A stretch of 64,000 nt of DNA from the NCBI RefSeq assembly GCF_018977255.1, contig NW_024704743.1, positions 14,200,001 to 14,264,000 on the forward strand, written 5' to 3'. Positions within the stretch are counted from its first letter, which is position 1, and every line of letters begins with the position of its first letter. Positions 1 to 64,000 of this stretch are shown here, in pieces. A program made the position numbers and the translations under genes. The notes below the pieces were generated by a model that saw only the letters and a program-made list of their open reading frames with translations, made no database searches and was not told where the DNA came from. Source of the stretch: Callorhinchus milii (lineage: Eukaryota).

Positions 1-1950
1 GAAGAACTACAAATAAGTTATCGAAAAGGAAAAGAAAACGCTAGCTGAGAGAGACTATGAAGATTGTTTTTGTGCTGTTGGGGAAGTAATTAGATCAACT
101 GGAGGCAAAATTTAATAAATATTTTAGATACCTCCATTTTTCTAAATTTCTTATTGTTTAGAACTTTATTGAGCACAGTTTGCTGTTACTTAGGTACTTC
201 AACAAGGTTGATGGATCTTTTTAATTGGGACCAACTTGAGTAGCTCCATGATCGGTGCACATTTCATAAATCTATTTTTTACGAACTCTTTTATGTAGCA
301 TAGTTTGATGTTCTCAGTGTAAGTTTTTAAAATTGTTAGAACCGATTTTGCCCAACATTCCTTTGCTATTGTCGCCCATCAATCCTGACAGTGTAGCACG
401 TCTACGGTGCAAAGTTTGAATGTTCTTTTTTCTAAATGGCAGCGGTGAGAATTTCCAACCAATTGGCTTTATTTTTCTGAGTGAGTATTTTTACCATTAC
501 TGTTTTTACCATTGTTATTTTCATAAAGAAATCCACTGTTTATTTTCTATGGGGAGGGAAAGGGTGGGATCATGTTATTAGTAGTTGAACATCTCCACTT
601 AGACAGCGAATTTTGGTTGCATCAGGGAAATGAGTTGAGTTTTTGAGAACAGATGTTATTGCATCTCCGCGCTAGTTTCAGTAATGAATATAGAATATGT
701 ACGTAGTTGTCATGAGTTTTTAAGTTGGATAAATCTTTACATTAATCATTAATTATAATGGACTCTCAAATAAAGAAACTGCTCATCCTGTGCAGTACCA
801 TTGGATATCAGTTTGCTAGTATCCTCCGGTGGCAGTAAGGAGTATGGCAGTGATTGTAGATTTTACACCAGCTCCTACTTTCATTGACTTTTTTTGACAA
901 TTTGTGACTTTTGCTCCCAATTACACAAGTCTAATATTTCAGGTTATTCGTGATTTTTATTACCGTTAGTTAAAATTATATGGCCAGTTTGTTAAGAGCA
1001 TAATGAATACTATTGAACTGCAATGATTATATTTAGTGTACCTGTTGAAGTATTTAGCCAATTTAGTTGTTAAGATTTCAACGTTTATATTTAGAATTTT
1101 TTTACTGATGCATAATGTGGTCCAAAATAGAAAGGAATCTAAAATCATTTTCTTGATAAACAAAATGTTGCAGGAAGAATACTTTTACTGAACCTTTTAT
1201 TTGGAATTTATTGCAGGGCAATAAAGTACAACAAACTTGTGTAATGTCTCAATTTATCATTTGTATTGCATTTTTGCTCAAAATTGGAAACATTTTAAGC
1301 ATTCACCGATTCTCATGTGCTATCTAACCTATGGTTGTGAAGGTTTTAAAAAGTTAGTTGAGTTTTGATCTTTTAATGAATATCAGGTATCTTAAAACCC
1401 TCCCTATACCTTAATATTTTCTATTGTATTAAAGTTATAAATGACTAAATTGACCAATCTGTTTCTCTTGCCACTGGGTTTGGCAACTGACAATAATGGG
1501 ATTTTCCTATTACAAATGTACATTGTCAAGTTCCTGCACTTAGTAGCAAGCGGAATTTCCCTTTTTGATTTCAGTATTTTTATTTTACTGAAGCCTTGGC
1601 TCACAATGAGGACCAGTCTGTATATCAAATAACCTTTTACTCTGCCCTCCAAGGATTCAAGCCTTCATCCCTGCAAAAATATGAAATTAAATTCAATTGT
1701 TAAAATCGCATTCTGTTTTTTCCATTCTTTCCAGTCTTGCATTGAGTATTTTGAATAATGTTTGATGTGTGATTAGATGCATTATTAGAAAGGAGAGTAA
1801 ACTAGGATTATGTTTACATTGTTCAGAATCCATTTATCTGAAGTAACAGAATTTTCTCAAGTGTAATTGTTTTTAAAGATTTCTGTATTTTGTATTGTAG
1901 AATGTTTATATGAATAAATTTTTTCTCTCAAAATACTTGTGTATGCATGT
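1..1950 (+). other. Possible distal 3' UTR of an unidentified upstream gene
   Basis: About 2 kb AT/T-rich, with no recognisable interspersed repeat in an otherwise repeat-dense window. AATAAA at 1220 and at 1913-1918, the latter preceded by TGTA motifs and followed by U/GU-rich sequence. Confidence 0.4.
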
Positions 1951-1979
1951 TTTCTCTTTGGATATTCTTTAATTGTAAA

Positions 1980-2346
1980 ATCATAGAATCCTATTGCACA
2001 GAAGGAGGCAAATTCAACCCTTTAGTGCCTCTACTGGCTCTTTGAAAGAGCTATCCAATTAGTCCCACTCCCCCACTCTTTCCCTATAGCCCTGCGATTT
2101 TTTCCTTTTCAAGTAAATATCCAATTCCCTTTTGAAAGTTATTATTGTATCTGCTTCCACCCCCCTTTCAGGCAGTGCATTCCAGATCGTAACACCTCTC
2201 TGTGTTTAAAAAAAATAAACAAACAAAAAAATTCTCCCATCTCGCCTCTGGTTCTTTTGCCGATTATCTTAAATCTGTGTCCTCTGGTTACCGACTCACC
2301 TGCCAGTGGAAACAGTTTCTCCTTATTTACTCTATTAAAATTCCTT
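1980..2346 (-). mobile_element. CR1 LINE 3' fragment
   Basis: Minus-strand ORF2 C-terminus RVNKEKLFPLAGESVTRGHRFKI plus 3' UTR ending in a ttctatga-type tail; homologous to 22649-23310. Confidence 0.85.
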
Positions 2347-2444
2347 AATCTTGCTGATATCCATTGTAAAATGTGCAAAAATCATCACAAGTTAATGCAG
2401 ACACATTGGTGTCAAACCAAAGGAACACGGACTGAATGATGGGA

Positions 2445-2595
2445 CAGGGACATTACATCTCATCTGCTGTAACAATGCAGCACACTTCAGCACAGCAATG
2501 AAGTGTCAGCATAGCCTATGAGTTCCAAGTTCCAACGTAGGGCTTGAACGCACCACCTTCTGATTCAGACGAGATGCTAACCAGCTGAGCTAGAT
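2445..2595 (-). mobile_element. Older Deu-type tRNA SINE, 5' fragment
   Basis: Reverse complement of ...tcagaaggt...ttcaagcc...gctgacacttca...tgctgcattg, as seen in the copies at 36467 and 56105. Confidence 0.65.
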
Positions 2596-2979
2596 TTACG
2601 CGTGTGATACAATGTGAACTGATACGGATCAACATTTTACTTTCCTGTTGGCTAGTGGGTGCTACTAAAGCATAAATGTTTAGCTTCCACGTGGAGGCTG
2701 ATATTGGTGTTCATTTCCTAAACTTCTGTCATCATACTATAAAATATTCCATCCTGGTGTGTGTTCAGAATGAAAGAAAACTCTATCCCACCATAGAAAA
2801 GAGTATAACTCAAATGGAATTCACAAATATTGAATCCTGCTAACAACCAGATGTGTTGTGAATGTCCCCTAGGAGCTCTACCATCTACGGGTGGTAGATC
2901 AGGTAAGTTGTAGTGGAGTTCCTATAGGCTTGATGGCACGCACTTCTGTTTATGGAATAGTTATGGCTCCACTTGTGAA

Positions 2980-3565
2980 AATAATAATAATACTAATAAT
3001 AATAATCCTTGCATTTTGATATAACGCTTTTCACGTTGTCGACCCCAGGATGTAGTCGCCATAGCTAGGATTAAACGAACACTCAGAAACCGTTAACTCA
3101 GAAATATAGTTTATTCAAATACTTGCAGCAAGGAGAGGGAAAGCGAGAGGTAATACAGTAGCACGTCTCTCAGAAGAGTCGGTACTCTCCCTCTACCAAT
3201 GGGGTAGTCCCATTAGTTTATATACATGATTATTTGCAATCACCTCATGCTTAACTCGTGTCTCAAACAATTCTTGCTGTTGATTGACAAGCATTCAATC
3301 ATCACAAGCTCCATTATACATTTGCAGACAGTACAAGGACACTGGTTCTGCTCTAATTATCTACAGCTATTGCTCAAAAACAACTCTAATCTTATCGTTG
3401 TCGAGACACTCTGTACTTTACGTGTTTTAGTCCTTTTACATTCCCACAACGTCTTCTAGACGTCGCAAAGCGCTTCACAGAACATACTGTAAAGTGAATT
3501 GACTATATTTGTGGGCGAAACGCGGCAGCCAATTGCGCACAGCAATGTCCCACAAACGGTTGTAA
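2980..3565 (-). mobile_element. SINE 3' half, interrupted by a solo LTR
   Basis: (TAA)n tail and tccttgcatt...ttttcacgt on the left resume as acgtcttctagacgtc...aattgcgcacagcaatgtcccacaaac on the right of the LTR. Confidence 0.85.
3037..3448 (-). mobile_element. Solo LTR (412 bp), probably class I ERV type
   Basis: TG...CA termini; 4-bp TSD ACGT at 3033-3036 and 3449-3452; minus-strand TATATAAA (3224-3217) upstream of AATAAA (3115-3110). Confidence 0.85.
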
Positions 3566-3939
3566 TTTGGCAATTATTACCCCATAAATCTACAAAATTA
3601 CTCTCTGATTTTCAAAATAGAGGGTACACTCCAGAGTGTTCATTTATTTTGAATCTCTAACCAACCTTGACCTGCCTTCTGCCCCTACTGCAGATTTGAT
3701 GGCTCCCACTTTACAGGAAAAAAAAGTCATTGGGTCCAGTAAAATATTTATCATCTCAGTCTTATTACCCATTCCAGTAAGCTCCACCCTGTTTAACCAG
3801 GTATTTACCCTGCTCTTGTCAGAGGAGTTATCACAGAATGAACTGCTTAATCTTTAAGGTTAGCAATTCCTAAACTTAATGTTTTTGTTGAAAAGAGGTT
3901 AAATTACACTAGTTAGCCACTGAGAAATTAGTGTTAGAT

Positions 3940-4665
3940 TGGCTCATTAAATAACGCTCTAATCTCTAGGTCAGAAGTTTGTGGGTTCTACTTGTGTTTG
4001 GACTTCAGTTCATAGTTTAGGTTTTTGAGTCAAGTGCAGAACGGGCCAAGTGGCATTCTAAAAGGTTCTATTTTTAAGTTGAGATGTTAAACCAAGATAC
4101 TATCTGCATGTCCAGGCAGACATTGAATATTTCACGACCCTATTTGAAAAGAGAAGGAAGTTTCTCTCACTGGATCTTGCTGGCTAAAACTAGTAATTAC
4201 AATTGTCAGTAATCACCTGTGAAGTGTGTAGAGATATCTTGATGAGACTCTCTGAAAATGCAATTTGTGTTACAAGGAAACCTGCAATTGGACTCTTGAT
4301 GCTGTCCTGTCATGCCCTTGCACCTCCCTACCTATCCGATAGGCTTTCGAGTCACTCCACCACCCGCTGCCTCTGCACGGCTGGCTCTGGCCTCCTGTTT
4401 GTCCCTCGTGCCCTCAGTTCCACCATCGTTGGCCGTGCCTTCAGCCACTACACCCCGAAACTCGAACTCTCTTCCTCAATCCCTCTGCCTTGCCCCCTCC
4501 CTCCCCAGTTTCAAATCCCGCCTAAAGACCTTCCTTTTAGATTGTGCTTACGGTCACCTCCCCCACTCCTTCTCCCCCTGGCTCGGAGTCAGATTCCACC
4601 ACTCTCAAGTGCTCTGGGACACTACTCCGCATGAAGTGCTCTACATAAATGCAAGTTGTTGTTGT
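3940..4665 (+). mobile_element. Degenerate Deu-type SINE (about 3940-4270) followed by an L2 3' end (about 4300-4665)
   Basis: SINE motif gagatgttaaaccaag; L2 C-terminus LAPPYLSD...GRAFSH...LKTFLLD and tail tacataaatgcaagttgttgttg. Confidence 0.75.
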
Positions 4666-5276
4666 AATATAGTTCCTACCTGACAGGGGGAGCTCTAACA
4701 CTAGATATTAGGGATCTCATTAAGTACTGCCGAGGCTACAGAACGGACTTGAGCTTTCTGAGAAAACTGTCAGGTCCTGAACCAGTTGAACTCACAAAAA
4801 TATTTTTAAACCCAATCAAAAATGTTTAGCAGTGCACCTTCAATGGCTCAGTATCCCGGTTAACCAAGTTTATGATGACAAAGAGTTTAATTGCAAAATG
4901 CACAGTCATATTTCCTGAGGCAGTTTAACAGCACATCCCAACATTTATATCCATAGGAACAGCATTGCCATTCGGCCCATTTTTTCCAGTCATGTTTGCT
5001 CTTCCGAGGGCCATCCATCCTAATCTCAATCTCCTTCTCTTTCCCTGTACCCCTCTAATACCCGTGTTTGACTATTCTTTAAGTACCCCCATCAACAATT
5101 GAGAGGGAAAGGAAGCGGTGGAGAAGTAAATTATTTTTGTTTGGTGACATTTTTATGGAAAGTCAGCTCTGAGCTGGGCTTGTAAAGCATTGTGTACATT
5201 CCCATTCCAAACAATTGCTCTCAAGAGGGTAAAATTTGCTATATATAAAGTAAGATTGAAAAACAGGTTGCCTTGG

Positions 5277-6025
5277 TGTAAGAGTTAATTTATTTTCATG
5301 ACCCTGCAGTGAAGTAAGGACTGACACAAATGTTGAACAATTAATCAAGATTTATTAATTCAGATTAATAATGGTTATAAATAATTTAGAAAATACATCT
5401 AATTCTGCTTATGTATCCACGTATACTAGAGTTCACAATGATTTGAGTTGACCAACCAAATACTGTGGGAGAGATAGGGAAGCAATGTAAATCCTCAAAA
5501 AAAATTTCAAGTAATGTTGTGCGGTTCCCAGTTCGATACCACCCAAAAGTATCCAGGTATTATTGTACGTTTAGAGCTGTTTAACTCATAGTCTTGAACT
5601 TCCATCTTTGGAAGCTGGAATATGGTTTGTGGCTCCAGGTTCCAATTTCTTCTTCCTCTTTCGAATTGATCTCCGTTTATAACGTTGATTAGGTGACCTT
5701 TCGTCTTTTTCAAGATGGTTCCTTTGTAAAAACCAAATGCAACACAGTTCTCTCCAGCTGCAGACCATTTTTCCATGAGAAAATGACTGATAAGGAATGA
5801 AAACAGTTTGTTGCTTAAAACAGTCTTTTGTTAAACGTTGACTCACTTTCCTTTCTCCATAGATGCTGCCTGACCCGCTGAGTGTTTCCAGCGATTTCTG
5901 TTTTTGTTTTCAGATTTCCAGCATCTGCAGTATTTTGTATTTTCTTTTGTTTCTCCAGGTGATATACATACAAATATAATTTGAGATATTATTTAACACA
6001 TTAATTACAGACATGACATCCTACA
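5277..6025 (-). repeat. 3' LTR of the provirus (contains a 110-bp Penelope-type insertion)
   Basis: Aligns to 12489-13170 (tgtaagagttaatttattttcatgaccctg ... atcctaca); preceded on the minus strand by a weak PPT-like agggtgac. Confidence 0.9.
5833..5942 (+). mobile_element. Penelope-like terminal fragment inserted into the 3' LTR
   Basis: aaacgttgactc...gatgctgcctgacccgctgag...tttccagcatctgcagtatttt, absent from the 5' LTR; TSD tcttttgtt at 5824-5832 and 5943-5951; homologous to 8413-8522. Confidence 0.75.
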
Positions 6026-6866
6026 GTCACCCTGAAGTGGGTTAAGGTTATAAACGTAAATCTACTTTTATTACTGTAATTAGTGTAAAATTTGTACCGT
6101 TCTCCTCTATCTCTTTCACCGCATTCGATCTCCAACCTATATTAACATTTTTATGATTCTTAATTGTTCATAAAACATTTTACATCTTTTTTTTATCTGA
6201 CACATATCCAATAATTACAGTAAATCATTATTAATAACTCTATAAATACAAATAAATTAGCAAGGTTATACTTGTATTACCACTAAAAATTATAAAATAT
6301 TACTTCAGTGGGTGTTCCCTTTTTTTAGGGAAAATATCTATCTTATAAAATTCCCAATAAATGTAACCATATTTAATTTTAATTTATACCAACATCACTT
6401 TGATTAAATACTGGAATACATAAAATAAATGATACATAACAGAAATTAGAATAACTGAAGTAATATTAAGATGTTTGACACAATAACATTTATAACAATT
6501 AAAAACTACTATAATCTGAATGTGTTTGACATTAATGATTAGTGTACTTTTCTCTCATACCTATCAATGTTTACCCTGTTGTTTTGCGCTCAAGTCACGT
6601 GTCCCAAATTATATGGTCTTATCTGTAATTTTATGCAGACCCCCATATTCTCTAACTATTGCTCACTTTGTTTATCTTTTACCTTGCTATTATTACGTAC
6701 ATATGGAACATGGATGTGATCTGGCTTATACTCCACCACGGTCCTCTTTTTTAACATATAAATGACATAAACATATAAAGACAGCCTTCACTTTGTTTAC
6801 TTGCTTTTGTAAATTTTAATTGCTACTAGCTTATGCTAAATCCTATACTAACGTCTTACGTCTTGG

Positions 6867-8110
6867 GAGATGCGGGGTGGCCCTCATCTCCCAAACTTCC
6901 TTTGGTCTATCCCCCTATTCCTTTGGCTGTTTCTCCTCCTACCATCCCTCCTCTCTCTCCCTCAAAATCCTCCTAGTTTACCGACCGACCAGAAACCTCC
7001 TGGCTCCTTCCTCACTGATATTTCCTCTCACCTTTCATCCTTATCCCTCTGCACTGAACACCTGCTCATAATGGGTGATTTTGTGCTCCACCTAAGCTCC
7101 CCTTGCAACACCTCCTCGGATTTCACTGCCCTCCTCTCCTCCCTAAACTCCCTCCACATCAACTCGCCAACCCACAACCGTGGCCACTCCCTCAACCTCG
7201 TCATCACACGTGGTCTTGACATTTCTGACTTGTCAATCACGGACAAAGCCATCTCGGACCACTTCCTCATCTCCCTCTCCTCCTGCATCCCCCTCCCCTC
7301 TTCCAAACCCTCCACCATTTTTTTCCCCCCCAGGAAAAAGCTTCTCTGAGTCCCTTAAAAATGCCCTCTCCTCCTCAGATCTCCTCTCCCTCTGGCCCTC
7401 CAACCACAGTGATCCTGATACAGCCGTCAAGCTGCTGATGACCGTCTCTCCACAACCTTCAATTCCCAGCTCCCCTGAAATCCAGGATTGTTTCCAAACC
7501 CACCCGCTCCCCCTGGTACAACACTCATCTCTGCTCACTCAAACCACAAACCCGGATGCTTGAGCGCAGATGGCAGAAATTTGACCTCATGATTCACCGC
7601 CAGCTGTGGCTCGAGCACCTCCTCACCCACCGCCTCTCCCTTTCAAAGGCCAAAACTGACTTTTACTCCAAAGTCATCCTGGAGGCAAACAAGAATTCAA
7701 AGATGCTGTTTTTCACTGTCCATCACCTCCTCCGTGCAGTCCCTCAAGCTCCCTCTATCCTCACGTCAAATGCCAAGTGCGAAGAGGTCCTAGACTTCTT
7801 TACCTCAAATGGCTGCATCGTCCTCCCCCCCATGCCCCCTTCCAGATCATCCACACTGCCTTCTCCCTCCGCAACGGCTCCTGCCATTCCCCTCTCCTTA
7901 CACTCCTTTGCCTCCATTTCTCCCTCCTCCCTCTCAACTACAATCACCCGGATGAAGTTCACCACCTGCTGCCTCTACCCCTCCCCACCCAGCTGCTGGT
8001 CACTCAACTCGCCCTTCTCTCCCCCTTGTTGGCCGACACAGTCAACCAGTCTCTCTCCTCAGGCTCTGTTCCACTCCCCCTGATAACCGCTGTCTTCACA
8101 CCCCTCCTAT
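6867..8110 (+). mobile_element. L2 LINE ORF2 fragment (APE endonuclease C-terminal half and linker), nested in the provirus
   Basis: GVALIS...LLVYRP...LLIMGDF...PTHNRGHSLNLVITRGL...SDHFLI; LERRWQK; closely similar to 28310-29280. Confidence 0.88.
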
Positions 8111-8138
8111 TGACCCGGACCAAACTCCGTATCCACAT

Positions 8139-8522
8139 TTTACCACATCATCTTGGTCCCAGACACACCTTTTCTCTCTGGTCTGCCTATTTTGTTGCAA
8201 TCTTTCCTCCCCTTTGTTCTGCAGTATTAACCCCTGTTTTGTTGCAATCCTTCCCTTTGTTTTGCATCATTAACACCTTCTTAACCCATCATCCCCTGTC
8301 CTCTACCTCATTTCTCCTTTGTCTTCCTTGCCCTGTCTCCCCCCTCTCTGTTAGTCCTTAGAAGCCTCTCCCTCCCAACATGCCCCAGTTCTGACAAAAG
8401 GTCATGGACCCGAAAAGTTGACTCACTTTTCTCTCTCAATAGTTGCTGCCTGACCCGCTGAGTGTTCCCAGTGACTTCTGTTTTTGTTTCAGGTTTCCAG
8501 CATCTGCAGTATTTTGTGTTTT
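8139..8522 (+). mobile_element. Penelope-like element end with decayed hammerhead motif, nested in an L2 3' fragment
   Basis: Imperfect 12-bp TSD ccgtatccacat (8127-8138) / ccatacccacat (8523-8534); CTGACAA-aa-ggtc-atg-gacc-c-GAAA at 8391-8415. Confidence 0.65.
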
Positions 8523-8579
8523 CCATACCCACATCTCACCAGTTCTGGCCGGGCCTCACTGGCACCGAACGGATCGACT

Positions 8580-8893
8580 TAATAATAATAATAATAATCC
8601 TTGCATTTGATATAGCGCTTTTCACGTCGGGAGGACGTCCCAAAGCGCTTCACAGAACACACTGTAAAGTGAATTGACTGTATATTTGTGGGCGAACGCG
8701 GCAGCCAATTGCACACAGCAATATCCCACAAACAGTCGTAGATTGAAAATGACCAATTTATTATTGTTTTTGGTTTTGGAGGGATTATTATTAGGCGTGT
8801 GGAGTAAGGAAACTTGCCCAAGGTTTCGCCCTGCCTGGAATTGAACTCAGGTCTCTTGCTTGCAAAGCGAGTGCTCTAACCTACAGGACTCCA
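8580..8893 (-). mobile_element. tRNA-Ala-derived SINE, near full length
   Basis: Head gtggagtcctgtag..., Deu-like core gctgtgtgcaattggctgccgcg, L2-type tail and (TTA)n. Confidence 0.9.
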
Positions 8894-8894
8894 C

Positions 8895-9232
8895 GATCCT
8901 CCCTACATCTCCGACCTTGTCACTCCCCAATCCACCACCAGGCGCCTCCGCTCGACTGGCGCCGGCCTCCTGCTCGTTCCTCGCACCCTCCGCCCCACCA
9001 TCGGAAGTCGTGCTTTCAGCCACTACGCCCCAAAACTCTGGAACACTCTCCCTCAATCCCTCCACCTTGCCCCCTCTCTCCCCTCTTTCAAATCCCCACT
9101 GAAAACTTTCCTCTACGACCATGCTTATGGCCACCTCCCCCCTCCACCCGACTCAGAGTCAGGCTTCGTCACTGTTCAGCGCTCTGAGACGCTACCCTGA
9201 GTGGAGGGCACTATATAAGTAGAAGTTGTTGA
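8895..9232 (+). mobile_element. L2 3' end
   Basis: tttcagccactacgcccc...aactctggaac...; tail gcgctctgagacgctaccctgagtggagggcactatataag. Confidence 0.85.
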
Positions 9233-9696
9233 TTGTCTTTTTCACAATTTAACAAAAAGGGTAATACCTTATGCTCAGGTATTCTCATGGATCGTTCAGT
9301 CACAACGTCCTGTGGGGAAAATATTTTATTTAGGAATTCAGATTGCTCTTTTCAACAAATAGTTAGGGAGGGCCCTGAGTCGACCAATTCTATGCAATAA
9401 TAATAGACCTATAATAGACTTCAAACTCATGCTGTTGCTGTTGGCCCTCCCCAAATATTAATTTGAAGGGTCACAATATACCCCATAGAGACCTTAGAAA
9501 CTCATCATGCCTGTCATATGAATTTAGAGATCAATTTGTGTTTTTTGATCAGTTTAATCTTGTTTAAATTTGGCTTGCTCTTTGGCTCTTTGATAGCCAG
9601 GTGATATATATATATATTACATATATAAAATGTAAATGCCCCTGATTGCTGTTTGTATTCTACAAATTTTCAAAAAAACTCTTGATTATTACTTTT

Positions 9697-9872
9697 AATA
9701 ATAAATTGGTCATTTTCAATCCACGACTGTGGGACACTGCTGTGCGCAATTGGCTGCCTTGTTTCGCCCACAAATATACGGTCAATTGACTTTACGCCAT
9801 ATTCTGTGAAGCGCTTTGAGACGTCTAGAAGACGTGAAAAGCGCTATATCAAATGCAAGTATTATAATTATT
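9697..9872 (+). mobile_element. SINE 3' part, inserted in the provirus
   Basis: aataataaattggtcattttcaatccacgac...gagacgtctagaagacgtgaaaagcgctatatcaaatgcaag. Confidence 0.85.
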
Positions 9873-10169
9873 AAAAATTCTTTTATCAAACTTAATTTCG
9901 TTTTCAATCATCTCTTCCATCTTTTTTTTTCCAAGCTTTTTCCTCTGTAACATAAAAAGAAAAGTTAAATTATCCTCCCTGTTTTATTTGGGGTGATTTC
10001 AGGAATCTATTATTTATTGATTTTTATAATGAACCTTTGCGTCCTTGTGTCCTTCTTTCTCTTACTGGGATGTTGATCACATCCCAAACATGTCTTCTGT
10101 TCTTCAGTTTTTTCCCTCGTTCTACTTCTTAACTGAAATATCATTCCTCCCTGATCTATTGCTGTTGAT

Positions 10170-11972
10170 GTTATATCACAGCAATGAGTATCTCCGTCAT
10201 ACAGTAAATTGTTAGCTAAAAATCACAGAGACATGGAATGTTGTTTCGTCCTTGAAACAACAAAGTTCATCAAGCCAGACGGACATTTGATACGGATCCA
10301 TCTTTTAATCGACCATCTAAAAGTAATTCTGTTGGGGTGTAATTGGTTAACAAAACCATAGGTGATAAACTAACAATTTATTCAAAATGTTGCACAGTCC
10401 AAAAAGTGGCTAAAATGTTTTTCACATTTTTAAAAATTTAATCCTACAGGAGTCAATACTCTGGATGCTATTGGACATAGTTTATTATGCTTGTGCTGTA
10501 ATGCAACTGCTGAAATAGCGAAATCTGTGTCTGCTACTTCTAAATAAAAGGTGCTTCCCTTTCTGGAGCTTGCAAAGTAGACGTTTACGCTAAAGCTTGT
10601 TTTAATTTTTGTACTGCTTCAGTACAGGCTGGCGTCCAATTCCATTCAGCATGTTTTCGTAACAAAGCATAAAGGGGAGCACTTAGAGTAGCAAAATCTT
10701 CAATAAAATCCCTGCATCCCCTACCAATCCTAAAAAGCATCTCAATGCTGTGACAGAAGTTGGCCAGGGTAAGTGCTTAATAATCTGTATTTTATATTCA
10801 TCAGGATTGTGACCACCTTTACCAATTTGGATTCCTAAAAATGATACAGTCTGCTCAGAAATCTATGCTTTCTTAGGATTTACTTTTAATCCTGATGTAC
10901 AGATCAATTGTAACAGCTTTGTCAACAATTGTTCATGAGTCTCCATGTCAGGCAGGCGTGTAATAATAAATCATCAACATAGTGAATGATTGCAGTAGGT
11001 TGGCTAAGGCGTGCTATCACTTGAGCCATTCTTTGATGAAATTTGACGGAAAGTTGTGAAATCCCTGGGGTAAACATGTCCATGTGTATTGGTTGTGAAA
11101 AGTAAAAGCAAATTTGTACTGACAATCATGATGAAACGGAACAGACCAGAACCCATTTGATATGTCAAGTGCAGAAAATACTTTTGACTGAGGTGTAGTT
11201 CTCTTGAGCACATCTGGTGCAGACACCAATGTCGAGAACAACATTGCGTGTATTGATTTAATCTCCTCTGATCTATTATGAGTCGCCATGAACCATCTGG
11301 TTTTCTAACTGGCCAAATGGGAGAATTATTAGAGGTTGCAATCCTTCTTAAAATACCTGTTTCAATAATGAGATTATAGTGGCTTGCACAGGTGCATCAA
11401 CTTCCCAAGGATAGGAATATTGCTCCTGCTGATGTGGGGAATCTTTTCCAATGATGTTAACATGTCCTGCTAACTTTCCACAAACGTGTTTGTGATTTGC
11501 GAAAACAACATTATTAGTGGTTAGTATGTTAGTAATGTTAACATTGTCATGTGTCAACACTTTCTTTAAATCAAACCCTTTATTGCATAAACAGCTCCAT
11601 GATCTGTTATTTTATTTCAAATATATGTGTCAGGTTTGGCACTTTTAACTTGCCATAGTAGTTTGTTTGCAAAGTCAATTATCAAATTATATTTATTCAT
11701 CAGATCTGCACCAATAATGTTTAAATTGGCTGGCGTGTTCATCAAAATACATGGCCATTTAATTTCTAAATATCCAATTTGAAGAGGAATTGGAATTGAC
11801 TCCACCCCATATTGACAATTGCCTGTAAACCCACCTAATTGAGTAACTGTTTCAGATGTGAATTTTGTGGGTCTTTTTCATATATAACAGTTTGAGAGGC
11901 ACCAGTACCCCATAACAATAGGTTCCGATGGCCTCCTATCGCAACATTAATACATGGTCTTCCATGATTATC
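10170..11972 (-). pseudogene. pro-pol remnant: aspartic protease, reverse transcriptase and connection/tether domain, frameshifted
   Basis: GRPCINVAIGGHRNLLLW(G)TGASQT (catalytic D mutated), NIIGADLM, NNSPIWPVRKPDGSW, FSALDISNGFWSVP, YTWTCLPQGFHN, HYVDDLLL (10981-10970), GLKVNPKK, LRCFLGLVG, PFYLEV, ending LLYDGDTHCC. Confidence 0.92.
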
Positions 11973-12180
11973 AATTTCTACTGGGCACATTATCTCAGTT
12001 GAAGCCTCTATTTGTCAATCAATGCCCCCATGGACTCTATCTCCTCCTTGTATGTTATACATCGGAGGAACACCAGGTACTGCACTTGGCTGTCTATGAA
12101 AAGCTTTCATTTCAGCTCGCAGCTTTCCGACCTTCGGCAACCATGTCTTTTAGATCTAAACCAGCACTTTTCTCTTCATG

Positions 12181-12224
12181 TCTACAATATTTTGTCATAT
12201 GTCCCATTTTACCACAATTCTCAC
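12181..12224 (-). pseudogene. gag remnant: nucleocapsid CCHC zinc knuckle
   Basis: Minus strand reads (x)ENCGKMGHMTKYCR = [C]x2Cx4Hx4C, with the first Cys disrupted by an indel. Confidence 0.7.
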
Positions 12225-12473
12225 TTTGACTTCTACCTCTCTAGCCAGTAAATGAAGGTCCCTATGAACATTAGCCACAAAATGGGATCAGACAATATCT
12301 GATAATATATCCAATTATACAGGACATAATAGTGGCTGGCCGTTTAATTTAATCTCCGTACAATTAACTCCACCCCATCAGCATACACCAACAATCAAAC
12401 TCCAACTTAATAAACATAACTTATCAAATTACACCAATACTTACTTTCTAAATGATATTAAACATTTGTATTT

Positions 12474-12488
12474 ATCCCACTTCAACAA
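12474..12488 (-). promoter_or_regulatory. Degenerate primer-binding site, tRNA-Leu type
   Basis: Minus strand directly after the 5' LTR reads TTGTTGAAGTGGGAT; the complement of the vertebrate tRNA-Leu(CAA) 3' end is TGGTGTCAGAAGTGGGAT. Confidence 0.6.
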
Positions 12489-13170
12489 TGTAAGAGTTAA
12501 TTTATTTTCATGACCCTGTGGTGAAGTAAGGACTGACACAAATGTTGTACAATTAATCAATGTTTATTAATTCAGATTAATAATAGTTATAATGAATTAA
12601 AAGAATACATTCAATTATGCTTACATATCCATGGATACTGTAGTTCACAACGATTTAAGTTGACCAAACCAAATGCCACGGGAGAGATAGAGGAGCAATG
12701 TCCAATTTAATGTCCCATTTGAATGCAAATATAAGTCTTCAAAAAATATTAGTATTGTTATGCTGCTTCCAGTTCGATATCACCCAAAAGTATCCAGGTA
12801 TGATTGTACATTTAGAGTTGGTTATCTCATAGTCTTGATCTTCCCCCTTTGAAAGCTGGAATATGGTTCGCAACTCCAAGTTCTAAGTTCTTCCTTCTCT
12901 TTCGAATCTATCTCCGTTTATACCATTGATTAGGTGACCTTTCACTTATTGTTTTTTGCAAAATGGGTTTTCATGAGAAAATGACTGATAAGGAATGAAA
13001 ACAGTTTGTTTATAAATAGCCTTTTGTTTCTCCTATTTGAGCAAAGATCTTCTTTGAAGCTAGTCACAACCAATTCCCCTCACATGAGGTTGATCATATG
13101 TCTCAAATATATAAACATCGCAAATATAATTTGAGATATTATTTAACATATTAATTACAGAAATCCTACA
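12489..13170 (-). repeat. 5' LTR of the provirus
   Basis: Paired with 5277-6025, roughly 85% identical by eye over the first 200 nt, with reciprocal CA/TG differences typical of CpG decay. Confidence 0.9.
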
Positions 13171-13357
13171 CTTGGAAGGAGAATAGAGAACAAAAGATAA
13201 AATAACACAATGGGTAAAAATAACGGGCTGAATATGTGATGTATTAATTAATACATCATTGATAATTCTACCCCGTCACATTCATTAGGAGTGGACCAGT
13301 CAATCAGTTTACTGCATTTAGAAGTTGTGCTGCAGGAGAGCTATGTTCAGGTATTGA

Positions 13358-13810
13358 TGACAACAACAACTTGCATTTATGTAGCACCCTTCACACAGAG
13401 CAGTATAGTTGTGACGGAGCCTGACCCCTAGCCGGGAAGAGAGTGGAGGTGACAGCATGGTCGAAGAGGAAGGTCTTCAGTTGCGATCTAAAGGAGGGGA
13501 AGGAGGGGGCAAGACAGAAGGATTGGGGGAGAGAGTTCCAAAACCTTGGGGACTGTGAAAATATGAAAATATGAAATTCGAAAATATGGACTGGATTATT
13601 ACTGCATACTGTCATTGTTTTGTTAGGGATGAATTTTCTTGTCACACCACTTGGAGCCTGCATATATGTAGAGTTTAATGATCCGTTCCTGAACAACAAC
13701 AAAAACTTGCATTTATATAGCACCCCTTACGCTGGTAGCATCCCAGAACCTTTGACAGTGGAGAAGCATGATGCCGAGCAGGGTGGGGGGGGGGGGGGGG
13801 GGGGTGGAGA
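13358..13810 (-). mobile_element. Two L2 3' tail fragments; G20 run at 13785-13804
   Basis: (CAA)n ttgcatttat tails at 13358 and 13693; minus-strand FWNSLPQSFCLAPSFPSFRSQLKTFLFD. Confidence 0.75.
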
Positions 13811-15884
13811 TGATAATAAGCACGTACCCACTACTAATGCACGGTTTCCACAGAAAATGTTGACCTCCACCTGGCTTGGCTATAAAGCTGAAGCCTATCC
13901 TGGGATGGGAGGCATTGGATTCTGAGCTGCAGGAATTGTGAAATGGATTTTAGTGGCAAATGCAGGATGTGTTGTCGTTCCCTGGAATTTCCACTCAGGC
14001 ACCAGCTTGCAGAAGTAGAAACTGATTGAATTCCGAGCAAAGTTCTGGAGAGCTGGCTCTTTCACATTCATGATTCGCTATTTACAAAGCCTTTTGTGAA
14101 TCTCGTGGGTGAGTGTCTACTGTGGGTACATTACAAACCTCCATCACAATAACTGATTTGGGTTGTTATTTGATACAAATAACTTTTCCAAGAAGGGTTC
14201 CAGTGAGGATCATAAAACATTTCTGATAGTGTGCGGACACCTGTGGCAATGTGGATTTTTCTTTTGACGGCTGCCACCCTTTACAAGTGTTCTAAACCCT
14301 GGGTGTGAGGCATTGCATCGGTGGCTGCACTCAGCCTGGAAGTTTCTTCCTCTGCAATGCAAAGCTCCTCATATTGTCGTGGGACAGCAATTTGCTTGAT
14401 TGAGTCAGTGGAGGATTACATGCTCATTATTTATAAATCTTCAGCATGTTACTGAAGAAGTAGTTGCTGTTTCACGTTTACAGAGAAAAGATGATTTTAC
14501 TCTTTGGAGAGTGGTTTTGGAATTACATTGCAGTGCTCAGTGGAAAATTGAAATCACTCCCTTAAAGCCTGGTGTTTGTCTATTAAGCAGGCCACTGCTA
14601 ACCCAGATGATCTTAAGCTTACCCATAAATACAATGCTAGAGCCCTAGTTTAAAATAGAGAGTCAGATAAAATGTATATAAAGGCTTCCTCTGTAGAGTG
14701 ATGTACTATCGGAATGGGAGTCCACAAATGTTTGTTTATGAGCAAGTGTAGGGACAAACCATATCACTGTTCTTTCCAGCATCCGAGGCAAAAACAAATG
14801 CTAAATGGTTCAAGTTTATCAGAGGTACTCTGCTAGAAGAGCTCTTTTTATCGATTAATTGAAACTTACTTGATTTCCCAGAATCTGCTGTAGAACGGTC
14901 CTTTTTTGTGGAACATTGCTATGCACAAATTAGCTGCCCTGCTCCCCTACAAATACACAGTCACGACACTTCACAGTAAAATCCAGTGAAGCACTTTGCC
15001 GCATCCTGCTGATGCGAATGGTGCTATATCAAATGCAAGGATTTGTATTATTAATAATTAACAACAAAATTACATTTGTATAGCGCCTTTCATGTCGGGA
15101 GGATGTCACAAGGTGCTAGACAATCAGTGTTTCGGACCCGAGTTGAGGGTCGGGATCGGAGAGGGTGGAGGGCAGAGGTGCACACAGGCAGAGACAATAG
15201 CAGTAGAAATTAACTTACTGCCAAGAAGGGTCAGGGGAGGGTTAATTTGGCCGCCTCCGATTTGAAAATACTCAAATGGAATGCAAATTATTCAGCAGTG
15301 AGAATAGTAATTGATGCAAGAAACTTTAAAATTGAATCCTTAAGTGAGCTGCTCCTCGCTGCAGGCTCAGGATACAAATGGGTATCAAAACGTGTACTAC
15401 CATTGTCTTTGGGCCAAAACAAACTTTCTGAAATGGCTACCTCTGAAATGCCTGGGTACAACTCAAATTGAATAGTAATGTAAGAACAGCACTTATTTAT
15501 TTTAGTACCACACGCTCTGGATTTCAAATTTCTAGTTTTCCCAGGGTTTGGTTTTGACTGTTGTCAGCTGCTAAACCTCACAGAAACAATTGCACAACAT
15601 GACACCCATAAAATGAGGAGACATATTTTTGAGCTCTGATATATGATCCTACTCTTATTGTTGTCCATCTTAATAAGTCACAAAGAGACAAACAGAAATT
15701 CAGGTCACAGAAGACAAATCCAGGTAATATTTCAAAGAAGAAGTTTGTTTTTTAAAGGGGCATAGTTACTTTTACTGTTGTTGGGACAATATCTGGCTTC
15801 TCTTAATGTCACATTGTTATTCATTTTTGCAGAAATGTCAAAAGATCATTTGTGATAATATTGTCAGGATAGAAATGATATTAG

Positions 15885-16265
15885 TAACTTACATTTGATA
15901 CAGTGCCTTATCACGTCATTGAAACATCTCAAAGCGATTCACAGAAATTAGTGTAAAGTGTAGTGACTGTCTATTTGTAGACAAACATGGCATCCAATTT
16001 GCACACAAAAGTACCCACAAAGAGCGAGGAAGCAAATTTTATCTGGGGGATCAGGAGAAATTTCCTTCTCTTTTTCAATAGGATCATGGGATCTTTAACA
16101 TCCACCTGACAGGAACTTGGTTTAACGCTTCATCCACAAAAGACGGAACTTTTGACACTGCAGTGCTACCCCATCATTGCACTGAAGTGTCAGCCTAGAA
16201 TAGGCCTGATGTGGAGTTTGAACCCACAACCTTCAAATTCAAGTGTGCCACCAAACTGGTGACAC
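15885..16265 (-). mobile_element. Older Deu-type SINE
   Basis: catgggatctttaacatccacctg, ggtttaacgc, tgaagtgtcagcctag, gaacccacaaccttc. Confidence 0.75.
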
Positions 16266-16344
16266 CTGGCTCCTCTTATGGATGGAATATTGTGCAATTA
16301 TTTCTGTGAGTACTGGAGGCTGATTATTGTCAAAATCAAAATAT

Positions 16345-16715
16345 TTGGCTCATCCAGAACTCGGTAATCAACACTTCCTTCCCATCACTTCAAGCCTTGG
16401 CACCTCCTGACATCTCTGACTGCCTTACTCCCACTCCACTAGCCTATGCTCGGCTGGCTCTGTCCTGCTGCATGTCCCTTGTCCCCACTGCTCCAATATT
16501 GGCAGCTGTGCTTTCAGCCACTGCTCCCGTAATGAGAGAACTCCTTCGCTAAATCCCTCCACCTTGTCTCCTCGCCCATCTTCAGATCACACCTGAAGAT
16601 CTTCCTCTTTGACTGTGCCTACGGTGACCTCCCCACTCCGCCAGCTCAACAAGTTCTGCCACTGTTTGGCACTCCCAGGAGCTACTCCGCGTGAAGAGTG
16701 CTTTATAAATGCAAT
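16345..16715 (+). mobile_element. L2 3' end, degenerate
   Basis: catccagaactc...ctttcagccac...cttcctctttgactgtgcctacgg...tttataaatgcaa. Confidence 0.75.
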
Positions 16716-18399
16716 TCGTGATGGGTGTCCCCACACCATAATGATGTCCCCTTAATATACAATGGGAAGTGGTATTAGTGGTGGATTTGGGAAAATAACC
16801 TGTGAAGTGGTGTGGGCAAGATAACATGAGCCAGATCTAGTAGCAGGGATGCAAGTAATTTCTTTTTTTTATAATGCTCCCCAACCTCCATATCCAATTT
16901 GTTGATGCCCATTTGACTTCTTGTGAGTTGGAAGATATTGTGGTGCCTTATATGACTGACAGATTGATATATCGGTGCTGTAATGGCATCAAAGAGCTCA
17001 GCCTGTGATTACAGGTCCGTCTATTCGTATCAAGAGCTCTGTAAAATGTGATGGATTTGAGAGTGGGAGAGGAGAGACAGCCGAGAAAGATAAACAGAGC
17101 TGGATAATATGTGCAGCTCATTTGATATAACCTGGACACTAGGTGACACATGAACTAGAGACAAAATGGTAGCTAAACACAGCAGCTTCATCAACATTTA
17201 TAGAGAAAAGACAGGACTTAAACATTAACTTATCTTTCCATTTCAGATATTAAATGGCTGGCTGGTCATTTGTTAATATAATTATTATATTATTACGATG
17301 AATTGCACACCCTAACAACTTCATGAGTGAGCTCATATATGTGGAGTAGGATTTTTAAGAAGCCAGCCATTTGTGATCAGCCACCGTCTACTTAATAAAT
17401 CAATCCTACAGATTTACAATTTCTCCAGCCATCAATAGATACCAGCTTGTAACCATGGGAACTCCATCTCCTCCCTTCGACCTAGTGTTCTTAAGATATC
17501 AGTAGCCCAAAAACTAACTTGCCGTTTGTTGCACAGATGACCCACCCAGGAGAGAGAAAAAAAACATCCTCAACTCTAAATCTCCTCGGACGAACAACCA
17601 CTGTCTAAATTGTGTCAGAACCAAAAAAAGGCAACCTTTGAGTTGGGTCCTGATAGCCAGAACAAACACACACACACCATCAGCTTTGACAACCAAGCTC
17701 TCTTCTGCCTGACACTGCTAGATATGCGCTGACTACCAATGTCCCATTGATGCTGTGTTGCAAGTTAAGTCAATTCAGTGCTGAAAATACACTGTAAACC
17801 CTTCAGTGTGTGATTCACAGCACACGATCACAAAGCAATTCGTGTTTTATTTTGGGTGGGGGAAGGGGTGGCTGGCATAAAGCACCTCGGACATATTGTG
17901 TTAGGAAGAAAAGTGATTCATTCTGTGTCGATTGAAATGCTAGTGCTCTGAATCCAGTCAAAACCTCCGGTCCCCAGAGTTGACTTGGCCCCATATACGC
18001 AATGAATAAAAAATGAAAAATTGTGCTCCCTACCTTGAAAATGCTCCTTGGGTCCCTTAATAAGTCTTTTCACGATCTTTGTGGCCATTTGTTCACTGCT
18101 GACCCCTATCTACTTACATCAAAAGGCTACAGAAATATTACAGTATTTCAAAATACACATTTTTTTCTCAGTGTTTGGGTCATTTGTGTAACAATATCTT
18201 TCACCCGCAAAATACACAGTCAATCCACTTTACAATATATTCTGTAGGGTACTTGGAGACATGGAGATGTCTCAACAATGTGATAATACACTATATCAAA
18301 TGCAAAGTTTATTATTATTATTATTAGTATATATTTCAAGCTGTTTGGTGAATGGTGTAATTCTGGTCTGTCTGCTCACTGCAATACTAATAATATAAT

Positions 18400-18711
18400 A
18401 ATACTAATCCTTGTATTTGATATAGAGCTTCTCACGTCTTCTAGACGTCCCAAAGTACTTCACAGAGTATACTGTAAAGTGAATTGACTGCATATTTGTG
18501 GGCGAACGCGGCAGCCAATTGCGCACAGCAATGTCCCACAAACAGTCGTAGATTGAAAATGTCAATTTATTATTGNTTTTTTTTGGAGGGATTATTATTA
18601 GGCGTGTGGAGTAAGCAAACTTGCCCAAGGTTTCGCCCTGACCTGCCTGGAATTGAACTCAGGTCTCTCGCTTGCAAAGCGAGTGCTCTAACCACTGAGC
18701 TGCAGGACTCC
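18400..18711 (-). mobile_element. tRNA-Ala-derived SINE, full length
   Basis: Near-identical to 22332-22640; contains an ambiguous base N at 18576. Confidence 0.9.
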
Positions 18712-19389
18712 AGAAATCTCTAAATGGAAGCTGCATTGCTTCCAGCGATATGAATAAGAGTTTTTAAATAAGGGTATAGATAAGTATGGGAAGATGAGGG
18801 CAGTTTGGGCTGTGACAGTCTGTATAGTTGACATTCCAAGCTAAGGCTCACACGTGAGAAGTGGTCACTTGAGCAGGGTTCCAGAGGGCAACATATGCCC
18901 ATGGAACCACATCACAGTAATAATAACAACTTGCATCTATATAACACCCTTCAGGCAGGGTAGCGTCTTGGATCACGGGTAAGTGTAAGAGGAGGTGAGA
19001 CCATGAGCAGAATGGCATCTGCCAATTAGCAGAAAATAATAGGCCACGCTCCATTTAAAAAAAAATCGCATTCCTTTCACCAAGTTTAAAACCAAAGAGA
19101 TGGCATCAAGGTTTGAGTTGTGATGTTTACAAAGCCTAAAATTCATCTCCCCCACCCCAAATCCCCATCTCCCCTATCCCCTCTCCCTCCCCCGACCCCT
19201 CTCCCCACCCCGATCATTTTGTCTTAAAATTTTTAGAGTATGCAAGATTGTGACAATCTTTAAATTGAATTTGAAAGATGCTTCTTTTTAAGAAATGTAG
19301 AAAAACGTCTTCCACATGGAGAATGAATTCAAGAATTTTTCACAGTTCTGAGGGATGTTAACTTGTAAGACCAAATTTTCTCACGGGAA

Positions 19390-19800
19390 ACAACAACTTG
19401 CATTTCTATAGTGTCCTTCACACAGGGTAGCATCCCAGAGCATTTAACAGTGGCGGAGTCTGACCCCGAGCCAGGGGAAGAGGGAGGGGGGAGGTGACCA
19501 TAAGCACGATCAAAAAGAAAGGTCTTTAGGTGGGATTTGAAACTGGGGTGAGGGCAAGGAAGAGGCATTGTGGGAGAGAGTTCCAGAGCTTCGGGGAGTA
19601 GGGGCTGAAAGCATTGGTGCCAATGATGGAGCAGTTGGGGGAAGAGACAAACAGGAGGCCGGAGTCAGTCAAGCGGAGGCAGCGGGTGGTGGAGTGGGGG
19701 GTAAGCAAATCGGAAAGTTAGGGAGGTGCGAGGGCATGAAGGGATTTGAAAACGAGTGAGAGGATCTTGAAGTCGATCCGTTCGGAAATTGCAAGGGCTG
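19390..19800 (-). mobile_element. L2 3' end
   Basis: Minus-strand [30 protein letters not shown]; caacaacttgcatt tail. Confidence 0.85.
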
Positions 19801-22331
19801 GTGTGATGGGAGATAAGACTGAATGGAATTCCTTGGATTAAAACGTACCTTAATAAACTAGTTGTTGGTGCATCCGCAATATGACACAGACCTAAGAAGA
19901 ACAGTTTTAAGAAAAAAAACTTGGTGTTCAGTTTATGTTTTAGAATTTTTTTGAAGGTAAATTCAAAACAGGACAGTCCGATCCAACAGAGAACCGGTAG
20001 AATTCTTGAGGAAAAGGTGGAAAAGCCCATCAGTAATGGGAAATAGTTTATGATCGGAAGGAGTGATACAGGCTGCAAATGTATTGACAGACGTGAAGCT
20101 GTGATTAAGAATGACTTGGCATGGAGTATTAATAGCCCGTCATACGGTTCTTATGGGGCAAGATATCATTGATCATTGCTCGCCAAATGCCCGTTTTTTT
20201 CCTGTAAGACTAGTTCATTTTAAAGTGTTTAGATCACCCAGAATTGGGGAGGATCCTCACATTCAATCTTAATTTGGAAGCGGGTTTTCTGCTGGTTCTG
20301 TTTAAAAGAGGCAGCTACAACAGGATTTAAGAATTTTCCACAATTCCGTGCATTCTTAAATTTTAAGATTGAATGGTCTCACAGCTGAGGTCAGGTAAAT
20401 TTGAGGCTTCAAATGCAGTGTTATGGAGGGAGAGTACTCATCAAGTGAGACATTATACAGTGTACTTACCAAATTGCACATTGTGCAATGTTTGTCTGGT
20501 AGTATAAGAGCATCTGGATAAGGTGATCTTCCACTTTGACATCATTGAAACCAAGTAAAAGCTGAATTTTTAATGTTAAAGGGTAATTCTTAAAGTTAGA
20601 GTCGAGCTGATGAGCTAGTTGGAGGCTGGTGAGCACAGCTCCACTTTCTCTGATTAGACACTTGCATGAGTCAGTAGCATGAAAGTTGTGCCAACAGTAT
20701 CATCAAACCTTCAGTTTCACGTTTCTTTTAGTCTTTCTGACACACAGTGAAAATCATTTGGCCTCTCTATTTGTTTTCTTATTTTGCATGAAGTTTTACT
20801 ATATTAAAAATTCATTTGTTAGACAATTGTGCAATTAATTTTTTATTGTGTCTGAAATATTAAAACATCAAATTTTAAATGAGTGATTGTTAGTATTTCA
20901 ACACTGGAAAAGTTGGTCTAGCTGAACATAACACAGCAGACAATGAGAAAAGGCCATTCAGAGCACAGTGCTCACCTTCAATCAACCAAGCAGCACATTT
21001 TATACCTGTTATTCACCTGCCTAGAAACAATCTGCCATTTTTTTCCCGAGAGCTCTAAAACATGCTTAAGTAAAATTTGGTAATATTTACCTTCACTAGC
21101 AATTCAGTTATACAAATCGGACCAGATGGTGTCCATTATGCAATGCAAATCCTAGCCTCACTAAGTGATTACAGCATACAATTTTATAATCATGTACTTG
21201 GCTCTGTGCATAATGGGTTCCATTTCTTTTGGCCCATTTTTGCTATGAAGCCTGCCTACAATAAAGCCAGCGGGCAAATAGAAAGAACGGGCAGTACCAG
21301 TGGGTCTTATGAACAGTGCGAGGAATTAATGATATTGTAGGAGGCAGATTTTTCTCCATTTTAATCATTATCAATGCAGGGGATTGACTGGAGCAACAGT
21401 TTGACTTTTACTCCAGTCCAATTTGTACTCACAACAACAACAACTTGCACGTATATTGCGGTAAAGGTAGCGTCTCAGAGCGCTTAACAATGGTGGAGCC
21501 TAACTCCAGGGTGGGCGGGGGGGGGGGGGAGGGAAAGGTGGGGGAGAGGGGAGGTGTCCATAAGCACGGTTGAAAAGGAAAGTTTTAAGGTGGGACTTGA
21601 AAAAGAGGAGAGAGGGGGCAAGGCAAGATTGAGAGAGAGTTTTTCAAAATTTCGGGGCTGAAAGCGCGATTTCCAATGGTGGAGTGGAGGGACGTCTGTG
21701 AGACACAAACCTATGTCCACCAATATCTTGCTTCACACATAATTCCAGGAATATTTCTTTGATGCCCTCGATCTTGTTCAGTCGACACATTGGGATTTTG
21801 AAGAGACACAGGGATTTGCTGTTAGCTGTAAATCAGAGAACTCATGGTAATAGTTACCATGACAATAACTCAGATGAACAAATATTAGGTTTTTCCCTCC
21901 CCCAAACACAGTGGACATTTGAATAACGACCAATTGTAAGAGTTGACACAAATGATTAAATATTCCATGAAACACATTGACTGTGCTGATGGGTCTGTGC
22001 ATTGAAAAGAAGTTCCCTGGCTCAGAACCAATGTAATTGCAGTACTTTGAGAATGAGCTGGAAAGATACAGTATCTGGTGAAGAACAGAATTGAAGGTTC
22101 CACAGATAAAGATAAACACCACACAATGTTGTACTGGCTCTTGAGACCACAGATTAGTCAGCAGTGAAATAGAAGCTCTCAACTTGGATTGTAATGTTGC
22201 AACAGTAACTTGCACTTGTACAATGCCTTTCACGTAGGATCACGTCTCACAGAGTGGAGTATGAAGGTTTTGTGAGACGAAGGGGTGGATGTGAGGCAGA
22301 GAGTTTAGGGAAAGAGTTTTCCATGCATTTG

Positions 22332-22640
22332 ATAATCCTTGCATTTGATATAGCGCTTTTCACGTCGGGAGGACGTCCCAAAGCGCTTCACAGAACACAT
22401 TGTAAAGTGAATTGACTGTATATTTGTGGGCGAACGCGGCAGCCAATTGCGCACAGCAATGTCCCACAAACAGTCGTAGATTGAAAATGACCAATTTATT
22501 ATTGTTTTTGGTTTTTGGAGGGATTATTATTAGGCGTGTGGAGTAAGGAAACTTGCCCAAGGTTTCGCCCTGCCTGGAATTGAACTCAGGTCTCTCGCTT
22601 GCAAAGTGAGTGCTCTAACCACTGAGCTACAGGACTCCAC
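22332..22640 (-). mobile_element. tRNA-Ala-derived SINE, full length, young
   Basis: Minus strand GTGGAGTCCTGTAGCTCAGTGGTTAGAGCACTCACTTTGCAAGCGAGAGACCTGAGTTCAATTCC (A and B boxes) through to the L2-like tail. Confidence 0.92.
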
Positions 22641-22648
22641 TTACTCTG

Positions 22649-23310
22649 CTTTATAAATAGGGGCAGAGAATACAAAAGTAAGGAGGTTATAATCAACCTT
22701 TATAAAACACTGGTTAAGCCTCAACTACAGACTGTGTTCAGTTCTGGGCACCACCTTTGGAAGGATGTCAAGGCTTGGAGAGGATGCAAAGGAGATTTAC
22801 CAGGATGATACCAGGAATGAGGGACTTTAGTTATGAGGAAAGGCTAGAGAAGCTAGGATTATTCTCCTTGGAGCAGAGAAGGTTAACAGGAGATTTAATA
22901 GAGGTGTTCAGAATTATGAGGGGATTCGATAGGGTGAACAGTGAGAAACTGTTTCCACTGGCGTGTGGGTGGTAACCAGAGGATACAGATTTAAAATAGT
23001 TACCAAATAAACCAGAGGGGAGGAGAATTTTTTTCACACAGCGATTTGTTCGGATCTGGAATGCATTGCCTGAAAGGGTGGTAGAAGCCGATTCAATAAC
23101 AACTTTCAAGAGAGAAGTACATAGATATTTGGGGAGGACAAGTTTGCAGGGCTGTGGGGAGAGCGCGGGGTAGATTTAAAGTGGGAACAAGATATTCTAA
23201 AAAGAGTAATTTGCAGGGGTATGGGGAAAAGGCAAGTAAATGTCACTAAATGAATTGCTCTTTCTAACAGCCAGCGCATAGACCAAATGGCCTTCTTCTG
23301 TGCTGTAAAA
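22649..23310 (+). mobile_element. CR1 LINE 3' fragment
   Basis: LYKTLVKPQL..CVQFWAP; LERMQRRFTRMIPGMRDFSYEERLEKLGLFSLEQRRLTGDLIEVFRIMRG; WNALP. Confidence 0.92.
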
Positions 23311-24982
23311 TTCTTTGGTTGTATGGGTAGGATGGGGAACGGGCGTGGAAGCATTTGAAAGTTAGATTATGGATACTGAATTCCATTTGTGGGAAATAGG
23401 GAGCAGGTGATAGGCTTGTGAAGCCAATGTGGAAAGGATAAACTGCTGAGTTCTAGGTAAGCTGGAGCTTGTGCAGGGTTAAACAAGGATGGCTGGTGAA
23501 GAGAGCATTATAGAAGTAAAACCTGGAGGTGACAAAGGTGTGGAGAAGGGTTTTGGATACTTTGGGAGTGAGATAAAGATGGAGGTGAGCAATGTTGGAG
23601 AGATGGAGGAAAGCGGATATGGTTAAGGATTGATGGAAAGCTTAAAGGAGAACTCAGATTTAAACAAAATGACACGTATGAGGATTACACGATGCAGAGA
23701 GCCACAATACTAAGAATGTGACGTTAATTATTATGGCAAGGATGAGCAATGAATCTAATAGTAATTGTCTGATTCAGTTTAATAAAATATGACTCAATCT
23801 ATCAAATCCAAAGCTTAACCATCCTGATATAAAGTGCTGTTGAACGCCTACAGTTCAGCACAGGAACAAAAACGTGCCTCTGTGAGAATGTAATCTTCTT
23901 TATGGTATTTCCATGTCAGCATTGAGGCACGAAATGCTAATATTTCAGAGCCAATTTGAAGAAAACTTTTTTTAAAATTAGTCCATTCAGTTGACCTGAG
24001 TATGGAGAAGGGATTGATCGCATTTCTAAATCCAGAACATCACATGTCCCTTGTCAGTGCACAAGCTTATATCTCCACCGTAGACTGATCCTTAATAAGT
24101 GAGCAGGTGCAGGTCTATATAAATAATGAAGAAAGCAGATCTTCTCTCAGAGTTCTGATGTGTTGTAACCAATATTGAAATCAGATACAGTGTAAAGCTT
24201 TCCGTGCCTTTAAGATTAGAATGAAGGTTGTTCTCAGAACCTGACTTAATTTCAGCAACGTTTACATTTCGGCTTGAATAGTCAAAGAAAAAATATTTGT
24301 GCTTTTCTGCAAGCTAATTGTAGTCTTAAGGGGGAAGGCGATGCAGTGTGGAAACAGGAACTGCATTCCATTGAGCAGCATTGTCAGGATAAATATGACT
24401 TAGCTCCTCATTGAACACATTCCTCACATTGACTTCTCTAGCTCCCTGGGAAACCAAGCTTCCCAGTTACTAAATAGGTTGCCATCTGTGTCTGAGGAAG
24501 TTTCATCAAACCCCTCAGACTCCTGCGTAAATTACTCTGAAAAACAATGAGATTAGTTTGCCTGGGTCCTGCCATTCTAAATTTTGTATGTCCTAGTTGG
24601 AATAATAAAGGTGAAATTAAAATGAAACAAGATGTACAGTTCTTCGTAGAATCAAGCTGTGCGCATGAGAAAATTCAAAAGTAAAAGTAATCTGGTGAGT
24701 TTTGCCATGTGCATGGGCTTTCTCTCCAGCTTTACACTTTGCAATGTTTTGTCAGAATGTAGCACAATTTATTTTTGTTTGACCATTTCATTTGAAAACA
24801 TTTTCTATCGCATGATTGATCAGAAAATCACGATGCATTATATCAGATGCAATGATGTGGCCATTTCTCCACATACAATTAAATCTATCTAACATTCATG
24901 AAGACTCTGACATTGGTTAATTGAACTGGGATTAAATGAAGTGATCACTGCATCAGTTGGCAATTTAAAGCATCCTTTCATT

Positions 24983-25298
24983 TAATAATAATAATCCTTT
25001 CATTTGATATAGCACCTTATCACGTCTTCTAGATGTTTAAAGCGCTTCACAGAATATACTGTAAAGTGAATTGACTATGTTTTGTTGGAAAAATGTGGCA
25101 GCAGTGTCCCGCAAACAGTCATGGATTAAGTATCAAAATTATTATTTGTTTAAGGAGTTATTATTTCCGGAAAAGCTATCTGCAAATTGACTAATAATTA
25201 GATTCCTACTTACTGCTAGGTAAACAGAAGCATGTAGAGTAAAGCATCTAACCCAACGTTTCGCCCTGCTGGGAATCAAACCCAGGTCCTTTCGCTTG
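24983..25298 (-). mobile_element. SINE, older subfamily related to the tRNA-Ala family
   Basis: (TAA)n tail, aagcgcttcacagaatatactgtaaagtgaattgac core, gggaatcaaacccaggtc B-box region. Confidence 0.8.
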
Positions 25299-26162
25299 TA
25301 CAAATATTGTTGAATATTGTATAAATATTGCTGAAATAGTTACATGCTGAAGGTAATCTGAAATGTACTTGTTTTCATTCTCTAAATCTGGCTCAGCGTG
25401 TTGCAACAAAAGATCTATTCAAATCTACGCTTTTCACTTAACACCCCACTACCGATGTTACAAACCAAAACAGCAACGGAGTTTGCAAGTGCTGTAAAAT
25501 ACGAGGACGCCAGATCTGTACTGAGCAGGTCTGAACTCAGCCATACCACAAACTGAATGTTTAGTTGTGGAAAGAACAATTGTGTTTCTTTTCTGAATGG
25601 TAGAATTCTGGCCTTCTCCTTGAACCTGTGACGATTTCCTGATGTAAAAGATGCTGTAAAAATGTAATGTGTTGTTCTTCTCATCCAAAAGTTCAGTAAT
25701 TTCACGAGAATTACAGCAGAACAACCCCAAATGGGTTTGATCTTTAGTCACATAGGGTTATCCTGTAAAATGAACAACTGATACAATCAGACAATTAAAT
25801 GTTTTAAATGTAAATGCATCAATGCCTTATGTTAACTTGTGAAGCAAATAATCTCTGAATGAATCCACTTTTAAAAAGCTTTTAAGAGTGATCCAAATTT
25901 CAGCATCACATCACAGCTGTTCAATTTTCAGGTTTACTTTTGAGTGTGATTTGGATTTATCATTCCCTTTCCTCTTAAGTTGAAATTAAAATGATGAAGT
26001 ATAGAATGGAAATAAAAGGTATTGGGATCATCATTCCTGCCACTTCTTAAAAAGAAATCTTGTCATTTATTTTGCCCATCCATTCTCTTCGGAGGAAAAT
26101 TATTGGTGGATGTTTTGTGAGTCCCATAGATAATCAATCAATCAATTGACACAGCCTCACAT

Positions 26163-26990
26163 CAACAACAACAACAACTTGCAATTATTATTATTATTAT
26201 TATTATTATATAGCGCCTTTCACGCGGGGTAGTGTCCCGGAGTGCTTTACTGCAGCAGAGTCCTACACCGAGCCAAGAGGAGAGGGAGGGGTCGGTGACC
26301 ATAAGCACGATCAAAAAGGAAGGTCTTTAGGAGGGATCGAGGGAGAGGATTCCAGAGTTTTGGGACATGGTGATTGAAGGCACGGCCTCTGATGGTGGAA
26401 TGGAGGGCATGAGGATAAACGGGAGGCCAGAGCCAGCCGAGTGGAGGCAGCGGGTGGTGGAGTGGGGGATAAGGAGGTTGGATTGGTAGGGAGCTGCGAG
26501 GGAATGACATGATTTGAAAATGAGTGAGAGGATCTTGAAGTCGATCCGTTGGGAGCCAGTGGAGCCTGGACTAATCTGATAATGACATCTCCACTATTCT
26601 TTTATATGCATTATTCATGCACAGCAGATTGAATGAAGATCCTCGTTCTCACATTCAAATCCCTCAATAGTGTTGTCCCACCCAACCTCTGCAATATCCC
26701 CTAGCCATGCCTGCTTCATGTCCCCTGGCCCTGTCCACCTCACCATCGATAGGCAGGCTTTCAACCATTCTGCCCACACTCTCTGAAACTCCATCCCAGA
26801 ATCCCTCCGCCTCACTCCTGCTCTCACCTTGTTCAAGGCACATCTCAAAACATACCTCTTTAATCACGCTTTCAGTCTTCTTTCCCCTCCCCACGCCCCT
26901 CAGCTTCCACCCTCAGCTCGAGTGCCCACCTACGTTTGTCAAGCTCTTTGAGGAGTCCTCCTAGCACAAAAGACGTGATATGAATATAAA
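26163..26990. mobile_element. Head-to-head L2 3' fragments (26163-26570 minus; about 26625-26990 plus)
   Basis: Minus-strand [27 protein letters not shown] with a (CAA)n tail containing an internal (ATT)9 run; plus-strand older copy with ggcaggctttcaaccattctgcccac. Confidence 0.8.
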
Positions 26991-27431
26991 TATAAATTGT
27001 ACCATATTGCTGTATATTTCAACCCAGTCACCTGCTGAGGTTTATTTCTGAATGCCACATTCCTCAGGTTTAAATGTAAAGAGTGCCCACATTATTTGAT
27101 GATATTGACCTGAAAGTAAGATAGGAGGAAAGCAAACAACTACAATTCCTGTCAGAAGAAGAATAAAGTGGAAATACGCATTTCAATATACATGCAGCAT
27201 AAAGCAGAGCTTGGATTGTTAACACATCTTTACACAACATCAAATAGATATTTTTGGCATAAAATGTTATTGGGTAGATAACAGGATTTAAATTGGATCC
27301 ACATTGTTTTGCCTGAATCAAATCCTCAGCTCACAGTTGAGTACATCGATGAATCACATTGTGCCTATTTTTAGCAAAGATGCACATCAATGCTACTATT
27401 TCTATTACTAAGCAAAGAGTCTGAAGCAAGT

Positions 27432-27445
27432 GTTTCCATGGTGAC
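27432..27445. promoter_or_regulatory. RFX X-box-like motif GTTTCCATGGTGAC in unique sequence
   Basis: Close match to the palindromic X-box consensus; motif match only. Confidence 0.25.
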
Positions 27446-28309
27446 AGCAATTTAAGAAACTTCATTTGGTTATCTAATGATTATCTAACCTTTTCAATTG
27501 TACACGACTGCTCTTTCAAGGATTTCTTACATCAACTTATTTTAATGGGCTTTCAAACCACTTTACAGTCTTGTACAATTCATTCACTCATCTGCTGTTG
27601 CTCTTGTATTATTTTGAATGAAGTACTGTGCACGAGATTGACGTTAAATTCGCTGTAAATATATCCTTTTCGGACGAACAGAAATACAAATTCATTTTCT
27701 GACAAAAAGCAATGGCATTGAAGTTGCTATCGACAGGATCTTTGTGTGACCTGCTATTGTGTTAAAAACAGCTTTGACTGGTATCATTCAGCTCTTAACA
27801 TTCCTCCTCATTTGTTCACCCACCACATGCAAATGATGTGAAAGGTGCTACACAAATGTCATTTTGTTGTTGTTGTTGTTGTAGGTTGCCAACCAATTTG
27901 GGGCAGGATGGGGAGAAAGGACAACCTATGAATTTGGCATTTCACAGAAGTCATATAAGGGCATATAATAATAATAATCATTGTATTTGATATAGCGCCT
28001 TATCATGTCTTCGAGATGTCTCAAAGCGCTTCACATATTGTAAAGTGAATTGACTGTATATAATGCTTTGTGGGTGAAATGAGAAGATTGAGAAAATGTC
28101 TCAATAGATTCCAATGTATGGATTAATGAGTGGGATCTATTATTTTTCATGTTAATTTAACAGTATATTATGCATTTATGATTGCTCTGTTTTGGAGTCT
28201 GAAGCCAACTTCATGGTATTGCAGCGTCAATTAATTAATTAATTAAAGGCAGGCTTTATTCCTGTTCCTAGGATACAGCAAGAAAGCTGCATTCACCGCA
28301 TACCCAAGT

Positions 28310-29629
28310 TATCAACTCGCTGACCCACAACCGTGGCCACTCCCTTGAACTCGTCATCAAGCATGGCCTTGACACTTCCGACCTGTCAACCACGGACAAG
28401 GGCATCTCGGACCACTTCCTCATCTCCCTCTCCTCCCACATCACCCTCCCCTCTTCCAAGTCCTCCAACATTTTTTTCCGCCCCAGGAAAAAGCTTCTCT
28501 GAATCCCTTACAAATGCCTTCTCCTCAGACCTCCTCTCCCTCTGGCCCTCCATCCGCAGCAATCCTGATACAGACGTCAAGCTGCTGAATGACCGTCTCT
28601 CCACAGCCTTGAATTCCTGGCTCCCCTGAAATCCAGGATTGTTTCCAAACCCACCCACTCCCCCTGGGACAACACTCATCTCCGCTCATTTAAATCACAA
28701 ACCCGGATGCTCGAGCGCAGATGGCAGAAATCTGGCCTTATAATTCACCGCCAGCTGTGGCTCGAGCACCTCCTCAACCACCGCTTCTCCCTTTCACAGG
28801 CCAAAACTGACTTTTACTCCAAAGTCATCCTGGAGGCAAACAACAATCCAAAGATGCTGTTTTTCACCTCCTCTGTGCAGCCCCTCAAGCTCCCTCTATC
28901 CTCACGTCAAATGCCAAGTGTAAAGTTGTCCTAGACTTCTTCGCCTCAAAGATTGAAAACATCCGCCTAGCTGCATCGTTCACCCCCTCCCATGTCCCCT
29001 TCCACCCAACCCAGGCCATCCACACCACGTTCTCCCTCCGCCATGGCTCCTGCCACTCCCCCCTCCTTATACTCCTTTGCCCTCATTTCTCCCTCCTCCC
29101 TCTCAACCACAATTATCCGCATGAAGTTCACAACCTGCTCTCTCAATCCCCTCCCCACCCAGCTGCTGGTCACTCAACTCCCCCTTCTCTCCCTCCTGCC
29201 GGCCGACATGGTCAACCAGTTTCTCTCTCAGGCTCTGTTCCATTCCCCTGCTAACTGCTGTCATCACACCCCTCCTCAAAAACCCACCCTCAATCCCTCT
29301 AATCTCTCACACTACCCTCCCATTTCCAACCTACCCTTCCCTGGCAAAGTCCTGGAATGCATTGTTGCAGATCAACTTCGGTCACACCTCTCCCTCCACT
29401 TCCTCCTCGAGGCCCTGCAGTCTGGTTTTCGCTCTGCCCACAGCACAGAGACAGCGCTTGTCAAAGTCACAAACGACATTCTCTCTATCTATGACCAGGG
29501 TTCCTTCTGGCTCCTCGTCCTCCTGTATCTCTCTGCCGCGTTCGACACAGTCGACCACGCCATCATCCTCCACTGCCTCTCCTACCTCATCCACCTTCAT
29601 GGGACCGAACTTGCATGGTTCGAGTCCTA
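28310..29629 (+). mobile_element. L2 ORF2 fragment (end of endonuclease through RT N-terminus)
   Basis: [52 protein letters not shown]; cut off by the tail of the adjacent minus-strand L2. Confidence 0.9.
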
Positions 29630-31051
29630 CAACAACAACAACAACAAGATTCCATTTATAGAGTGCCTTTCACGTCGGGAGGACGTCCCAAGGCGCTGTA
29701 CAGTTGGGTCAGGACCCCAAGCATAGGGGGGAAAATAGTCAGGGTGAGGGGAGGGAGGGAGTGAGGAGGGGGAAATAGTCAGGGTGAGGGGAGGGAAGGG
29801 AGAGAGCGAGGATGGGGTAGAGAGTCGAGAGGGGAGCTGAAGGCTCGGTCAAAGAGAAAGGTCTTGAGACCAGCCTTGAAGGTGGAAAGGGAGGAGGCGG
29901 CGAAGGCACTGGGGGATAAAGTTCCAGAGCCTAGGGGCTGAGAGGCTGAAGGCCCGGCCACCGATGGTAGGGCGGTTGGGGCGGGGGATGTGGAGCAGAT
30001 GGGAGCCAGAGGAACGGAGGGTACGGGCAGGTAAGTAGGGGGATAGTAGGTCAGAGAGATAGGAGGGAGCAAGGCCGTGAATGGCCTTGTAGGTGAGGAT
30101 GAGGATCTTGAATTTGATCCTCTGGGGGATGGGGAGCCAGTGGAGGCGAGCGAGGGTGGGAGTGATGTGGTCGCGAAGCCTGGTGCGGGGCAGTACACGA
30201 GCTGTAGAGTTCTAAATGACCTGCAGCTTGTGGAGGGAGGTGCCGGGAAGGCCGGCGAGGAGAGAGTTCCCATAGTCCAGCCTTGAGGTGATAAAGGCGT
30301 GGACCAGAATTTCAGCCGCGTGAGGGGTGAGGTAGTGCCGTAGTCTGGCGATGTTCCGGAGGTGATGGAAGGCGGTGCCAGTTGTGGTGCGGATATGAGG
30401 GAGAAAGGACAGCTCAGGGTTGAACAGAACCCCGAGGTTCCTGACCGGCTTTGAGAGGTGGAGAGTGCAGCCTTGGATGCTGATGGTGTCAGCGCCTGAG
30501 GTGCGGAGGCGCTGACGTGAACCAATCAGGAGGGCCTCAGTTTTGCACACGTTGAGTTGAAGAAAGTTGTCTCTCGTCCAGGACTCGATGTCGGACAGGC
30601 AGCTGTCAGGACATCGGTGGTCGTGAGTTGAGGGTAGAGGAGGAAAGGTAGAGTTGGGTGTCATCTGCATACATGTGGAAGTTGACCCCATGTCTGCGGA
30701 TGATGTCACCACAGGGGGAGCATATAGAGGGTGAAGAGGAGGGGACCAAAGACAGAGCCTTGAGGGACACCGCACGAGACAGTGCGGGGGGTGGAGGAAA
30801 AGCCGTTCGTGGAAACAAAGTAAAGATGGTGGGAGAGGTACGACCTAAACCACTCAAGGACAGGGCCTTGAAGGTTTAGGTGGGAGGACAAGCGGTGGAG
30901 GAGGATAGTGTGGTCGACCGTATCGAATGCTGCCGATAGGTCGAGGAGGCAGAGGAAGCCCTGGTCGCAGATGGTCAGGATGTCATTGGTGACCTTGATC
31001 AGAGCAGTTTCTGTGCTATGGGCAGCACGGAAACCCGACTGAAGGGGTTCG
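29630..31051 (-). mobile_element. Young 5'-truncated L2 (RT through 3' tail)
   Basis: [32 protein letters not shown]; (CAA)n tail at 29630; highly similar to 32741-34171 in inverted orientation. Confidence 0.95.
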
Positions 31052-31069
31052 AATAATGAATGGGTGAAT

Positions 31070-31771
31070 AATGAATCCTACTTAACCAAATGCCTTCATT
31101 TCATCTCAGCAAATAGTTTCTCCTCCTGGCCCTGCCCGGTCACCTGCAGGGTGTCCCAGAGCTCCCTCCTTGTACCTCTTCTTTTCCTTATCTATATGCT
31201 CCCTCTGGGCAATGTCATCCGCAGACATGGGATAAACTTCCACATGTATGCAGATGACGCACAAATCTACTTTGCCTCCTCCAGTACCAACTCCAGTTCC
31301 GCCAATATTCTATCAGCTTGTCTGGCAGATATTAGGGCCTGGATGAGTGTAAACTTCCTGTAGCTGAATGTGGCCAAGACTAAAGCCATACTCCTTGGCT
31401 CCCGTCAACGTCTTCACTTCTGAGGATCTGAACTCCTCAACCTCCATGGGCTCCCCTCATGCTCACCGAACCAGTGCACAATCTAAGTGCCTGGTTCGAC
31501 CCCCAGCTCCTCCTTATCCAGTCCCCGACCAGCACTGACTCCTTCCGCCTCCGCCACATTGCCTGTCTCCGACTGTACCTTACCTCAAATGCAGCCAAAA
31601 CCCTCGTGCATGCGTTTGTCACCTTCTGCTTCGATTAATCCAACACACTCCTCGCCAGTCTCCCCAGCTGCACTGTTCAAATGATCCAGCTCATTCAGAA
31701 CTCTGCCGCCCACATACTGACCCAAGCCAAACTCCACACTCACTTCTCACCAGTTCTGTCCAGGCTCCACT
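31070..31771 (+). mobile_element. Older L2, 5' portion; continues at 35148-35612
   Basis: [29 protein letters not shown]; the last 61 bp recur at 35148-35208. Confidence 0.88.
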
Positions 31772-31870
31772 CCACTCCACTCCACAAACAAATTTGAGAT
31801 CGAACTGACCTAACTTCTAGTTTATTCTTCTGTTCCAATATCTGATGTTCGCCTACAAAATACCCAGTTA

Positions 31871-32186
31871 TAATAATAATAATAATAATCCTTGCATTTG
31901 ATATAGCGCTTTTCACGTCGGGAGGACGTCCCAAAGCGTTTCACAGAACACACTGTAAAGTGAATTGACTGTATATTTGTGGGCAAACGCGGTAGCCAAT
32001 TGCGCACAGCAATGTCCCACAAACAGTCGTAGATTAAAAATGATCAATTTATTATTGTTTTTGGTTTTGGAGGGATTATTATTAGGCTCTGTGTGGAGTA
32101 AGGAAACTTGCCCAAGGTTTCGCCCTCTGCCTGGAATTGAACTCAGGTCTCTCGCTTGCAAAGCGAGTGCTCTAACCACTGAGCTA
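31871..32186 (-). mobile_element. tRNA-Ala-derived SINE, young
   Basis: TSD cagtta at 31865-31870 and 32187-32192; empty site tacccagttactacac at 48131-48146. Confidence 0.93.
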
Positions 32187-32341
32187 CAGTTACTACACTT
32201 TATACTAAATCCTTTAAAGCACTTTGCGACATCCACTCAATGTGAAAGGCACTGTATTAAAAGCAACGATTGTTATTAAAAGTATATTTCCTTTCAGTAC
32301 ATGGTCCACATTGTTCATTCTTCTGATGAATCTTATAACTT

Positions 32342-34171
32342 CCACCCACCACCCACCCCTTCCCTCCCACACTCCGACTCCTACCCATCCTCCCCTACAC
32401 ACCTTCGTACCCGTTTCCCCACCCTCTGTCACTGAACTCATCCTATCCCTAAAACCAACCACCTGCTCCCTTGACCCCATCCCCACTCCACTCCTTATCT
32501 CCCAGCTCCATTTTCTTGCCCCACACATCACTGACATCATAAACCTGTCCCTCTCCTCTGGCTCTGTCCCCATTCCATTAAAAACTGCCATCATCACGCC
32601 CACCCTGAAAAAACCCTCCCTTGATGCGTCGCAGCTATCAAGCTACCGGCCCATCTCCAACCTCCCCTTTCTCTCCAAGGTCTTGGAAAGAGTTGTCGCC
32701 TCCCAACTGCGCTCTTTCCTCTCCACCCATTCTCTTTTCGAACCCCTTCAGTCAGGTTTCCGTGCTGCTCATAGCACAGAAACTGCCCTGGTCAAGGTCA
32801 CCAATGATATCCTGACCATCTGTGACCAGGGCTCCCTCTGTCTCCTCGTCCTCCTCGACCTATCGGCAGCATTCGATACGGTCGACCACGCTATCCTACT
32901 CCACCGCTTGTCCTCCCACCTCAACCTTCAAGGCACTGTCCTTGAATGGTTTAGCTCTTACCTTTCCCACCGTCTTCACTTCGTCTCAACGAATGGCTTC
33001 TCCTCCACCCCCCGTACTGTCTCATGTGGTGTCCCTCAGGGCTCTGTCCTCGGTCCCCTCCTCTTCACCCTCTATATGCTCCCCCTTGGTGACATCATCC
33101 GCAAACATGGGGTTAACTTCCACATGTATGCGGATGACACCCAACTCTACCTTTCCTCCTCTACTCTCAACTCCACGACCACCGATGTCCTGACAGCCTG
33201 CCTGTCCGACATCGAGTCCTGGACGAGAGACAACTTTCTTCAGCTCAACGTGCGAAAAACCGAGGCCCTCCTGATTGGCTCACGTCAGCGCCTCCGCACC
33301 TCAGGCGCTGACACCATCAGCATCCAAGGCTGCACTCTCCACCTCTCAAAGCCAGTCAGGAACCTCGGCGTTTTGTTCGACCCTGAGCTGTCCTTTCTCC
33401 CTCACATCCGCACCACAACTGGCACCGCCTTCCATCACCTCCGGAATATCGCCAGATTACGGCACTACCTCACCCCTCACGCTGCTGAAACCCTGGTTCA
33501 CGCCTTTGTCACCTCAAGGCTGGACTATGGGAACTCTCTCCTCGCCGGCCTTCCCGGCACCTCCCTCCACAAGCTGCAGGTCATTCAGAACTCTGCAGCT
33601 CGTGTACTGTCCCGCACCAGGCTTCGCGACCACATCACTCCCACCCTCGCTCGCCTCCACTGGCTCCCCATCCCCCAGAGGATTGATTTCAAGATCCTCA
33701 TCCTCACCTACAAGGCCATTCACGGCCTTGCTCCCTCCTACCTCTCCAACCTACTATCCCCCTACCTACCTGCCCGTACCCTCCGTTCCTCTGGCTCCGG
33801 TCTGCTCCACGTCCCCGCCCCAACCGCCCTACCATCGGTGGTCGGGCCTTCAGCCTCTCAGCCCCAGGCTCTGGAACTCCATCCCCCAGTGCCTTCGCCT
33901 TGCTTCCTCCCTTTCCTCCTTCAAGGCCGGTCTCAAAACCTTTCTCTTTGACCGTGCCTTCAGCTCCCCTCTCGACTCTCTTCCTCCTCCTCGCTCCCTC
34001 CCTTCCCTCCCCTCACCCTGACCATTTCCCCCCTCCTCTCTCCCTCCCTTCCCTCCCCTCACCCTGACCATTTCCCCCTGCTCGGGTCATGACCCAACTG
34101 TGCAGCGCCTTGGGACGTCCTCCTGACGTGAAAGGCGCTCTATAAATGGAATCTTGTTGTTGTTGTTGTTG
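32342..34171 (+). mobile_element. Young 5'-truncated L2 LINE with an uninterrupted RT domain
   Basis: Open frame TCSLDPIPT...[15 protein letters not shown]...[12 protein letters not shown]...[13 protein letters not shown]...YADDTQLY...[10 protein letters not shown]; (GTT)n tail; TSD taactt at 32336-32341 and 34172-34177; empty site at about 48284-48289. Confidence 0.97.
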
Positions 34172-34319
34172 TAACTTTACATTTCTCTGAGTCAAACTGC
34201 ATCTCCCACCTTTAATCACATAAACTTATCCTCACCACTGTGAGCTTTCGCACATGCGCCTCACAATAGTTGCGGACTATAATTTTGAGCTCAATCAAAG
34301 ATAAAAGTGATAACTTATA

Positions 34320-34882
34320 ACAACAACAACAAAATTACATTTATATAGTGCCTTCCATGTTGGGAGGACGTCCCAAGGTGCTGGACAGACAGAGTTATAG
34401 ACTACAGACTGAGCTGGAGGTCAGGGTGGGGGAGGGTGGAGGGCAGGGGAGGAAGCAGGGAGATCGAAGGCACGGCCGAAAAGTAGGATCTTGAGATGGG
34501 TCTTGAAGGTGGCAAGGGAGGGGACGAGATGGAGGGACTGCGGGATCGAGTTCTAGTGGGTGGGTGCAGAATGGCGGAAGGCCTGCCTGCCATAGTGGGG
34601 CGAGCAAGGCGGGGGACGTGAAGCAGGACAGAACCCGCTGAGTGGAGGGAGTGATCAGGGTGGTAGGGAGTTAGGAGGTTGGAGAGGTAGGGGGAACAAC
34701 ACCGTGGAGGGCTTTGAAGGTAAGGATCAGGATCTTGAACTGTATCCTCTGTGTGACGGGAAGCCCGTGGAGTTGGGCAAGGATGGGGGTGATAGGGTCG
34801 CAGTGCCTAGTGCGGGAGAGGACACAGGCTGCAGAGTTCTGGATCATCTGTAGCCTATGGAGGGAGAAGTTGGGAAGGCCTA
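34320..34882 (-). mobile_element. L2 3' fragment within the duplicated block
   Basis: Paralogous to 48432-48978; (CAA)n aattacatttatatag tail. Confidence 0.88.
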
Positions 34883-35147
34883 ACTATAATTATAAATGAT
34901 TATAATTATATAATTATAAATCATTATAAATGATGAGAGCTATGGAGAGGAAGCGCTCTGAGGCGCTACCCTGTGTGGAGGGCGCTATATAAGTGCAACT
35001 TGTTCTTGTTGATGGGCCAAATAGCCAAATGGATCCGCACAGTTGTGTTCAAATCCCTTCACTCCCTGGCACCTCCTTACCTCTCCGACCTCCTCATTCC
35101 CCAATCCACCTGGTGCCTCCGCTCGACTGGCCCATACTGGTTTGGAT

Positions 35148-35612
35148 CACATACTGACCCAAGCCAAACTCCATACTCACTTCTCACCAGTCCTGGCCAG
35201 GCTCCACTGGCTCTCATCAGCGAATGGATCAACTTCAAGCTCCTCATACTCGTGTTCAAATCCCTTCACTCTTTAGCACCTCCCTACCTCTCTGACTTCC
35301 TCATTCCCCAATCCACCACCTGGTGCCTCTGCTCGACTGGCACCAGCCTCCTGCTCATCTCTTACACCCTCCACCCCACCATCGGAGGTCGCACTTTCAG
35401 CCACTTCCCCCCGAAACTCTGGAGCACTCTCCCTCAATCCCTCTGCCTTGCCCCCTCTCTCCCCTTTCTCAAGTCCTGCCTGAAAACCTTCCTGTTTGAC
35501 CTTGCCTATGGCCACATCTCCCCCTCGGCTCAGAGTCAGGCTCCATCGCTGTTAAGCGCTCTGAGATGCTACCCTGCCTGGAGGGCGCTATCTAAGTGCA
35601 AGTTGTTGTTGT
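35148..35612 (+). mobile_element. Older L2, 3' portion
   Basis: LARLHWL..INFKLLILVFKSLHSLAPPYLSD...LKTFLFD; tail tgcaagttgttgttg. Confidence 0.88.
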
Positions 35613-35699
35613 ATCTTGGTGCACCATGTTGGGAGAGTGTCAGGAATGAAATTGCCTCATTTGCTGACGACTAAAGCCACCTTTTGGAATTGCCACATT

Positions 35700-36050
35700 T
35701 AATAATAATTCTTGCTTTTCATTTAGCCCCTTATCACAACATTGATAGCTCTCACAGTGCTTCACAGAATATATTGTAAAGTGAATTGACTGTGTATTTG
35801 TGGGTGAAACATGGCAGCCAATTGCACACAGCAATATCCCACAAACAATCATGTATTGAGTGACCCAACCTTTTTTTAGGGATTATTACCCCTGGAAAAT
35901 GATCCGCCAATTGATTTAAACAACCAGGTTCCTATTTACTGCTAGAAAAACAGAGACATGTGGAGTAAGGAAACTTGCCTAAGGTTTTGCCCTGTCTGGG
36001 AATCAATCCTGGGTCTGCTCGCTTGCGAGGTGAACGTGCTGACCACTACA
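35700..36050 (-). mobile_element. SINE, tRNA-Ala-related older subfamily
   Basis: ggcagccaattgcacacagcaat core, gtggagtaaggaaacttgcc. Confidence 0.8.
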
Positions 36051-36466
36051 TTATACGTTTTGTCCTCACTATAACCAATCTTATAGAAAAATGAAGGGAA
36101 AACTGGGAATATGTTGGGGGCCGGTCTGCTGAACCCTGGATGTTAAGACAAGATGCTTACAGACCGGTAGTTTTTTGGACGTTAAGAACATAAGATTGGT
36201 TTGGATGAAGAAAGCCCTTCGGCCCATCTCATCTCATCTTTTCAGAATAGCCACCCTACTGTCCCCTTATATCACAGCATTAAGCTACTTTTTAAATTAC
36301 AAAGGAAGAAAGGGCTACTCTGCTCAACAAATACATTCCTTCTCAAAAACATGTAAAATCTACCCTACTGTGGTACCCACCCAGCCATTGTACCTACTGA
36401 GGAGAGTTCTTGCTTGCTTGACTTGACAATATGCAATAAAGTTGATTCATGATGATTTGTGTGTCT

Positions 36467-36995
36467 GCATGGCTCAGTTGGTAGCACTCTCGCCTCCTGA
36501 GTCAGAAGGTTGTGGGATCAAGCCCCACATTGGGGAATTGAATTCATGTAGTCTAAGCTGCCACCCCAATGCAATTCTGGGGTGTGCTGCATTGTTCGAG
36601 ATGCCGCCTTCAGGTGAGATGGTAGCCTGGACTACCTGACTACCTGAATACTATTCAAAAAGAGAAGGGACTTTATCCCGGTCTCCTGACCAACAGTCCC
36701 CATACTAAATTATTCATTCATTTCATGGCTGTGTTTGGGACATTGTTGTTTATAATTGTCTGGGTGTTTGTCCACAAAACACACAGTATAGCCTGTGAAG
36801 CCGTTTGGGACATCCTTCCAATGTAAAAGACGCTATACCAAATGCAAGGATTATTATAACTGCTTGTGGGACATTGCTGTGTGCAAAATGGCTGCCAAGT
36901 TTGCCCACAAGATACACAGCTTTATAGTATATCCTGTGAAGAGTTTTGAGACGTCTCGACCCATGGTAATGCACTGTATTAAATGCAATTTTTTT
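36467..36995 (+). mobile_element. Deu-type SINE followed by a second partial copy
   Basis: tggctcagttggtagcactctcgcctcctgagtcagaaggttgtggg tRNA-like head; gggacattgctgtgtgcaaaatggctgcc core. Confidence 0.75.
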
Positions 36996-37535
36996 TAATA
37001 TTGCTATAATACAGGGATCAGCCTTTTTCAATACTGATTGTAATTTAGATATTGGTAAATTGAGTTGTAAATGCCTCAACAGCTTTGATGGTACCTGCAA
37101 GATGGGGCATTTACCAATTCAATTTACCGTAATTTTTCAATCTAAGTTACCGTCAGTGTTGAAAAAGCCTGACCTCAATCAGGCTTAAGGAAGTCAAAAA
37201 GGAAGATGTCTCAAAGTGCTTTACACTGCTGGTTGGGCATCCAAGCTGGTATCTGGGAGCTGAAGAGCATGGGGAGGGGAAAGTTCACCAAAATCATGGT
37301 CAGATGGGTACGTTTTAAGGCAGGCTTTGAAAGTGGAAAGGGAGTGGGTGAGTGGGTTGGGGTGGAGAGGGGTGGGTATCCAGGATGGAGTTCCAGCAGC
37401 TTTGCTTGAAACAAATCTGACAGCTATAGGATTTGCTTTGTGTAAAACTTTTAGCCTATATTGTTAAATATATATTTTTCTGAGTGAACCCATTAATTTA
37501 CTATAAGTAAAGGAATTTTTTTTACAAAACATTTA

Positions 37536-37842
37536 GTGGAGTCCTGTAGCTCAGTGGTTAGAGCACTCGCCTCGCAAACGAGAGACCTGGGTTTGATTCC
37601 CGGCAGAGCAAAACCTTGGGCAAGGTTCCTCACTCTGCACGCCTAATAATAATCTCTCAACAAAAACAATAATAAATTGGTCACTTCAATCCACGATTGT
37701 TTGTAGGACACTGCTGTGCGCAATTGGCTGCCGTGTTTTGCTCCAAGTGTTCAGTCAATTCACTTTACAGCATATTCTGTGAAGTGCTTTGAGACGTCTA
37801 GAAGATGTGAATAGCACTATGTCAAGAGCAAGGATTATTATA
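37536..37842 (+). mobile_element. tRNA-Ala-derived SINE, full length
   Basis: gtggagtcctgtagctcagtggttagagcactcgcc... through aggattatta. Confidence 0.9.
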
Positions 37843-38079
37843 TTTATATTATTTAAATAATTAAAATGTTTTCATGTAGCAACAAAGCATGTCAGCTGTC
37901 CACCCTATCTGTTAGCATATTACTTTTTTTATATCAAACTTGAAAGAGTGAAGGGCTAAATAAAGGGGATTTGAACCTAGCACTTCTGTTGTTTGGTGTG
38001 GTGCTCAAATGATTGAACCACATTGGATATGTTTTGATTAAATGTGACTAAATGAGTTCCAAGTAAATTACAAAAAAAA

Positions 38080-38262
38080 TTGTGTCACTCAATCCACGAC
38101 TGTTTGTGGGGCACTGCTGTGCGCAATTGGCTGCCGTGGTTTGCCCACAAAATACACAATCAATTCACTTTACAATATATTCTGCAAAGTGCTTTGAGAC
38201 ATCTCAAGGATGTGATACGGCGCTATATCAAATGCAAGGATTATTAATAATATTATTATTAT
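38080..38262 (+). mobile_element. SINE 3' part
   Basis: caatccacgactgtttgtggg...cgctatatcaaatgcaaggattatta. Confidence 0.85.
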
Positions 38263-40053
38263 TTTTATCTCCCCCCCTTTTGGGAGTGTTGTAATTCTCC
38301 CCATAAGTATAAACGTTCTGATTCTGACATCTCAAAACAGGATTTACTCCAGTTCCCATTTCTACACTCGGCAAACCCTCTCCCCGTTCCCAACACGTTC
38401 ACAAGCTGCTACGTGTTGTTTCAGACAAAAAGTCAAATCCCCAGTTGTCGCAAGTGTCCAGGCTGTTACTGTTGCCGGGTTACTTTTGAACCCTCTTTTA
38501 AACTCTTTGCAAATAAATGTGGTCGACTGATTTGTACTGCATTGTTCCAAGCCAGCAATTCTGTTGCCTGGCACTTTCTGAATTTATTCCAGCAGGATAC
38601 CAGACTCCGCCTCCAGCTTCCTTAGCCACCTTCCAACAGTGGAACAAAGAGTGCTCTTTGTGGGGTTTTTCCTCTCTGTGGACTTCAGTGTCTTGCTAAC
38701 TCTGAAGAGGTTTCAGTTGTGAACGGTGGGGGAGATCACAGAACATTTCAGTGGCGAAAGGCTGACAGTAAATAGTTAGAAGTAGTATTAAACCAGCGAT
38801 TCATAACCATTGTCCAATGCCAGTAGTGCATGATGGCATATATCCTGCTAGCACCACCTCACACTATCTCTGGAAATGCTTTGGTGAGTTATATAGCAGT
38901 TCAATTCAAATCATTGTCTACATTTTGCTTACTAAGGGATTACTTTACTATTTTGATATTAATTCTTATTAATACTGTACAAAGCATTCATCGTAGTACC
39001 TCCTGTAAGTATTATTGATGAATCTGTAAAAGTAATATGTAAAACAGTACTTTCTGAATGACTGTATTAGTTGATGTTAGCTTAATTTAATAATGTGTAA
39101 TGTAATGTTTTTGAGCTGTTTTTTAGAGGCAAAAATAGTGTCAAAATGGACTATAATATTTATTTTAGTGTCATTTATCTGGTATTTAGTGAAATGTCAC
39201 AATGCACTTGAAAAATACAATGTGTTTGTATTGTGTACTTCACACAGAAGTTTTAATTGAAGTTAAAACAAATACAGGCTGATACACTGTAGTGTCATTT
39301 ATGCAGAGAAAAAGGATTCTACTCCCGGCTTATGTTAACTGTATTGAATTAACCAGATCTGAGTTGTTACTATATATGCCGGAACAGCCAGGCTGATCTC
39401 TTCTATTTCACATGAGTGCTCAGAGAGCCTTTTAACCAACCATTTTTCTATTAGTCTCCAGCCATCAGTAGAAAGCAGATGCTTTAACCCATTCGATCAA
39501 AGTTTTAAGGTTGATAGATATGGCACAAAAGTTAGGATAAATACATTTAAAGATCATCAGGCAAACATTTAGAAAGTACTGAAAAGTTATAATTGTTGAT
39601 ACAAAGAATAATGTGACCATGTTAGTAAAGGTACTTACTAACTTACTTTTGTACCGTGTACATGACTTGTGTCTGAGCTAGATTTGCTAATGACACAATT
39701 CCAATAAAAGTTACATTATCAAGACCTTAATTTTTTGATCATTGGGTTATGCAGAAACCCTTCACTCTGCTTAAGTATATCCAAATCAGACTGAGAGCTC
39801 CACATATTTATGCCACTTACCCATGGACATTTCCCGGTGTCTCGACTGCAATGTGCACTCTCTCCCTGGAGGGACACACCCTGCTTATCTAATCCGGAGA
39901 GTATTAGGCATAGGTTGACGATATCCATGACTTTGGGACTCCCAGAATGTGTGTTGAAAATACTGGAGTTTAATTAACTAAAACTGCATAGCTTGCTATC
40001 GAAAATACTGTCTGACAAGGCTTCCCACTGCTTGACCAGTTAGGAAGACACTC

Positions 40054-40785
40054 TAATAATAATAATCCTTGCATTTGATATAGCGACTTATCTCAAAGCG
40101 CTTCACAGAATATACTGTAAAGTGAATTGACTGTATAATTTGTGGGCGAAACATGGCAGCCAATTGCACATAGTAGTGTCCCACAAACATTCGTGGATTG
40201 AAGTAACCAATTTTTTTTGTGAAGGAATTATTACCCCCAGAAAAGCAATTTGCCAATTGACTACAGATTCCTACTAACTGCTGGGTAAACAAACTATCTA
40301 TTAGTGTTTTGACTTGCAATATTAACAGCAGCCAAATGGGAAGAATCCCTAACCTGTTCTGTCTCTCCAAGTCTTGCCAATGAGGCAGGCTGGCTGGTCT
40401 GTCATCATCAACAACAACAACAACAATTTGGATTTATATAGTGCCCTCCACGCCGGACGGCGTCTCAGAGTGCTTCACAGTAGCAGAGCCAGGGGGAGGG
40501 GGAGGAAGGTGACGAAAGGTGCGGTCGAAAAGAAAGGTCTTCAGCAGAGACCTGAAAGTAGGAAGGGAGGGAGCAAGACGAAGGGAGTGAGGAAGGCAGT
40601 TCCAGAGCCTCGGGGCATAGTGGCTGAAGGCACGGCTGCCGAGGGGGGAGCGGAGGACTCGGGGGACGAGGAGGAGGCCAGACCCGGAGGAATGAAGGCA
40701 ACGGGTACTGTTTTGAGGAGAGAGGAGGTCAGAGAGGTAGAGAGGTGCAGAGGAGTGCAGGGACTTGAATACAAGGGTGAGGAAC
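40054..40785 (-). mobile_element. SINE 3' part (40054-40290) and L2 3' end (40405-40785)
   Basis: (TAA)n and (CAA)n tails; L2 loop variant acgcc-gtcc-ggcgt on the minus strand. Confidence 0.82.
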
Positions 40786-42319
40786 AGATGTGGTATGTGA
40801 AATTGTGAAATGTGAAATTGTGTGCTCTAACATTTTGTGAACTGGTTGCATATGAAGTGAGAGATGCACTGAGCTTTCAGCTGTAGCTGCTAATTACAGT
40901 AGAAGAAAATCCCATGTTCACACTGATGAGGAATGACACAAAAGAAGGTGGATCCAGCTGAGGTGGCAAATAGTTCAACAGGAAGCAAATACAATAGGTA
41001 GTAAGATAGTAATCTCTTAAAAAATGCCTCCACAAGGCCTTCATGTGGAAAACAAGCTGGACTTATTCAGCGCTTGTCTTTAAAAATAACTCACTTACAG
41101 AACTACAATAATAATAATCTTTGCATTTGATGTAGGGCCTTTCACGTTGAAAGAACATCTCAAAGAGCTTCACTGTAGAATCTGTGTATTTTTTTCTTCT
41201 TAAGATCATCCTATCCTAAGATTGAAATTGTGAAGTATGTAATTTCAAAGAATGAAACTATCCTCCTCCCCAGGCAATTTTTAAAAAAAAAAATATCTTC
41301 CCCCACAATAACATCAGTAAGATTATCTTTCTTACTCATGTTGCCCTGCAAGAGTTGCAACTCGTTGCCTGCTAACAGCTAATAGTTAGGAGAATCCGAA
41401 CAAGTCAATTTTTAACAGCAAAGTTTACAGTACACAGAAACCTGCAGTATTTTGAAGGGCCCAGATAGTTGAGGTGAACAGTCTAGCTTCTAAAATAATT
41501 TTTAATTTGTCTCCAGACTTGCTTTGCTTAAACACCGATTGTGAAAAGAATGTTTCATGAACCGTCATTGCAAAGGCTGAGTTACCGTGTGGATACAGGA
41601 CTTGCTGCAGCCTTTCCCTGTGTAGTTGCGAATGTCAATGCTTTGAAGGATAAAGTAGTCACTGTATTCAGTGTGTGTTGTGTTGATTCTGAGCATTCTT
41701 CACTTGTTGATACATATTCAAAAAGAGGAGGGAGTTTCTCCCGGTGACCTAACCAATAATCCCCCAAATAAAATTGGTCACTCACTCCATGGCTGTTTGC
41801 GGGACATTCCTGTGTGCAAATTTGTTCCTGCATTCGCCTACGAAATACAGTCAATCCACTTTACAGTATATCGTGTCAACCCCTTTGAGGCATCTCAACG
41901 ATGTGATAAGTCACTACATCAAATGCAAGGATTATTATTATTTTGCTACATTACTTTATCTTTTCTGATGGATGAAAGTAATTCTTTTAAAAGCAATAAT
42001 CATTGCAGACATCTCAGTCATAAGTGTTTTATTTATTGCATTTATTGGACGAAACTGGAGAATTACTACTGACTTTATTTTTCCCTCCATGTATCTCATT
42101 GTTCACTGTTCTGCATTGCAAATTAGTGCATCTGAGATGCAGTTCATTAATTCTTTCTGAAGGGATACGTTGGGAGTCTTAAGGTTTGAAGGTTGATTTC
42201 TGCTGTTTGTACTGGGTGGTAGGAGACGAGTTTAGAAAAATATATTTAGAGATTTTTATTCAACTCTGGAAGATTCAAAGGAAAGACTGAGTCGGTTGTG
42301 TGACATTATTTTGGCACTA

Positions 42320-43130
42320 TTATAATAATAATAATGCATTTGATATAGTGCTTTATCATGTCTTCAAGATGTCTCAAAGTGCTTCACAGAATATATTGTG
42401 AAGTGAAATGACTGCATATTTTGTAGGGCAAAACCAATTGGGAGCCAGTTGCGCACAGCAGTGTCCCAGAAACAATCATGGATTGAACAAATTATTATTT
42501 CTTTAAAAACTGCAAAGTTCTGTGGGCTGCTTCATCCACGCATTCATCACATCCAGGCTCAACTGCGCAAACTCCCTACTTGTCGCCCTCCCTAACTCCT
42601 CCCTCCACAGGCAGCAGATCATCCAGAACTCTGCAGCCCATGTTCTCTCCTGCACCAGGCTTCGCGACCCTATCACCCCCATCCTCACCCAACTCCACTG
42701 GCTTCCCGTCACGCAGAGGATACAGTTCAAGATCCTGGTCCTCACCTTCAAAGCCCTCCACGGGCTTGCTCCCCCCTATCTCTGTGACCTCCTAATCTGT
42801 CTGCTCCCACCCCTCAGCAGGCTCTGACCTGCTTCACGTCCCCCACCTTTGCCGCTCCACCATTGACGGGCAGGCCTTCAGCCTCTCTGCCCCCCACACT
42901 CTGGAACTCCATCCTGTAGTCCCTCCACCTCGCCCCCTCCCTTGCCTCCTTCAATGGAGACCCGTCTCAAAACTCTCTTCTCCGACTGTGCCTTCAGACA
43001 CCCCTACCCTCCCCGCCCTCCACCCCTCCTGATCCCAATCACCAGCTTGTGTGTGTATCCCTGACTGTCCAGCGCCTTGGGAAAGTTCTCCTGATGTGAA
43101 AGGTGCTATACAAATGTAATTTGTTGTTAA
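42320..43130. mobile_element. SINE fragment (minus, 42320-42495) and L2 3' end (plus, 42530-43130)
   Basis: IHAFITSRLNCANSLL...LHWLPVTQRIQFKILVLTFKALHGLAPPYL. Confidence 0.88.
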
Positions 43131-43704
43131 AGTTGCTTTCTTAATGGAAGGATTATTTTTCAGTGCCTTTCACGTTAGAATGGACATATCCATTAGCATA
43201 GGATTTCAGAGGAATAGCAATAAGAAACCATGTCAAGTAGAAAGGGTAATAGTTGATCAATAAGACAAGACAAGATGTAGCAGGACTTGAACGAGGATCC
43301 ATTGCCAGATGCTTCAGTGTCCGACATGAGTGCAAATCACTACAGTAAAGATGAAAGATATGTAGGCAGTACATTTTCTTGCCATTTAATGGCACTCTCC
43401 ACTCTCACTCTGTTTTATCAATATTCTTATGATCATTGGATCTTTCTTTCTTCCCAAAATCGTATTCCTCCTGGCACAATCTCTAACTAAGTATTTCTTT
43501 CCCAGGACCTCAAAGATATGAAACAGGTTTCCAGGAGTGTGGTGGACTCATTTAAAACTCAGTTAAATGTTGGGATCAGAGGATGGCTGGGCCTATATTT
43601 TGGAGGGATGAAAGGATCTATTTTATCCAAACTGATCTCGTGAATTCCTTAAATAGTCAGTGTAATACTGTTTAACAGATTAAATTGTTTTACTCTTTCT
43701 ACAG

Positions 43705-45572
43705 AAAAACAAGCCTCATTCGATGGCCTGTTGAATGACTTAAACAGCGAGTCTCAGGAAAACAGTTTACGAGCCACGTATCCACCAGGAGGACGTGGCA
43801 CTTGTGGAAAATCTTTGTTAGCACCAACTAGTCACAGTACTTCAGTCCACAACAATCACACTATCCATTCAGAGATTAATCCTGCAAAACCCAAGGTAGT
43901 GACAGTGGTAAAGGCAGGCAGGCAACCATACAAGAAGATAACAATTCTCTTGAATAGACGCTGTATGCAGACCTTTGAACAGCTTATTGCTGATATATCA
44001 GAAGCTTTGGGTCATCCCTGCTGGAAAAGTCAATCAGTGAAAACGCTGTACACTTTGAAAGGGAAAGAAATAAGAAGTGTTTCTGACTTCTTCAGAGGAG
44101 ATGATATGTTCATTGCTGCAGGGAGAGAGAAGTTGACTATGGTAGATGTACAGGACGTTTTAGAAGAACTTTATCCTGACAGTCCATGTGCCCAGAGCCT
44201 GATTCAACAACAATGGTTTCAGTCTCAGAAACCTTATAACAAATGCAGTGATAAGAAGGGATCAAAGGCAGATGAGCCTGAGCTTTCCAAACCTATTGGC
44301 AGTGTTAAATCTGCAAGACAAATAGCTAAAAACATAGAGAAAGTCAGAGCCACAGTCAGAAAACAAGAAAGAGAAAAGGCTCGGAAATGGGAACAAGAGA
44401 GAAGCGAGAGAGAGAAAAGAGAACTGTCCGAGAAACAAAAAGAGAAAGAGAGGATACAGAAAAAAAACCCAAGCTTTAATGCTGACAGAGAGATTGAAAA
44501 GTGTAAGATCAATAAAAGAGAGGTGAAGCAAAAGCAAGAAGAGATGAAACGAGAGATCAAGAATGACACAGGAACATGCAGAAGTGAGTGCAGAAGAACA
44601 AAAGATGAAATCAAGAGATTTTGGGTCCCAGAACTTGAAGGGGAAAAAGAGAAAAGGGAAAAGGGAAGTGATCAAAACTTGCTTTATGAGGTTGAAGAGA
44701 AAGAAAGAGAATACACAAGGAAAAGCAGAGGGAAGAAGTTGGATGCTGAGCGAGCACAGCCGCTAAATAATATAAAAGAGGAAAAGAAGCAACTGAAAGA
44801 CAGGAGCAGGTTGGTGAAAGTGGAATCTGAAAGGTGGCAAAATGGGAAACTGCGATACCATGAACAGGTAGATAATGATGAAGAGGAAGAAATATATAAT
44901 CATCCAGAAGGCTTACTGAATGAAGAAGATGAAAACTATAAAAATGCAAAACAGGAGAATCAAAAGGATGAAAGAAAACAATATTGTGGACAACAAAAGC
45001 TAAGGAATAAAGAAGACCAAAGGTGGAAAGATATGGGATGCAAAGAAGCTCAAAGCCAACCTCCGAGTACTTTTGCTGTAGAAAAAATTATAATCAGAAA
45101 AGACAATGATACTCAGTCAAGGGAAACACATATGCTCACATCAAAACCACAACAAACCATACCTCAGAGAGAAATCGAGAGTTATTATGAGATTGGCAGT
45201 ACTATTGGGGATGGCAACTTTGCTTTAGTAAAGGAATGCAGGCTTAGGAATACAGAAGAGTGGTACGCAGTGAAAATCATAGATAAAGCAAAGATAAAAG
45301 GAAAAGAAGATATGATTAAAAATGAGATTGCAATTGTAAAGAGCATTTCACATCCTAATATTGTGAGGTTTATTGAAGAGTTTGAAAGTGATACTGAGAT
45401 ATACATCATTATGGAGTATGTTCATGGAGGGGACCTATTTGACGCAATTACAGAAAATGTTAAGTTTACAGAACAATGTGCCGCCTTCATGATAACCAAT
45501 CTTTGCAAGGCCTTGGCATATATCCACAGTAAGAACATCGTACACAGAGATATGAAACCAGAAAATCTTTTG
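43705..45572 (+). CDS. DCLK3: DCLK3 large coding exon (1868 nt): single doublecortin domain, charged linker, kinase subdomains I-VIb
   Basis: Acceptor tttactctttctacAG ends at 43704 (phase 1); donor TTG|GTAAGT at 45573 (phase 0). Translation has KPKVVTVVK...LLNRRCMQTFEQLIADISEALG...LYTLKGKEIRSVSDFF (DCX) and IGDGNFALVKEC...AVKIIDK...GGDLFDAI...HRDMKPENLL, recognisable as vertebrate DCLK3. Confidence 0.96.
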
Positions 45573-45609
45573 GTAAGTAGCATGTCAATTAAACTTTTAG
45601 TTTTTTGGA

Positions 45610-45789
45610 CAGGGTGGTCCAATCTTTTGGCTGCTGAGGGCCAGATGCCCTATTTGATAAACATCTGGGGACCACATAAGCAGTGATTCTATTCCAGAAT
45701 CATAACATACTATTTACGGGTTATGGAGGGAACAGGTGGGCCAGATGAAATTGGCCCGCGGCTGGATGCAGCCCAGTTGGACCACCCGG
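45610..45789. mobile_element. hAT (Charlie-type) non-autonomous DNA transposon / MITE
   Basis: TIRs CAGGGTGGTCCAA and TTGGACCACCCGG; internal gagggcca and ggcccgcgg motifs; right flank GTCTAGAC fits the NTCTAGAN target, left flank degenerate. Confidence 0.7.
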
Positions 45790-46884
45790 GTCTAGACGAA
45801 CTGTAATGACAAATATCCACTGACCCATGAATATATCGAAATTGAATATTATTATTGTTATTATTTTTATTATCATTATCAATGTGGCATTCTTCCTTAT
45901 TCATTTATCTTTCACATACCAATGAGTTGGAAAGTGAAGAATTTCGGGGAACTACTGCGATAGTGTCCATTGATACTTAAAGGGTTAATAAATGAGGCAG
46001 AAATTTACATTGCCTACATTAGTTAGATTTGGTCTTCCTCACTCTTTGAATACAGTTATCTTCTACATAGCAGGCAATTGCCTTCGATTCCTGCTGATTT
46101 TTCTGATTGCTTGGATTGCTTGGAAATTTTTAGCAAAATTGATTAGAATTAACCGTATATTTGAAATGAATGAAGAGTTCAGATGATTTGAAAATTATGA
46201 AGAGCAAATATTGAATGGATTGTTAATCATCTGAAGCCTAAAATTTGCCATGCTCTTAGCTTGAAGACAATTGTCGTCTCATGATGAATTTTGGAAAATG
46301 TTAAAGTTCAGTTTGGAAGCTGCTTTTATACAGTTGCATTTATTACATAACAAAAACTCTTTTCCAAAGTGAGTCTGAATTCAAGAATTTTCCAGATTCT
46401 ATGTCATCTTAAATTTTAGGTTATCAGCCTTAAGGCTAACACCATGTGAATTACCAGAACTTTGAATGCACGGATTTATTTGGCTCCTCTGGCACCATCC
46501 ATTCTTGTTTACATTCTGTGTTCTTTGACCTCCACTGCTGCTATACTTCATTATTGCTCCTATGGGGTGATGGTGTAGAATAGCACAGAATCTCATAGAA
46601 TATTGTTTAGTGAAGCAAAAAGTCATGGGAGTTAAAAGAACATTGGGTTCTTTCACATAGTAAATTACAAAGCCTATCATGTTAAAGTCTTAAAGGGACT
46701 TTGTCACTGTGATTTCCCCACAGTGGGTAACTGGGCCAATCCATTGGTATGTGGAAGATGAACAAGATTCAAAAAAATGAGGAAGGCCAAACCAGAAGTA
46801 AGTAAAATTACAGAGCTATCGTTTACAAGCTTATTTTGTGAAGATAAGATTTGTTCTTAAATTGGAATAATAAGTAACAATAAT

Positions 46885-47285
46885 GATAATCCTTGTATTT
46901 GGTATAGTGCCTTTCATGTTGGGAGGACATCTCAAAGCACCTCATGAGATTTACTGTAAAGTGTAGTAACTGTATTTTGTAAGCGAACATGACATCCAAT
47001 TTGCACACAACAATGTCCCATACACAACCCTGAAGTGAATGACAAATTTTATCTGGGGGAGTGTTGGCAGGACACTGGGAGAAACTCTCACGTTTTTTTC
47101 GAAAACTGACAAGGAATCTTTAATGTCTACCTGAACAGGGAAGATGGAACCTTGATTTAATTCCTCATTTGAAGGACAGCACCTCCAACAGTGCGGCACT
47201 ACACAACACTGTACTGGAGAATTAACCTAGACTGTGAATTCAAAGTCCCGACGTGGGACTTCAACCCACAACCTTTCGGTTCATT
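46885..47285 (-). mobile_element. Older Deu-type SINE, intronic
   Basis: ggaatctttaatgtctacctgaac, caacccacaacctt, L2-like tail. Confidence 0.78.
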
Positions 47286-47445
47286 GGCAAAACAATTTGA
47301 GATATTCTCCCAAAGTGAAAGACTCTACATCAAATGCATCAATATTATTATGCAGTCTAAATATTGGGATTTGCAACACGTTTCAAAATGATTTGCAAAT
47401 ATCAATTTTCTGCCAGATTTTTGTAAAAGAAGGAAATATAAGGAG

Positions 47446-47760
47446 TGGAGTCCTGTAGCTCAGTGGTTAGAGCACTCGCCTTGCAAGCGAGACACCTGGG
47501 TTCAATTCCAGGCAGGTTGAAACCTTGGGCAAGTTTCTTTACTCCACACGCCTAATAATAATGCCTCCAAAAAACAAAACAATAATACATTGGTCATTTT
47601 CAATCCACGACGGTTTGTGGGACACTGCTGTGCACAATTGGCTGCCGCGTTTGCCCACAAATATACGGTCAATTCACTTTACAGTCTATTCTGTGAAGCG
47701 CTTTGAGATGTCGAGAAGATGTGAAAAAGCGCTATATCAAATGCAAGGATTATTATTGTT
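47446..47760 (+). mobile_element. tRNA-Ala-derived SINE, full length, intronic
   Basis: gtggagtcctgtagctcagtggttagagcactcgccttgcaagcgag...gggttcaattcc. Confidence 0.92.
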
Positions 47761-48431
47761 ATATTGCAAGGAATTAACCATATCAGAATGAACCTGAAGA
47801 ATCAGAAAATGAGGTGAAAGAAGTGGATTGAAAAAAATAATTTTAATTAAAAATACTCATACGTACTAACAGTATAAATGACTGAAAGAAATCATGGATA
47901 AGATGATGATTTCATGTTTGAGAAATGATAGTTATATTTTTGAATTTGTTGAGTTTATAGCATGTGTGGATATGTGGAGTGCTTTGCTATGGTATATTTA
48001 TTATGAAGATATATAAACTGAGGACAATAAGAATTTGAACTATCATTGTTTCCACAAACAAATTTCAGATCAAACTGACCGAACTTCTAGTTTATTCTTC
48101 TGTTCCAATATCTGATTTTCGCCTACAAAATACCCAGTTACTACACTTTATACTAAATCCTTTAAAGCATTTTGCGATATCCTCTCAATGTGAAAGGCAC
48201 TGTATTAAAAGTAACGATTGTTATTAAAAGTATATTTCCTTTCAGTACATGGTCCACATTGCTCATTCTTCTGATGAATTTTATAACTTTACATTTCTCT
48301 GAGTCAAACTGCATCTCCCACCTTTAATCACATAAGCTTATCCACACCACTGTGAGCTTTTGCACATGCGCCTCACAATAGTTGTGGACTATAATTTTGC
48401 GCTCAGTCAAAGATAAAAGTGATAACTTATA

Positions 48432-49504
48432 ACAACAACAACATTACATTTATATAGCGCCTTTCATGTTGGGAGGACGTCCCAAGGTGCTGGACAGACA
48501 GAGTTATAGACTACAGACTGAGCTGGAGGTCAGGGTGGGGCAGGGGGGGAAACAGGGAGATCGAAGGCACGGCCGAAAAGTAGGATCTTGAGATGGGTCT
48601 TGAAGGTGGCAAGGGAGGGGACGAGATGGAGGGACTGCGGGATCGAGTTCTAGTGGGTGGGTGCAGAATGGCGGAAGGCCTGCCCGCCATAGTGGGGCGA
48701 GCAAGGCGGGGTCGTGAAGCAGGACAGAGCCCGCTGAGTGGAGGGCGTGATCAGGGTGGTAGGGGTTTAGGAGGTTGGAGAGGTAGGGGGAGCAAGACTG
48801 TGGAGAGCTTTGTAGGTAAGGACCAGGATCTTGAACTGTATCCTCTGTGTGATGGGAAGCCCGTGGAGTTGGGCAAGGATGGGGGTGATAGGGTCACAGA
48901 GCCTAGTGCGGGAGAGGACACAGGCTGCATAGTTCTTGATGATCTGTAGCCTGTGGAGGGAGGAGTTGGAAAAGCCCAACTATAATTATAAATGATTATA
49001 ATTATATAATTATAAATCATTATAAATGATGAGGGCTATGGAGGGGAAGCGCTCTGAGGCGCTACCCTGTGTGGAGGGTGCTATATAAGTGCAAGTTGGT
49101 CTTGTTCAAGGGCCAAATAGATCCTCACACTTGTGCTCAAATCCCTTCACGCCCTGGCACCTCCCTACCTCCTCATTCTCCAATCCACTACCTGGTGCCT
49201 CCGCTCGACTGGCACTCGCCTCCTGCTTGTCCCTTGCACCCTCCGCCCCACCATCGGAGGTCCCGCTTTCAGCCACTACACCCTGAAACTCTGTAATGCT
49301 CTCCCTCAGTCCCTCTGCCTTGCCCCCTCTCTCCCCCTTTTCAAGTCCTTCCTGAAAATTTTCCTCTTCGACTGTGCTTACGGCCACCTCTCCCACCACC
49401 CCGGCTCGGAGTCAGGCTCCGCCACTGTTAAGCACTCTGAGACACTACCCTGCGTGGAGGGTGCTGTATAAGTGTAAGTTGTAGTTGTTGTTGTTGTTGT
49501 TGTT
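48432..49504. mobile_element. L2 3' fragments: minus 48432-48978; plus 49047-49105 and 49120-49504
   Basis: LHRLQII..LHGLPITQRIQFKILVLTYKALH (minus); LKSLHALAPPYL...LKIFLFDCAYG with (GTT)n tail (plus). Confidence 0.88.
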
Positions 49505-49601
49505 TTCTTAACTTATTCATGGTTTTTTTTATGAGAAGTAAATGTGTAACTGAAAGCTGTTGTGATTTTCATGTTTTTGTGGTATTATCTTTTTGACAGG
49601 T

Positions 49602-49654
49602 CTCTGAAATGGTACCTGGTGTGAAGGACACTATATAAATGAAAGTTGTTGTTC
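49602..49654 (+). mobile_element. 53-nt L2 3' tail inserted at the DCLK3 splice acceptor
   Basis: ctctgaaatggtacctggtgtgaaggacactatataaatgaaagttgttgttc, flanked by 9-bp TSD TTGACAGGT (49593-49601, 49655-49663). Confidence 0.85.
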
Positions 49655-49661
49655 TTGACAG

Positions 49662-49794
49662 GTTCAGTGCGATGCAGATGGAAACACAGCACTGAAACTG
49701 GCGGACTTTGGTCTTGCCGTGAAGGTGACAGAACCGATATTTACTGTATGTGGAACCCCGACATATGTGGCTCCTGAAATCCTATCTGAGACAG
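49662..49794 (+). CDS. DCLK3: DCLK3 kinase exon with DFG and APE motifs ([45 protein letters not shown])
   Basis: Too short for the ORF track; translated by hand. Acceptor cttgacAG ends at 49661, donor ACAG|GTACCT at 49795. 133 nt, phase 0 to 1, joins in frame to both neighbours. Confidence 0.95.
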
Positions 49795-49849
49795 GTACCT
49801 AGAGCAATGTCAAATGGATCCATGGTTGCATCCACATATATAATTGTAG

Positions 49850-50180
49850 GTGAACATGGCAGCTAACTTGCATACAGAAATTCCCCACGAACAGCCATGA
49901 AGTCAATGACCAACTTTGGGTGATTCTTGAGCAGGACACTGGGAGAAATTTCCTTCTCTTTTAAAATTGCTCCATGCGATCTTTAACATCCATCTGAATA
50001 GGCGGGCAGGTCCTCTCTTTAAAGTTATAATCTGGAGAATGGCACCTCCAAAATTGCAGTGCTTCCCCAGCATTGCATTGGAGTGCCAGTCTGGACTATG
50101 ATCAAAAGGTCTTGACCTGAGACTTTGAACCCATATCCTTCTGACTCAGAACCGCAAGTGCTGCCAATTGAGTCAGGCTG
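49850..50180 (-). mobile_element. Older Deu-type SINE, intronic
   Basis: gatctttaacatccatctgaataggc, ccttctgactcaga. Confidence 0.75.
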
Positions 50181-50388
50181 CAGAATTGAGCTATTGGGCC
50201 AAGAATATAGTTTAACAATATCCTTGAGCTACAAATTTATGCTGAATAGTGTTGCTGTCATTTTCAGGTCAATGCGTTGCTGCTGTAATTCTCAACTGTG
50301 GTTAATATTTGCTTGTTGTGCAGTAGCTCAACTTTTATCTATTGGAAGACAAACATCATTCATTTCACTGATTTTATTCTTTTGCTAG

Positions 50389-50556
50389 GTTACGGGTTAG
50401 AGGTGGACATGTGGGCCACAGGAGTGATCTTGTATATCCTATTGTGTGGCTTTCCTCCGTTTCGCAGTCTGGAGCGAGATCAGGAGGAGTTATTTGAAAT
50501 CATCCAGCTTGGAGAATATGAATTCCTTTCTCCATATTGGGACAACATCTCTGATG
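50389..50556 (+). CDS. DCLK3: DCLK3 kinase exon ([57 protein letters not shown])
   Basis: Acceptor ttcttttgctAG ends at 50388. 168 nt, phase 1-1. Ends at non-canonical donor GATG|GCAAGT, the only nearby donor that keeps frame with the last exon. Confidence 0.92.
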
Positions 50557-51074
50557 GCAAGTATTATTTCTCTATTATTTAGGTTGTGTAACCAGCAGAA
50601 CGAATGGAAACAGGACAATTAAACTGGCTGATATTGGCCTTGCCACAAGGTGACAGAACCTAGTTACTCTATATGGAACCTCAATATGTTTGGCCCCTGA
50701 AATCTTAAATACCATATTTAAGATTCGTATCTCTCCTGCTGTTTGCAGCTGGATTTTATTTGAATTGGCTTCCACTGCCTAATTTGTTCAGTTTTCTTTT
50801 GAAGGCGTTGCTCAAACAGGATTGAATTGCTGTTACACTAATTCAACTGGTTACAACCTTAAGAACTCCAAAACCATATGGCAGGCTCATTGATAAGACT
50901 ATTTTGCAGTCCAAAAATTGAGTGACAGTTTTAACTTTCCTTCCTCCTCTCCAATTGGCAGAAAGAATGAATTTTCATGTGTGTGAGGTAGACACTTAGC
51001 TAAGTGGCTGCCAATTGTCAGTGTCTGCCAGGGTTTATAATGCACTTTGTTATTGTGCTGGATTGTTTCTAGTA

Positions 51075-51515
51075 ATAAGAATAAGAATACTTTTATTTGA
51101 CATAACATCTTTCACTGAAACAAGACATATCAACATGCTTCACAGGATATACTGGAAAGTGTGCTGATGTGTATTTATAGATGAACACGGCAGCCAATTT
51201 ACCCACAGCAATGTCCTATAAACAACCATGAAAAGGATGAACAATTTTATCTGGGGGATTGGTGGCTTGGACACCAGGAGAAACTCCCTTTTCTTTTTGA
51301 GCAGTGCCATGGGATCTTTAATGCCCATCTGAATAGGCAGACAGCACCTTGGTTTAACATTTCATCCAAATGTTGGCATCTCCAGACAATGCAGCACACA
51401 CTCCCATCATCACTGCCATGGAGTAACAGCCTAGACTATATGAGTTCAAAATCATAACGTGGGGCTTGAACCAATAATCTTCTAACTCAGAGGTGCAAGT
51501 GCTACTAACTGAGCC
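51075..51515 (-). mobile_element. Older Deu-type SINE in the last DCLK3 intron
   Basis: gtgccatgggatctttaatg, ggtttaacatttcatcc, gtggggcttgaacc, ctaactgagcca. Confidence 0.8.
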
Positions 51516-51693
51516 AGTGAAACTGGCTATCACGCCCATGTTATAGGCAGGTTGAGATATTAAGAAGCCATGACCCCCACTGTCATAGGAAATGATTTTG
51601 AAGTAATCCTCAGCTGCTAAAGGTCTTGTGCTTGTGGTTAGCCAGTAGGCGGTATGAGTTGAATGACTTTGTTTCTGGATTTGGTTTCCTCAG

Positions 51694-51890
51694 GCGTCAA
51701 GGGACTCATCAGCAAACTTCTGGTGGTGGATCCGAAAAAACGTTACACAGCCCAGCACGTACTCCAGCACCATTGGATCCAATTGGGGGGCAAGATGAAC
51801 ACCCCTACCCTAAAGGGAGAAATGACAACAAACTTAGAGGCACATTTCAAGAGTCATCATTGCCAGGAAATGAGGGATTCAGCAGTATGA
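51694..51890 (+). CDS. DCLK3: DCLK3 terminal coding exon (GVKGLISKLLVVDPKKRYTAQHVLQHHWI...DSAV-stop)
   Basis: Acceptor tttcctcAG ends at 51693; kinase subdomain XI LLVVDPKKRYTA; TGA at 51888-51890. Confidence 0.95.
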
Positions 51891-53061
51891 TTTTAACAAG
51901 AACTTGATTGCTATAATGCCGTTCATGTAGGGTAACATCTTAGAGAGTTTTATAAGTACAGAGTGAGATGTAAGCAAGGGAGAGGGGAGAAGGGAGAAAA
52001 GGGGAGATGACTATAGGTGTGTTCAATGAGGCAGGATCTGAGACAGAAAGAGAGAGGGCGAGACAGAGTGGTAGAGGAAGGCAATTCCAGAGGTTTCAGC
52101 ATTGACTGGCCCTTAATCATGAAACTGTGAACTGACCTGCTTCTTATAGATAGGTTTAAAAACAGCAAATCCTGGAAGTACACAACAGGCCTATTTAAGC
52201 ATTTTAACAGATAGTTGTGTTAAAGGTTCATTTGCAACATCTTTATAAAGTGGAAGAGGGTGAGTGGAAACAGATGAAGGAAACAAAGACATTAGGAAGA
52301 AAGTGACAATTTAGAACCACTAACTGCACACATATGTGGCAACCAACCATTCAAGATTTGCCAGTATAGAATATCTCCAATGCGAAAGAAACATTAGAAG
52401 CAGTTAAGTGTGTGTCTAAGTAATATTTGATATGATTGTTTGTAGTAATTGTATGATTTATATTTTTTTTAAATTGTAACTCTCTAACCTTGCTAACATC
52501 CATAAGAACAACGACACAACAAAATTACATTTGTATAACGCCTTTCACGTCGGGAGGATTTCCCAAGGCGCTGGACAGTCAGAAGCTTCTGATATCAGAT
52601 CTTTAAATCAAATATCTCTTTCCTCTCCTCTTTAGCCACTTTGACACCATGTGCTTACAATGGAAAATCACATTTGGACCCTCTAACATGTCCTTAATGT
52701 CTGCAGTGCTCTGCATTTTTATACATAAATATACTTTTCTACTTTTATATAACTATACTGACAAAAGGCAACTTGGTCGAAGTTTGTAAATATGTATGTT
52801 GTTGTTCTTGTGTGCTGGAGTTTGTTTGATGTTGCGGTTTGCCTGACTACACAAGGTACTCTGAAATACACATGGGCTGTTTATTTGTAATGCAAACTAA
52901 CATGGAAGCTCCTACAGTTTGTTATAACTGAGGCAGAGTGTGATTGCTGCATACAGTCGGGCACGTATTCAGCAGTATCTTCAGTGTTTAATTTTAAAGC
53001 TCTGACGGTGATCAGACTTGTTGAATTGTTGAACCTAATTCACCTGTCTTTTCAGAAGCAG

Positions 53062-53072
53062 AATAAAATAAA
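53062..53072 (+). terminator. Candidate DCLK3 polyadenylation signal (two overlapping AATAAA)
   Basis: AATAAAATAAA about 1.17 kb after the stop codon, following UGUA-rich UTR-like sequence; no transcript evidence. Confidence 0.4.
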
Positions 53073-54809
53073 ATGGAATAAGCAGGAAAGATTTAATTGC
53101 TGTTTGCAGTCATTATTAATTTGAATGTCACTGAACTGATTTGATGAAGCCTCTCGAAATGTTCTGCTCTTCTCTTGAAATGTTTAACCGGTTGCTCTGT
53201 CTGTGCCACCTTCACTACACAACAGCGCTTTGTTGCTAAGCTCTGCTATCATAATTAATTCTCACACATTGGAGTAGTAATGAAACAAATCATTTTTCTC
53301 TTCTGTAAGATAATACAGGTCCCATTGGACAGACTACACAATCAATACTAGTAATGCTTGAGCAGAGCCCAGCCCAGAGTTCGTCACAATTACTGTTGAC
53401 ATTCCTGAAGATATAATACAATATAAATTTACATTTGCGACCTCCTCAACCTCCCCCAGCTACTCTCTCAAACTCACTGAGCCTGTGAGTCTGGAATCAC
53501 TGAAATCTTGGCGTGTGGTTTGATCACCAGCTATTGTTCCTATTTCATATTGGGTACTGCTTTCCTCCACTGCATTGCCCGCCACTGACGCTAAACTACC
53601 AAATCCTGCTGATGGTTCATCCACAGCTTTGTCACATACCGCCTTGAGGTAACTTCTCAAACACACTCCTCGCTGGTCTCCCCAGTTCCACCATACACAA
53701 GATCCAGCTCATCCAAAACTCCGCTAGCGAGATCCTCACCCATATCAAATTCCACACACCCATCCACCCAAACCTCACCAATCTCCACTGGCTCCGTGTC
53801 TCAGGGCTGTGGCTGTGCCTTCAGCCCCTAACCTCTGTAATTTCTTGCCGCTATCCTTCCATTTTGCTCCCACTTTATTGCTCTATCTTTAATGGGCAAA
53901 TGATATCTAAGAAGCCTTCTTCACTATCTGTTATATTAAGAATGACTCAGAGAGAATGACTCAGAGATTGTTACAACAACATTAGAGATGACCAAGGACA
54001 ATATATATGAATGCATAATACGAGTTGTTGTTGTTACCGAAGGGGGAGGTGGGTAATCTCTCCTGGTACAAAAATTAACATTCAATTTTGTAGCTCTCAC
54101 AGTTGCTTGACAAGCAGGTAGTTATCAGCGCATGGATGAAATCAAGAACAAACCCACAAACATCTAGGCATGAGTTTTGTTAACTGCTATCATAGATAAA
54201 ATGCCTCCTTCACTATCTGTTGTTACATTAAGAATGGTAACTGGTAAGTCAAGACTGTTACAACACAAGTTAAAGAAGACAGATTTGCTCAAAGGTCATG
54301 TAGTTTCAAAATGCATAGTTCTGATATCTAGCATGGGTTATTATAAATACAGAATGAACACCAAAACCTTTCATGTTTTACTATGAAGCAGCTTTCACCT
54401 TGTTATAGAAGATTGTAAAACAACCTTCAGACTTGCAGTAGGGGAGCAAAGGTTATAATTTGCCATAGATAATTTGCCAAAGGTATGCTGAATTTGCCAT
54501 AGATATCACAATTCAAATTTCTAGTTGCCTGACGTTTGACATTCTAAATAAAACAAGAATATAGATAAATCACGCAATCCAATTTACCTGTAATGCTTTT
54601 TTGCTGCTGTTGTCTCTCAAAACGCACATTTTAAATGGCATCTGTTTGAATTTATAATGAGATGGGGTACATTGGGATAATAAATATCCCATTCTCATTA
54701 TTTCAAAGAAGAACAGGTGTATTCTCTAGTTTCTTGGCCAATATTTCTCCTGTATCCAAAGCTCCCAAAAGAAAACAATAAATCACTGCATTAATAGATA
54801 CTGGATCAT

Positions 54810-56040
54810 AGCACCAAGATTGCCCCGGTGAAAGTGATCAATGACATTCTCTCTATCTGTGACCAGGGCTCTCTCTGCCTTATTGTCCTACTTGATCTCT
54901 CTGCCACCTTTGATACTACTGACCACTCTATCCTTCTCCACTTTCAGCTCCACCTTCAATGGTTCTGTCCTTTCCTGGTTTCATTCTTACCTATCCCAAC
55001 ATCTCCACTTGGTGCCTTTGAACAGCTTCTCTTCCTGCCCCCCTCCCCAATGTCCTCAGGGCTCTATCGTCTCCTCCTCAATATCTACATACTCCCTCTT
55101 GGTGACATCATCTGCTGACATTGGATTAACTTCCACATGTATTCAGATGATACCCAACTTTATCTCTGTACCTCCATCCTTGATTCCAGGACCACTGCTG
55201 TCCTGACTGATTGCCCGTCAGGCAAGTCCTGCATGAGAGTTAACTTTCTCCAGTTGAGTGTCAAAAAGACAGAGATCCTCCTGCTTGGTTCCCATCAGCG
55301 CCTTCTCACCTTAGGCATCAATCTAAATGGATGCCACATTTGTGGAGCCAGTGTAGAAACTTGGTGACTAGTTTGACTCTCAACTGTCCTTTACAACCCA
55401 TGTTTGTGCTCTGACCCGCCTAATTTTTCCCCATTGACTGGCTCCGCCACTACATTTCCACTAAGGCCACTGAGTCCTTATCCACACACATAATCATCAC
55501 ATCCAAGCTGGATTACACAAACTCTCTGTTGGCTGGATTACCCACCTCTTTCCTTCACAAAATTCAGATTATCCAGAACTCTGCACCTTGTTTCCTCTCC
55601 TACGCCCATCAAGCCCATCCTCGCTCGGCTACAGTGCTCCCGATCCCCCAGAGGATTGAGTTGAAAATCTTGTCTTCACTTTTAAATCCTTTCATAGTCT
55701 TACATCTACCTCTGCACCTCCTCAAACCCTACCAACCCGGCCACTCCCTTTGCTCATTACGCATCAGCCTTCTTCATGCCCATCCCCACTCTTCATACCA
55801 ATGGCTGTCTACCCACTTGCTGAACTCCATCCTGGAGTCCCTTCACCTCCACCGTTCCCTCACCTCCTTCAAGGTCCATCTCAAGACCTTCTTCTTTGAC
55901 TGCATTTTTGGCCTCTTTCCCTTATCTACCCCACTTCCCCCCACCCACTCAGGCCCTAGCACCAGCTCAGGTGCAAACCCTTGATTGTTCAGCACCTTGG
56001 GAAGTCCTTCTCCTGACATGAAAGGCACTATATATATGTA
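54810..56040 (+). mobile_element. Old L2 (RT through tail), heavily mutated
   Basis: [62 protein letters not shown]. Confidence 0.88.
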
Positions 56041-56104
56041 AATATGTAAGGTATTGTAAATTATTGGTGTTTGTGGGATACTACTGATTCAGATTGGTGT
56101 ACAG

Positions 56105-56430
56105 CCTGGCTAACTCTCGCCTCTGAGTCAAAAGATTGTGAGTTCAAGCTCCATGTCGGGACTTGGACTCACGTAGACTAAGCTGACACTCCAATGCAGC
56201 GCTGAGGGTGTGTTGCATTGTCAGAGGTGCCGTCCTTCACATGAGACATATTAAACCAGGTCCTATCTGTCGGTCTAAAGATCCTATGTCACTATTCAAA
56301 AAGGGAAGAGAGTTTCTCCCAGTGTCTTGGCCAACAATCCCTCAAATAAAAAACTGGTCATTCACTTCATGGCTGTTTGCGTGACATTGCTGTACACAAA
56401 CTGGCTGCTGCATTCACCCACAAATCCACT
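56105..56430 (+). mobile_element. Older Deu-type SINE
   Basis: ctctcgcctctgagtca...gctgacactccaatgcag...gaggtgccgtcctt...aaagatcctatgtcactattc. Confidence 0.8.
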
Positions 56431-56676
56431 TCTCAGTAATTTTTTTTCTTTGTTTATATTGGGATTATGCAATATTATTATTATTGAGTAATGAAACAAT
56501 TGTTATTTTGAGTGAATAGTGCTTGATTTCCTTTTGTTGTCTGGTGGGTGTCTAATACACATGGATGCAGATGTGGAAACCCACTAAGTATGTTAACCCA
56601 TGCTTAACAGAACCCAAACCAGACTGAGAGTTCCATATGTGCATCCCACCTGCATGTTATTAAAGTGTAAACCAAT

Positions 56677-56915
56677 ACAACAACAACAACAACAACTTGG
56701 ATTTATATAGCGCCCTCCATGCCGGACGGCTTCTAAGAGCGCTTCACAGTAATGGATCTGGGGGGACGAGGAGGAGGCAAGACCCAGTGAAACGAAGACA
56801 ACGGGTACTGTTTTGAAGAGAGAAGAGGTCAGAGAGGTAGGGGGGTGCAGAAGAGTGGAAGGATTTGAAGACAAGGGTGAGGATCTTGAAGTCGATCCTC
56901 TCTGTGACAGGCAGC
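56677..56915 (-). mobile_element. L2 3' end with internal deletion
   Basis: (CAA)n ttggatttatatagcgccctccatgccggacggc; same subfamily as 40405-40785. Confidence 0.8.
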
Positions 56916-57614
56916 CTGATGTCTCAGGGAATGTGACTGAGAAATCAAATTAATTCAGTAAAGTGTTAGAAATAAACAACTGTATTCACTGAAATGACAA
57001 CGCAGAATTTCTCAAGTAAATATATAGTTCTTGTAGCTCACTGAAACTATCTACATTAGCTTTGAAACACAAATAAATTCTCTGCAATAAATTACATTTA
57101 TTTCTTTAAATTCAGTGAAAAAGAGCTCAAAAATGCTCAAAAATTAAATTGTAGAAAGTCATACCCGCAGAACCTTTATTCAAATGTAACAATTTAATTT
57201 AAACTAGGTCTCAAAAGCATCCCGTGGCAAATTTATTTGAAGGATACGTATTTAATGAAAGTTTCAGAATGAAATTAACTGAATTTAATAACATCATAGA
57301 TGCTTCAGCTGTGAGCAGTGGGTATTTTAGACTCCCCGCTCTCGTCTGCTATGTGCTACTCATTGTGAATTGCACTTTGTGCATTCATTTTGTGAAACCC
57401 ATAAACCCAGGGTAGTACAATAATCAAAGAATGTACAGCATAGAACCAGGCCATTCGTCCCAAACCATTTCTTACTCACTCCCGTATTCTTCTATTTCCC
57501 TCTCCCTCATGTGAAGGTCTAGCTTCCTCTTCAATGCATCTACACTCTCTGATTAACCATTGCTTCAGGGAACGAGTTCAACAATCTCATCACCAAAAAG
57601 CCATAAACCGAAGG

Positions 57615-58690
57615 TGTTGGTGGGGGAGGTATTGACGGGAGCCAATCAGGAGTGCGTTGGTCTTGTTGATTTTCAACTGTAGAAAGTTATCTCTCATCCA
57701 GGACTTGATGTCTGACAGGCAGTCTGTCAGGACAGCAGTGGTCCTGGAGTCGAGGGTGGAGGCAGAGAGGTAGAGTTGGGTGTCATCCGCATACATGTGG
57801 AAGTTGATCCCATGTCTGCGGATGATGTCACTAAGAGGGAGCATATAGATATTGAAGAGGAGAGGGCCAAGGACAGAGCCCTGAGGAATGCCACACAAGA
57901 CTGTGCAGGGGTTAGAAGTGAAACCTTTAGTAGAGATGAAATGGAGACGGTGTGAGAGGTACAATCTGAACCATTCAAGGTGAAGGTTGAGGTGAGAGGA
58001 GAGGAGGTGGAGGGGGATAGAGTGGTGAACGCCATTGAAGGCAGCAGATAGGTCAAGGAAGACGAGGAAGCAGAGGGAGCCCTGGTCGCAGATGGACAAA
58101 ATGCCATTTATCACTTTGATCAAAGCTGTTTCTGTGCTGTGGGCGGCACAGGGACACAAGTGGAGGGGTTCATGAAAGGAGTGGCGGGAGAGGAAGGAGC
58201 GAAGTTGGGAAGCAAAGAGCCATTCCAGGGCTTTATGTTGCAGATGGGGCAGTAATTTGAGAGCAGGGATGTGTCCAGGGAGGGTTTTTTAAGGATAGGA
58301 GTGATGATGGCTGTTTTTGAAGATGTGGGAATGGTGCCAGTGGACAGGGAGAGGCTTATGATATCTCTGAGTAGGGGGGCAAGGAGGTGGAGCCTGGAGG
58401 TAAGGAGAGGGGTAGGGATGGGGTCGAGGGATCAGGTGGTCGGTATTATGGTGGTGGTCGGTTTATGGTGGCAATGCGAGAGGAGGGGGAGACAGGTTCA
58501 AAGGTGTGGAGAGAGGGATGGGTAGGGACCGGGATGTGAGGTGGAGATGGGGAGGGGGTGGTAGATGGAAGGGCAGAGGCAGCTGAGCGGATCCCCTCAA
58601 CTTTGGTTTCAAGGAAGTCCAGCATTTTCTCGCAGTTGGTGTTGGAGGAGAGAATGGGCGAGGCGTGAGAGGGTGAGTGGAGGAGCCGGT
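57615..58690 (-). mobile_element. L2 internal RT fragment
   Basis: [46 protein letters not shown]. Confidence 0.92.
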
Positions 58691-58811
58691 TGGTGATGCA
58701 TTAACTCACAAAATGTAACAAAAAGCCATGAATAGAAAACACTTAACCAACATTTTAAAAATTCCATGACCCAAATATTTACTCTATTTCGATTAACCCT
58801 TAAATACCTTA

Positions 58812-59462
58812 TAACACAATATGTTGTAAAGTGGATTGACTGTGTATTTTGTGGGCAAAATAAGGCAGCCAATTGAGCAAAGCAGTGTCCCAAAAATAGT
58901 CATGGATTGAGTGACCAATTTTTTTTTGAAGGATTATTAACCCCAGAAAGCAAACTGCCAATCGACTAACTGGGTTCCGATTTACTGCTAGGTAAACAGA
59001 GGTTTTACCCTGCCTGTGAATTGAACCCGGGTCTTCTAGCTTGGGAGGCAAGTGCTGTAACCACTACACGACTCCACAATATTATCATTGTTGTTGCATT
59101 TGAATCAGTGCTTGCAAATATGCTAGAATCCTCAGTCAGATTCATGAGACCTTTTATAAAATATAGTTTCCAGTGCATTAGATGGAACGTGCTGTTTGGT
59201 GACACTCTCCAGCTGAGAGATTGGTATATGTGCCAGATGCTAATAATAATAATACCATATTATTTATTTATTTGTTTTTAAAAATTATTATTTGGTCACT
59301 CAATCCATGACTATTTGTGGGACACTGCTGTATGCAATTGGCTGCCCCGTTTCGCCCACAAAATATCCAGTCAATTTACTTTACAGTATATTCTGTGAAG
59401 TGCTTTGAGACGTCTCAACAAAGTGATACGGTGCTATATCAAATACAAGAATTATTATTATA
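58812..59462. mobile_element. Divergent SINE pair (minus 58812-59076; plus 59290-59462)
   Basis: Shared core ggcagccaattg / caattggctgcc in opposite orientations. Confidence 0.8.
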
Positions 59463-60559
59463 GATGCTGGTAGAAAGAATGTATGAGAAAAGGAAGCCAG
59501 CAATTTTCTAATTTTTTCCTTTAATACTCTAGTAGAAAACTGAAATAATGGCCACTTAAGCAAAGTACCATAGGAGTTATTTTAGCATTTAAGTTTCGAA
59601 CATCTTGTTAAGAAGGAATCATATTGTCCGCTTCCCAGTGATCCAGGCCTTGCTGCAGTTTAGCACAAGGCTACCTCATTACACTGTAAAATCTGGCGTT
59701 ACTTCTTCCATCTGTTCATTACGCTATTGAAATTCTGTACCAAGCATGAATTTATAAAATGTGTCCCACTTTATCTTCTGATTACTAATACACTGCCAGC
59801 AATCCACACCCGATTAAAATAACTAAGCAACAAACACTGAGCTATTTTGACTCCTGCTCACAGACTAAGATTCTTCCTGTGACCATTTATATGTTTCCCC
59901 CTGATGTACAGAAACGCTATTATTAACTGAATGCACATTAAGACCAGTAACCATCAATTATTGTACTTGACTTCAATCTACCTATTTAGCTCTCAAGTCT
60001 TGCCACTTATTTTGTCTCACTGGTGTCTTATAGATTCTGATCCTTGAATAAAAAGCTTAACAAAACTTGGAATATTTCAGGTCCGTATATAATTAACACA
60101 GATTTTTTTCTCACATTTACACTTGCACCCGGATAGCACACATTAGAAAGTAAGATTGCCCCACCGTAACATCTCTAACATTATCACATTGATCATTTCT
60201 CTTATGAACGCCTCTGCATTGTTCATCAGCAACAGGCAGGGCTTCTGAATTGTGAGCAGGTTATTTGACTTGAATCAATTCTCTGTGTGATATTCATGCT
60301 AGGTTTTTTGACTGACTTCTCACAATCCTTTCCATAACCCTTGTTTGTTGTGTAGAGAGTTTCTTGACTTTTTCATCAAAATGTCATCAAATTTCCACAA
60401 AACTTGTTACCTCACAAATAAAGCATCAGGGAGTGGAAATAATAAATGAAGTGGTGTACGATTCTAAATCAATGTGATAATTTTCACTGAAGGTGTTTTC
60501 AATCTTTCTCCTTCTACTGGGTATACATTTTCATGGGCGTTGGTTGTCTGCTGCATACC

Positions 60560-60841
60560 ATATTATACACTGGTGACCATTATTCATGCGTGACCTTCGA
60601 TGGTGAGTTGTGTCAGGCTATTCAACCACATGGGGGCATCACTGCCACATCTGTTCCTCACTCCACATTCACACAGATGGATCTTCCAGCAGGGGCAATC
60701 CAGATTGAGTGACAATCAGGAATGAGAAGCTTGTCTGATTATTAATCCCTCCCCAGTCCAGGGAAGTGCACTAACTGAGATCAGCTAACTCAGATCAGAA
60801 CACCGATCAAACCTCGGGTCTTCCCTGTCTGTATGTTTCAG
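60560..60841 (-). mobile_element. Possible ancient tRNA-derived SINE-like repeat of a different family
   Basis: Minus strand cagacagggaagacccgaggtttgatc (B-box-like) followed by tgagttagctgatctcag; family not identified. Confidence 0.35.
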
Positions 60842-60847
60842 ATATTT

Positions 60848-61300
60848 ATAATAATAATATCCTTGCATTTGATATAGTGCCTTATTACGTATTTGAGACG
60901 TCTCAAAGCATTTCACAGAATATTCTATGAAGTGAATTGACTTTATATTTTGTGTGCGAAATGCGGCAGCGAATTGCGCACAGCAGTGTCCAACAAACAG
61001 TTGTAGGTGACCAATTTTTTTTTGTTTGGAAGGGATCCGCCAATCGATTAACAACCGGGTTCCTACTTACTGCTAGGTAAACAGAATCATGTGGACTAAG
61101 GAAACTTGCCCAACTTTTCACCCTGCCTGGGAATCGAACCCAGTTCCTCTCGCTTGCGAGGCAGCGGTGTGCAATTGGCTGCCACGTTTCGCCACAAAAT
61201 ATATAGTCAGTTCACTTTACAGTATATTCTGTAAATGCTTTGAGACGTCTCAAAGATGTGATAAAGTGGTATATATCAAATGCCAGGATTTTTTTAATTA
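60848..61300. mobile_element. Abutting inverted SINEs (minus 60848-61160; plus 3' part 61161-61300)
   Basis: gcagcgaattgcgcacagc versus gtgtgcaattggctgcc; tails point outward. Confidence 0.82.
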
Positions 61301-61489
61301 TCCTTCTTGGTTACCTTCTGTGTAAAGAAATACTTCCTGATCTCTGTTCTTGAACTGCTCTTCACTACCGTGAACCTTGCCCTCTTGTCCTGATGCCTTG
61401 ACCTAACTAGGGTAACTTTCTCTGGCTCCATCTTTATCTTTTGATACATGATGGAGAAGGGAATACAATGGGGTATAAATATATGGTAC

Positions 61490-61765
61490 CTAAGCATAGA
61501 TCAAATAGGGAGTTTAGGAGGAACTTCTTCATGTAGAGAGTGGTGAGAATGTGTTCATTGGAAGCTGTGGCTGAATTAAAAAGCATCAACGTATTAAGTA
61601 TTAAAGTATTAAAGCATCAACATATTAAGAGAAAACTTAAAAAAAGAGATATAAGAGAGGGGAATAGGAGAGCAGGGGGCTTGTGTGGAGTGTAAACATC
61701 AACACAAACTAATTGGTCTGAATGGCCTGTTTCCGTGCTTGACCAGTTTATGTAACTCTATGTAA
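61490..61765 (+). mobile_element. Degenerate CR1 3' end
   Basis: aggaacttcttcatgtagagagtggtgagaatgtg; gaatggcctgtttccgtgct...tatgtaactctatg tail. Confidence 0.65.
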
Positions 61766-62639
61766 ATCCCATTTAGCATCTTATGTGCCATTATAATAGA
61801 TGATCTCAGGTCAGAGAAGATGTCCGTAGGTTAATGTGAGATTCCATTGAATTATTTGCCTAAGATGCATGTTATATCCCGAAGGAACTTTTTCTGTGGC
61901 TTTCCTGTTCAACTTCTCGACCCCAATGTCTTGCCATTCCATTTAAGTCATTAATGTTCTCTGTGCAGCCTTCATTAAGGTAACATTAAATACATTGGTG
62001 CCTTATAGGCTTACAAGATCAACAATTGTGTCAGCACCTGATGAGTGGAACTATTTGTCTGTTTGTGCCTAGAAATAATCTTTATTTTTATTTACAAAAG
62101 CACAGCAATTACTTTGAGTGCCGCATTTCAAATTTAAGTACTCTCCACCTGCCATGTTGCACTCAGCCTGTGTATGGATTGAAAAACAAATTATTTCCAT
62201 AGTAATTCCTTAATAAGTCTGCGCGTTTAAATTATTACAACTCAATTCAGTGCAATCATCAACTCAATTGAATCCTTAATTTTCTGCTGACAAAAATGAT
62301 GTAAATGGCACATGACACTTTTCCTGAAACCTATTCAAACATCAATCTGCATTAGTTTTCCATTCACAATATGACGATTCCCCTGGATTTGACCGAATGA
62401 GACATGACAGGAAAGAATGACAGCCTTTAGTCAATCAGTTATACCACCAATAATGTGTTAAGTGCTCCAGGACACCACCCTGTGTGAAGGTGCTATATAA
62501 ATGCAAGTTGTTATTGTTTTAAAATAAACACATTAAGGAATAAAAGGAGAAATCCAGTCAATCAGCAATCTGATAAAGAAAAATAGGTCAATTGTTTGAG
62601 TGTCATACTTAGTTAGAACCTTTAATCAACCATTTGGAG

Positions 62640-62995
62640 TATAATAATCCTGGCATTTGATCTAGGCTTTATCAGGTCATCACAATTACTCAGAGTGCTT
62701 CACAGGATTTACTGTAAAGTATAGTCATTGTATTTTCTGGGTGAATGCAGAAACAATTTGCACATAACAATGTCCCACAAACAGCCATGAGGTGACTGCC
62801 CAATTTTATTTGGAGGATTGTTGACCAGGACCCCAGTAGAAAGTTTCTTCTCTTTTTGAATAGTGCCATGGAATCTTTAATGACCAACTGTACAGGCAGA
62901 CGGGACCCTGGTTTAACATTTAATCAAAGGACAGCATCTTCTTCAATACAGCATACCCTCAGCACCGCATTGGAGTGTCGATCTTGCCCATGAAA
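62640..62995 (-). mobile_element. Older Deu-type SINE (another partial copy at 63565-63815)
   Basis: aatgtcccacaaacagccatg, gaatagtgccatggaatctttaatg, ggtttaacatt. Confidence 0.78.
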
Positions 62996-64000
62996 TCAAA
63001 TTTACCAGGACTAAAAATTCTATATCGAAATCCGTAATTCTGTAATCATTTAGTAGTACAGTATTCGCTTTTTGAGTACACATTTGTTGCAATCCTTTCA
63101 CAAAGGTTTAAGAAGGAAGACAACTAGGAGAAATTGCTTTGTGTTCTGTGGTTCAATGTCAGCCTTTAGAGGATATGGAATTAGTAGCCATAGAAACCCA
63201 CTGCTCTGAGTGCTAATAAATACAATTTGTAAACAGAGCACCAAGGGCTCTGGCAATTCATTGATATGATTTTACATGAGATCACAGCTTCATGGATGAC
63301 CATTATAATAAAACATGTTATCAATGGCCTTTCATAAAATCCTAATTTTACTTATTTATGCCAAACTTTTGAAACCTAGAAATATGTTATGAAAAGTCAC
63401 CATAGAGAACCTGGTGCCAATACTGGCTGCAATGTATAGTGAAAACAGGATCACACAGACAATTGAGTTAGCAAACCAACAGCTTCACCAGGGAGAAGGT
63501 TAGCTGGTAAGAGCTCAGTGGTGATGTTCTTCTGCTTAACTGAATTGTGCCACAGTTATACATTGATAATAATAATAATCCTTGGCATTTCCCTAGTGCC
63601 TTAGGCACTAGAGGTTAAGACGTCTCAGCACTTCACAGGATTTTTCTGCAAAGTGTAGTGACACTTTATGTTTGTAGGCAAATGCCACAGACAATTTGCG
63701 CACAACATTGTCCCACAAACAACTTGCACTGGAACAGCCATGAAGGTCCATGTTGCCCAGCATTGTGGAAGAAATTCTGTTCTCTTTTCAAGTACTGCCA
63801 TGGGATCTTTAACATTGTAAGTTCTTTCCTGACCACCTTCTGTGACGTAATTATTTGCATCTGCTCCTGTGTCCCTTTCCAATTCTGCCTCGGCTCCCTG
63901 ATCTCTTTTAATTTTTATCTGTTTGTACTCATTCTTTCTCTTCCCTCCCCCTGAAAGCTTTGTAAGTCTTCCTCTTTCTTCACCTCCTGTTCAATTTTCC

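Follow-up and report, generated by a model that had tools for sequence, protein, structure and literature searches.

CmiERV lineage I (available text of PMC4422223) is among the closest described systems to the retroviral family reported here: it occurs in the same host, falls in the same reverse transcriptase (RT) clade and also carries an in-frame UGA between gag and pro. Both have a CCHC Gag and a tether plus RNase H; they differ in that the RT of our family is only 50–52% identical, that its Gag has three knuckles where CmiERV lineage I has one, and that env is present there and none was found in our family. The primer site of CmiERV lineage I is Ser-type, as opposed to Lys in our family. 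By our reading of the accessible part of the PMC4422223 supplement and of two short motif matches, L014/L097 would be the published CmiERV scaffold-2 provirus. Judged from these sequence comparisons, our family is separate from the described lineage, though of the same grade.

The closest named proteins are frog and coelacanth 'NYNRIN-like' Pols (P0002, P0003, P0004 and P0007; 55–63% over the RT query), which have the same domain order and differ in having open frames. They are known here from proteins alone, without DNA context, and a metagenome scan of 176 stretches for relatives with such context confirmed none. Snakehead retrovirus (clade Huo; available parts of PMC6001957 and PMC12193657) is alike in its RT motifs, in-frame gag stop and CCHC Gag, and differs in its single knuckle, UAG stop, and long env and accessory frames. 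Lokiretroviruses (PMC7947760) and Odin (PMC9040795) share dual RNase H and a similar type of integrase with our family and Odin, according to the accessible portions of these papers, is also without env. The anatomy of Odin fits, but the RT of our family is not on the loki side of our trees, which contain no Odin sequence. ERV-L, an env-less class III retrovirus that multiplies inside cells, has a tRNA-Leu primer, a 5-bp target duplication and no CCHC. Our family would work alike, being likely env-less and multiplying inside cells, but differs in its Lys primer, 4-bp duplication and CCHC Gag, and in carrying YVDD and SNGFW instead of HYIDD and ANAFF. The literature that could be searched, which did not extend to Repbase, Dfam or the bulk of subscription papers, gave no description of the family.

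Anatomy of the provirus

The window, i.e., the whole 64,000-nucleotide stretch of Callorhinchus milii DNA analysed here, holds a copy of this family on the minus strand (5277..13170). The initial annotation had described a provirus with paired LTRs, and both LTRs are real, with TG...CA ends and a CTTGG duplication flanking the element at 5272-5276 and 13171-13175. The LTR pair is 86% identical over 501 well-aligned columns (K2P 0.15). Starting at the element's 5' end, the features are as follows.

13171..13175, no strand: target-site duplication, right copy CTTGG (family norm 4 bp)
12489..13170, minus: 5' LTR, 682 bp, TG...CA
12470..12488, minus: primer-binding-site position; deletion of ~26 nt that carry the tRNA-Lys(UUU) site in sister copies
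12248..12469, minus: leader and very start of gag
12018..12247, minus: gag remnant, including the Gag tail; ~1.25–1.4 kb deleted near 12228-12247
12184-12216, minus: end of third CCHC knuckle
12015..12017, minus: in-frame UGA between gag and pro, then CAA; putative readthrough site
11430..12014, minus: broken protease plus linker; no catalytic motif left at 11895-11918 (RVP by Pfam in sister L031)
10620..11425, minus: reverse transcriptase, broken
10171..10619, minus: tether (degenerate RNase H), broken
at 10171, minus: deletion of ~2.0 kb that took out RNase H and integrase
10025..10170, minus: pol C-terminal tail; up to L031 6038 its frame has no shared stops; approximate lower limit
9874..10024, minus: non-coding region after pol, part 1
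9697..9873, no strand: later insertion, a short repeat that recurs many times in the window
9235..9696, minus: non-coding region after pol, part 2
6858..9234, plus: later insertions, LINE fragments and short repeats
6026..6857, minus: non-coding region after pol, part 3; weak purine-rich tract at its end before the 3' LTR
5277..6025, minus: 3' LTR, 749 bp, repeat inserted near 5833-5944
5272..5276, no strand: target-site duplication, left copy CTTGG

The minus-strand Pol motifs that had been listed are present, at 11895-11918 (LLWGTGAS), 11286-11324, 11146-11169, 11053-11082, 10970-10981 (YVDD) and 10178-10207. So are the frameshifts in the decayed pol: a frameshift-aware reading of RT and tether, which replaced plain tblastn projections that ran through frameshifts, contains 6 stops and 7 frameshifts. 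Only the tether is kept in this copy; tether and second RNase H were both seen in sister L031 (Pfam). Frames at 6852-8131, in the LINE insertion zone, had no Pfam match, and the LINE fragments in 6858..9234 resemble what we take to be L2/CR1. The window copy is a dead, internally deleted provirus, and has been dead for long.

Diagnostic features altered by decay

A tRNA-Leu primer-binding site had been proposed, and the window site matches host tRNA-Leu(CAG) at 11/18 positions and tRNA-Lys(UUU) at 7/18. Sister leaders read differently: 12/16 score 15–17/18 for tRNA-Lys(UUU) directly behind the LTR (three of these are identical and likely represent one duplicated insertion), one scores 13/18 for Lys, and three have no site. 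Sister L031 also scores 15/18 for Leu, at a position ~22 nt downstream of the Lys site that adjoins its LTR. The Leu-like stretch of the window copy adjoins the LTR because ~26 nt with the Lys site were deleted. The family primes on tRNA-Lys(UUU), and the Leu assignment is an artefact of decay in the window copy.

The W before the protease Asp, interpreted earlier as foamy-type, is private to the window copy, in which the catalytic motif is lost; a scan of 11 loci recovered the motif in five sisters, and all five have (L/F)LDTGAS. The CCHC Gag stands for the family, with three complete knuckles in tandem in sister Gag, but all that the window retains is the last part of one knuckle, which has lost its first Cys. 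The 5-bp duplication CTTGG is genuine at this copy but atypical, since the family duplication is 4 bp: among 33 LTR loci, 17 had both ends, with a perfect 4-base duplication in 6, a 3-of-4 match in 6, none in 5 and a five-base duplication in 0. The two-LTR sister L031 has a 4-bp target duplication.

Gag-pro junction and deleted copies

Pfam domains in sister copies comprise zf-CCHC, RVP, RT_RNaseH_2, RNase_H, Integrase_H2C2 and rve; a capsid-region fragment stayed below the recognition threshold in ESM Atlas and gave no lead. Gag and pol share one frame in these copies, interrupted by a single UGA ahead of the protease. This junction is kept in seven independent copies, three of which match CAR-YYA exactly and 7/7 within one mismatch, as compared with 2/205 (exact) and 7/205 (within one mismatch) for stops in non-coding family DNA. 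The contexts of the seven vary at their last positions, and other host families of the same grade have different stop contexts. The UGA may mark a type I readthrough signal (CAR-YYA), which we present as a candidate; according to a 2026 review, no animal virus is known to use this plant-virus-type signal. Deletion breakpoints near L031 2947 and 3098/3173 are common to eight copies, as would be expected of a helper-dependent subfamily.

The region after pol

Between pol and the 3' LTR lies a region of ~1.7–2.1 kb that is env-sized. It is possible that the lineage was infectious, with a divergent env that decayed past recognition or with env-less copies carried by an env-bearing helper. This would be consistent with the env (TLV_coat) of CmiERV lineage I and with the diversity of envs in this grade, where snakehead Env has no Pfam match. 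However, every one of the six phases contains stops that at least 60% of copies have in common (sense 38, 43 and 51; antisense 35, 39 and 30; 2087 columns, median depth 13), and the longest gap is 276 nt. The RNase H-integrase control region, by comparison, keeps one phase free of shared stops. GC content is 32% after pol versus 38% in pol, and no longer variant was present among the 40 candidates scored. Overall, we consider an infectious lineage improbable.

Shared stops in all six phases over 1.7 kb argue that the family likely lacks an env gene. Searches of this region were also negative: six env queries scored 27–41 versus 28–50 for shuffles (with the env control scoring in 1/6 control loci only), and Pfam recognised no env family on 21 frames, a weak test considering that snakehead Env itself has no match. 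Neither the env queries nor the shared-stop scan yielded a Mononegavirales fusion-protein-like env. The sampled copies, drawn from 40 scored candidates per copy search, may all descend from an env-deleted founder, env-bearing relatives having existed. Env loss is known in endogenous retrovirus lineages. An env-less snakehead-like element has been reported in a frog (available part of PMC4131045).

Phylogenetic placement

The RT and tether tree (65 rows) placed the family inside canonical retroviruses at 100/99 and apart from loki (100/100), from foamy (100/100) and from Gypsy. The mixture-model tree (59 rows) put it inside the canonical retrovirus clade at 92, and in a 19-row clade (SH-aLRT 98) together with L014 and the Xenopus, frog and coelacanth Pols. 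RT grouping with CmiERV lineage I received 98 in the mixture-model tree and 90 in another, with no resolution in the 65-row tree; the snakehead retrovirus shifts likewise, from no resolution in the 65-row tree to class I at 98 in the mixture-model tree. AU tests (33 rows) rejected the family with loki (p=0.0005; LG+G4 model) and with foamy viruses (p=0.0097) but not with snakehead retrovirus (p=0.69). Loki rows were labelled by motif match to the accessible part of the PMC7947760 supplement, and the panel had no ERV-L, Odin or CGIN1/NYNRIN rows and no named fish FLERV. RT identity was 55–61% to frog/coelacanth, 50–52% to CmiERV lineage I, 42–44% to snakehead, 33–37% to loki and 32–34% to foamy.

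These RT data place the family among early-branching canonical retroviruses, with CmiERV lineage I and the frog/coelacanth Pols, in a snakehead-retrovirus-like grade. The initial annotation rightly proposed a retrovirus that branches early, belongs to a cartilaginous fish and is neither Gypsy nor foamy virus. The outcome that it named as speaking against its reading applies in part: the RT sits with CmiERV lineage I, an ERV lineage already described (PMC4422223, available text), although as a separate family by its RT identity. A Ty3/Gypsy retrotransposon could be suggested by the three CCHC knuckles, the missing env and automatic database labels on relatives, such as 'Gypsy retrotransposon integrase-like'. 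Ty3/Gypsy membership (single RNase H, RT in Metaviridae) is ruled out by the dual RNase H and by trees with the family on the retrovirus side at 100/100, and we give it a negligible probability.

Motifs that had been read as foamy-like are the same in snakehead retrovirus RT. The Lys primer and the 4-bp duplication would nevertheless fit foamy viruses, whose target duplication is 4 bp. For each of RT, RNase H and integrase, the best solved-structure (PDB) matches are foamy, as could be expected of a foamy-like ERV (CmiFLERV; PMC5512871), but the matches include neither a snakehead nor a loki Pol. A foamy-like ERV is very unlikely considering the AU rejection and that four other host elements (L150, L151, L166 and L167), which lie outside our family, group with foamy viruses at 100 in the mixture-model tree and form the foamy sister group instead. 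The CCHC Gag and in-frame gag-pol of our family, moreover, are not foamy features. Spumaviruses lack a Gag zinc finger, according to the accessible part of PMC2717909. A Spuma protease family search of the genome found nothing, with the control silent too.

Integrase and RNase H

The loki/Odin-like affinity proposed at first is contradicted by RT, in which the loki clade is rejected and the family carries PQG where loki has PFG; it survives as a loki-like flavour in the integrase. Integrase identity is 39–46% to loki versus 31–32% to snakehead retrovirus. A clade with loki was not rejected (AU p=0.305), nor was it supported by the tree, and grouping of the family grade with snakehead retrovirus, which differs in this respect, was rejected (p=0.019). 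RNase H falls on the foamy and loki side with weak support (91). With the tether and second RNase H, and no env, as in Odin (available part of PMC9040795), these signals could point to a lokiretrovirus or Odin-like element. Nonetheless, the family has no fusion-protein-like env, and loki-type elements of the same genome fall elsewhere in our Odin-free trees; together with the RT evidence, this leaves such an assignment with very little probability.

A tentative and rather doubtful proposal is that our family is part of a little-described, slowly evolving shark/coelacanth/frog grade that combines a canonical RT with retained ancestral loki-type integrase and RNase H, which would make our family the closest relative of the loki split on the canonical side; this branch would also have become env-less, with a three-knuckle Gag and possible type I CAR-YYA readthrough. 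If true, the pattern would speak for differing rates and against domains having been replaced repeatedly. Should the integrase signal hold, the point at which canonical retroviruses and lokiretroviruses separated would be directly testable with the intact frog/coelacanth relatives.

Life history and implications

The window copy is very probably a dead, deleted provirus of an old ERV family in the CmiERV-I/frog/coelacanth grouping, likely env-less and multiplying like a retrotransposon in germ cells. Pol would have been made by UGA readthrough, and particles would have assembled and integrated anew inside the same cell, with the deleted subfamily presumably copied by helper elements. Later the window copy was stripped of its primer site, of most of gag and of RNase H plus integrase, and it gathered LINE and SINE insertions; it can therefore no longer move. 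LTR divergence is 0.09–0.15 in the family versus 0.033 in CmiERV lineage I, and the family is therefore ~three to five times older. Absolute dating with the rate from PMC4422223 (available text) would give ~200–350 million years, which we judged untrustworthy.

Decay in a single copy can fake diagnostic features, as seen here for primer site, protease motif and duplication length. The family extends that part of the retrovirus tree which is resolved least well, and is likely an independent case of a retrovirus turned retrotransposon, with a helper-dependent subfamily.

Structure and decay of the provirus

The paired LTRs (682 and 749 bp, both with TG...CA ends) are flanked on each side by CTTGG, as the initial annotation had reported, and every Pol motif that it listed was found in the window copy. 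The RT plus tether of this copy contains 6 stops and 7 frameshifts, and later insertions make up ~2.7 kb of the element interior. The LTR pair shares 86% identity in its well-aligned core (K2P 0.15; 501 columns); K2P was 0.09 and 0.10 in two sister proviruses. Comparison with sisters (other copies of the family) revealed three deletions private to the window copy.

Window provirus and its private deletions
5277-13170, minus strand: provirus with paired LTRs and flanking duplication
Primer site, ~26 nt: private deletion 1
gag, 1.25-1.4 kb: private deletion 2
Region with RNase H and integrase, ~2.0 kb: private deletion 3

The provirus lies ~30 kb upstream, and on the opposite strand, of a large exon (43653-45683, plus strand) with doublecortin and protein kinase domains, which we take to be DCLK3-like. 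Four tRNA-Ala predictions (18639-18708, 22566-22635, 37540-37611 and 47450-47519) overlap copies of one short repeat family and are likely the heads of tRNA-derived SINEs.

Family copies and diagnostic features

Searching the host genome with the LTR gave at least 41 matches (80-100% identity, the window's own among them; 40/319 candidates scored), and the internal sequence gave at least 86 (40/59 candidates scored). Sister L031 kept both LTRs. Naturally open reading frames in L031 and L038 (24 frames searched) showed Pfam matches to zf-CCHC, RVP, RT_RNaseH_2, RNase_H, Integrase_H2C2 and rve. Gag of sister L033 has three complete CCHC knuckles in tandem, whereas snakehead retrovirus and the elephant-shark lineage CmiERV-I each have one; L031 and L035 retain two complete knuckles and a damaged third. 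Among sisters L038, L040, L042 and L043, internal inversions occur in several, and three copies near G000:C1:13.27-13.33 Mb look like segmental duplicates.

The sisters also changed the reading of several clues. A tRNA-Leu primer binding site had been proposed, but 12/16 sister leaders fit host tRNA-Lys(UUU) at 15-17/18 positions directly behind the LTR, with one more at 13/18 and three without a site. The window primer region matches Lys at 7/18 and Leu at 11/18. The Leu-like stretch (15/18 for Leu in L031) lies ~22-26 nt further downstream in sisters, and adjoins the window LTR because the primer-site deletion moved it there. The foamy-type W at the protease is likewise not a family trait, as the motif reads (L/F)LDTGAS in all five sisters where it was found. 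Nor is the 5-bp duplication: among 33 LTR loci (16 without one end, 17 scorable), a perfect or near four-base repeat was present at 12/17 and a five-base duplication at 0/17.

Phylogenetic placement

The nearest database proteins were 'NYNRIN-like' Pols of frogs and coelacanth, together with unnamed assemblies. One frog Pol model, P0004, ends by eye in a signal-peptide-like and immunoglobulin-like stretch that had no Pfam support, and may be a gene-model fusion. Snakehead retrovirus (P0009, L125) was recognized by its match to sequence in the available part of the PMC7947760 supplement; other virus labels derive in part from the same source, and the PFG motif served to label loki (lokiretrovirus) sequences. 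L014/L097 is the published CmiERV lineage I provirus (PMC4422223), so the host is very probably elephant shark.

The RT phylogeny suggested by the initial annotation was run as four trees: RT core (99 rows), RT plus tether (65 rows; 34 left out), a mixture model (59 rows) and a 33-row tree used for AU tests. The family sits among canonical retroviruses in all four, apart from the loki, foamy, class I and Gypsy groups. The AU tests rejected a family clade with loki or with foamy and allowed one with snakehead retrovirus. The proposal that the element is neither Gypsy nor foamy holds; its tentative loki-like assignment is rejected for RT. Snakehead retrovirus shifts between the RT trees and deep nodes are weak, which argues against a simple label; the available text of PMC8922424 also warns of weak deep nodes.

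The loki-like affinity persists as an integrase signal and a weak RNase H one. Family integrases share 45-51% identity with frog, coelacanth and CmiERV-I, 39-46% with loki, and 29-33% with snakehead, foamy, class I and Gypsy. The integrase tree (28 rows) places the family outside a class I, foamy, snakehead and class II group (95/95), at the base with loki, where branching order is without support. Topology tests allowed a clade with loki (p=0.305) but also canonical monophyly (p=0.341), and rejected a clade with snakehead (p=0.019); RNase H leans, with weak support, towards foamy and loki. An ancestral domain that evolved slowly would account for this pattern as well as domain exchange would.

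Expression and amplification

An in-frame UGA separating gag from pro is kept in seven independent copies and also occurs in other host families of the snakehead-like grade, so Pol was likely produced by readthrough, judging from sequence. The type I readthrough context is exact in 3/7 copies and within one mismatch in 7/7. Since the copies differ from each other at the final bases of this context, and 1-3% of stops would match it by chance, it is only a candidate type I signal; type I readthrough is absent from animal viruses according to the available text of PMC13517186.

Across ~1.7 kb 3' of pol, stops common to the copies occupy all six phases (the RNase H-integrase control leaves one phase open), and env queries on the family scored no better than shuffles. 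The family therefore probably multiplied without an envelope, as far as sequence can indicate. A snakehead-like element without env has been described from the transcriptome of a frog (PMC4131045, available part). Deletion breakpoints common to 8/13 mapped sister loci show the pattern of a helper-dependent subfamily, which would have been copied with the help of other elements.

Other host retroelements

Four other host elements of two lineages form the sister group of foamy viruses in the mixture-model tree. They are likely the foamy-like CmiFLERVs, and better candidates for these than the window family (PMC5512871, available part).

Other host elements
G000:C5:60.47 Mb: L150, foamy-sister element
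G000:C4:78.47 Mb: L151, foamy-sister element
G000:C2:12.28 Mb: L166, foamy-sister element
G000:C2:75.24 Mb: L167, foamy-sister element
G000:C364, C466, C771 and other small contigs: L099, L154, L201, L206, loki-type elements

The loki-type elements group by RT with lokiretrovirus-type sequences (100/100, 65-row tree; 99, mixture-model tree) and have long open frames, dual RNase H and a downstream frame that by eye looks like loki Env. The available text of PMC7947760 gives no lokiretrovirus host among cartilaginous fishes, and these elements, on small contigs, may be contamination. L004, L008, L017, L019, L020, L022, L029 and L014 form one clade with CmiERV lineage I; they represent no fewer than four additional host families, which look younger, and the clade is sister to a Xenopus Pol (100/100, 65-row tree). 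L010 (G000:C3:51.09 Mb) represents a further retroviral RT lineage that branches deeply, and the panel contained no near relative of it (three trees).

Status of the family

No description of the family was found in the papers searched; the supplements of PMC4422223, PMC5512871 and PMC6001957, available in part, may list RT fragments of it. In the available parts of the sources, the broad group is clade Huo of PMC6001957 and most cartilaginous-fish ERV RTs belong to clade III (PMC11089739); elements of this kind are therefore common. The window element is a real, dead provirus, and its family is a distinct one within a known grade of snakehead-retrovirus-like, early-branching canonical retroviruses.

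What the first reader, a model, noticed from the sequence alone, without database searches (positions are those of the whole stretch)
49593..49663. L2 tail inserted exactly into a DCLK3 splice acceptor, duplicating it
Seen: TTGACAGGT occurs twice (49593-49601, 49655-49663) around a 53-nt L2 3' tail. The original acceptor, with its native pyrimidine tract (attatctttttgacAG, 49599), is now 62 nt upstream. The in-frame acceptor (49661) uses the retroposon (GTT)n tail as its pyrimidine tract. Using the upstream AG reads VSEMVPGVKDTI-stop (TAA 49636-49638), truncating the kinase before DFG. Inference: the TSD rescued the gene, and the locus now has a potential poison 3' splice-site choice (NMD or kinase-dead DCX isoform). 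The insert also contains ATG|GTACCT, the same donor hexamer this exon uses.
Basis: partly seen in the sequence, partly recalled or inferred. Interest (0 to 1): 0.72.

Follow-up and report, generated by a model that had tools for sequence, protein, structure and literature searches.

The report
Old retroposon tail rebuilt splice acceptor
A tiny piece of a jumping gene landed long ago on a splice site of a kinase gene in chimaera fish and copied that site; the new copy is the one found in use, and the old copy was not seen in use, so this looks like a tolerated old insertion rather than a proven on/off switch.

Summary
A 53-nt 5'-truncated LINE 3' tail sits between two TTGACAGGT copies spanning the exon-3 acceptor of elephant shark DCLK3. 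Sister copies are often this short and carry similar short duplications, so the event itself is ordinary.

Two new results change the reading. (1) It is old: DNA contigs of two related species run 41 and 30 nt upstream of the exon without a gap, with at most 5 and 3 differences there; an empty site predicts about 22 and 14. (2) The one informative RNA contig enters at 49662; no contig or annotated protein uses 49600. Contigs cannot exclude a rare or NMD-cleared form.

Best reading: the duplication preserved the exon and the tail became part of the working acceptor; the old acceptor is near-silent. A possible reason is a predicted hairpin (49564-49647) in which the insert pairs with the old branch point, pyrimidine tract and AG. 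Controls for it are only suggestive. A regulated poison switch is unsupported (about 8%). No empty site was seen in any genome.

The parts
49593..49601 (+). Upstream copy of the target-site duplication, holding the orphaned AG (49598-99)
   Evidence: not used in any RNA contig shown
49560..49592 (+). Original pyrimidine tract and branch-point-like TTCAT (49568-72) of the orphaned acceptor
   Evidence: 11 of 16 pyrimidines at -20..-5, previous AG at -44, yUnAy at -29
49602..49654 (+). 53-nt 5'-truncated LINE (L2-type) 3' tail, sense to the gene; GTT register extends to 49657
   Evidence: best genome copies 90% over 52 nt; 77% over 44 nt to the tail of the RT-coding LINE at 32218-34168
49655..49663 (+). 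Downstream copy of the duplication, holding the working AG (49660-61)
   Evidence: spliced RNA contig begins at 49661 (shared G); annotated protein uses it
49564..49647 (+). Predicted pre-mRNA hairpin pairing the insert with the orphaned acceptor; the AGs ending at 49599, 49626 and 49645 all lie in its stems (prediction only)
49636..49638 (+). Premature stop reached if the upstream AG is used (657-aa product; 324 nt before the last junction)
49612..49617 (+). Latent donor-like GTACCT; the G is found in 2 of 41 other copies; no use seen
43705..45572 (+). DCLK3 large exon (DCX domain, linker, kinase up to KPENLL); donor GTAAGT at 45573
   Evidence: 5' end inferred from P0001
49662..49794 (+). 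DCLK3 exon 3 (133 nt, DFG to APE)
50389..50556 (+). DCLK3 exon 4, followed by a GC donor
51694..51890 (+). DCLK3 last coding exon, to the stop codon

Best explanation
Shown: a 53-nt LINE 3' tail lies between two copies of a 9-nt target that spans the intron-exon boundary. It is present in two related species. The spliced RNA contig that spans this place enters at the downstream AG. Inferred history: L2-type reverse transcription primed on the target's TTG through the (GTT)n tail, stopped after about 55 nt, and duplicated TTGACAG|GT. The exon kept a complete AG|GT, and the U-rich tail replaced the displaced pyrimidine tract. The allele was viable, became fixed before these species split, and now works as the normal acceptor. 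Inferred mechanism for the silent old acceptor, which by sequence looks at least as good: the purine-rich insert folds back on it and hides its branch point, AG and the two internal AGs (about 35% that this contributes). Any leak meets a stop after 12 codons and is removed by NMD. The alternative is ordinary splice-site competition plus NMD with no role for structure.
For: Repeat identity and boundaries. Family behaviour: 28 of 41 other copies classed as short; flanking repeats of 7 nt or more in 4 of 28 against 4 of 756 mismatched-flank controls; L133 has the same TTG overlap. L2 makes short duplications in 20 of 25 insertions (PMC2666801). Age: contigs of organisms B and C cover 49621-49821 (12 differences, 0 gaps) and 49632-49821 (10, 0), with 7 listed differences each inside the exon; an empty site predicts about 22 and 14 mismatches upstream of the exon. 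Use: X2 contig 16 (depth 151.7) starts at 49661 and continues 1103 nt off the stretch. It is the only depth at 49667 and 49670, while an intron-to-exon-4 contig at depth 4.66 survives in the same run. Both C. milii database proteins are 810 aa; 0 of 120 homologs contain VSEM. Exon under constraint: 1 and 2 of the 7 listed changes alter an amino acid. Hairpin: -21.7 kcal/mol; 1 of 41 other tails placed in the same context is as stable and 0 of 41 pair the upstream AG as well; 50 of 3000 random mutants reach it.
Against: No empty site was seen anywhere, so the pre-insertion state is inferred. Only 1 of 2 RNA runs is informative (the X6 contig starts at 49676), tissues are unknown, and contigs drop rare forms. 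Exon 2 was not in the laid stretch, so the donor partner is inferred. Hairpin: the window was chosen after seeing the fold (z -2.49; -1.7 and -1.6 in two other windows). 6 of 34 decoy CAG|GT acceptors fold as stably with this insert, and 2 of 34 gain as much over the family majority. The downstream AG is also predicted 66-79% paired. A local-window calculation gave the opposite order of accessibility (0.113 upstream, 0.013 downstream). Reverting 49608 to the family base lowers the energy further. L004 shares three of the pairing bases plus A49628, so they may be inherited. Conservation of the tail region is not above neutral (P 0.19 and 0.08).
Confidence: 0.75

Rival explanations
1. Regulated poison acceptor: cells switch to 49600 in some tissues or conditions to lower DCLK3 by NMD or to make a kinase-dead DCX protein.
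For: The upstream site keeps a longer pyrimidine tract, a 44-nt AG-free zone and a yUnAy motif, like the gene's other acceptors. The stop is NMD-competent. The X13 depth in bin 49506-49586 equals about 4 nt of one contig, a weak hint that relative C also matches upstream of the insert.
Against: No contig or protein uses it. An intact 9-mer is expected by neutral survival with probability 0.35-0.57, and an intact AG with 0.79-0.88, so its persistence shows no selection.
Confidence: 0.08
2. Unregulated leak hidden by NMD: the old acceptor is used for a sizeable, constant share of transcripts that are destroyed, and the loss is tolerated.
For: By sequence the upstream site is at least as good. 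Steady-state contigs under-report NMD targets.
Against: X2 keeps an intron-to-exon contig at about 3% of the mRNA depth at exon 4 but none at this boundary. Long persistence gave time to remove a costly leak (inference).
Confidence: 0.1
3. In-frame rescue through the upstream AG: either a 12-nt microexon (VSEM) followed by a 50-nt intron from GTACCT, or recursive removal of the 62 nt from the re-formed G|GTCTCT donor.
For: The microexon keeps the frame. The AGGT duplication is the geometry proposed for intron gain by transposons (PMC3443670). One bird homolog has a 9-residue insertion at this junction (P0070).
Against: No joint at 49611>49662 among those shown (445 joints not shown). 0 of 120 proteins have VSEM. 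50 and 62 nt are at or below the usual vertebrate minimum intron size, and GTCTCT is a poor donor (own knowledge).
Confidence: 0.03
4. The direct repeat is not a target-site duplication: the tail inserted without duplication and the upstream match is chance, or the locus is an assembly artefact.
For: 3 of the 9 nt overlap the tail repeat, leaving 6 independent nt (chance about 1e-2). 2 of 756 control flank pairs reach 9 nt or more. No empty site was seen.
Against: The upstream copy ends exactly at the element's 5' boundary and is preceded by a full acceptor context. Two other species' contigs link the tail to their own exon variants, which excludes an artefact.
Confidence: 0.04

Closest known systems
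[quoted passage not shown]
   Same: 3' tail ending in a short repeat, 5' truncation, duplication under 20 nt, microhomology at the 3' junction.
   Different: Only 53 nt remain, so LINE and partner SINE cannot be told apart from the insert alone. The target was a splice acceptor.
Transposon insertion into AGGT with duplication of the protosplice site (intron-gain model, PMC3443670)
   Same: AG|GT is duplicated on both sides, leaving the coding sequence intact.
   Different: The site was already an intron end.
De novo Alu/L1 insertions at 3' splice sites in NF1 (PMC3219598)
   Same: Retroposon integration in the AG or pyrimidine tract of an acceptor.
   Different: Those 4 Alu insertions caused exon skipping. 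Here the insert is short, its tail is U-rich in the sense direction, and the exon is kept.
TE-derived alternative or constitutive 3' splice sites (PMC2394776) and structure-sequestered CAG acceptors (PMC11802449)
   Same: TE sequence supplies acceptor elements; a paired CAG can be a weaker acceptor.
   Different: Both AGs here are host-derived and no TE sequence was seen in mRNA. The structural effect is predicted only.

Membership tests
Non-LTR retroposon insertion by target-primed reverse transcription | Matches the 3' end of a dispersed LINE family, 5'-truncated | tested here: met
   longer copies with the same tail align to the RT-coding LINE (Pfam RVT_1)
Non-LTR retroposon insertion by target-primed reverse transcription | Direct repeat flanking both ends | tested here: met
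   9 nt exact at both boundaries; family baseline
Non-LTR retroposon insertion by target-primed reverse transcription | Empty orthologous site | tested here: inconclusive
   Both relatives tested carry the tail; no elasmobranch DNA was reachable (best hit 62% protein identity)
L2 clade (as opposed to CR1 or Rex1) | RT groups with reference L2 elements in a tree | not tested
   No labelled references available. Indirect: nearest non-Callorhinchus hits are mostly teleost RT proteins, about 55-59% identical; L2 is prevalent and CR1 largely absent in teleosts (PMC13343379)
L2 clade (as opposed to CR1 or Rex1) | Tail matches the Repbase L2-2_CM consensus | not testable with these tools
   The supplement of PMC5499810 could not be read
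Poison splice-site choice (AS-NMD) | Alternative site gives a stop more than 50 nt before the last junction | tested here: met
   324 nt
Poison splice-site choice (AS-NMD) | The unproductive junction is used in RNA | tested here: inconclusive
   Not seen in the 1 informative run of 2; contigs only; no such protein
Poison splice-site choice (AS-NMD) | Use is regulated and rises on NMD block | not testable with these tools
   Needs raw reads or an experiment
Poison splice-site choice (AS-NMD) | Conservation above neutral around the poison site | tested here: inconclusive
   Tail side P 0.19 and 0.08; upstream AG in relatives not displayed
Intron gain by AGGT duplication | Insert excised as its own intron between the duplicated sites | tested here: inconclusive
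   No such joint shown; a recursive step would leave the same mRNA and cannot be seen in contigs
Structure-guided 3' splice-site choice | Skipped AG lies in a stem more stable than controls | tested here: inconclusive
   favourable; (local windows) and 41 weaken it
Structure-guided 3' splice-site choice | Compensatory changes across species, or rescue by compensatory mutation | not testable with these tools
   Relatives' letters in 49560-49660 were not displayed

The most novel reading that the evidence does not exclude
The LINE tail did two jobs. It supplied the new pyrimidine tract, and it folds back to hide the old acceptor and the two AGs it brought in. Looping out 49564-49647 would put a branch point near 49549-49553 about 25-30 effective nt from the working AG. 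The hairpin would be kept across chimaeras and could act as a tunable switch to the NMD-sensitive acceptor. More broadly, very short (GTT)n tails could be a recurrent source of rebuilt acceptors in these genomes; one IMPA-family exon has such a tail beside its acceptor.
Probability: 0.12. Interest if true: 0.6.

Novelty: new member of a known kind. Interest (0 to 1): 0.3.

Why it matters
As it stands it is a clear, old example of a retroposon landing on an acceptor of a conserved kinase gene and being absorbed into it. It may also serve as a presence/absence marker for chimaera phylogeny. It offers a natural pair of identical AG|GT sites 62 nt apart in which the better-looking one is apparently ignored, a compact test of how 3' splice sites are chosen. 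It would matter more if the hairpin proved functional and conserved, or if the poison junction proved regulated. Neither is shown.

Tried and rejected
Elasmobranch empty site from metagenome contigs: 80 loci returned, best 62% protein identity, none orthologous.

The run search listed no holder on record as RNA; X2 and X6 proved spliced when laid. X6 says nothing on the acceptor, as its contig starts at 49676.

The degenerate exon-3 copy at about 50586-50707 as an internal pre-insertion control: its upstream sequence scores the same against the old tract and the tail (20 against 19), so it was rejected as uninformative.

An intact upstream 9-mer as a sign of selection: rejected, neutral survival is 35-57%.

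A young or polymorphic insertion: rejected by the two relatives.

Other duplicated acceptors genome-wide: 71 tail-plus-CAGGT matches; 29 of the 70 others were viewed. Ten of these were translated; one was a clear host coding exon, without a duplicated AG, and two long frames were LINE remnants. A direct search for tails with AGG on both sides could not be run, so the frequency of duplicated acceptors stays open.

Precedent searches: 2 papers; 0; 0; 16, intron gain; 3; 0; DCLK3 isoforms. No report of this locus was found; the library lacks most subscription journals. Earlier scan findings: none.

Full report
Observation. Every coordinate in the finding checks out. TTGACAGGT lies at 49593-49601 and 49655-49663 around 53 nt. 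The upstream AG gives VSEMVPGVKDTI-stop and the downstream AG gives the intact kinase. The searched kinase-side part of the large exon is 100% identical to the protein labelled Callorhinchus milii DCLK3 (P0001), and exons 43705-45572, 49662-49794, 50389-50556 and 51694 onward reproduce its printed C-terminal sequence. Of 120 listed homologs, 107 could be read across this junction; 106 have the same 11-residue spacing and one bird protein has 20. None contains VSEM. The C. milii cluster has two members, both 810 aa.

What the insert is. It matches many dispersed copies, the best at 90% over 52 nt. Longer copies with this tail align to the 3' end of an RT-coding LINE at 32218-34168, whose nearest non-Callorhinchus relatives are mostly teleost LINE proteins. 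The label L2 is likely but was not tested with a tree. PMC5499810 (passages and section 8 read; supplement unavailable) reports that C. milii SINEs share the L2-2_CM tail, so a 53-nt piece cannot be assigned to LINE or SINE with certainty. The 5' boundary is sharp at 49602 and the GTT register runs to 49657, so the duplication starts with a 3-nt microhomology.

How ordinary the event is. Of 41 other copies (15 from a 264-kb region, 26 from similarity-ranked genome hits), 28 were classed as short by an ungapped boundary rule; a few of these belong to other subfamilies and are misclassed. Flanking repeats of 7 nt or more occur in 4 of 28, against 4 of 756 mismatched-flank controls, and L133 shows the same TTG overlap. 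PMC2666801 (passages) found duplications in 20 of 25 zebrafish L2 insertions in wild-type cells. The region holds 66 tails in 264 kb, so occasional hits on acceptors are expected.

Age. I laid four runs on 49506-51910 at 85% likeness. Organism B has a gapless contig over 49621-49821 with 12 differences, and organism C one over 49632-49821 with 10. Seven listed differences in each lie inside the exon, leaving at most 5 and 3 for everything else. An empty site would give about 22 and 14 mismatches upstream of the exon. Their own variants at 49667 and 49670 lie within 31 nt of the tail, so this is neither contamination nor an assembly artefact. B and C are about 95% identical here and are probably other chimaeras (inference). 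[quoted passage not shown] The insert differs from the majority of its 23 nearest copies at 6 of 53 sites, too few for a tight date. Whether B and C keep the upstream AG was not displayed; one depth figure hints that C matches from about 49583, which is weak. No empty site was seen.

Splicing. X2 and X6 carry spliced joints for exons 3-4 and 4-5, so they are RNA. X2 contig 16 (2257 nt, depth 151.7) starts at 49661, the G shared by both sides of the junction, and continues 1103 nt off the stretch. That fits 45572>49662, although exon 2 was not in the stretch. It is the only depth at 49667 and 49670, so no second contig crosses from the insert into the exon. The same run keeps an intron-to-exon-4 contig at depth 4.66, about 3% of the mRNA contig. 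X6 is uninformative. Contigs show presence, not absence, tissues are unknown, and the poison form would be an NMD target (stop 324 nt before the last junction). A rare form is therefore not excluded.

Why the old acceptor would be ignored. By sequence it looks at least as good as the new one: 11 against 9 pyrimidines in -20..-5, previous AG at -44 against -17, and a yUnAy motif at -29 against none at a usable distance. Folding gives a four-helix hairpin over 49564-49647 in which the insert pairs with the old branch point, tract and CAG|GU. The AGs ending at 49599, 49626 and 49645 all fall in stems. In favour: 1 of 41 other tails is as stable in this context, 0 of 41 pair the upstream AG as well, and 50 of 3000 random mutants and 45 and 55 of 2000 column-sampled tails reach the energy. 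Upstream pairing is 0.83-0.99 in all 30 windows. Against: z is -2.49 in the chosen window but -1.7 and -1.6 in others; 6 of 34 decoy CAG|GT acceptors do as well; the downstream AG is also 66-79% paired; a local-window calculation reversed the order; and several pairing bases occur in other copies. PMC11802449 (passages) links paired CAG acceptors to weaker use but says the effect of a structure cannot be predicted without testing. I give the hairpin about 35% of contributing.

Rivals. A regulated poison switch has the right geometry but no evidence of use or selection (8%). An NMD-hidden constant leak is possible (10%). An in-frame VSEM microexon or recursive splicing needs a 50- or 62-nt intron and was not seen (3%). 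A chance repeat is unlikely (4%).

Comparison and novelty. It works like the AGGT-duplication model (PMC3443670, passages) but makes no new intron. It resembles the NF1 acceptor insertions (PMC3219598, passages) with the opposite outcome. TE-supplied 3' splice sites are well known (PMC2394776, passages). PMC13343379 and PMC12509982 were seen as passages only. Searches found no report of this locus, within an open-access library. A pattern search gave 71 tail-plus-CAGGT sites; among 29 others viewed, an IMPA-family exon has a sense tail ending 9 nt before its exon, without a duplicated AG. A tail-supplied acceptor context is thus probably not unique. Verdict: real, old, a new member of a known kind; interest 0.3.

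Noticed in passing
window 50557-51693: DCLK3 intron 4 is a GC-AG intron (donor GCAAGT); the joint is present in both RNA runs.
   Followed up: yes
window about 50586-50707: Degenerate copy of exon 3 (78% over 107 nt, with stops and frameshifts) about 30 nt after the exon-4 donor; skipped by both RNA contigs.
   Followed up: partly
L156:1259-1665 (G000:C2, locus 110535881-110538912): An inositol-monophosphatase-family exon (Pfam 7e-08) has a sense LINE tail, split by a SINE piece, ending 9 nt before the exon start; no duplicated AG and no RNA check.
   Followed up: partly
L004, L008, L010, L112-L134 and the 264-kb region around the window: Many copies of this tail are only 52-66 nt long, with 5' ends piled within about 9 nt of one position (28 of 41); this suggests a preferred stop point of reverse transcription.
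   Followed up: partly
window 49795-49800: The exon-3 donor is the weak-looking GTACCT, yet it is used in both RNA runs.
   Followed up: yes
window 32218-34168: LINE copy with a 577-codon open RT frame (Pfam RVT_1) and an intact tail; related copies at 29633-31077 and elsewhere are 85-91% identical at the 3' end.
   Followed up: partly
P0070 (bird DCLK3): An annotated 9-residue insertion at the same exon junction, perhaps an upstream acceptor or a gene-model error.
   Followed up: no
window 34956 and 49052: Two tail copies share the same upstream flank, so they are parts of a composite repeat rather than independent insertions.
   Followed up: no
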